DNA of 53,900 bases, the filler included, from Sphacelaria rigidula (taxonomy: Eukaryota), in the NCBI GenBank assembly GCA_964200075.2. It is 5 parts of 5 records of this genome, joined end to end, with 100 filler letters (N's around TTAATTAATTAA, not from the genome) between each part and the next. Parts side by side here need not be neighbours in the genome. Positions count along the whole stretch, not along the records: positions 32,401 to 43,100 come from CAXNAA020006063.1; 4 more parts are not named here. One strand, written 5' to 3'. Below are positions 1 through 53,900 of this stretch, piece after piece. The notes beneath the pieces were generated by a model, which saw only the letters and a program-made list of their open reading frames with translations, was not told the DNA's origin and did not search any database. Numbering within the stretch: the first letter of the stretch is position 1; each line of letters opens with the position of its first letter. A program made the translations under genes and the position numbers.

Positions 1-177
1 ATCTTCCGTGCAAGAGAGATATTCCACTTCAACCCCATATTTTGTATGAACCCCAAAATTTAAAATCGGCTGTTTGTACGCATCGATTTGTCTACTTTGT
101 CCTCTCAGTTTGTACGTCGAGCTACCTGAAACATACTGAACGCGTATCCCAAAATAGAGAGAAGCATAGGTGCCGGC

Positions 178-520
178 CGCGCTGGTGGCTCAGTTAGTAA
201 CCTCGACACCTTTTGACGGTTGGGTCGTGGATTCGGATCTCGGTGAAGTCACATGATCGGGATTTTTTCTCACACCATACCCAACAAGAGTAGTAGTGGA
301 GAGCGACTATGTCGTGGGTACTCAAAATTCAAAACTCGACTTCACCGCCGACGGGGGAAAGGGACCGCTGAACCCCTCCCGCGAAAAAAAATGAGGCTAG
401 CACCGCAGAAGGAAGATGCAGTACTAAACTACTCCTATGTTGACATTCCTCGTGGGTGGCCCCGGCTGATGGGCCCACAACTACCGAAAGGTTTGGACTG
501 GCGTCCAGAATGGATGGAAT
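178..520 (+). mobile_element. tRNA-derived SINE-like element
   Basis: Box A-like TGGCTCAGTTAG and box B-like GGATTCGGATC, without a foldable cloverleaf. 3' boundary approximate. Confidence 0.5.
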
Positions 521-870
521 GACAACCCTCACATACAAACCCAAATGTACCTGAAAATGGAGAGCTACAAACACGGAACACCGACAATGGTCTGTAAAAT
601 AGTCATATACCAGACTTGCGTTGTTCCTCGTCGCTCCGTACAAGTACAGCACCAGGCTGCGCGGAGGCAGATATACCTAAACCTAGTTGTTCACCATCTA
701 TTTGGCCTTTTTTTTCTGTTTGTGGTATCCGTCTCGCGTCGTATCTCTTCACCGCTAGTGCCGAGCTTGCCGTCTGATTTTCGACCTGCGTTTTAGTCGC
801 CCTCTGGCGAGCAGTACCCGCAGTCACACGCGCACACAACCATCACCGCAACCCCAGTAAGGCTGCCAAG

Positions 871-3800
871 ATGGATATCTACGCGGATCTACCCTCGTCT
901 AAAAGCAAAGGAGATGGAACTTCAGGGAGTTCTGGTTCCCCTGGCGTCACAGCGGGATCGAATGCTGGTAGTTCGACCACTACGCCGACCACTAAGGGAT
1001 CTTGGGCACACTCCAAGTTCCAAGGGATGATCGCCAAGCGCCGGACAGCTACTGCGGTGAGTGTGCTGGGCAGTGCCATGGTGAGGTTTCTACTTGTCGA
1101 GCGTGCGTGTGCCATGTGTTCTGCGGTTTGGGGCATAGCGTACGCTCCACTCCGTGCTGTGCCTGTCCTGTATCGTGGTGGGGATGCCGATATGTTTCAA
1201 GCTGCCGTCGGTACTGTTACTGTCTGTGCCCTGCGATTTGTGCCGTACTCTTGGGCAAACTACTCCGTTCTGCTCTGTGTGTGGTACTGTGCTGAGGGTA
1301 GAGTGGCGCAGTGCGCTTCTGGTATGCAGCGAGCTGTCCCCACTGATTGCTGCCCCGCGGGTAGTGCACGAATGGGAGGACTATGCGTGTACCGGTTAGG
1401 TAGCGTGCCGACTGTTATGTACTACAATATACTGCGCTGTAGGGTGTGACGGAATATACCACCCCCCGGGGCAATTGGGCTTTCAACTCTGTTTCTCTAA
1501 AGATGTCGCACTACATCGAGACTGGTGGTACTTTCAGCTGACCCCTGACAAATCTGTTTCCGGAGTCTCAGGCGGGCTCTCACTACATCGTTTGATTTAT
1601 ATTATACATTTATCTTGTATTTCTTCACTCTACTCCATTATTCACCTACCGAATCGTACTTCCTAGCGTTTTTCATCAGTGGCTGACTACGAAATTGTGA
1701 TGGGAAATCATCATTGTGTCATCGCAGTACAAGTATAGCATCGAAGGTGTGCTTGGAAAGCATATTTTCTGTGTCGAAACTTCTTACTTTTTTCTCGTGC
1801 AATAGGCGAAACCTCTGAACAGGCTCGTTCCGAACGCTTTGAATGAGAAAACCTGCCCCGACGACCTCGGCACCTGAGAATAATCTTGTGCCGCTTGCCG
1901 ATACGACTAACCACAACAAGGTAAAATAGTTGTGAGGAAAATAACAATCAAAATCAGCATTTTTGCCATATTTTGTACTTGTCATTGCTTCTTATCATAT
2001 TAAATACCCGCTCTGCTCTTGTGGGAGAACCCCTTTATCCTGGACGAGCCTTGGTCACACCCCTCGGAACACCTTGTTTGAATGATGAATGCTCTGATTG
2101 TTGGTCGCGCATGAACTGATCCGCCACGAATCCCAGCCTCGATCACAAGATAGACATACCCAAGTTACAGAAAAACGGTAACCATCGGCAGAAGGAACTC
2201 GAGGGAGAGGAGGGAAAATGTGAAGGAGAGAGAGAGGAAACTGCACACGGAAGTAAGAGGGGAGACTAGAAAGGACGAGGATAAGGACAAGAATGACGCT
2301 CGGCCGGGATCAAGTACCGGTCCCGAGAAAAACAAACAATCACGGCAGGCCTCTGCCGTATGCATGGCTTCGTGTAAGGAGACCCTGCATGCTCATGACA
2401 GAATACATCGAGGCTAGGAAGCGGTACACATACCAGTTACTGGCACATTGGCACATACTCTACTGGATCATTAAACGCTTTCCTTCGTTCTTCTTCACTT
2501 GTCCCCCCCCCCCCCCCCCCCCCCTCAGTATTTCTTCGGTCGTGTCGCAAAAAAGTTGGTCAAGCGTATTTCTTCTTCCTCCTCCGACCCGTCTTCTTTT
2601 AGTGGTTCAAAGTAGGCCGCCGCGCCCAGGGGGGGGTGTATGAGCCCCAGGGGGTCTAAATTAAATGGTACACCAATCGCCACTTCTGGCAAGAGTTTGC
2701 GGGTTCGGGTCCGACTCTCAACGCATGACCTATTTTTACGCAGAATCTGGCTGTAGAGCGTACGGACGGGAGTTGTAGCGAAGTAAAAGTGACGCGAGTC
2801 GACGGGGTGTGGAAGTACTGGTCTAATGCTCGATACTGTAATAGCATTGCGAGACATGTACCGGGGAAGAGATGAGCTAATTTGTCGAGACTTCGGAATC
2901 CTCAGAGGAAAAAGAGGGGTTAAAAGTATCAATGGGATAGAAAAATGTCTACATCCTTCACGACTAGTTTCGACGTCCGTGTTTCGGAAGTCGTGGAACG
3001 TGGGACAGTGATTCCGAGCGTTCCTTCATCCACTTTGTAGTGTCCAAGTAACACTGGAAACCTCGACGTCGTCTTGTCTCACGCCCTTTCAAGAATCGGC
3101 ACTACGGAAAAAAAAATCGTTTTCATCAGTCATCATCCAGAGGTCAGATTTTGGTCCTTGGGCACGAGCTCAACCCGCTGTGCTGGGAGCATTTCGTATG
3201 TTGGGCTTCTTGCTCCTGCGTCCAAAACATGGTGTACTTTATGCCTTCCTAGGGCATCAGTCAACGTGCGACAATCACTCAATCAAGCAAATAAACAAGC
3301 AAACGTAATGCTGACCTTGTCTTTCCCGCTCTCCCCCGCGATCGTCACTGTGTGCTATTTCAGGCAACATCGAGGATGGCACCGCCGCCGTTGCTGAAAC
3401 GACCTGGACCTCCGTCGGCCGCAGCTAAGGACAAAAAAGACGCTTCCAAGGAAGGTGCAAGACCAAAGCCCAAGGCTAAGCCCGGCATTCAGGCCAACAC
3501 CAAGAATGAGGTAACTCTGCAAAATAAAATACAACGAGATACTCTATACCGGTTATTCCACGATTAAGTCATTTTCCGGGGAGATGACGTTTTTTTTCCG
3601 AGGTGAACGTTTGTGATTTGATTTTGAATTATCTCCAGGGATCGATGGGCGCTTCATTCCCATGTACAAACACATGGGGGTTAGTTGGTTGTGCAACGGT
3701 TGTTGATTAGGATGGACAGAAGCTGTGACAGCATGGCGGGTGACGGCATTATTTACCCTCTTCATGGGGGGCACTAACCCCTATGTGTGTGTCACAGCAT

Positions 3801-6800
3801 GATGCGCCTTGGTGTAACTTCTTTTTCGTTTCTTTACTGCAGGATTTTTTTCCGACCGATGAAAAAATTAGCCTGGGTTCAGTGCTAAAATCCAAGTCAA
3901 GAAGCGGAAAACCCACTCATTCCCCTGCAGCAAGCGATACCCCTCATTTTCTGTATTTACACGGAGAGTCCAACGTGTTTTGCAGGGCAGTAGACCTAAA
4001 ACAATGTTCATACACGATGGTTGACAGGGATGACTGCTTGGTTCTAGACTTGAGAAAGTTCCGGAAAAAATCATGGTTCGGGGCAGGTGAGCAGTGGACG
4101 CAGCTCGTCCAAAACGTGTTTTTGTCGAAATCGGCGCCTGCGGCGTCGATTTGAGGTCTGCCAACGCACACTTTGCCTTGGGAAACTCATCACACCCTCC
4201 TTGCCCGAGGGTCTCGTGCGCCTTGGGTCGGGGTCAGGGTTTGTGTCAGTGTTAGTCTTGGTTTGTAACATTCCATGATGTTTCCCATCAAGCATTGTGT
4301 ACGAAAAATTCTCCACGCCCCCTCTTCCGGGGGGCGGATAGTTTTAGCGCAGGGGACCAGGGTGAATGTTGTTTTCACGTACCGACGACTTCAAATCCCC
4401 AAGCGCTGTTCGGTCGCTTGTACGCCACATCTCCGAGCACTCCGGTACGATTCTTTCCCAGTAAAGTCCCCAAAAGATCCGTTGTCAGCGGTTATTCAGA
4501 AGAGAAGGGTGTACGGCGTGGAAGATATCTCATGGGAAGGGCTGGTTTGCAGGTCAACATGAAGGATGACGTAATTGGGTGATTCTCGATAGAAAAATGG
4601 CCTCCAGGCTCCGCTGAACCCGTGTGTATACCGTACTTAAGGTACTCAGCGCGAAAGTGAAACGTAGGGCGGCGATATCTGCGCCCGCCAAGCCCTTCTT
4701 TGTCTCAAAGCCTTCAAACAGATGTATGTGTCTAGGCGTACATACGGTAGTAGCCCGCTCACGACAACTAAAAATTGAGCTCAGCCTGAGTTTCTTATCA
4801 GATGCACCAGGCTTACTGTATTGGAGATATTGTAGCGCTCGTCGCTCACACTCAACGCTCACGTATCTGTTGTTGTAATTTCAGCCCGATTTTTCGTTCA
4901 GTCCCCTCTCTTATGAGCGGACGGGTAGTCTACTAAGTGCTGCATGCCCAAGTTCTCCGTGAGTTTAGTGACCGCTCGCCCACCCTAGTTCCGGCGCAAG
5001 CTCTTCTACTAGGTGGCGAACTTCCGAGATAAAAGTTTTTGTCGCTCCTGCATATTAAATGAATACGAAAGTGACCATATACATGCGCAGACATTCTATT
5101 GTAGTGACTGTAGCCGTTTCATCGTCTCTCCCTCATTTTTTTTCTCTCTCGTGCTCCTCATTTTTTGCGTGTTTTGACCGTTCTTGCAATACCACCTTTT
5201 TTTTTTCTTTCTAGAGTATACGATGGTGGTGCCGCTGCAAGGTCAGTAGATATTTTATACCAGTGCAAGCAGAAAATGGTCGAGTTCACAAGAGGACGCT
5301 CAGTCTTGAAGTAGATTTAGTGTTACCTACAATTCCGGCCGGAGGGATGGGTTTTACGAGCCGATGTCCACCGCCGTGGAGTATGACCCTCCCTTGAAAA
5401 CTACCGCGTGGCAATGGGGACACCACCACCGAAGACTTCCCCGTGTTTCGCCCATCACCGTTTAACCCCTTTCGGGATCCTCTACCTCACAATCGTGTGT
5501 TGGCGGCAGGTGTCCATTTTTGTTGTTTTCAAGTCAAAATGATGCTGCAGGGGCCCTTTTGTGAATCAGCATCATTTTGACTTGAAGGCAGCACACATGG
5601 ACACATGCTGCTAACACACGTTTGTGGGGGCAAAGTGCCACATACCATTGGGGGGAGTCCGGTCCCGAAAGGGTTATTGTGCAGGATTTAGTCGCTGCAG
5701 AATTGTGGCACTAATCAATCGCCGCTTGTTATCATGTCTTTCTCCACGTTTGTTGCATGGTGTTTTTTTTCGTTGTTCTAGGCGCTAGCACCACCCCCGC
5801 CCCCGGCAAATCGCCCCAAGTCGTGGGACATGGGATTCGGAGACGTGGATGATGACTACGATCCGTTTCGGCCGAACGACTACATGGAGTACTGCAAGGA
5901 GCGTATCGACCGCAAAAAACAGGAAGAGCGGGATAGGGAACTCAAGATCATCATGGAGGAACAGGAACGAGAAGTGAGTTTGTTGGATGATTGATCTCCG
6001 GGCGGCATCGTGATGATTCGGGATATAGTTGGCGAGGGGGGTAGGGTCGTGCTCATTTGTTGCTTGCCTTAGTCGCATCGACCCTTTAAAAACCTACAGT
6101 AGCTGAAGTTGCGGGCACAAGTCTAGCCCCCAATTTTCAGGTGAGGTAGAGTGTCTTAGCCTCCCCCACCAGTTAAAAGTAGGGCAGAGATACGTGATCC
6201 AATCATGAAGTTTCGAAGGAATGTGGCGTAATTACCACGAAATTCTTGCTTACAGATGGACCAAAAATTCGACTGGTGGCATACTTATGAGGGGGAGGGG
6301 GGCGGCGGATGGCGGGTATGATCGGGCAGGCAGTTCTCTTTGGCGAAAATCGTATATAAAGTGAACAATGCAAGATGAACATGGGTTTGTAAAGGGTTCT
6401 CAATGCAAGGGTCCACGACTGCAGATATTCATGTGTTACCCTGGGTACGTCCATCTAATAACCACGGCTGTATTTTGTGGCGGATGAGTTGATTTGCGAC
6501 CCTGAACGAATTAATCAAATGATACCTCCAGGCACTGAACTACTGGAAAACATTTCGCCCGTACTGCCATGTACAGTAGCAAGCTAGCCTTCCAGTTCCA
6601 CAGGGTGCTCAGAAACACGTCATTTTCTCGCACAGGACGGACACCATACCCCCCCCCCCTCCTCCCCCGAACATGTATGTCTTCAGTATAACCGCTCTCT
6701 CCGCTTCTCTTTTCAAATCCACAACCCCAACATCCGCGCGCCCCCAAACGCGTACACCCACCCACCCACACAGCGCAAACGAGCAGACGAAGAACGAGCA

Positions 6801-8177
6801 GCCACCATCCGAAAAATACAAGAAGCAGCTACCAAGGCGCACGAAGCAGCCGCAGCGGTTGGCGCCGGCTCGGGTGCCGGCGTCGGCGCTGCAGCCAAAG
6901 GCGGACCAGCGGGCCGTGGCGGTGGTGCCGGGGTGGCGGGTGTCGGGGACATGGCAGCCATGGAGGCTAGCATGGGGAGAGGGCGCGGACGCGGGCTATC
7001 TAACTTGCCGGCGTGGATGACAAAGGCGACAGGTACCGTGGCGGCGGCGGCGAAGGCACCAGCGGGAGCTCCGATGCCGGATGACGCTCGACCGGTGAGT
7101 GTGCGGCGTTTGGATTTGGATTTGGAGTTGGATTTTGTTGGCGTTTGTGTGTCTGGGTGTGCCTCCATGTGTGTTGTGTGTGTCATGTACGGAAGGTGGC
7201 TATTCCACTGCTCCGGAGGGTTGGAGAGGAGGGGGGCGGGGGGCGGGGGTTATCCGCCATGGGTGATATCCAACTCTCTTTCTTTGCGTGCGATTTCCGG
7301 AATCAAAGCATCGTCAAGCTACAAACATGTCGTTGAATAGAAATCGATATCAGAAGCACTCCAAGTAGTGTGCACTCTGCTACCTATTTCAAGCACTGGT
7401 TTTAAATTTGTGGATACGCCTGAGCGAAAAACTGGTGTCAACATCCTGTCCCTACCCCACCGCGGGATGACTCTAGACTTTGCTTTTGCGTATGTAGTGT
7501 AGCTCGTGGCTGTTGTGCCCAGAAAGTTTGCGCGTGACGTGTACCAACGATTATTCACGTGAGGGAGTGTACTCCATCCATGTCGAATACCATGCCATAT
7601 CTGTTGTAGGTAACCCTCCCATGCACTGTAGTAACCCGCTCGAAATATCTCTGCGCAGCCAGATCCTCCCCCTGCTCCTTCTCTCAGCAAGGTTCCCCCC
7701 CGAATACTCCGTTGCAAGTCGCTTCACATCCCGATTGCTCCGCATGTTCGCTGGAAAATCACCGCGTCTCTCGTTGACGCCCCCCCCCCACCCCCGAAGA
7801 AACATTCGCCACCTCAAAATTACCCCGTCTCTCTTCTGTCCCAGTCGCCTGCCCACATGTAATCTCACACGCACAAACACATTCGCCCAAAAATCACCCC
7901 GCACCTGTATTCACCCGCTGCTCATCGACAACAAACGCATATTTGACAGGAACCGCCGACCCCAGGGAGAAAAATTCCCCCGCCAGTCCCTGGCCAATTC
8001 GACAGCACGTCGGAAGCAAGGCCGGGGAAGATTGGTGCGGGCGCGGGTGCAGGGGGAGCGGGAGCCGGAGCGGGAACTAGCTCGGAGAGCGGGATGAACT
8101 TTGCGGAGCGTATGATGGCGAAGATGGGGCACAAGGAAGGAATGGGTGAGTGTGTGAAGAGAGTTTGTTGCAAATGG

Positions 8178-8217
<40 letters not shown>

Positions 8218-10056
8218 CAGTAGTCGTACGCGAAAAATCGCAGTTTTGCGAGGAATGGACAGGGTTGGTGATTCGTGAGCTACTGCAGAGTTTCTGCGAT
8301 ATGTTGAGTTGCCTGTGTGTAGAAATGCCTCGAAACATTGTGCACTGAACTTATTTGTTAATTACTGTATGTTCCTCTTGTGAACTAAAACCTGGGTGGC
8401 AATTTCCGGGGGTTTTCATATCTGCAATCGATTTTGTATTAGTCACGTGGCCGGCAGTTTTACAGAGGAACAAGAGCGAGGCTATTGAGTAACATGAACC
8501 CGCCAAAACAGTTCCCGATACATTATTACTCTGTAGTGGTGAATCAGTACTGTAGCTGCGGTGCCCGTCTCATGCTCCCCTGAAAGCACAGGTCCAGCAG
8601 ATGGTGTCGTAGGTATCCGTTTCGTACTTGACACAGGGTAGCCTTCCACCGAAGGACAGCAACGTTTTTCTTGAGCACGCTCAATCCTCAGGAACTTTAC
8701 CCGCGAAAGTGTGAACACGCACTAGGAATCAACGCAGCCCCCCACCACCCGTCGTCCTCTCCCTCACCTCGCCTCTCGAGGAGCACCCAGCTCACACCAA
8801 AAAATGCATCATTGAACGTACAGGAGGACCGTAGGATACGTACAACAGTAGGGGCATGCCACACCGTAGCGGTTATGTGCAGCAAAGTTCGGAAGACACA
8901 AAATATTATCTTGGTCAACCCTTTAGCGAGAGTAGATCATCTGTTGGATCGGCGTCAAAGATTTCACTGGAAAAAAAGTACGCATAATCCAGATGGACCA
9001 CCCTCCTCGCGGTAAAAGGATTAACGACAGAATTGCAATACACCGGTTGACGGAATACGACACAGATACATACCACTGCCGACCCCTCGCGATGATGGGG
9101 TTGATCTTGATGCTGCTGCTGCTTGTGTTAGTGTTGACGTGTTGATGTTGGCGTTGACACGGTTGGTGTCAGTGTCGGTGGTTGGACTACCGCTGTCGCC
9201 AGCTAGTGTTATCTTGCACCGGGGGTTGTTGTGCACGGGCCGATCTTTGATAATCCTCTGCAAGTGGAGAGTGAAGCTGGATGAATCGTGGTGGCCCGTG
9301 TCGGGTGCGTCCACCGCAACGCACTTGATGTATTACTTCGGACCCCTGGACAGCCGGACAGCAATGTCAACAAGTGTCCTGAGTACAGTTATCGAATATT
9401 TTGTCCGATGTATTGGAAAATAGATTCAATACTGTACGCAACGCACTTTTTTTTACAACGAAATCTAATGTAGTCTATTGTCCAGGATGTGATATACTCC
9501 ATTTTTTTTCGTGATTGCTTCGTTCGTTTTCTCGTGTCGCTGTCGTCGTTTACTCTGGCATCGACTGGAGAGGGAAAATAGACTGTTGTGCAGGTCTCAC
9601 CGTAGCCCCGGTACCGTGTCTTTCTTTTTTCATGGGGCGGTGGGAGCACTTCGCCTCTCCCTCCCCCCTCTACAGTGTCTTCTCCTCATACGTTTTGTGT
9701 ATTTTGTGTATGCGCCCTTCATCTCGATTTTTGTTCATGTCTGTGTAGATATATACTTTCTTCGGTTTTTCGCTTACACGCAGCCGAGGCCTAACTGCGA
9801 GCCACTGTCCCCCGAAACATGGCGCTGTGACTTTAGCATGTGTGTTGTGTGCGTCCACATTCGGCCGTTTTTCACTCAGAGTTCTCCCTCATCTTTATGT
9901 TGCCCCATGCTTACCTCTGACCCGTAACCTGTTCCCCTCTCTTGGTCTCCGTGCAGGGCTGGGAGCGTCCAGGCAGGGTATCAGTCAGCCACTGCAGTCC
10001 ATGTCCGCTGGCGGAGGCATGGGAGTAATAGACATGCACCACTCTGACAAGAAAAG
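871..10056 (+). CDS. SPF45: Splicing factor 45 / RBM17 / DRT111-like G-patch protein, spliced, 3'-partial (exons 871-1056, 3364-3510, 5782-5973, 6774-7094, 7950-8145, 9957-10056)
   Basis: Six GT-AG exons join in consistent phase (0,0,0,0,1). Exon 3 encodes the SPF45 motif DDDYDPFRPNDYMEYCKERIDRKK. Exons 5-6 encode a G-patch (NFAERMMAKMGHKEGM|GLGASRQGISQPL). The C-terminal UHM/RRM exon is not seen before the linker at 10701. Confidence 0.88.
5466..5673. mobile_element. Foldback MITE with piggyBac-like ends in SPF45 intron 2
   Basis: TTAA|CCCCTTTCGGGA ... TCCCGAAAGGG|TTAT termini. Internal arms TTCAAGTCAAAATGATGCTG / CAGCATCATTTTGACTTGAA. A related left end, TTAACCCTTTTAGGACCGGA, occurs at 53781. 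Confidence 0.7.
8178..8224. repeat. (GTA)n microsatellite
   Basis: Directly visible in SPF45 intron 5. Confidence 0.95.
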
Positions 10057-10649
10057 GTGGGGAATGAGTTTAGGGTTTGGGGCGGTTGGATTATGACTTT
10101 ATATTGTTTTTGGGCAACAGTTTGTTTGGTTATTTTTGCTGCTGTTTCTAGGCGTGAGTCTCGGGAAAATGATGAAAACTTCATGTCTCGTAAGGAATAG
10201 CAGGGACGGTATTGGAAAGACGAGCCTATGTCTGTGACCACGGGTTCGAAAGATCGGACTGATGTGCGTAAGTAGTAATAATGTGTGAGCACCAGTAAGG
10301 TTCGGCGTTAACGCTTAATGCACTCGATGCCCTTTGACTCCATGTGTCCATCGGGTTTACCAAAGTGGCGTAAGTGCCCTGCAACAGAAATCATACGGGG
10401 GGAAAACGGTAGCGACTAGGCAGGATGTTGAAATTATCACGAATGTACCTCCACCGATACACATGTATACCCCTGATCGACCTCGAGCGGTTGAAGTCTC
10501 TTGACCCTTGGATCGCCAGGATGAGTCATCTCAGTGTTTCGCTCATTTGTCCTATGAAAACGATTCTCATTCAACAGACGATGACCTACTCTGGCGGTCA
10601 AAGGGTCAAGCGCATGCATTCACCACATTTTTCTCCTTATCATACTTTC

Positions 10650-10698
<49 letters not shown>

Positions 10699-10700
10699 AC

Positions 10701-10800
10701 NNNNNNNNNNNNNNNNNNNNNNNNNNNNNNNNNNNNNNNNNNNNTTAATTAATTAANNNNNNNNNNNNNNNNNNNNNNNNNNNNNNNNNNNNNNNNNNNN
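10701..10800. other. Artificial linker N44-TTAATTAATTAA-N44 (also 21501-21600, 32301-32400, 43101-43200)
   Basis: Identical 100-bp spacer with stops in all six frames, recurring exactly every 10,800 bp. Confidence 0.97.
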
Positions 10801-11839
10801 CCCTTTCGGGCAATCAGGCAGAAGAAATCGTGAATTTGGTGATCTTGAGTCGTGATGATTTGTCCTAACCGTGTATTCATTGCACTATGGACAATTGTAT
10901 CGCAAGAGCGTCGGCAGCGGCATCTTTGGGTCGCTGATGACAAGACTTACATGCACAACGCTTTGTGGAACCTTCACTGCATGCAGGCGTGCACCCGAAA
11001 AAACAGTACGGTAGAGTATGCCTGTACTAACCCTGCGATTGCAACCCGGGCCCGGGCAGAAAGTCAAATGAACTGGAACGCAGCGGCTAGCGAGGACGAC
11101 TTGCTCCCCCAAGCTTCTGGTAAGGGCTGCTCGTAGCTCTAACATTTCAATGGGCTGACTACGCTACGCGCGCACAAGCTACACGCGGTCTGCTGCTGAC
11201 GGCAGCCAAAAACTTGGCAGTTCGTGCCGAAAAGAGAACACGAGAGTGACATAAAATTTCCACGTCATGCAGTTGAAAAAGCGCATACACTGCTGTTGCC
11301 GAATCCACCACGAGACGTACACTCGTGACCCTTGATTGATCATGATTTGATTAATTGTCGCACTTTGGCTGACCCCCCAGATTCAGCCGTGGTCACACAA
11401 TTGACGTACCAGAGACAAAACAAAACTGAAACACTCGCTGTAAAAGAAATGAAGAATCAGAAAATGTAGAACACAACATAGTAGTCTACGACATAAAAAA
11501 AAAGAAATAAATGAGCAGAAGATAAAAAATAAAAATAAATGGCTGGCCTTTGCCGCATGGCTTCCGCGGAAAATATCTTGCGCAAAACTACACTCATACC
11601 CAGTCGTAGAGAACAAAAGACCGTTGTAAAGGAAAAGCTAAAACGAGACGCGATGGGCCGGTCTAGACGGCTATTTGTGGTTTGCAGCCCCCGTTTGAGA
11701 GTTGAACTATCAAATTTGGTACGGAGAATGAGTAAGTAGGGCATAATGAAAAAATAACAGTCGAGACCAATATATATATATATATATATATATTCATGAG
11801 TTAAAGGCAATGATCAGGACCTAGTTTTCGGGACAACGG

Positions 11840-12112
11840 GACATGGACATATTATTCATATACCGTGAGATGTGACAATGACACCCAGGAAACATCTGCA
11901 GTACGCTTGGTTCATGCTGTATCAGAGATGGGAACCATGTACGTATGTTTCATGCTCTATGAATGACAGGTGGGAAACAGGTCATCTTAATTCATACCGT
12001 GAGAACGACAGGTGGGAAACATGTACAGTACCTCGATTCATGCCGTATGAGTGATAGATGGGGAACATGTACTTATGATTCATGCCGTATGGATGAAGGT
12101 GAGAAATATGCA
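11840..12112. repeat. Degenerate ~40-bp minisatellite (ATTCATGCCGTATGAATGACAGGTGGGAAACATGTAC)
   Basis: About 6 diverged units. Related arrays at ~15740-16135 and ~17070-17200. Confidence 0.7.
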
Positions 12113-12480
12113 AGCCTCATTTATACCAATAACCGCTGAGAAGTGAAGAGGAATCCCCGTTCTCAGAGGAATCGTGCGATTTGAATCATATAAGAAACCA
12201 AGCACTTACTCCAAGCATCATTGCCGTTCTACAGTACAGCTTTCGCGCCTTAACCCTTTGGCTGGTATGGTAGATAATCCGTTGAATCAGCATCATTCTT
12301 CCTCGAAAAATGAAGGGGGGGGATATACAAAGCAGAGTATACCCTCAATTTTCAGTAATAACATAGGGTAGCGCACGTTTCGGTTCGGGTTGCAGCACTG
12401 CACACGGGCTGGGCATCTGTATTGCACGTTCCAACGCCTTAGCCCCATGCCCAACGTGCTTGGGCAGAATGGACAACTTT

Positions 12481-12821
12481 TTCACAGGTCGGACGAGTCA
12501 TTACTCGTTCAGACGAGTGCACTCGTGGGTGTTTCTCCGAAACACAACGAGCATGACTCGAGTGCTCACCCGATTGATTTTTTCCGCAACGAGCGATGAC
12601 TCGAGTGCTCGCCCTATTGATTTTTTCCACAACGAGCAATGACTCGAGTGCTCGCCCTATTTTTCTTTTCCACAACGAGCTATGACTCGAGTGCTCGCCC
12701 CACTAATTTTTTCCGCAACGAGCAATGACTCGAGTACTCGCCCTAATATTTTTCACGGCCAACGAGCAGCCCAACGAGTGCGAGTGCCACGAGTGACACT
12801 CGTGCTTGTCCGACGTATGAA
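12481..12821. mobile_element. MITE with TIRs and internal ~40-bp tandem subterminal repeats
   Basis: Left end TTCACAGGTCGGACGAG versus right end (reverse complement) TTCATACGTCGGACAAG. About 5 units of AACGAGCAATGACTCGAGTGCTCGCCCTATTGATTTTTTCCRC. Confidence 0.75.
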
Positions 12822-13595
12822 GTCTTCCCAGGGTTTTTTGGGGTCGCCAGCCTATACTAAAACGTAGTAGTTACATTAACACAGGGTGGAGTGGGAAAAA
12901 CCGGGAAGGAGTGTACATGCCACAATGTGGTCACTTTCACGAGGCACGAAACCCAGGTGGGCCGTTGAAATACAACAGGAGCTACCGTCATGAATTCTGC
13001 TCATTCCTCTGCCGATGACTCTCAGAACACTGTCAAGATGTATGTAGTGTACGGGGATGAACAAGCTGTGTATAGGCAGCTGATCTCCGTCGCTGAGAAC
13101 TGCCCAGAATGCGCAAGGGAGTATGCAGCGGCAGCTGTTGCTGCATTCGGAGAGGCGTACTGCACTGTTTTTTACGGTTGTATGTATGCGCACCACAACG
13201 CCCATATCCTTTCAAGATATTTTGCCGCTTGCAACAAGGAGGGAAATAGCGGCCCACCCCGACCACAAAGGGCTGTGTGGAAAGGTGATGGGGACAATAA
13301 TATCATCCAAAGTCACAAGTGGAGGGCGGCCCGCCGGTCGCCGCATCCTGTTGAAAGTTCTCTATCGTACGGCGACACATACTACTGCTTACTACATCAG
13401 ATATTCATTATCAAATGTGCACCCTGCACCTGAAAATAGCGTGGATGAAACTTTCGGTCTTCGTCATAACCTGCCGTTACATACGCGGATTTTCAGCAAC
13501 ATGCCACTGTTTCATGCAGACGCCAGACACGTCATTCCTGACCAGCCTCATTGATCGTTCTGGAGGCCCGGTTCCAAAAGGCTTACTTTTTCCAA

Positions 13596-13915
13596 CAACG
13601 AGCATGACTCGAGTGCTCGCCCTATTGATTTTTTCCGCAACGAGCAATGACTCGAGTGCTCGCCCTATGATTTTTTTCCACAACGAGCAATGACTCGAGT
13701 GCTCGTCCTATGATTTTTTTCCACAACGAGCAATGACTCGAGTACTAGCCCTACTATTTTTTCCCACAACGAGCAATGACTCGGGTGCTTGCCCTACTAA
13801 TTTTTTCCGCAACGAGCAATGACTCGAGTCCTCGCTCTATTAATTTTCACGGCCAACGAGTAGCCCAACGAGTGCGAGTGCCACGAGTGCCACTCGTGCT
13901 CGTCCGACGTATGAA
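13596..13915. repeat. Second array of the same ~40-bp unit plus the right TIR
   Basis: About 6 units ending CTCGTCCGACGTATGAA, a direct repeat of 12545-12821. Confidence 0.8.
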
Positions 13916-15384
13916 CTTTTTTTTTTTTGACAGATGGGAGCAGGGTTGACTAGGGAGCGGAAAAGGTGAGCTGGTCAGAACACCCTATTTTATCGACAAA
14001 CCGGGAGACTACACTCCACTCTTAGCTGAAAATTTATCATAGTCCCCCATTTTGTTCCCATATACCCTTTGTTCTTCGATGGTGACCCTCCTGTGGGGGC
14101 TGCAGAGGACACGCCAAACGGTCCCAATCATGCCCGATTGTGCTAATCTACAACTTGCCGTAAAGGCCCAAAAGCACATCGAGCAAGAAATTGTGATCTG
14201 CTGCAGGTTGCTCCGCAGACCCCAAAGGTCCGACGTGTCTGCAGGGTGTGAACGCACATTCGTATGCGGAAGCTGGCAGATGTGCAAGGGAAAAAAAACG
14301 GTGAGCACGTGAATATCGAGGGGTATGTGGGTGAAATTGGACACCTTTGATATTTTTTTTGCTGAGTGAGGTGTACCCCTCGGGTTTGTCGTGCGAAGTA
14401 GGGTGCTCGAACAAGCTCACATTTTCCGCGCTCTAGTTAATCCTGTTCCCACCTGCACAAGAACGAGAAAGGCTGGGCATGCTGCACAAGCGCGTTGTGC
14501 GTAGAGCTGCGGCGCTGAAGAGTATTTCAGAGGTACCCAGCCCGTGTGCAGTGCTACACCCGAATCGAAAAGTGCGCTACCCTACAAGCTTGTTCAGATT
14601 GAATACCCAATTTTTTTTCCCCGGATAATGACGAACGCAATACCCAGCCAATATGCACAAATGTGGTATCATACTGACCGCAATGAACAGACGAAAAGGG
14701 TGACATAGCCGGATTTTCGTTCAAGGCTATAGCGGTGGTGCTATGGACAAAAATATGTCCAGACCAATCAGCGCCTTTCATATTTTTCCGAAATTGAAAA
14801 CACGTATTCCAAGCCCAATTTTCACCGAATCTCCACATGGTTCAAATCGTAGTAACCATCACCAGCTTGGGAATCTAACGGGAGAAACAGAGTCGGAAAC
14901 GTTTACAACGGGGGCGAATTTTGCCTAAAACCGTGATGTTTCGGTGATGTGGAGCTTTGGCGTCGTCTAATTTCCACTCATGATACGTACAAAAGATCCA
15001 CGGAGCCTCGAGACGATTTCCCTTTAATCTGTTGGAGAAAAGCTCAGATCGTCCTCAAACTTGGCAGTTTCGTAGGTATTGATGCTCCGAATGGAAAAAT
15101 TATATTCTTGGGAAGATTTCAAAGTTTCTCCGTTCTCTACCGGCTTCCGGGGGTCCCAGAATAAAGACCCCAGGAAACCGGTACAGAATGCTCCAACACC
15201 AAAATTTTGACATCTCAGGATTAGGTGGTATCCCAAGGAACATGTGTACCAATTTTCGTTGCTCAACTCGAAAAACTGAATCGGCTGGGTCTTTTACCGC
15301 AAAAACAACCCCGAGAAAGGGCGATTCTGTGCTTTAATCAAGTAATTACAGGCTTTTTTATACTTCCCCGCACGTTTTGGCATT

Positions 15385-15645
15385 TTCTCACGCCGTTTTT
15401 TCGAGTTAGACCACGAAAATGTACACACATGTTCTGGAGGGCACAATCTAAAACTCGAAGACCGTTTTTTTTTTGGTGGTGGCTTTTTATTCAAGGTCGC
15501 GGTTTACCTACTTGAGCTGGGGAGGGATCAGATCCCGACTATCTTGACACACACAAAAAAAACGATCTTCGAGTTTCAGATAGTGCCCTCAAGAACATGT
15601 GTGCAAATTTTCGTGGTCTAACTCGGAAAAACGGCGTGAGGAAAT
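15385..15645. repeat. Inverted pair of ~90-bp repeats
   Basis: CTCACGCCGTTTTTTCGAGTTAGACCACGAAAAT...AAACTCGAAGA at 15387-15470 is mirrored at 15555-15640. Confidence 0.75.
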
Positions 15646-16141
15646 CCCGGGGAATGAATTTTCGGCGTTCAATCTGAACCAGCTCGTATTTTGTTCCTGA
15701 AACCTGAGTATATACCCTGTTTTTTCTCTTCCTCAAATATGAATATGAACAAAACCATGATACCTCATAAACGGCAGTTATTGCGGAACATGCACCGAAG
15801 TAAAGGATCCTGTGCATGTGATGGTAGCCAAGGTAATATGCACTTGATCCGTCTCGCGCGAACGGTGGTTGGAGAAATAATATGTTTGATTCATGCGAAT
15901 GCATGGAAGGTGGGTAATATGTACATCTGATCCTTGCAGCACGACTGACATGTGAGATTTATGAACGCTTCATTCATACCGGGCGAATGAGGGGTGCAAC
16001 ACATGTGCGCAATATTCATGCCGCATAAATGAACGATGGGAAACATGTTTCTGTGAGTCATACCGTATGAACGAAAGGTGGGAAACATTCGCCTGGGAGT
16101 AATGCTGCATGAATCACAGGGTGGCCAACATGTACCATACG

Positions 16142-17058
16142 TATGCGCATCATCGCACGGATCGACGCCATCGCACGGATCGGCATCTCAGCATTAGTGT
16201 GTGCAACAAACCCTCGAAATGATTTCAATTGAAGTTTTGCATGGAGATCGACGTCATCGCACTGGGGGGCGCTGACCCATTGGAAACTCCACTTCGGGCA
16301 CGGAGGTACTTGCTTCCGCGCGTGACTCCGCGATTTGTTTTTAGGTGCTACAGTAGGTGAAAACAGTTTGTCGTGTTACTGCGGTTTGATCGCGACATGT
16401 ACTCTCGGGGCTCCAGTGGTAATCTATGGCACCTTGGTAGTGGGCACTTGAAACGTTTTTTTGGTTTTTGAAATCGATAAACGATATCCGCTGAACCAAG
16501 CATAGAGGAAAATAGTGACCGCAACCCATACTGGCTGAATAGTCCATCCGCTACGCAAGAAGGAAGCTAGACTAGCTAGGAACACACCCAACGGGAAGAC
16601 ACTAACTTATCCCACCAGACAAGACCTTACGAAGTATCGCACTTGGCACCCTGCTCCACTAAAACGCATATTCTACCCCCCTCGTTACTAATCGCTGCAC
16701 GTTTTAGCGCCTCACAGATTTTCTACCGGTTCATCCTCAGCTTCCGATGTTTCACAGCTCGGTCCCATCCTCCCCGACCCCATACTCCGGCCCCACTTAC
16801 ATCTACACAATGGTGTGTGACAATGCAGGCGGGGCCTGTACTCAGCAGTAACCTGGTAGAGCCGCTGTGCTTTTTTCAGCATCGCGCGGATCGGCGATAC
16901 CGCGTGGGGGTGCACTTGAAATAGAAGAAGCAAATGGTTTAGCTCGATTCACGCACGGGGATCGGCGTCATCGCACGGATCGGCGTCATCGCACGTGGGT
17001 GCGAAAAATGAACAAGATGATTTATACACGATCCCACAGGGTGCGATGACGCGCGTAC
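16142..17058. mobile_element. Non-autonomous TIR element with GGATCGGCGTCATCGCAC subterminal repeats
   Basis: Left GTATGCGCATCATCGCAC versus right (reverse complement) GTACGCGCGTCATCGCAC. Inserted within a degenerate minisatellite. Confidence 0.6.
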
Positions 17059-17853
17059 TTCCGGTTCCTATGAATCATGCCATATGAACACAAATGGGAA
17101 GAACATACCTTCGATGATGTACCGCAGGCATGGCACGCGGGATTTTGTACGTTTCATGCAGTGTCGCACGGATCATGAGCCCAAAACATGTACGAACCAC
17201 AATATGTGTACAAATCGTGTATTGGACTCTTGCAGAAGTTAAACATGGAACCGGTCACGACTTCGTTCATCGGACCCTGACATGAAAACGAAAGGCAGCG
17301 GTTTCAGAATGCACGCTGCAAAGAAGCCAACAGCGATAACAGGGAGTTCTTCGAACCCTTGAGCCGGGGCTGCCCGCTCCGGCCGTCGTTTCCGTCCTTT
17401 TGTCGGAAGGTGAATGTGAACAGGACAACCCAAGATTGCGAGCTTGCTCCTTCATGACGTATGTTCGCATCATCACCGAGACGCGTCATCGTGTTGGGAG
17501 GTACAAAAGGTGGAGCCACGCGTCCAGGCACCAGAAGTAAACATACATTACATCGACACCTTTGAGCACCGTTCCCTGCAAAACGAGGTGCTTCGATCGA
17601 GGGCGCTCGGTTCGTATTTCATACCGCACGAGCATCAACCATGCGTGTCAACATCTGTGTACAGTCTGGCACAATAGTTCAGTGCAGTGTAGTCCCTCCG
17701 CCACAAAGCAAAGTGCGCAGTGGTGTTGACTGCGCCCTTGGTCCTGTGCAATGCTCTTGAAACCAGTCATGTATGATGAAATAAGGAGAATTCAATATGA
17801 AATCGGAAGGTAAAAAAGTTTTTTTCCTCTACTCATTGGTTTAGTTTTACTCA

Positions 17854-18004
17854 GCAGCTGTACATGAATATAAAAGGCAAGGAGAAGTAATGTTAGTGGC
17901 AGATTTTAATGCAAGGGTAGGAAGAGCAGGTCAACCTGATGATATCGTTGGGCAATACGGGGAAGATAAGAAGAACACGAATGGGGTAGAAATGCTCAAG
18001 TTCC
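17854..18004 (+). mobile_element. LINE APE endonuclease fragment, same family as 25158-28642
   Basis: Translates to AAVHEYKRQGEVMLVADFNARVGRAGQPDDIVGQYGEDKKNTNGVEMLKF, paralleling ORF 27743-28345. Confidence 0.8.
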
Positions 18005-19499
18005 GGTACAGCTGCGTTGTTGAAGTTGGCAAATGGCTCTAAGAGTTGTGCTGCCACGCCGTGGACATTACTTGTTCGCTCTCGCCAAGGTCTCCGATGT
18101 GAGTCATTCAACACAGTATTCGTCAGCCAAGGATCAGTAGGCACAACAACTAGCCCTCGAAAGATTGACCATGTATCCACGGTGTGCTGTGCCAGCCGTG
18201 AGCCTTCTCCCCAGTGCATCAGCCACCAGCCTACCGCACTACACCACGTTGTAGCGTCCGTGCTGCCCTATATTAGCATCTCCACTTTTAACTTGACTCC
18301 TCTAGAACTTAGCACGAAGCGACGCCCTTTAGACACAAGCCCGCTGCCTTGCCGGGATACTGGCACAGGGCACTCGGGAGCAAGTATGACGTGGGTGTAC
18401 GCTGAATACTTCAATCGATTTCGTCCTTGGCGCGAAGGGTCTATCTATAATAGTTCTGAATTTGGTGTTGTTTTTCATATCACCCGAGCACCCCAATCGA
18501 TTTGTCCCCCAGAAAATCCTTGGTCCTGGGGCTCGCCATGTCTGTTGTCTGCAGAGTGGGGTGGGTGTTGTCTCCCTTAGTCTCTATCGATATCTTAGAC
18601 TCGTACTACTGGTTACCACGCTTGGACAACCCACAAGGATGTGTATTCACCTGAAGCTATGGCAGAATGAAGGTAGGTGGGCATGATTTTACCCCCCTCC
18701 CCCCTCGTAAGCTCTCGACAATGAGTTGAAACTTGAAAAGTCCGACTGAAGCCCCATTGGTACAGTACTTACTATTGCGATTATGCTCGGTACCTTGGGA
18801 GTGAACTCCATCGAAACGGTTGTGTATTTGGTGAAGTCCTCACTATTGCCATCATCTACGGTATCTGCGGAGTGATCCTCCCCCAAAAGGAGGTACTTCC
18901 GCCCCCTTCCCTGTTCTTCCTCCTCCTCCCCCTCCCCTTCCATCCGTCGGGCTTCGCTCACAATGAGCTTGTCCCGAAATATCGGGGGGTGAGCATTGGC
19001 CTCTGTTTGGTGACATCCCTCGTCACGTGTTGATCTTAACCCCGTCGTGTACGAGCTGACCAGCCGTAAAACTTGCATACCTCGAGCACACAACAATGTT
19101 TTCGTTTTCCCGAGTCAGCCCGAAGTAAGTATTTCGCTGTGAACCACAGACAGACCTGGTCATTCACAGCTCCTCCGCTGTTCGATTGGCGAAGTTTTAG
19201 CGATGATTTGTTGCACAGCATTCTGTACCGGGTGCGTCTCATTTCGTGGCGTGACAACGTGTGCTTTTATGTTATAAAACACGGCAGAATTGCGTTAGAC
19301 AATTACACCGCACCGGGCATATGACAACTTTGACGTGCACAGTCAAGAGTGCACTGGTAGTGCTGCAAGATGGCATCACGCTCGTCAGTAGGTCCATCAT
19401 GGGACCTCCGAGCCGAATGTCACATACACCGATGACAGGCACACGTATTCAACTGGGATTGGGCTGCAACTCTTCTTCTCTATTTAATCCCCGATGGTG

Positions 19500-19830
19500 A
19501 TCGTTTTTTTCATAGTAGGAAAAAAGGAAGAGGTATTGACGGTGATTTTCTGCATCTGGGGCTTTAGGGAAGCGACAAAGTGCTCTAGATAGGCCTTGGA
19601 GAAAAGCACCACCCATTCTGAGGCGAGAATGATCACTTTCGCGCACTCTTTGGGGCACAAGCTCGTACGAAAGTGCCGTAATCAACTTTTTCAAACCAAG
19701 CAAGCACATTCTGCACAAAAAATTACCTCAACGACGAAAACCAGATCTTGCAGTAGAAAGAGGTGATGTCGGAGTTCGAACTCGTGCCCTCCGTAACTGG
19801 AGTCTCCTGTACCAGTTAGACCACCGAGGC
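19500..19830 (-). mobile_element. tRNA-derived SINE-like element (head at 19760-19830)
   Basis: Minus strand GCCTCGGTGGTCTAACTGG...GAGTTCGAACTCC gives box A and box B. Body extent approximate. Confidence 0.55.
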
Positions 19831-20314
19831 CCAGCGTTATCACACAAAAAGCTGCACGCGTAGCCCAATTTCAGGAGCTTGAGCCGAAAGTTTACAAGAA
19901 TCTTCTGCACGCATGTTCAAAATTCGCGACCGAAGCAGGAACCGTTTTTGTTTTTTTTCGGAATCGTGGCGGTATCTTATTCTTGCTGAAATTGTAAACG
20001 CTTTCTGTTTCGTTTTTGTTCGTTCGCTGCTTCCGAAGTATTAAGCGTATTGATGATGAAATCCTCGTGTCCAAATTTCAGCGCCTACTAGAAGTAGGCT
20101 GCGCGTCACCTGTTAATCGCAAATAGGAACTCTCGACTGACCCAGCCCGTAGGACGACCTATTCGATTTGAGACCGAGCCGATGTTATGTGGGGTAACGT
20201 TGATACCTATTGGAATGTTATTCCCCCCCCCCCCACCCGCCTATGTTGGTGAGGCACCCATGAGGCAGCGTATAAGCCGTAACTGTCTCAGGAAGTGGCG
20301 ATACCGGAGAATAA

Positions 20315-21050
20315 AGCAACTCATTTCAGGCTGTCATCCCAATGCAAGATAACCCGTAGGCTTCGGGCGAACAATCTTAGCAGGATGCAGGTCCCCCTTT
20401 ATGCGACTCGGCGAACACACCACGGCGCTTCGCGCTTGATGATTGAGTGCGAGACTGGTCTGACGAAAACCCGGCCGTGCTCCGTCCCGCCTTTGTAGGG
20501 ATGCGAGGTCAATGATCTTACGACTACGGCATGCATGATCATGAGCATCCCCCCCCCCCCCCTTGATCACATTTAAGGGGTGGTGGCGTCGGTTGGCAAC
20601 GACGCTGTAAAATACGTCAATCACGATCGCTTTTTTTCTCGCTTGAGTTTTTCGCGGTAACCATGATGGTGAAGTCAGATCATATTGTGCGGGAGGGGAG
20701 GACCTTGACTCTGCTCGAAGGGAATGGTCGTACTATGTACCATTCAACGGTGAAACGTCCATGAAGCAGTGTGCGACCCGTGACTATCTCTGGAAAACGG
20801 CGACACCAGAAAATGAAGAGACTCATTCGAGGCTGTCACCCATACGCAAAGTAGTATATACGCTTCGGGCCGAACAATCTTTGCAAGATGCAGCTCATCC
20901 TTCATGCGATTCGCCGAACACATCACGGCGCTTCACGCTTGGTGATTGAGTGCGAGCCTGGTCCGGCGACAACCCGGCGCGTTCCGTCCCGGCTTTGTAG
21001 GGATGCGAGGCCTGTGATCTTACGACCACGGCATGCAGAATCATGAGCAC
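20315..21050. repeat. Diverged ~230-bp direct repeat pair
   Basis: 20315-20548 versus 20820-21049 (GCTTCGGGC.GAACAATCTT...TTTGTAGGGATGCGAGG...ATCATGAGCA). Confidence 0.8.
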
Positions 21051-21600
21051 CACTGTTGAAGAATGTCGTGGAGGCTCCGTTTGCGCCAGCGTAGACGAGG
21101 ATCGGAGGCGATCTGCCCCCCGCCGCGGGTATCCCCGGAGGGCGCCGCCCGGGAATGATGGCCCCTCGAGTTGAGGCTGCCGACGGTCCAAATAATAGGA
21201 TTTCTACGTCAAGATATGGCAAAAAAGCGCACAACACAGTTCCCCATTGTTTTTTCGTCCACCAACGAAAACCCCGCGTAGATTGTTTCTTCGTCTCCGG
21301 CGACAAGATCTGTGGCCTCACTTTTCATGTGCGGTAAACCGCACATGGCCCCCCTTCAAATCTACGCCGGCGCAGATGCGCAGATGATTTTTCCAACCCT
21401 GATATACACCCCCCCCCTTCCCCCCCCGGGTGATTGAGAGAGGGGAGAGGGATGAAAGCATATTCGCATGGCCCAATGGACGCTGCGAAAAATATGAAAC
21501 NNNNNNNNNNNNNNNNNNNNNNNNNNNNNNNNNNNNNNNNNNNNTTAATTAATTAANNNNNNNNNNNNNNNNNNNNNNNNNNNNNNNNNNNNNNNNNNNN

Positions 21601-21795
21601 CTAGTATAGCCATCGTTTTCTCCCTATTGTCTAATGCATCAAACGATTTCATCTCACCTTTGTTCACGTCCCGCATTTCCCCCTCTAGCACGTCCCGTTC
21701 CTCCTTGTATCACATTTTGCCACTATAGGACTTCTGCTCTCTATCGCTTCGCCACAGAGGCAGTTCTGTCCATTTACTTTCTCCTCCTTTCGACG
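21601..21795 (-). mobile_element. LINE 3'-region fragment
   Basis: Aligns by eye to 25180-25375 (ATCAAACGATTTC...CACGTCCCGTTCCTCCTTGTAT...CTTCGCCACA). Confidence 0.75.
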
Positions 21796-23713
21796 CCAAG
21801 TGGGGGGAGAGGGGATAGGGAGTAAGCACACAAACCATCTATTAGTGTACCTGTGGTGTACGTGAAGTGAGTCCATGTGGGAAAGAGTATCGAATATACA
21901 AGCACAAGCACAAGTTGCCCGAGAACACAAGAATGTCGAACCGGTTTCACGAACAAACGTTTTACTCCGTTCAGCTGTCACTGACCTTCGATTTCTGGGC
22001 AACCGACAGCGCACTCGGCTACTTTGAAACGAAGAAAACGATCGCATATTACGCCCAATATTGAGGGGAGTACAGCTAGGCTGCATTATGTACGTACGAG
22101 GCACGATAATAAATCTAGGAGCTCTACTTTGGGGTGAAATGAGCCGTCAAACCCCGTTGTGAACACGTTTAGCAAAACGGAATCCAATGCTTGTACGTTC
22201 GTGCAGCTACGTACTCTGAAACATTTCCTTTTGTACTGATACACAGCGCAGCCAAGCATCCAAACTGGTGATACACGTCGTAACAATTTCCTACGTTGTT
22301 CGCCGGTAATATCACCAACGAAAGACAGTCCAAACAACGGAAAGAGAAGTAAGGAGATGGCTGCCACCACCCACAGTACCGTACGGCACGGTGAGCGTGG
22401 CGAACATACACAGGTAGAATAGTGGGTGATTAATACCAGAGGCTTCACTTTTGATGACGTAGCCACAAGGCGAGTTAGCGATAAAGCGGGCGATATTCTG
22501 TATTAGTCCGTCATAGCGCTGCCTTACTGTGGGACTGCTGTTGTATACCCGAAAAAATCAACCACGCGGACACTCACACATCACTTTCAGTGGTGTGACA
22601 CTGGCAGCCTGTTGGCAACGAACAAACCTGCATTGAAAATAACACGGAAGACGAAGGTAGAACGTATCGAATGAGAGAGAGAGGGATGTGGGTGGGGGGG
22701 GCGGTGTGATGAGTGAGTGAGTGTGTGTGCGTGTGTGTCATATTTTGACTGAACTACTTGAACAAAACAAACAAAATCAATTACCACATGGTATTAAATA
22801 TATATTACTATATTGCTTTATAGGCAGTGCACATGTGGTTACTGCATGCTGTGGATGATACGCTGAATTGAAAGTGGACTCGCTTAGCAAAACCAACACA
22901 CTAGGAACTCAGCACAGACGAACTCAGTACCATGCCTGAGCACACAGGCGGGCCAGGGGTGCGCTTTCGTCTTCCCGGTGGGTAGTCTAGATGTTAACAT
23001 TCCCCAAAACATTCCTGCGTCTCTTTTTGGCCGGGATGTGGTGCAGGACGGTACACCGAAACAAGTATGTTGTGTGAAGGGAGGAAGTGTGCTGCGCTTT
23101 TCTGTAAAGCAAGTGCACACTACTATTGAGATACTGTAGGCCTTTCTTTTCACCTGACACAGTGGCCAATCAAGCAGTCAGCTAGTCGATCAGTCGACCA
23201 ATGGTATCGATCTGAAGCTGGTGCATATTCGAAACTGATGACTACGGGAAACAGCCATAGCATTGAAACATCACGCCATATCTTCACGGTGTGCTTTCAC
23301 GTGCGTCCGCACCTCCCCCTGAAAGGCAGAAGATCCCGATATTGATGAGCGAAATATTACCACTGTTCCGTTCACATCTTGACATCCGCTGTAGAATCAT
23401 ACTTCTCCACGTGCACAGGCAAATGCCAGATTTCTTCATCCGCTGTTTTTCCAAGGTTTACGGTTCGACTAGTATCCAAGTGTTCCCTCTGTGATGCTTG
23501 CAGGGGATGATTGTGATCTCGTCGACGGATTACGCGATATCGGCGTGGCAATATCACCAAGGCCACGAGCAAGCGCACTGGCGATTCAGCTTTCACAGTC
23601 GCTCTGCACAAATTCTTGTTCGCTGGGTGGACCATGAGCAAGGGTATCTGGTTTCCGGTGAGTTGAGATGGTGGTATACGAAACTGGCTCCTTCGGGTAT
23701 GAAATGTATGCAT

Positions 23714-23965
23714 CACGCTTTCTGCGATAGCCCCCCCCCCCCAAAACATGGCTGGTTTGGAGAGGCAAAATCTACACGTAAATCGAAATGTAAAAAGCCG
23801 AGCACAACTAGCAGCTGGGAATTCCCACGCTTGGGTTTGTTTCCGCCAATGTCGCCCATATGAGGCGCTTCATGCAGCCTGACACCAACCATCAGGCGCT
23901 GTATGACCACCTTCTTCGTGACAGTTTTAGGCTGGTTTTGGGGGAGGGCTATCGCAGAAAGTGTC
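23714..23965. mobile_element. ~250-bp MITE (TIR ACRCTTTCTRCGATAGCCC)
   Basis: Inverted termini. A homologous copy in opposite orientation lies at 39269-39518. Confidence 0.8.
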
Positions 23966-24789
23966 ACTAGAGACAACGTATTGCTGTACCTTGGAGCATA
24001 CTACGAGAGCCGTCGGTGGCGTCGGGAAGCAAGTGGAATGTATCCAAAACAACAGAATTCTGATGATTCTATCGACACGCTCTCTCTTGTCAAATATGTT
24101 CATATTCATCACACCGCTCAGAATCTGTGAGAAAAGCCTAACAGACCGAACACCCCCACATTGAAAAAAGAAATAGGGATGTTCTGAACCAATGGAATGC
24201 TTTTCCACAGAAGGTTTTATACTTGGAGAGACACGTCCGGGTTCAAGAAGTCAAATTTACCATATTACCGGTAATCCCGAGAATAATACTAACTGAAATA
24301 AACATCTTCTGATGCAGGCTTCCGAATTTTCATGCCACATCTACCCTCGACACTTTGCTGGCTAAGTCCGAGAACCGGTGGTACACGTGCCGGTCCAAGG
24401 CTTTTGGTACGTCTTACTGGGCCCAGCTTCCACGATCTCCCGAAGTGACGAGGTCTTCGACGTTCCCCTTGCCACGCCGTGTGCACAAAACGAAAACCAA
24501 CTTACCCGCAGCATCTTGGGGATTTGGCGATACACCTGGTTTGCTGCGTTCGTCTTGGTTTTCCCATCCTAGAGTGTCATCCACGTGTGCTCGGCAGAGT
24601 GCGTCACGTCCGTGGAGTTCATTTCAGTGAATATTGTGCGCCAGAGCACATTTGCAGCACAACGTTCACTCGTCGTTTCACTAATTTCTTGTGAATGTAG
24701 ACTATTCCATCTGATCTCAGATGGTATTTAAGCGCGCTAGCCGCTTATGTGTGTATTCTTTCGCGGGTTTCCTCCCAGGCGTTTACAGC

Positions 24790-24876
24790 GGGGAGGGGGG
24801 GGGGGAGGGGGGGGCGTACTCATTTGTTGCTTGCCTTAGTCGTTTGGCCGTTGACCACGCAACCCTTGACAGACGG
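24790..24876. repeat. Copy of the ~70-bp G-tailed element
   Basis: Same consensus, preceded by a G run. Confidence 0.8.
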
Positions 24877-25010
24877 TACTGTCCCTACTCCTAATAGAGA
24901 CACCTCCAACATTTGAATGCTCATTAAATTCCTTGTATATATTGCACATAAACCTTTTGCATATCTACGTCTGTGACCACGGATTCGCGAGATCGGACTA
25001 ATATGCGGGA

Positions 25011-25157
25011 ATAATAATAGTAGTAATAATAATAATAATAATAACAATAATAATAATAATCATAATCATCATAATCATAATAATCATAATGATTATAATG
25101 ATCATAATAATCATAATAATCATAATCATAATCATAATCATAATCATAATCATAATA
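25011..25157. repeat. Compound (AAT)n/(ATAATC)n microsatellite, probable 3' tail of the LINE
   Basis: Directly visible and abuts the LINE 3' end. Confidence 0.9.
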
Positions 25158-28100
25158 TCTTATCTCCGTCCTGATTCACCGACTATGGTGAACGTTTTCT
25201 TGCTACTGTCTCATGTATCAAACGATTTCCTGCCACCCCCATTTACTTTCCGCATTTCCCTCTCCGACACGTCCCGTTCCTCCTTGTATAGTTCGTATTC
25301 TGCCACTATATGACTTCTTCTCTTTACTGCTTCGCCACAAAGCAGTTTTGTGCATCTGCTTCCTCCTCCACTCGACTACCGGTATATCTCTTTTTTCTTC
25401 CTGGCACGTCCAGGTCTCCCCACCCGAAATCACATTTTCAAATTTTCTTCGCCGCGTCCATTGGGCCATTCAGATATGTTTTCATCTCTATCCCCTCTCT
25501 CAACCTCTCGTGTATCTTCAGGTGTTATTCCCCGTCTACATTGCGTCCGATATTTCCCCCCCCCCTCATTTCCATCATGTCTCTTACTTTTGTTTTTTAC
25601 CCCGTACCTTCACGTATGGACAGTATTTCGTCTTGGCTTCCTCCTACCTCCTTCCACACTTTCTCGGGATCTCTATTCCACCTTTTTCCAGTCTGCCGTT
25701 TCGTCACTTTCTTCCATACGATCCTATCAACTGCTGCTGGCCATCTCTTTATTGGCATGTTCCTTACGCTATATTGTCATTTCACTGTTCTCACGTCTCT
25801 ATTCGTTTGAAGTGGGTACAATCTCAACTCTGCTCTCAATGCTGTTTTACTCGTGGTTTCTGAACATCCGAGTATTTTCTGAGCTGTTGTCATCTATACT
25901 GTTTCCAACTTGTTCACCAACTTCACATTCCCTTTCCATACTTTCCCTGCATACTCCAGCTTTGGTACAACCACGTTCATCAGGATACACTTTATGATCC
26001 TGGTATCTGGGTGTGATATATGTGCCCTACCCTTTTCTATTACTTTACATATGTGTGCATCCCAAGAACAGTTGTTTTAGATCTCTATGCCAGGGTATAT
26101 ACAATGGTCTACGATCGGCAGTTCGTCTTCTCCCCATTCCCATTTGTACTCTACCGGATTTTTCTCATCTTCGTTACATTCAAGTACCGCGCTTTCGTTT
26201 ACATTCGCTGTCACTCTCCATTTCCTAGTGTGTTCTGGCGCCTCCTCCATTTGCTTCTGCAATCCTTCTGATGTTTCTGATACCTACACGAAATTATCCG
26301 CGAAAATCAATCCCGATACCGTGTATTCCCACACCTTCACTCCTTACTTAGCTGCTTCTATTGCTATTTTCAGGTCATCAACAAATACCTTGAATAGAGT
26401 GGGTGATAACGTACATCCTAGTGCAACTCCTTGTAAAGTATAAAAAAACTTCGAAATTTCCCCATCTAGCATCATAGCACTGGCGCATTCTGTCGTCTTC
26501 ACCACTCTCCACACTTTTCCCCCTGATCCCACTTTCCCACAACTTTTTCTACAGCCCATTTCTCCATACTGTGCCATAGACCTTTCGAACGTCTCAAGAG
26601 AAAACGTACGTTGTCAGCTCGGCGTCTTTTTTACCTTGGACAATCTTACCTGATATTTACACATGGTCTACCTAACTTCGGCTTGGTCTAAAACCTGCTT
26701 GCCCCTCGCTGTTTTTTTTCTTCCTTTTGAAGGCATCGTTGCCACTCCATCGTTCATAAACATTACGGAATGTTTTCTGTACGGTACTCAGTAGCGTTGT
26801 CCCTCTATAATATCCTTGGCCAGCCTCATATACTTTCTTGAAAAGGTTGACTACTACTCCTTCTCTCCACCTCTTGGGTGCTTACTCGTTCTCGTAGGTC
26901 CAATCGTACAGCATAACCATCATGGTAATCATCCCCTCTCCCCCGTACTTCAGACATTCATTCATCACTTCGTCTAACCATGCCCCGTCTCGAAAGAGTT
27001 GCGTGGTCAATGGCCAAACGACTAAGGCAAGCAACAAATGAGTACGCCCCCCCCCGGCCTACTGACTTTTGTTTTTGAGATTAGCTGCACACTACTTCAC
27101 TAAATCTCTGGTGAGTTCTCTCTGCAGTTCTTTGGAGCCACTATCCTCCCGCTTTGATGCCTCTACGTTTGCCTCTGCCCACGCGTTAAGTTCAGTCTCA
27201 AATTCCGTGTCGAACCTCTTGATAGTTTTTGGTGCTCCTAGTCTACGGTTGTGCTCTACTAGTACTTATATTTTCCCCTTCGAACTACTAACCACGTTAC
27301 CGTTCTCTGCCTGTATTGTGGCGATCCCCTCGTTGATCTCTCCTGCCTAGATTCTTACATCCCTTTTCTCCCTACCCACATTTACTTCTTCCCGCAATCG
27401 AATCTTTATTCGTTTTATTCACTACATCTTCTCATATTCCTCTTTATTTCTTCTCTACCTTATTTTTTACTTCCTTTCGAGCTTTAGTATACTCCTCCAA
27501 TCATACGAGTATCACAGCAATACTCGATACTGTGTTTTTTTGCGTGTGCCTCTCTCCTTACCCTTATACCCTCTTGTACTTCCTCCTCCCACCCTTTTAC
27601 TGCTCTGCTGCATACGGTCAGTTTCTTCTCTATGACCTTACTTGCTGTGGTCTTGACTAATTGCTCCCATCCTTTTATCATCTTCGCTCCTGCCCGGTCC
27701 CTTTTCATTCCAGTGTTAACTGAACTTGCGCTTTCCAACAACTCAGAAAACTTCATCGCATTTTTGGTCGCGTCTTCTTGGAACTCTCGACTGTCTTTCT
27801 TGTATTCCTCGCTTATCTATTCTCCATTTGTACAACTTCCCATCCCGCCTACTTCTTATGGCTCTCGTTGGTTGGCTGTCTGTCCATATAAGGCAATGAT
27901 ATGTGGTTCGCACGTCTTCTGCGCATACGTTGACTTCCATTTCCTTACTAATTCGATACTCTACTACTGTATGGTCAAGAATGGAGCTTTCTGTATTTCC
28001 TCCTTTGCATTTTCTAGTCCATGTATATTGCGTCTTTCGCTTTTGTGCTCTATCGTCCAGCGTCTTTATCTCGCTATTCTCAAGGGACTTCAGCATCTTT

Positions 28101-28642
28101 ACCCCATTGCTCTTTTCTTCCCAGTATTGCCCACTGACTTCATCCGGTTGATTTGCTTTTCCAACCCTTGCATGAAAACCTCCCGCTAACATTACTTCCT
28201 CTAGGCGTTCATACCTATGCATATTTGCTTCTATCTCTCCAAACCTCCTCTGTATATCATGTACCCTACTCTTCGATTCTGGGGGCATATAAATGTTCCC
28301 TACGGAAAAGTGTTTCGTTCCCCGCTCTCCTGATACCTTATCCATATGCTCTCGTCGAATTTGGTCTCTCTGATCATTTCTATCATGTCACACAGGTATT
28401 CCTTGACTAAGAATCATACTCCCCCCGCTCCCCTGTTCTTGGGGTTCTGTCCCTTCCGTGTTTACCCTATCCATGCGTACTCTCTAACTTTGCATCATAT
28501 TTCCGCTCCCTCTCTCTCCCGTGACTCTTGCATTCCCATCACATATAGGTCGCGCTCACTTACTTGTTCGGCTATCTCTACTCCTTTGCGCTCGTCTGTG
28601 GCGATTCCACACACGTTCCACGATCCTATTCTCAACCTCCTT
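25158..28642 (-). mobile_element. Decayed non-LTR retrotransposon (LINE) ORF2: APE endonuclease + reverse transcriptase
   Basis: Minus strand: IGSWNVCG...MQES, GNIYMPP, MLAGGFHARVG, SILDHTVV (APE); QGVALGCTLSPTLFKVFVDDL and GLIFADN (RT). Many stops and frameshifts. The 3' end abuts an (ATT)/(ATGATT)n tail. Confidence 0.9.
26983..27055. repeat. Copy of the ~70-bp G-tailed element, opposite orientation, nested in LINE RT
   Basis: CCGTCTCGAAAGAGTTGCGTGG...GAGTACGCCCCCCCCC splits the LINE peptide KNKSQ/VG...DEVMNECLKYG. Confidence 0.85.
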
Positions 28643-28880
28643 GATTGATTGGTTGATCGATTGATTGTCGCACTTTAACTGACCACCCATGGGTCCAGCC
28701 GCGGTCGCATGATAGACGTACCCAAGAAAAGCAAACTGAAACACTCGCTCAAGAAAAGAAGGAACAAAAAAATGTCGAACAGAACGACATAGTAAACGAG
28801 GACGTGAAGAAAAGAAAAAAAGGAAGAAGATACGAAAAAATCAACAAAAGCAAAGCACAGAAAGAGATGGCCGACCTAAA
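28643..28880 (-). repeat. Dispersed repeat with (ATCA)n-like end, also at 11333-11550
   Basis: Shared GATTGAT...TTGTCGCACTTT...CAGCCG.GGTC...GACGTACC...AAACTGAAACACTCGCT. Confidence 0.7.
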
Positions 28881-30559
28881 AACAAAAAAGGAGCAAAACA
28901 TGAGAAAAAAAAACGGAATAAAATAATTGAAAAGGAAAAAGCCCGAGGGATTCAGGGCAGCACTCCTTTCGAATCATTATCCACTCTCGTTTCGTCTACT
29001 GTTATCCCTCCGTCGCTTTTACTTCCATTCTCCCTTGATCGATTCTTCTTCCCATTTTCGACTTGGTCTTTGTCCATTTGCTTCGGGCCGCTTTGTCTCT
29101 TCCAAGCACTTACCCGCTCCTCTCTCTCTATCCCTCCATTTACCCGTGCACAACGCTCACGTTTGCTGTTCCACTGACTGTGCATACTCTCCAATCCTAC
29201 CCTTCTAACCCATCCCGACGCCTTACTTGTCTCCATCCTTTCCCACTCCTTGCTCGCGCTCTGTTTCAGCGTGACTCGAATGTGTTCTCCCTCCCCTTCT
29301 GCTTTTCCTTTTGCACAGTATAGCCCTACTTCATTGTATTTTCTTGGAACTCTATTCTCGTCATGTCGCTACGGACTCCGAATAGCACTACTGCTACTTT
29401 ACCCGTCCACTCTTTACTTCTCCATCCACTCTTCCTTACCGTCTCTCTCTCGATCTCTTTCGAGACTATCTCCAGCTTGTTCGTCTCAAGTATTGTGGTG
29501 GGATGTAGTCAACGTACTGGGATATCCCAATCCTACACTTGTTGGGGGTCTGGTGCCTTTCAGTTCTTTTGCTAGCTCATCGACACTAAATAATGCCTCC
29601 TACACGGGCTCGTAGCCTGAAGCCAAGTTCAACACCCTTGACACAAGTACCCCATGTTTGTGCCAGGCGATCTTCATCGTAAACCATTCAGGCATCCCAC
29701 GATCGTATCTTCTATCTTCTTGCCCCATGGCTGTACTAGTGACGTTCCTCCAGGGAGGTCATTTTCAACGTGTAAGGTTCAAAGACGGCTTGCGTAAAGA
29801 AGGTCTCACTCACATCGGGATGTCCCGTACATCACTTTTCCCACCCCGTGTACGATTCACCGTGGATCGCTACGCCACCAATGCTTCTGAGTAGACCTTC
29901 GCTGCCGAAAGCTTGACCGACGATTCCCCCGCACTTTGTACCAGCTTCTATCCTTCGAGATTTCAACAAGTCTACGTACGGCTTGGTACTCCTTCTCGTT
30001 GGCCATGTGGTCGGTCATCGGTAAGGTGTTTGTTTCATGAGTGCAGTAGGTCTTGATGTTTACGTCATGCATTATCCACCCCTTTCCTTCATTAGACGCC
30101 TCTGCACATCATATCGGGAATTCCAGGAAAACGTATGACCAGAGTTCCACAGCCCCTGTGGAAACCGAGAAGGTTGTACGGGTATCTCACCGTGAGACAC
30201 GACCTTCATGTGAATTTGACATGTCGGGGTGACCCTATTCTATCTGTACGTGTTATATCTTTTGTATTTTCGGTTTGCATGTAAGGTGGTCAGCCTTCAC
30301 GCTATTACTCACCACACCATGGACAAAAGAATACACCGTTAAAAAGTGTACTGTGTACAGTATCAACCATTGCGCCTATTGTAGCAGGCAATAGATTCCA
30401 TACTGTACGCAGTACATTTTTTTACAATAGAATCTATCGTCCAGGGTGTGTTACTTACATGTCTGAGTTTTGGTTTTATTCATTGTGTTACCTTTGTTAT
30501 GGTATGGGGGGAAGAATCTTGGCTGTTTTCCGTTTTGATAGGGGGAAAAAGAACTGTTT

Positions 30560-31385
30560 TTCTCCCTACTCCATGTCTATGTCCAGGCTATGTTCTGGTT
30601 AATGCGAAAAACACGGTTAGCTTCGTTACTCTATTTTCGTGTCCGGGCTGTGCTCTGGTAGGTTAAAGGAAGAGATTGGTTGCCTCCGTCATTTCATGTC
30701 TATGTGCGGGCTGGTATATGTTGGGTTCAAGAAATTATTGGCTAGCTTCGTCATTTCATGTCCATGTGCGTGTTGTGTTACGTATGAAGTTAAAGAAAAA
30801 GGATGGTTAGCTTCGTCATTTCATGTCTATGTCCGGGATGTGTTATGATAGTCAATCAATCAATCAATCAAAGGTTAAAGGAAAAGGGTGGGTAGTTTTG
30901 TCATTTCCTGCCTGTTTCCAGGCTGTGTTATGGCAGATGAGAGGAAAAGGATCGATGGATTGGTCGTATCATCTCCACGTCCGGGCTGTGTTATGGTAGG
31001 CTATAAGAGAAGGGTGGCTGGCTTCGTCATTTTATGTCTATGTGCGGTCTGTGCTATGGTAGGTTGAAGAATAAGATAGGTTATCTTCGTCATTTCATGT
31101 CTATGCCTGGGCTGTGTTATGGTGGATTGAAGAAAAAGGATGGTTAGCTTCGTCATATCATGTCTATGTCCGGGCTGTGATATGATAGGTTCAAGAAAAA
31201 TGATGGTTCGCTTCGTCATTGCATATCTATATCTGGGCTGTGTTATGGCAAGTAAGAGAAAAAGGATGGCTAGCTTCGTCATTTCAGATCTATGTGCGGG
31301 CTATGTTATGGCAGGTTACAGAAAAAGGATGGCTAGCTTTGTCATTTGATATCTGTGTCCGGGCTGTGTTCTGGTAGCGAAAAAA
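30560..31385. repeat. Tandem satellite, ~59-bp unit, ~13-14 copies
   Basis: Unit GGTTAGCTTCGTCATTTCATGTCTATGTCCGGGCTGTGTTATGGTAGGTTAAAGAAAAAGGAT, interrupted by (TCAA)n at 30852-30871. Confidence 0.9.
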
Positions 31386-32001
31386 CCCGGTAACAGACAC
31401 AAAAAACAGCAGAAAAACAAGGGAAAACAAGAAGGAAAGTAGAAGAAAAAAACAGAGAGAATAAGAAAAGGAAGGAGGACGAGTAAGAAAACTAGAAAAA
31501 AACACTAGAAGAAAAAACGACCAGCTTCGTTTTATCACGTCTGTATCCTGTCTTCGTTTTACTGTAGGGAAGCGAAACTGTTCTTTTGGGTTGTTGCACG
31601 TCTGCTGTGTCTGTTGGTCCAGGGAATTCCTTTGTTTAGGTGCGGTCTCTAGTATATGTACGGTGATAGTCTGTATATTTTACCATGAACCCTATTTCCG
31701 TAGGGTATAGAAAGTACTCGGCATGGCGTTGAATCCAGCAGAAAGGGCTGACCCAGGCTTTCGGGCTGATGGTCATATTTTCCTTGATTGCATGATTAAT
31801 ATGATATGCGGATCACGATCCAATTCATCTGTGTTGATGAGATATGGCTGTGAGAGCTCAACCCTTAGACGGGGAGAGTAGGTCATCTGTAGAATCGGCT
31901 CCAATTTCACTTGAACAAGGTATGCATGGTCCAGGTGTACTACCCTCGTGGTGTGAGAGTTGAATCCGTTTTTAGGCTCGCTCAGCTCGTGTCAGCGAAA
32001 A

Positions 32002-32188
32002 AGAACAGAACCCTGGCTTTCCACGTGGTCCCCTACCATAGTATCAGCCTGGACCGACGCCGCTCAACTTCACAGCGCGGACGGGATGCGGTGCTATCGG
32101 CGGGGGGCGGCTACTCATTTGTCGTTCACCTTGGTCGTCTGACCACTGACCACGCATCCCTTTCGAGACGGAGGGGGTATCGGCGTGG
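32002..32188 (-). rRNA. 5S rRNA-like copy (pseudogene or 5S-derived), interrupted near its 5' end
   Basis: Reverse complement reads CGCCGATAGCACCGCATCCCGTCCGCGCTGTGAAGTTGAGCGGCGTCGGTCCAGGCTGATACTATGGTAGGGGACCACGTGGAAAGCCAGGGTTCTGTTCTTTTT. This is a eukaryotic 5S body with internal control region and T-run terminator. The 5' end is broken by short-element insertions. Confidence 0.8.
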
Positions 32189-32262
32189 CGGGGGGGGGCG
32201 TACTCATTTGTTGCTTGCCTTAGTCGTTTGACCATTGACCACGCATCCCTTTCGAGACGGAG
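32103..32262. repeat. Two adjacent copies of the ~70-bp G-tailed element
   Basis: Copies at ~32103-32172 and ~32189-32261. A further partial copy lies at 32401-32422. Confidence 0.85.
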
Positions 32263-33434
32263 CGCCGGCACACGTTCCAGATTTTCGTCTCAGATTTTGG
32301 NNNNNNNNNNNNNNNNNNNNNNNNNNNNNNNNNNNNNNNNNNNNTTAATTAATTAANNNNNNNNNNNNNNNNNNNNNNNNNNNNNNNNNNNNNNNNNNNN
32401 CCACGCATCCCTTTCGAGACGGAGCAGGGGCAGGGGGGGGGGGTAGCTATGCATCAAAGCAGTGGTGGAGGTCTTTGGTGATTTGGGGGAACATATCGGG
32501 CAAACTACAGCGGCAAGGAGCAGGATTCCTGAGGGCAGCAAACCTCAGTGACAGCAGGACGCCGCCGATGAAGATTTTGGGGTCAGCGGTATTTCCGATT
32601 CGGTTCCATCCAAAGGATAGAATAAGGAAGGTATGGGTTAGGGTGGTCGATGGATTGCCGTACGGGTTCATATCGGGGGCAAGTTTCTTTAGAAGGAACA
32701 AGAGCACACTGTCTTTTGAGGGTCAGTCGGGGTTTCGACCATCACCGGAGGCCCCGTGGGTGAGATTCGTGTCTAATGGCTCACCAAAACTCGGAGCCGT
32801 TAACGACGATCGCCTCACTGGACAGGGAGACTCGGCAGGGTGGGGTCTCTTCTGTGCTGTCAAGCCGAGAGCGCTCAGCGACGACCCGACGGAGGTGTTG
32901 TCGGGAGAGAGCGATCTGGCAGCATGGGATGAGGTATGGAAGAGCCTCGGAGCGGCGTGAGAGGACGACGCTACACTTCAGTGGCCTCTAAGGCTGACGG
33001 AGGACGCACGTTCGGAAGGCTTCGTTAGCGAGCTAGTCCCAGGCTACGTGCGAGATCCTCAACCGCAGGAACGCCAACTCGTGGTGATTGGACCTCGAAA
33101 GTTGTTCGATTTAGATGAGGAAGCTGAGATAGAGGTAGCTAGGGGAGTGCAGTGGTGGGATCCACAGCTACCGTTGGTATGTAAGGTGGTCAACGCGACC
33201 AAGAATGCTCGCCTAGTGAAGAAGGGTATTATAGTGGCGAAAGTTGTGGCCGTGAATGTCCGAGATCACAACCGGTTGCAGAATCTGTACGTGTCCGACT
33301 CGGGCACCACGCTCAAGTCGAAGCTGGAGGATCGAGGGACTCCGCCAGCTCCTCCCCAACCGCCGCCGGAACCGTAGGAAGGGGAGGAAAAGGACACAAC
33401 TGAAGCCACAGGAGTAGATCTCACGGAAGCGAAC

Positions 33435-34830
33435 ATGGGTCAGTTGGGTCCGGGGCAGAAGACACAGCTGTTGTTGTCTATCTTAGGAGACTTCAACGAA
33501 ACAGGACTTTTTGCGGTGGAACCCAAGAAGGTGAAAGCCGCGCGTGGGGAACCGTTACGTCTACGACTGAAAGATCCCCGGTGCAAGCCATTCGCTGCCG
33601 GTACCAGGCGGTACTCACCAGAACAGGAAACAGCTATACAAGACGAAGTTCAGAAACTCGCGGAGCGGGGGGTCATTGAGCCGTCGACGTCCGCATGGGC
33701 AGCGCTTGCGTCACGGTGCGGAAGAAGGACTGTAGTTTACGGTTGTGTCAGGATTATCGTGGGCCAAACGAACTCCTCGAGTTGTATAGCGGTGGTTTGG
33801 GGGATGTGCAGACCATGTATAGTGGCCTGGTGGGATCCAAGTACTTTACGAGTGTCGATTCAGCGAGCGGATTTTTCTAGTTGGACGTGGCGAAGGAGGA
33901 CCGACATCTCATCGCTTTTCGCGACGCGCGGGGGCACTTACGGCAATATCAGCGTTGTGGATTCGGACTCAAGGTATTAGCCGCGACATATCACCGAACA
34001 GTATCCGAAGCGTTGCTGCCAGCGCGGGGTGTCAAGAATTGGTTGGATGATATCTTGTGGCCTAGCGCGACTTTCGCCGGCCACATGGCAGGGTTGAGGG
34101 TTGTGCTCTATTGCCTGCTGAAGGCAGGCATCACTGTGAATTTCCAGAGATCACAGTGGTGCACCCAGCAACGGGACTTCGTGGGGATGACGATCGACGC
34201 GTCGGGAATACGACCTTCTCAGTCTAAGATCGAGGCGAGCGCTCAATTGTTCTTAGGGATGACCGGATATCTGCGGAGGTACACAAAAGGGTACAGCAAT
34301 ATGGCGGCACCACTCACAGACTTGCTGAGGGACCCACGATTCGCCTCCAAGCGAGCCCGGAGGATGGAGATCCCGTTGGGGGGCCAACAGCAACAGGCAT
34401 ACCTCGACTTGAAGAGCGCTCTGATGTCGTATCCGATCTTAGCGTACCCGGATTGGAATGAACAATTCGTGGTACACTCAGACGCTTCAGAGTTCGCAGC
34501 AGGGGCCGCCCTGGCCCAAGAGGCGGATGAGAGGGAGTGGATCATCGAATACGCTAGCCATAGATGGTCTCGAGCGGATGAAGAAAGATCAGCATCAGAG
34601 AGGTAAGTAGTCGCTGTTCTGTGGTCCGTAGAGCGATTCAGATCATATCTATGGGGGCGAGAGTTTACGCTAGTCACGGATTGCAGTGCGTTGGCATGGT
34701 TGTTTCGTAGTCAAAACTTGTCGCTTAAGTTCCACCGGTGGGCGCTGAGATTGATGGAGTATGATATGGTCCTCAAGTGGCGAGCTGGACGCGAACACCA
34801 GTTGCCAGATGCTCTGTCTAGGCTGCAAGG
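33435..34830 (+). pseudogene. pol: Gypsy reverse transcriptase + RNase H, disrupted
   Basis: ORF pieces 33435-33980, 33695-33880, 33881-34606 and 34691 onward carry consecutive RT/RH motifs separated by a frameshift, stops and a short deletion after KIEA. Confidence 0.9.
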
Positions 34831-35083
34831 GAGCCAGCCCAGGGGAAGTGACATTGACGTGTCATTCCCTGACAATGATAACGAAGCGGGACCAGGCGGA
34901 GGGGGAGGACCACAAGGACCCAAACTGGATGGGATGTTGCTGAAGGAACTGGAGGCTGAGTACCCGAAAGAATCCGTAGACCTGATGGCATTGGCGTTGG
35001 GGGAAGTCAGCGCGTGGTATCCACCGGAAACGGGGGAAGGAGTTATCATTGACCCCGAAGACCATATGACCGGACCGGTTAAG

Positions 35084-36062
35084 CAACGACCTCCCGCGTT
35101 GATTGTCCATTGTGGAGGCGGGGGCAACATCCTGGCCGCGGAGAAGTTTTTGAAGGTAGTAGCAGCCACCGATGTAGATTGGAAAGCGTTGGATTGTGTT
35201 AGGGTGAACCAGATTGGAAAGGGAGTCAGGTTGGTACGTACGACTCCGGGGCGCCCTTCTTTCCACAACTTGATGGAGGAGGTACAACCAGAAGTGTTGG
35301 TAGGAGATACGAGTAGGGTTACCCCCGTTGATAAAGGTGCCGGGGAGTCGGAATCCGTAGAAGGTGCCCGAGAATTGGTCGAGTCGTTTCTCTCCTCAGA
35401 GTCAGCGACAACTCTGATCTTGGAGAGTACAGGTGTAAAGGTGCATTCTCCAGGCTAGGAGAAGAGCGTGACTCCGCTACTGAGCAGAGCCGGCTGCCGC
35501 GTCGAGCAGGCATCCGTCTCCGCCGTGCACGTGGGCGCTCCGTATCGGAATAAACGAACCTATGTGGTCGCTCTGAAGGCGGATCAGCAAGGATAAAAAC
35601 CGCTGCGCGCGTGGAAACAGCGGGTGGAAGCATACGCTGTTACCTGCCCCCCGCTGGGTCAGCTATTGGGGCGGACCTACACCTATTTCTTGGAGCCGAC
35701 AGGGCAAGTCAAGGCTATTAACCGTTTCGAGGATCCGTTGCCTAGGTTAACTCGTCCTCGGCTGACGAGAGGGAAACCGCGGCGCGAGGAATTCACCCCC
35801 CACAGGGCGGATGCATGGGTATGGGGGGGGCGTACTCATTTGTTGCTTGCCTTAGTCATTTGACCATTGACCACGCACCCCTTTCGAGACGGATGCAGGG
35901 GTACGGGAGGAAGCGGTAGAGTTAGAAAGAGTCGATTTTGTGAAAGTCGCGACCACCCTCGACTATTGCGAGATCCCACCCACGGTGAACCCCGATGCGA
36001 TGTCAGATATTGTAGCTGATTTCGCTCATCCGTGGATGATGGGGGTGGTTTTATCGAGCTTG
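35084..36062 (+). pseudogene. C5 cytosine DNA methyltransferase-like domain embedded in Gypsy pol (catalytic PC absent)
   Basis: Motifs in canonical order: I ALIVHCGGGG; II VVAATDVDWKALDCVRVN; IV position PEVLVGDTSR; VI TLILEST; VIII AGCRVEQASVSAVHVGAPYRNKRTYVVA; IX/X LERVDFVKVA...DIVADFAHPWMMGVVL. Requires reading through stops at 35456 and 35594 and removing an 82-bp insertion. Confidence 0.72.
35816..35897. mobile_element. ~70-bp G-tailed short interspersed element with 8-bp TSD (CGGATGCA)
   Basis: Consensus (G)nCGTACTCATTTGTTGCTTGCCTTAGTCRTTTGACCATTGACCACGCATCCCTTTCGAGACGG. Removing it restores the pol frame. Confidence 0.85.
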
Positions 36063-38069
36063 GAAGCGGAAGGGTTGTTGAGTTTGACTCAGATTCGGAG
36101 CGAGGACGTAGGCCTAAGTGCGCTCGCAGCGATGTGGCCCCATGAGGGTGAGTCGCCAGGAACTTGGGGAGCCGCAATAACTCGCTCGTCGGTTCCCGCG
36201 GCAGAACATAAGTCGGACCAAGACTATGGTGGTGGGGAGGCTTCAGCTGAGGAGCTGATATCAGGTACAGGTAACCCTAAAACCGTTCTCGAACAGGCGA
36301 AGGCAATCTTGATGGACAACATGCAACTCGCTTTATTACAAGGACGGGACTCCCGTCTTGGACCCATCAAGGATCGGTTGAAGGGAAGGCCTAAGGACGA
36401 AGGAGTTGGTAAGAGGCGGGATGCGTACGTGCTAGATGAGAATAATCTGTTATGGTACACTTCCCCCAAGGAGCCAGCCAAATTGCCTATCCCACGCAGC
36501 TTAGTGCCAGGCCTGCTTGCGTGGGTACACACTATGCACGGGCATGCTGGGGTAATGAGGACGACTGCGGTAGTCAACGCACGGTACGAATGGCCTGGTT
36601 TTTTTGCCGATACCCGCAAATACGTGTTGTCGTGTGGATGTCGCCGGCGCAAGCGTACCAACAGTCACACCTCAGCGATGCGACCCGCACGATTCCTGCG
36701 TGCATGGGAAGTGTTAGAGATGGATATATCAGACATGAAGCAAGTTTCCGCCTCAGGTAACCGGTACTTGCTGATCATCGTGGATCGAGCAACCAAGTTT
36801 CTCTTTGCTTCTCCACTGGCTGCCAAGCTCACGGTGCCCGTCGCGAAATGTCTGTTGAAGCTTTTCTTGACGTTCGGGGTACCCTATTTTCTAAGGAGTG
36901 ACGCTGGGGGGGAGTTCACGTCGGAGGTGGTGAACCATTTATGCCGGTGGATGAAGGTGAAGCTGGATCATGGTCCGGCAGAGCACCCTCGCGGTCAAGG
37001 CGCGGTGGAAAGGTACGGTGGATGGTTGCACGACGTTTTAGCCGAGCTCTGTAAGCAATGGCCGGAAAGGTGGGATAAGTATGTAGACCCCGCTGTGTGG
37101 ATTCACCGTACTACTCTCGATCCAGCGTTGCCTAACAGCCCGACTCCATTTAAGCTGCATTTTGGGCGCGAGCCATGCACCCAAGTAGACGCGGTGTCAC
37201 CCGAGGCGGAATCTCCACCGTTGAATAACACGGTGGAACAACAACGCCAGAACTTGAAGGAGGTTCACGAGCTGCTGACCCAACGCCACAAGAAAAGGGA
37301 GGAAGTACGGTTGGCTCGAAACGCCGAGTTGGCCCGCCAGTCAGCAGGGTCACGAGCTCAGGTAGGGGATCTAGTGTTGGTGAAAGAGTCCGACAGCTCC
37401 CTCGTACACGAAAATGTGCCAGCTAAACTAGTGCACGACTTGTGGACGGGGCCATGGAAGATACAGCAAGTGGTGATACCCGGTCTCAGCCTTAAGGTCA
37501 GTATGCAAGGGCGTGAGGTACGGGAACGGACGGTCTCGGCAGCCAATGTGAAGAAACTTCATGTGCGCCCTCAACAGCTGCGGCATCCGTTTCCGGAGGA
37601 ATACTCTCAGTTAGCGTGGGGGGCTGATTTGGGGGTAGCTGAGGAGATCACGACCGTTCCGCAACTGTATACATTGACAGATAGGAAAGTGGTGTTAGGG
37701 TCAGGATCGTCCTCGAAGTGGGCCTATCGGGGGTTGTTTCATGACGGAACCGAGTCTCACTGGCTTTCAGAGGAGGAAGTTTTGGACAGTTTCACTGGGC
37801 TACAGTTGGACGTGTTTCATGCTTTGTGGGAACTATATAACCCGCAAACCAAACCGCGCCCATCCGTTAACCCATCTCGAGCGGAAAGAGACTCTTTTGC
37901 TCGGGATGAAGCTTTGCGACTCATTCCTCGAGGGACCAGAATGCGTAAACAGTATGTGGACAACCAAGGTGAGCGGCAGGAGTTCAACGGGGAAGTGTTC
38001 GACTTCCGTCAGCCGTATTACCGTATCAAGTATGAGGATGGGGATTGGGAAGAGATGACGCCGTCGTAG
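35940..38069 (+). pseudogene. Gypsy integrase with C-terminal chromo-like and Tudor-like domains (709-aa open segment of pol)
   Basis: HTMHGHAG...SCGC zinc-binding region, DDE core, GPW (GPY/F) motif. Then YTLTDRKVV...WAYRGLFHDGTESHWLSEEEV (chromo-like) and GTRMRKQY...FNGEVFDFRQPYYRIKYEDGDWEEM (Tudor-like). Confidence 0.88.
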
Positions 38070-38311
38070 GTGCGGAAAAATGCGGTGAAGGAACAGGGTA
38101 CTAGAGCCGCTTCAGGATCTAATTAATGGGGAAAAGTGATCGTTCTGCACGGTGTTTAAATTCCCTACGTGGTCTAACCCGGCAGAACGAGTATCAAGAT
38201 CGACGGCTACACCCCGACGCTGAGCACTCGGAAGAGGGACATGGTAACGCGGCGATCCATCGTGTGAATCACGTCAGTCCCAGGGTTTTCAATCCTAGGA
38301 CTGAGGGGCGG

Positions 38312-39144
38312 TGTTACTGATCGCGGCGTGATGCGGTGGAAAGGGGGACAGTACAATGATGGGCCGTTGATTCGGAACGAAGATACGCGCGCGGAGGGCT
38401 GATCGCGGGAACTGGCTAGTACCTGCGGTCAGGGGTGAGGATGTTAAGTAATCCGTCAAGATACGGAGTACATACACATGCCTCTTACATCTGGTTGAAT
38501 CCGATTCTTTCTAAGAATCGGTGCAATGCTATGTTGCCCTGGTGTTCAGAACTTCTCGAGAAGGCTCTGGCTATCAACACCACCAAGGAACGAAAGAAAA
38601 TCGAATCACCTGAAGCTGTGAACAAAGATATCCTGACGATCGACATGTACTGTACTGCGTTGGACTGTCTCCCCACGTGCTGTGAGCTTACGATTGTTAC
38701 AAGAATAGCGGTGAGACGGTTTGGAGCTTGAGTACTTAATGAACAGATGTGAAAGGATCGACCTGTAGTAAATGAATATGAACGAACTTGTGCACAAGTG
38801 GTCGGCAGTCAAATAATAAGTAGAACGAAAGGTCCCACCCGAAATAGTGAAATTTCGTACTCGTTGACCGAGGTTTTGTTATTTACCTAGTTCAGTGATC
38901 AACCTGCACTGTAGAGTTAGGCAAATGTTGACAACAACTGGAGACTGTCGTTCGTTTGTATCATGGCGCTTCTCACCGAGACTATTGTGTTCGATCATAT
39001 CATCTGTGGTGCGGCTCAAGCCAGGAGAGGTAAAAATGTTCAGGAAGATGTTCACTGAGTTTTACTATTTTCATAGTAATAAAGAGAGAAAAATATGTGC
39101 GTTTTCATCACCTCGCCATAACTTAGCAAGGGCATCACGTGACA
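38312..39144 (+). repeat. Putative 3' LTR of the Gypsy element
   Basis: Purine-rich tract AGGACTGAGGGGCGG immediately precedes TGTTAC at 38312. Ends GTGACA at 39144, an imperfect terminal inverted repeat. AATAAA near 39078. No 5' LTR is available to confirm. Confidence 0.55.
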
Positions 39145-39268
39145 AAGCAAATAATCAGCCATAATAATGCGCGCTGGGTGATGCGCGCTGGGAGCGACGC
39201 GCTTGTGCTCACGCTTACGACGACACAAAGGTAATCAAGCTACGGAGACCACAATAATGGTCCCCACC

Positions 39269-39518
39269 GACACTTTCTACGATAGTCCCCCCCAAAACCA
39301 AGCCAAAAGTGTCACAAAAAAATATGGCCATACAGCGCCTGATGCTGGGGTTCACGCCGCATGAAGCGCCTCATATTGGCGACATTGGCTAATACGAACC
39401 CAAGCGTGGGAGTTCCCAGCTGCTCGTTGTGCTCGACTTTTCCCATTTCGATCTATGTAAAGATTTTGTCTTCCAGAACCATGCACTTTTTGGGGAGGGG
39501 CTATCGTAGAAAGTGTCC
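39269..39518. mobile_element. ~250-bp MITE, same family as 23714-23965
   Basis: GACACTTTCTACGATAG ... CTATCGTAGAAAGTGTC termini and shared internal sequence. Confidence 0.8.
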
Positions 39519-40351
39519 ACCGCGCTTGGGTAAGGTGAAGAGACGCAAGCAGTCGAATCATTATAAATAATCAATGTACTCTTGACCATGACAGGTACCC
39601 CGCAAAAATAACTGCGAGATACAATGCTGCTCAGGCAAAGATTTCAATTCTGCCGCGTACGTACGGAAAGAGTGAAGTGTAATTCGTTGCCTCAAGCAAC
39701 AGCGGGCAAGAGCTATGCTTCTATCATGAAACGCGTGCAGAACTCCACGTGCCATAACATCAATTAACGGGATTATCATCCCAGGATCATAGACCGAACA
39801 ACGCACAATAGAGCAAGAGGAATGATAGCCTAAACCGGAAGCCACAAAAATTTGCACTCGCGAAAAAGATGCTTCAAGATAAGACAGCTGCTCAGGCGGG
39901 AGTTTACGTTCGTCGTGCGTACTGCTGTAATGAGCGGAGATTGTAAATACCCGCCAATGACGCGAATCAGTGGGCTCATATCCATATAAATAACAGTATG
40001 GTCTCGGGATATTGTACGTCGACTGAGACTCAACCGAAGTATGAATTGATACATGAACTGAGGCTACGAGATGAACCTCAAGACTAAGGTCCATCCCGGG
40101 GTGCTTGCACCGCTTGAAGATGCGTGTCCACAACGTTAGCGTAGCGATATCGCTCACAGCGTGACTTCGGAGGTGGCTATACGCTAGTCCTGTGCGCGAT
40201 GCCATTTGAGTTAAGTAAAACGACGTGCCGCCCACGCAGTTCGATTCGACACTCTTACAGTTCAAAGTCAGGATCTTTAGCTATGCTTGATTGAGCAGGA
40301 GGCGCGGAATTGATATCGGAAGGCATGAGTCTCTACACGTTGTATCCGTTA

Positions 40352-40778
40352 AATGCAACAGCTGCACGCACGATTTTTGACGCGTGATACAGCTGGCAGG
40401 AGCAACGTGGCGCTGTATGCACCCATTATGTTGCACACTGTGTTGTTACACGTGAACGCCGCCCCGGTTAAATGCACTATACCCCGCATAATTACCGTCC
40501 GCTAATGCGCGACACTGGCACATTGGGTCGGTGTTACATCGAATGTTGCCAGAGATAGTTGGCACCGCTCGGTGTCTCCTTTACATGCAACACAGCCACG
40601 CGCACGGTTTTTGACGCGTGATACAGCTGGCAGGAGCAACGTGGCGCTGGCTACACCCATTAGAAAAAATTGTATTGTTGTACGTGAACGCCGCACCGGT
40701 TGAATGGACTATGCATTACCGAATTGCTGTCCGCTAATGCGCGACACTGGCCCAGCGGGTCGGTGTTTCCTCGAACGT
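40352..40778. repeat. Tandem ~235-bp duplication
   Basis: TTTTTGACGCGTGATACAGCTGGCAGGAGCAACGTGGCGCTG and GTCCGCTAATGCGCGACACTGG each occur twice. Confidence 0.85.
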
Positions 40779-43347
40779 CATCAGATTTTAGTGGCTGCGA
40801 TGGGGCGAAAAACCGAAACAATCAGGGGGGTATTCACAGCAAGCAACTGCTGATGTGAGCTGTTGATTGGGAGTAATGAGCGCCGATGTGTGCGGTACAC
40901 ACCAAGCCGATGCTGCTGTTATACCCTCCCGTTTGGTTTTAGCGGGAAAACCGATATGCCGCACCTCGCTTCATGCTTTGAGTGACACGAGTGCTACTTC
41001 GAGCAAGAGCCGGATCCAGTGGTATGGATTGTTTAGACCGGTCCCAAATGAGGATGCTTGGATCTTTATGCCGCTGCACCGGTTGTCAAATCCACCCCAC
41101 CCAACAGCTGCGGTGCGCTCGGTGATAGCCGCGCGATGTAGCTTCTAGGAGCAACGTTGTGTTTTCTTTACCCACCATGTTACGGTTACGGTGAGATACC
41201 TGTGAATCTGCGATAGCGCTCGAACGAAACAGGGATCACAGGAAACAATAAAACAAAATGAGGGTATCTTCACCAGTACGGTTAAATTATCCCGAAATGA
41301 GGGGTGTTGATGTCAAATCAATCCTTTCCGCAGACTGTACTGACTGTCGCAACTACAATACAGTACAGGTGCCCAACGCACGGCACTAGCGCGACAGAGC
41401 GTTGTTCGTCTCACCGAAAAGGAAAGAGTCCACATACCCACGAAGTTTTCAACAGAAGTGCAGACAGCACTGCGTGCGACTAAGATTGGTTTCGGTAGGG
41501 ACGAGCACAACAACAGGATCACTGCTCATGCAATCCAAAACAGTGTCCGTGATTCGTGGATGTACCGCAGCAGAACAGACAGGAAAAGCTTCGACACCTG
41601 AGAGGGCTTGAAGGCTTTTGCTATGAGACAGTAGGCAAACAAGATGTTCCATGGTTTAGTCCTCCGGCTGATTGTGGAAGGGTCTTCAAATTGAAGCCAA
41701 CGCCAAGTCAACACTCCACTATAGCCGCACTTCTTTCTATTCACCTTGGGTTATCCGGATCGGTTTTGGGAAGGTTGACGCGAGATGCGAGCTTCACACG
41801 CTAATTAACTAAGCAGATTCGGGCACGGTACATCTTCGGTACGCCGACTTCTGTACACCAAGCGGTCAGACCTCTGTCAATTACCCCACACTTGCATCTG
41901 GGTAAACTGATTATGTACACAGTACCATACCCATGTTATCACACGGTAATTGAGTGACTCAGCTGTATTATAATGCACTGAAATTCGGTACCGCTGCGTC
42001 TGTATAGCTTTACGACAAATACTGTAGCGCATCCAGGCGGGCAGTTAGGTTGTGGTGACGCTACATCAGCCGTTCACCGACACCAGCCATGCTTGAAAGG
42101 CCGTACTTCAAAACCTGACATGTTGACTGTGATGCGGCTTCACAACGCCGCCGCGTACCGTTACTCGCCAGGTACATGCAGGTTCACAGTGCTACCGCGT
42201 GTCTGGTAGAAATGATGTAAAGAAGGTGGCGGTTGAAACTAACGATGCGCGGTAGATCGAAACGTTCCGTCTATCAAACCCTTAAACTTATCGCGACCTG
42301 CCTTCGCGAGTCTCTATCAAATTATGAATTACGCATGCCGACAGACTGAGCAGACACTCGTCATTAACGGAAAGTTGCGAAGTTTGAATGGACGAACACG
42401 GCACCCCCCCGGTCAGGGGGGGCAGGTCATTGAGTTGCGGGAGGTTCACTGTTATGAAAAATGGATGTACACCTTTGGATAGCTCGAGGGCTGGGCGTTG
42501 TACTAGTGTGTAGCAATTATGACAGTATCTACTAGAATGTACACACCTTTTCGATTACCCGCTCCATATTATCGAAAGGAAATAACACGATGAATCAAGG
42601 ATGATCCACCATCAGTCATCAATAGCTCAAGGAATGGCATCCATGTTCACCCTGGCTGGGGTGATCAACTCAACACTGCCACGATTGGGCAGCTACGGAG
42701 AGTGCTGCGAGACAAGATACCTGTACGAGGCCACCAGACGGACACTACACCATCTCCCGTTGTCTGTCCACTCTGCACCTATCGACAATCAAATTCCAAC
42801 GCGGTTTGTCTGTCTGTGCATGCTATGACCACCATCAGACAAGGCTGGGTTTGTCTAGGCAGGGCTTCTGGTCTTGAGGGTGTACGGGTTCCACACATTC
42901 CTTTTGCCGGTATATATCGAGAAGAAACCGACCAGGCGGTTGGCTGGTACGGAACAACGAAAGTTATAATTGCAGACATTATGCACTATGCTAGCATGGA
43001 AGCCAGACAACGTGTGAATGAATTGGGGAATGCGCGTGAGTCCGGAGTATGCGTGCGTTATACAATAGGCTCACCTACAAGCAGGCAGGAAATCACTACA
43101 NNNNNNNNNNNNNNNNNNNNNNNNNNNNNNNNNNNNNNNNNNNNTTAATTAATTAANNNNNNNNNNNNNNNNNNNNNNNNNNNNNNNNNNNNNNNNNNNN
43201 CCCCTCTTCCCCCTCCTCCCATTCTCGTATGGTTCCTTTATTAGTTTTTGTCAGTCTATGGCTTCGTAGCCGCGTCTGATCGTCTCCTGCCTGCCCATCT
43301 ATCCCTCTTCCTTCATTCCCCGCCCCCGTCATGGTCATTTCTCTCAC

Positions 43348-45806
43348 CAGAGTGCTGACAGCAAAAATGCAAGCGGTGAGCCCCATGGAGGTCTCGTTGT
43401 CGAACATCCCCTGTGTATCCACCAGCAAGACCGCCACGTCTTTTCCCACCTCCGTCCGTCGCACGAACGGTTCGGACCACATCCAGATACCGGTCGTCAT
43501 GCGCTCAGCCCCGCCTCGCCACGCGAAACTCCTCAACGCCTCCTCAGCCCCTGAGTCCCCCGATGTGTCCCCATCTTGCGCCTGTCCGTCTATCGCCGGT
43601 TTGGCAACACTAGCATTGCGGTTGCCCTCGCGAAGGCAGGGCCCGTCGGCCGTCATCCATGCATCTGAAGGGTCGCTGGCCGATCTGTGTCAAGACGACA
43701 ATCAATCAATCGCGAAAAATAGTTCACTCAAATAGAACCCCTCCCTCCCAAAAGCGCATGCACGTGCGGTGGTGTGCGCGAATAAATCTGACCGGTGGAA
43801 TACACACCGCACTGCCGTGTGGTGCATCAAGCAGAAGGCTCCGATAGTTTCCCATGCTGACTTTACCCACGCTTAAAGAAACAGGTACTCATCACATGTA
43901 ATTTTTCATGACATTGATGACAGAGGATACACTATATACGCGGGGTGCTTGGAGTGGAGTGTGACATTGCTACCATATATGAAATAACATCAACACTCCG
44001 GCCTGACATTCGGGCATCAACCAATACAGTCACCATACCCTTGTTGTTGCTACACAATATGAGGAGAAATGGAGTGTTCTAACACAGCCTGAAATAGGTC
44101 GACAAAACACCGACGAGCTGTGAAAGGGCAATAGTCGCAAATCTGTCCGAAAAAGATGTTTTACACGGTACATTAGGAGCAAGTACGGTTCAAAACAAGG
44201 CGTCGCCAGAAACGGTCGAGGAACCGGAGGCTGTACGGTTCAACACGAGGTACCGAAAGGAACGATCGGGAACCAGTATTGTAGCCGGGTCGATTCAGCC
44301 GAGCCAGATGGCTATTTAGATCCCTATCGAAATTCCTATAGTTGGGGTTCAAAGAAGCTTCAGAGAATAGGGTCCAGAGAGGCTCCAGAAAAGAATTTGA
44401 CGGATACGGCGTTCGCGCAAGGCCACCAACTCCAACGGAGTTCCTCTTCTTTCCCATCTGCTACCCTACGTAACTAGGCCAAGGCTAATCCCGAATGCCC
44501 AGCAGTAGTACTGAGACAATCGTTGTAGACAAAGTGTGGTGACAGACAGGAGAGGGCTGAAAGATAAAATTATCAAGACGTCAGTAAAATAGAAACCATC
44601 ATACACTCTTGAGGTAAGCCAACGACATATCGTCTTGGAGAGGCTGTAATGTACCACTAGCTATCCACTGGCGTCAGATAGTATCGAACATAGTCCAACG
44701 CTCAAATTTAATAGTACAAAACACGCAAACAACGGCGCGAATACGGGTTCGATCCCTCAAGTCCACAGACTCGTCGTCAGCCAGGGTGAGGGAGGGGTGG
44801 GAGACAAAATTCACGACGCAAAGGACACCTCGTGGAACCAACAGTTGTCAAGCCTCCACCAGGAAAAGTGCTATTTTGAGCGGAAAGCGCCTGTGCTACC
44901 TTCCACAAACCGGCAATGCACTTCCCGCCCCCGCCCCCCTAATGTCTTCCTGTTGAACGTGGGAAAACAATATGGCAATGAATGTGTAAAACTGTGCTGT
45001 ATGCATCGCGCACCCGCTGTTGAGGTACCGAAGGAAGAAGCTGAGCAGGAAAGACTTGCCCGTTCGGAAGGCGCCGACGACAGATACAACCGACACCTCC
45101 ATACCCTCGGGCACCTTCGCCAGAGAAAAACAGCAAGAAAAGAGAGTAAGCACACAAGAAAACAGCGAGGCAGCGAAGTTATTATTCAAACAAAAGAAAC
45201 GAAAAAGAAACAGAGACACAGACACAGACACAGCGGGCACACGACGGTATCGTTGCAAGGAAAAATCCGCTGGGCCTTTAACTGAACCTTCGACATTGAT
45301 TTGTCTCCTGGTCAAGGACGCCATGCTGTGGTTGTTGGTGATTGCTTCATCTGTAACTACTCAAGTACCTGTCTGTATTGCATCGTGTATTTCGGTCTTA
45401 GCAACTCAAGGTCAAGGATATTCGCGTACCGAAAAATAAGACGCCCAGGCGACGGTAAAAAATCTAACAAGGGAAGATATCCTTTAGGATGTCTTTCAAA
45501 ATAGTGATAAAATGTTGTCATAAAAGATCTACGCAGACGAAAAAGTAGATACACCCAGGGTTCATACTTCTTTGCCAAAGAGTGCTAGGGTTTCAGGGTT
45601 TGGGATGGGGCGATGGCCAAGTTCCACCTTCTTCATCGTTGCTGCCTGCAATATGTATAAAACGGCTAGTTCCTGGTACGCACAGCACCTGGGCAAAGGA
45701 ATGGCATGCTCACACCCATATTTATATACGTCGCACATAGCTTTAAAAACACGGAAGGGAATGCATGCACATGGCGGGGAAAGGCTGTCTTGGCTGCTGC
45801 TTGGGG

Positions 45807-45865
<59 letters not shown>

Positions 45866-48095
45866 CATTTGCTGATTGCCTTAGTCATGTGACCATTGAC
45901 CACGCATCCCTTTCGAGACGGAGAACCGTTTTCTCGGGAAGGAGGGGGGAGGGCGTACTCATTTGTTGCTTGCCTTAGTCGTGTTACTACTGACCACGCA
46001 CTCCTTTCGAGGCGGAGCACCAGGGAGGAGGGGGTGGGGGGTGTGAAATATCACACGTGTAACGTTTCAATGCGTTGATCGAATAATCGATGTTATCGCG
46101 GCGCTTACTTGACTCCCAACTTGATGATCACTGTCGCTCTTGAGAAACACAACAAGATGCATGTGGAGCATGCCGAAATCACAACCAACATGTTCATGAT
46201 GCACAAGGGGCACGAATAAACACGGCCATAAGTTCATACTATGATAAGCTATCATGTGCCTGGTGCGATATTGCCAGCTCACGCCGGAAGTTGTGTGTTG
46301 GCTTGAAGACATTTAGATCTTCAGGTGGAATCTTCCTGTGGCCGATAGCTACTGCATTCTACGCCAACGGCCGGCACTCTCTGAATTTTTCTCACACTTC
46401 ATCAAAACAACAACAGGAACACGTGTTTCCAGTTCAGGATGCGTCGTTATCACCTTTGGCTACTCCAAACTATCTGCGCAAACAAGTGCTTTCTGCGGGA
46501 GCTAATCACGTCGTTAGGTGACCAAATCGCGGGAAAGGAGCGGATCAGACCCGCCAATCAAGTTGAGACACCTTTTGATTTTTGTCTCCTGAGGCTGAGC
46601 CATCTCGCATCCACCCTGAATTGTTTCAAGAAGATCAACGGTAGAAAAAACGGAAAGTGACTGATGGACTCAGCCCAATAGATGCAGCAAAAAGAGCGAC
46701 GGAGCTTGCTTGTTCGTAAGGCGGGTGCGAACACGCCATACGAATTACAGCCGATAACTCCAAAACTAGGCGGGGCAAAAGCTGAGAAAATGTATCTCGT
46801 TTTTTTCCCACTGGGACCAGCTCGTACACGGGGAAAAGGTACAGCAACCCTCCGTTGAACATAACATGATGCGACAAGAAGTTTTTGCTTTTCTTCCGCC
46901 TTTTTCGAGGCACCGTCGGAACACTTGCTGGCAAAATTCTGTGCCTGAAGAACTCTCCGAGCAAAAACATTGTTGTGTTCGACGAATGTTGACTCGAAAT
47001 TGCGTAGGTTCACACATGTACTGATTCGAGGCAAAACACGCGGTGGCGTACCTTTTCTAGACCAAAGACCACAAAATTGTCTGACAAAACACACACGACT
47101 GACTTTGTCGTTCACCTGCAACCGATCCCCTTCACTCATCCCCTCCTTTCCATAGAAAATTACACCGAAATTATATATTGTGACTCCGGGATAGAGGGGG
47201 ATTATTAGGGGGAATTTATCGCGTGTCGTTTACTTGAATCATGGCAAAGGCGTGGCAAGTGGAACCTAACACAAAATCTCAATTTTATTACCGGGCCCAA
47301 ATTTGAGGGCGGGGGTTAGGATACTGAGGTAATAAGATGCCAAACCCGGTACAGTCCCCACAACCCTGAAGGTGAAGTTGGTACACGTGTCGAGACGCTG
47401 TTGCTGGACCCAACGCAAGAATGTGCGCACGCTGTTTTCGAGAGATTGGTACGAAGTGACCGCGAGCCAGAAAATTCAAGCTGGTGAGGTTTAACAAAAG
47501 AGACTCCAGTAGAGCAGGCCGCCAAGTTTTCAGTCTGTGAAAATCACGCTGCGCGTCATTATGAAGGTGTAGGAAATTATAGTTCACCGAACGAAAGAGT
47601 AACATACCCTAGCACCTCCTGCAGCACATGATGATGGGTTCAGAGACCTTCATGTTACTTTTATCGTGGTTTTCGTTCATCGCGTAGAATATTTCTCATA
47701 CTTCTGACCGCCTGGGTGGGTCTTCTAGAAGGTACATACGTTTTTCAAGTGAAAATTATCCCAACTCAACAGATGACCCAGGCGGGCGGGGAAAGGTTTC
47801 AAGATCGAAAGGGGGGGAAGGAAGGGGGGCCAAGGGTGTGGTGACAGAAGTGAGAAGTATCCCACTTCCTGTATATCACGCGTATCGAATAGTCGAATAG
47901 ACAGTCAGTATATTCCTTTACCTTGGCCAGCACGCGGTCTAGATTGTCTTCGCACAGAGTGAAGGAGTAGTCATCCTCCGCGTTTCCAGTCTCCACCAGC
48001 TGCAGGGGGCAATTCTCTATCACTCCCTCCCCCATAGCGCCTCCTGGCACGAAACCCGTCTGCGTTCGCAGCATTGATGGGTCCAACACGGTCAT
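43348..48095 (-). CDS. ATL: Atlastin-type (GB1/RHD3 family) GTPase, spliced, 3'-partial (exons 48095-47922, 45114-45014, 43684-43348)
   Basis: GT-AG exons join in phase (0, then 2: GG|A = Gly). Motifs: P-loop VVSVVGAFRTGKSFLL, FAWRGGAERMTTGIWMWSEPF and VLLVDTQGMFD, matching atlastin G1-G3. The gene continues past the piece edge at 43201. Confidence 0.9.
45809..46016. repeat. (GT)n microsatellite followed by two copies of the ~70-bp element
   Basis: (GT)n 45809-45864 abuts copy 1 (to ~45922). Copy 2 at ~45940-46016. Confidence 0.85.
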
Positions 48096-48270
48096 CCTTC
48101 ACGCCAGAGCTCAGGGCATCGAACACTTGGTGAACTCATGGGGGGGGGGGGGGGGGGGGGGTAGAGGGTTGTTTTATGCGCGGAGAGGGGTGGTGGTGGG
48201 GNNNNNNNNNNGAGCCAGTGGGGGCGAGCGCCCACCCCCCCCCTCCGCGGCGGGGCGGGGGGGACTGGGT

Positions 48271-48304
<34 letters not shown>

Positions 48305-49598
48305 ACGGTATGGGATTGTTCTATGCGCTGCAATCGGTTGTTGCTGGGAGCAGCTGGTCTGGTGTGAGGCCGTCTCTTACTGATATCAAAAAAAGAAGCG
48401 GGAAGAGGAACACGCGTAAAAAAAAAGCGTATTGATTGATCGCCGGGCGGGTCTACGATTTCGGCGAATAATCAACATGCTGTTTTCAGACGCTTATTCC
48501 TTCCTGCTTTTTTTTTTGGTATCGATGATAAGACACTACCTGAGCACTTGCGAAAAATACAGCCAGCCGGAACTCTTTCTTTGTGTATTCACTTTCAACT
48601 TCTCCCCTTGGAAGGGACGTGTCCGTGGTCTCATGGGATCAACCCACTAGGGCCGAAACGCATAAGAACATGGCGGCGCGCACTGCTGCGCCAAGTTGAT
48701 GGGGGATTTTGTTGGGCGCAACCTCCACATGGCCTTGACCAAAGCTAATCCGCTTGCGGGGTAAGTGTTGGGTTAGGTCTCCTTTCGTCAGGGAAAAAAA
48801 AAGAAGAGGATCGACCCGCCTCTCCCCCCGTTAACTGCACCATGGGATGGTACAATCAGGCATGTAAACAAGCTGCGCTGCGCGTAGTGTCCTTTTCGTA
48901 CCGACTGGTCCAGGCAATTCTACGTGTACTGAACACGATGAGATGAGATGCGGAACGAATGAGTATCGCGAAGCACCCGCTTCGGGTGCATAAATGTACC
49001 CACACCATCCGCAATGCTACATGACGCAGTGCCTCTCGCTGTCACGGTGAGCTGCCCAACTATGCTAGCTAGCGTCAAAATGCAAGGAGCGTGCATATAG
49101 GCAAGTCAGAGTGCTCAGAGTGCCCTGCGCGAAGCACTCGAACTGAACCATCTTCGCGAATCAGCACGAGCACCGGACTGACTTGACAACACGAAGAACA
49201 AACCCGTTGTAACCGACGGGAAGGGTTGGCGAGCTTGAGGTTTTGCTGATGCTGTACCGACAGTGCTTTTCTTACTAATATAGAGTACTACAACAACAAT
49301 CCAACACTGATTGACCCATCAGAGAAAGGTACGGTTGCGCCGTACGACTGCGACAGCATACATTCCTTTTCAGTGTTTTCTTGCTGAGAGAGCTACAAGC
49401 TGTGCTCGGTGTGCATGGCGGCCATGGGGGGGAATCACAAAGTATAGGAACGAGCTGTGCTACACAGCTGCTTGCTGTTGTTGCATTGCGAAACAAAGAA
49501 CGCTATCTACATCGATACACATCAATTCCAACATTTGCACGCTGGACGGAGGCACCGCAGAGCAGTTTAATCCTACTCACCATGCCTGAACACTCTTC

Positions 49599-49603
49599 GC
49601 TGC

Positions 49604-49656
<53 letters not shown>
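49599..49656. repeat. (CTG)n microsatellite
   Basis: Directly visible. Confidence 0.95.
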
Positions 49657-49659
<3 letters not shown>

Positions 49660-52377
49660 CTGCCGCTGGTGCTCTTGTAGTGTGTTGGGGAGAACGACAC
49701 AGGCTGTATTTGTCACTGCAACGCCCGCACAGTACAGCAGTGCTATCTACCGCATCTCTGAGTGAGAATATTGAACTTAAGTCATTTTCCAATTCTGGCA
49801 ATCTTTACTCGTTTTTTTTTCCTTCTCTGTTTGGTTTGGTTTTTGATTTTTGTGATGTTGGAGGCCGTGTCTTCATCAAATTGTTTTCGACTCCAAAACG
49901 TACGATGTAATCGAATTTCCTCGTAGCTAATACGTGCACGGCATTCATGCTCTCAACCATCTCAGAAAACAAACAGCAGCGTGGACGAATCAGAAACGAG
50001 CGAATATTCGACTCGACCGCACGTTTTTGACACGAAAGCAATGTGATGAGACGTGGCCTGAGTGCCTTTTCTCCCTTGCTTCTCTATTCTGTTTCCCACT
50101 ACGAGTACCTTCTTCCTGCTTTTTTTCTTCTTCAGTTCACCTTGAACGTTTTTTATTTCGATTATTATTTTTGTTTTTCCCGGTGACTCCTCGTGATTTG
50201 AAAGTTATTTATATACTGACTGTATGACGTCAGTCGTCCTTTCCTCACCATCCCGCTTTCCTTGGTGTTGATGGTGCAATCTCTCTTAGGATGAAGAGTG
50301 CAAGGCTCCCCCCGCCCAGTCTCCCCTGCCAGGGGAGTAGTAGTTTTTTATGCGTATTTACAGGGAAATGTTGTAGTCACGGGTCTGAGCAACAAGGCCT
50401 TTGCGGTGATGAGAAATACACGAGAGAAAATAAATAAAAAAGAAAATACTAAGCAGTTACCAGCCACGGAAATCAAACGCACAACAAGGCAAACGTGATA
50501 CTCGTACTCGTCAACCAGGCACTCGGTAACCACCATCCCGATCTTCCCGGCGGGACGCGGTCAAAGCCGGGCTTCTTGGGCTAGGCAGTATGCGGGCACC
50601 GACGCGCACCGAACGCGAAGAGAAGGTTTTGTGCTGTTCAGTTCACTCGCTGGGTCTCTTTTGCTCGTGGTTTTCAAGTGATGCTCCACATGTGTCTCTT
50701 GTAGCTCATCAACTCCATGTAATGCTCTGGTCCATGTACCATAAGACTGCGACGCGGTCAAATCGTCAGTTCGAACCGATGTATGTCAATACGAACGTCT
50801 GTGACTGTATTCTAAAAGGCGAAAGGATCCTCCCGTACAGATCTCCAGATCTTGGCATTGAAGAGGTCGTGACCTCACCCGCCGCTTGGAGCGCCCGCAG
50901 CTGAACGATCAGAATTCGGCGCTCACACATGACTGGTGGTCATGAGGTTGACTAAAGCTGATTTTGTTCCGTGCTTTTGTTCCTGTTGGTACTCCCTATT
51001 CAGAGTGGATGAATCTGTGGTATCTCACCCAGGCGGCTGAAGCGAGGGGTGGATTGCACCATTTGGGGCCATATTTTAATGCGAACCCGGCAGTAGTATA
51101 TGCAGCAGCACACTGCAGTACAACAGTGCGCACAGAAGAAAACAGGCTGGTGTCAGCGAAAAGATTATGGAACCTGAAAATTTGGGAGTTACAGTAGCCC
51201 ACCTTGTGCGGGAACTTGAACCTTGCTCGGTCATGTTGCCGTTCGTTCCTGTGGTCAACTTTCCTTGTGCATCCCGATCTGCCCCAAATCCAGAGCAATA
51301 ATAAACGAACCCACTCGGTTCGGACGTCGTTCAGCAAATATGAGGCGAGGCACCTCATTATCGACGTGATTTCGTGAATCTGCAAGAATCATGCGATTTG
51401 TTCATGTCGACCAACAGTCTCGGCCAAAAACGTTTTCGTCAATCCCAGAGGTTTGCGCGATTGAACTGTTTTCGTCGACCCATATCTATCAAGCTGCGCG
51501 CAGCAATAATCACGGCGAGTGGGCCGAAATCCTCTCAGATAGACAAGTAATTTGCCGACGATCTATCCGCCTTGCCGTCATTTCACGCGAAAAACGTTGC
51601 CGAAGAAGCAAAATACACTACCTCCGCTATTATCGTATTAATAAATAGAATCACTCAACACAGCATGGTGGCACATGAGTCAGGGGTTGGAAAAAATGAA
51701 TTTCTCTACTACATAGTCCGAAGTACAAGGTGTGTTCACCAGTGGGATTGGTGGTTCGCAAGAGGAGCTGCTGCTCAGCCATGGCGCCGTGGTTCCCAGC
51801 GTGGAACGTCAGCCGCTGATAATGTTCCGAAAAGAAATCTGGCGTTCGAAGGGGGTCAACATCTTTGCTTCACTCGTCTGACAGGGTGATGCACTTTCGG
51901 GAGATATCAGTGCACGAGCAGCAGTATTTTTCCCTCGACCAATCCAACGAAAACAGAGGACAAGGTGTGCCTGAGTAATAGGTGTGCCTTGTAGCTATTA
52001 CAGCGCGAACTGTTCACAGCGCATGCCTTACGGCTACAGCTATAGACTAGAGTAATGTAATGCTGTACTGTAGGGCCATCACATATATACCGGCGGTATT
52101 GGTAATGTGTCATTTTCCAGTAGTAGATCACGCCAGGGGGCTGGAAGTGTGAAACATAAATGATGTTAGAATCGGCAGATACATCAATATGGGCTGATGG
52201 ATCATTGGCTTGTCATGGAAGAGGCCGCACACAACGCGCCCCCCCCACCTCCGGACATGCATGGACATGCAAGATCTTGATGTATCCATGGACATAATCA
52301 GGTGGCTGCTGGAACATGACGAGGCGCGCTATATCTGTGGTCTCATATCTAAAACTCCACCCATGACATATGCAAAG

Positions 52378-52449
52378 TCCTTCATAGTCCAATGGTTAGG
52401 ATATCTGACTCTCACTCAGGAGACCCGGGTTCAATTCCCGGTGAGGGAG
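52378..52449 (+). tRNA. tRNA-Glu (anticodon CTC)
   Basis: 72-nt cloverleaf: acceptor TCCTTCA/TGAGGGA, D arm GTCC/GGAT, anticodon arm TCTGA-CTCTCAC-TCAGG, T arm CCGGG-TTCAATT-CCCGG. Followed by TTTT runs (Pol III terminator). Confidence 0.95.
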
Positions 52450-53033
52450 GTTTTGCTTTTGCCGCCTTCCCTGGGCGGCCTGATGGTCCACTTGATTCCC
52501 GCCAGATGCGTTCAGAGTTTTCTGCGAAGCACGAGCTGCACCAGCCTGAAAGCTCACATTTCTCCGGGACATCATAACTTCTCCAGTTCCCCGAATCAAC
52601 ATGGTGTAAGTATATCGCTGTGAAGTGCAGGCCAATCTGCTGATGCACGATCTGCCGCAAGAAAGAAGAAAAATAAATATTCTGCATAATGTATGACCTC
52701 AAAGACGGGATCAGATTCCGCCAAAAAAAAATGTAATTCGAATTCATGATCTTAAGCCCTTGTGGAAGTCTCTTATGCGCCAGATAGGCGACGGGGTGCG
52801 ACGGTAACACACAAAAAAGTGGAATTCACGGGCCAATCTGAGGATTTTAGAGCTGAAATTTACACGTATGCATTACACATAAAAACGCAAAATTCCTCTG
52901 GTACAGTAGCCATAATGTACACTGTATATCTATACGTTGACGTATGACACTTGGAATTTCTGTAAGAATATCAGGCTGGGTCTAATTCTCTCCCTCTCCA
53001 AGGGTCTGTCGAGCGAATTTTTCGGACACGTAG

Positions 53034-53069
<36 letters not shown>

Positions 53070-53900
53070 CCATTCATACCCTCTCCCCCTACTCTTCNNN
53101 NNNNNNNTTTTATTTTTTTTAAAAAGTCTGGCTGTGCTTCCCCCCCCCCCCCCCCCGCCGGGCTGCCGGGGTATTTTTGTCCCCCCCCCCCCCCCCCCCC
53201 CCCCCCTCCCGGAGGGCATTTTTTCGCAAGTTGTCATGATTTTTTCGATTTGCTTTTGTCGAGTTTCTTGCAAGGAATTGATCAATAAACACTGTTTTGA
53301 TTATGTCTGCTAATTTTGTTACAAGAAATTGATCAACAAACGCTGACAAAAACGGAAAAGTTTGGTGGGCTTTGTGGGGTTCGTGTATCTGCTTCTGCTC
53401 CTTGCCCGCTCTGTCCCGATGACCTCGGATGCCGGAGGGTAATTTTCCGACAATTAAAATTATCCTGTTTTTTTCCAATATTTTCTGTTAATTTTATTGT
53501 AAGAAATCAATCAATGAATATTGACAAAATCCGAGGAGTTCGGTGCGCTTTGCGGGGTATATGTTTGCTTCTGCTCCTCTAGATATTTGTTTATATAGTT
53601 ATTACAGGTATAATATATAATATATATGAGGATCATATGTTATATATTATATAACATCTATATATATATTAATATATAGTTGTATAATATAGTATATGCT
53701 GCCCCTTGATGAATATTCATGTATATAATTATGTACAATATAAATATATATTGGTTATAATATATGCAGTATAGTTTATATTAACCCTTTTAGGACCGGA
53801 TCCCCACTAACACAGGGTTGACCCTGTGTTAGTAGAATAATAAAAAATATGTCTTCGAGCGACCTACCCAATCACAGCGAGGCGAAATTTATCGACCAGA

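Follow-up and report, generated by a model that had tools for sequence, protein, structure and literature searches.

Within Pol of a Ty3/Gypsy retrotransposon family in the brown alga Sphacelaria rigidula, we found a domain with a predicted C5-methyltransferase fold that lacks the catalytic cysteine across the family (Cys in 0/32 readable genomic copies) and evolves under purifying selection. Its residues give good support to the view that the family has lost catalysis, and we consider it probable that the domain serves as a non-catalytic nucleic-acid-binding module acting on the element's own cDNA or RNA, nucleic-acid binding being suggested by which residues have been kept.

A methyltransferase-like domain inside Pol

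The analysed window is a stretch of 53,900 nucleotides (assembly GCA_964200075.2; genome size 244-Mb) built of 10.7-kb pieces joined end to end, and its positions 32401-43100 are contig CAXNAA020006063.1, which holds the element (Table 1). The contig begins inside the element; other copies (L072 and L073) have a long gag-like region in their upstream frames. The Pol order of Ty3/Gypsy LTR retrotransposons (RT - RNase H - integrase) is present, and in open-frame copies the methyltransferase-like domain is in frame with Pol and sits between RNase H and integrase. Named relatives of the element come from the brown algae Cladosiphon, Nemacystus and Ectocarpus sp., and the Tudor domain (PF21743) was found too in relatives P0005, P0155 and P0161. 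We also observed several repeats: the gag-like region of L072 opens with Gln/Pro-rich tandem repeats (2304-3863 of that locus), direct repeats about 232 bp apart lie within the 3' region of the element (40358-40804), and about 13 copies of a 63-bp unit, with 60-94% similarity to one another, are arrayed in tandem at 30540-31387 of the window.

Table 1. Positions of the element and its domains in the window
Feature	Position	Strand	Observations
Internal pol region of a Ty3/Gypsy retrotransposon, decayed copy	32427..38200	+	69-96% DNA identity to 15/15 fetched sister loci; Pfam RT, RNase H, integrase, Tudor
Reverse transcriptase	33606..34215	+	Catalytic Asp residues present; frameshift near 33700; stop 33978-33980
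RNase H	34385..34762	+	Pfam RT_RNaseH; stop 34604-34606
C5-cytosine-methyltransferase-like domain, ~300 aa	35087..36077	+	Motifs I-X and target-recognition region
Motif I glycine loop	35108..35125	+	Phe column His in 26/27 copies; glycines kept
Motif II acidic residues	35171..35179	+	First Asp in 31/31 copies
Motif IV, one residue shorter than canonical	35294..35320	+	Pro column Thr in 29/32 copies
Motif VI	35423..35431	+	Glu kept in 27/31 copies; Asn column Ser in 26/31
Motif VIII	35540..35557	+	Gln column Tyr in 31/32 copies; first Arg column Lys in 29/33
~70-bp high-copy interspersed repeat, inserted in the methyltransferase-like domain	about 35823..35893		Flanked by ~16-bp duplication
Motif X region	36009..36041	+	Canonical Gly-Asn lost; following helix predicted
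Integrase	36489..36989	+	H2C2 zinc finger and rve core; Pfam
C-terminal Tudor domain	37944..38060	+	PF21743, E 8e-6, just under curated cut-off
Likely part of 3' long terminal repeat	41855..43100	+	Similar to the DNA that precedes gag in L072 and L073; boundaries approximate

The window copy itself is dead, with premature stops at 35456-35458 and 35594-35596 (plus strand) in the methyltransferase-like domain; RT and RNase H are broken as well. Nothing can thus be concluded on the family from this single copy. The ~70-bp repeat inserted in its domain ends on one side in a G-tract, is accompanied by a target duplication of ~16 bp, and recurs in the window at 6031, 24798, 32093, 32182, 45843 and 45937, as well as inverted at 26985-27054. 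It is extremely abundant, since its summed contig depth is ~2.5 million compared to ~1000 for the element (two runs).

A Pfam search of the window copy gave no match to PF00145, and sequence searches of the PDB with the methyltransferase-like domain returned 0 matches. The ESM Atlas, queried twice, listed PF00145 in 30/30 matches (scores 0.90 and 0.94). A profile search gathered 148 relatives of the domain at E ≤ 0.001, and 10 of 82 aligned family members matched PF00145 (best E 5e-5). Aligning the family against 11 canonical enzymes with hhalign gave a probability of 83.6 (E 8e-6) over 134 columns covering motifs II-VIII, in a register with a gap of one residue, where Thr/Ala of the family align with the Pro and Ser/Cys with the catalytic Cys. 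We then considered a structure model of a natural open-frame sister copy, L004 (140 sequences in the alignment; pLDDT 89, pTM 0.86). Searched with Foldseek against the PDB, the model matched C5-methyltransferases in all the rows shown (best E 5e-11, TM about 0.6), and the best viral structural match was a phage cytosine methyltransferase at TM 0.81 over 311 columns, followed by matches at 0.60-0.65; identity in the top structural alignments was 10-15%. Homology of the domain to C5-methyltransferases thus exceeds chance, and the domain is predicted to have the two-domain C5-methyltransferase fold with motifs I-X in order. The phage enzyme fits the model better than DNMT2 or DNMT3, in a comparison made without a library of cellular predicted structures, and the model suggests that the donor was a prokaryote- or virus-type enzyme; sequence searches for the donor found none.

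Motif residues in genomic copies and distant relatives

Searching the S. rigidula genome gave 114 matches, and 34 contigs were read (30 loci returned and 4 more). A sequence-only reading of the window copy had given motif IV as VLVGDTSRV, ENV as EST, PQxRxR as PYRNKR and FxGxGG as HCGGGG, and all four match the translation; the range of 35280..35580 that it assigned takes in motifs IV, VI and VIII but leaves motif I outside. At the motif IV Cys column, 25 of the 32 readable copies have Ser and none has Cys. The catalytic signatures of PF00145 (Pro-Cys, ENV and QxRxR) are absent from the family's domain, with Asn, Gln and first Arg replaced. The Asn of ENV has been lost together with the Pro of PCQ, the residue to which it is hydrogen-bonded in Dnmt3a (PMC4802922, in extract). 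The last motif VIII Arg is kept in 32/33 copies, and the Asn of PYRNKR proved private to the window copy (1/33), in a column that is Lys in 29/33.

The sequence-only reading had also proposed that loss was concentrated on the catalytic residues of the methyltransferase. The Pro-Cys pair is gone, as proposed, but so are the Phe of motif I and the Gly-Asn of motif X, and two residues of the catalytic pocket, the Glu of motif VI and the last Arg of motif VIII, have been retained. Among the SAM-binding motifs, the motif I glycines and the motif II Asp are kept; with the Phe and the Gly-Asn gone, SAM binding is less well supported. The neighbouring enzymes were correctly described as intact at their catalytic residues, both in the window copy and in most other copies: the RT Asp-Asp was present in 20/21 and 19/21, the RNase H Asp in 22/22, and the integrase D,D,E in 23/25, 23/24 and 21/22.

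Among distant relatives, Pro-Cys was absent from all 153 aligned segments of the 148 relatives, 59 of them covering motif IV. The Cys column of those 59 holds Cys in 27 and Ser in 17; the motif VI Glu is present in 51/64 and the last motif VIII Arg in 51/70. On a tree of 57 rows and 161 columns, the Cys column itself among them, Cys is widespread, is absent from at least three well-supported clades including that of the window family, and is kept in 8/11 rows of one clade. The proposal of a pseudo-enzyme is supported for the copies of the window family; with Cys in 27/59 relatives, the wider family need not be dead. No column reaches 70% conservation in the relatives' catalytic loop, from the motif IV Arg to the next helix, and many of their conserved columns are Gly, Trp, Leu or Pro. 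A separate observation concerns the residue after the Cys column (35315-35317), which is Arg in 32/32 copies and 46/56 relatives, in place of the Gln of canonical enzymes; this Arg is a candidate for a new binding residue.

Selection on the domain and competing explanations

Substitutions were split into those shared by at least two copies, which reflect lineages while they were active, and private ones, which are mostly post-insertion decay; dN/dS excludes seven contigs with internal deletions or poor alignment, as well as any copy covered to less than 70%. For the 14 copies in which all six regions are present, dN/dS on shared substitutions was 0.31 [0.24-0.40] for the domain, and not near 1, compared to 0.07 for RT, 0.10 for RNase H, 0.13 for integrase, and 0.24 and 0.35 for the two linkers flanking the domain; private dN/dS was 0.53-0.84. 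The domain value stayed at 0.29-0.38 with all copies per region and a kappa of 1 or 4. Within the domain (25 copies), dN/dS was 0.23 [0.15-0.35] for motifs I-III, 0.34 for motifs V-VIII, 0.31 for the target-recognition region, 0.17 [0.10-0.28] for columns conserved in distant relatives, and 0.94 [0.53-2.21] for the catalytic loop, a wide interval from 20 codons. The domain is constrained and its catalytic loop is unconstrained, as expected of a pseudo-enzyme. That the domain is no more constrained than its flanking linkers counts against a strong functional claim.

The history that we favour would begin with an ancestral element capturing an active, probably prokaryote- or virus-type enzyme. 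The active-site Phe, Pro, Asn, Gln and first Arg would then have been lost in all lineages seen, and the Cys later, separately in several of them. What has been retained (the motif I glycines, the motif II Asp, the motif VI Glu, the last motif VIII Arg and the target-recognition region) would make up the pocket for the cofactor, one half of that for cytosine and the surface turned towards DNA, and since these are conserved the domain would grip nucleic acid. It may do so in the particle or the pre-integration complex and might also have SAM bound; it would be an accessory beside the Tudor reader that aids transposition and is not essential to it. In Dnmt3a both motif VIII Arg residues matter for catalysis and the first also for base flipping (PMC4802922, in extract). 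Base flipping by the domain is doubtful, because that first Arg is Lys in the family and the catalytic loop drifts. A role in evading 5mC silencing is unlikely, because the hosts are reported to be without DNMTs other than DNMT2 (available text of PMC13076208). A bolder version is one that we entertain only tentatively: an old stramenopile Gypsy lineage would have captured a methyltransferase of phage or bacterial type and made of it a dedicated, non-catalytic cytosine/DNA reader that, with the Tudor domain, guards or steers cDNA in hosts that have given up DNA methylation, the Cys-bearing lineages representing an intermediate stage.

Some lineages do without the domain. In seven of 24 Pol relatives (P0151, P0153, P0154, P0155, P0158, P0159 and P0161) a single chain runs from RNase H on to integrase or Tudor without any match to the domain profile, and their linker starts in the same way as that of carriers. 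Together with six hand-labelled rows they form one clade (99/99; the seven alone have a support of 83), and one of them represents a 291-member cluster. Carriers fall in three deep clades, and the tree test did not separate gain from loss (p-AU 0.57). The domain is dispensable, as a sister clade thrives without it. In a further group of sequences, L027-L030 and many similar genome matches, motif I is missing and RT and RNase H are apparently mostly deleted, with the rest of the domain and the integrase kept; this internally deleted group is possibly a non-autonomous subfamily.

The success of the domain-less sister clade is what one would expect if the domain were a dead enzyme without a job, kept since a well-folded block between RNase H and integrase interferes less with Pol processing than a misfolded block would, and lasting until it is cleanly deleted. 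The dN/dS of the domain, which resembles that of the linkers and exceeds that of RT, RNase H and integrase, fits such a folded passenger too, and so do the many conserved columns of Gly, Trp, Leu or Pro. Yet the domain is full-length across many lineages less than 50% identical (148 relatives), and polar pocket residues are among the best kept, namely, in the copies, the Asp of motif II (31/31), the Arg that follows the Cys column (32/32) and the last Arg of motif VIII (32/33), and, in the relatives, the Glu of motif VI (51/64). On balance we regard the passenger explanation as unlikely.

We found no CpG depletion or CpG-biased mutation in the element copies. CpG observed/expected was 0.96 for the element, the remainder of the window gave 0.92, and private C-to-T changes per 1000 were 13.9 at CpG, 14.7 at CpT, 12.9 at CpC and 10.1 at CpA. 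Were cDNA methylated only once, little of this would show at CpG. In the host genome, PF00145 matched only two DNMT2-like pieces, a lower bound, and this fits the reported loss of DNA methyltransferases other than DNMT2 in brown algae (PMC13076208, in the part available), to which DNMT1 in Discosporangium is an exception (bioRxiv 2024.02.19.579948, in extract).

The absent CpG signature bears on a further explanation, in which the Cys lineages would methylate cytosine in cDNA or RNA through the shortened motif IV and the Ser lineages would be weakly active or recently dead. The hhalign register, which sets the family Cys/Ser on the catalytic Cys column, speaks for such an atypical active enzyme, as do the Cys in 27/59 relatives, which is clustered by clade, and the kept motif VI Glu and last motif VIII Arg. 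There are precedents as well: Pmt1, whose motif IV departs from the consensus, still methylates tRNA (PMC3526270, in extract), and a Cys-to-Ser E. coli enzyme is partly active according to the title of a reference in the accessible portion of PMC4802922. Against these stand the simultaneous change of at least five active-site residues, among them the first motif VIII Arg, without which Dnmt3a is almost inactive (same extract), the repeated loss of the Cys in lineages that went on spreading, and the drifting catalytic loop, and we rate this explanation slightly below the passenger.

Simple decay, with a normal methyltransferase encoded by the family and the window copy alone rotted, can point to the two stops, the insertion and one private change in that copy, but is highly improbable and is refuted for the copies and relatives examined by the missing Cys (0/32), the missing Pro-Cys (0/148) and the shared dN/dS of 0.31. 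Neither of the two outcomes that the sequence-only reading named as refuting its proposal, intact PCQ/ENV/QxRxR in the consensus or a dN/dS near 1, was thus observed.

Comparison with known systems

C5-methyltransferases carried by retrotransposons have been described in dinoflagellates and a charophyte (PMC5890265 and, restating it, PMC12344493, both in extract): KnitGypsy-Dnmt3, SymbioDIRS-Dnmt3 and SymbioLINE-Dnmt occur in Symbiodinium and Klebsormidium. In the same extract of PMC5890265, KnitGypsy-Dnmt3 keeps the key residues, SymbioDIRS-Dnmt3 methylates CG, the hosts are methylated, and SymbioLINE-Dnmt gave no DNA methylation in yeast, for which the authors suggest an RNA role. As in these elements, the C5-methyltransferase domain of the Sphacelaria element lies in an element ORF (Pol for KnitGypsy-Dnmt3) and is under purifying selection. 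Unlike them, it lacks Pro-Cys, its dN/dS is 0.31 compared to theirs of <0.2, its modelled structure appears closest to a phage enzyme (TM 0.81, compared to about 0.6 for DNMT3), and its brown algal hosts are reported without DNMTs except DNMT2. The Sphacelaria family would be another independent retrotransposon capture of a C5-methyltransferase, in a new host group and kept without the catalytic motif, and it separates the catalytic from the non-catalytic value of such captures, a question left open in the available text of PMC5890265.

A Tudor-tailed Gypsy lineage including Gypsy-10_Ec32 has been described in Ectocarpus and Tribonema (PMC12477816, in extract), and our element is likened to it by that description, as its Pol ends in a Tudor domain. 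The accessible text and five supplements of PMC12477816 do not mention a cytosine methyltransferase domain, nor does the accessible part of bioRxiv 2021.11.30.470311 mention a methyltransferase-like domain. Ectocarpus sp. proteins share a 100/100 clade with the Sphacelaria element; unlike it, the Ectocarpus sp. relative P0158, which reads through to integrase, is without the domain. Literature searches, with most subscription papers outside their reach, turned up neither the domain itself, nor a case in brown algae, nor a retrotransposon DNMT with degenerate catalytic residues. The result is a multi-copy, multi-species retrotransposon lineage with a domain that derives from a C5-methyltransferase and has diverged beyond the reach of Pfam or BLAST screens, and its natural Cys-type, Ser-type and domain-less sister lineages offer a ready comparison in which the domain-less clade is a natural control. 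Should the Cys-bearing lineages be active, most brown algae may have no other DNA C5-methyltransferase activity left.

The domain resembles prokaryotic and phage C5-DNA methyltransferases (PF00145; M.HhaI, M.HaeIII and Dcm) in predicted fold, motif order, motif VI Glu and last motif VIII Arg, and differs from them in that the family is without PCQ, ENV and QxRxR and the domain is fused into Pol. Derived from PF00145 and without its catalytic residues, it would work like a pseudo-DNMT. DNMT3L and plant DRM3 are host pseudo-DNMTs, which have the methyltransferase fold without catalysis and assist an active partner. Unlike for DNMT3L, an active DNMT partner was not found in the genome, where the two DNMT2-like matches are a lower bound. 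Like DNMT3L and DRM3, the domain is predicted to have kept the methyltransferase fold without catalysis; unlike them, its carrier is a transposon, and if the reader interpretation is true, it would be the first retrotransposon-borne pseudo-DNMT.
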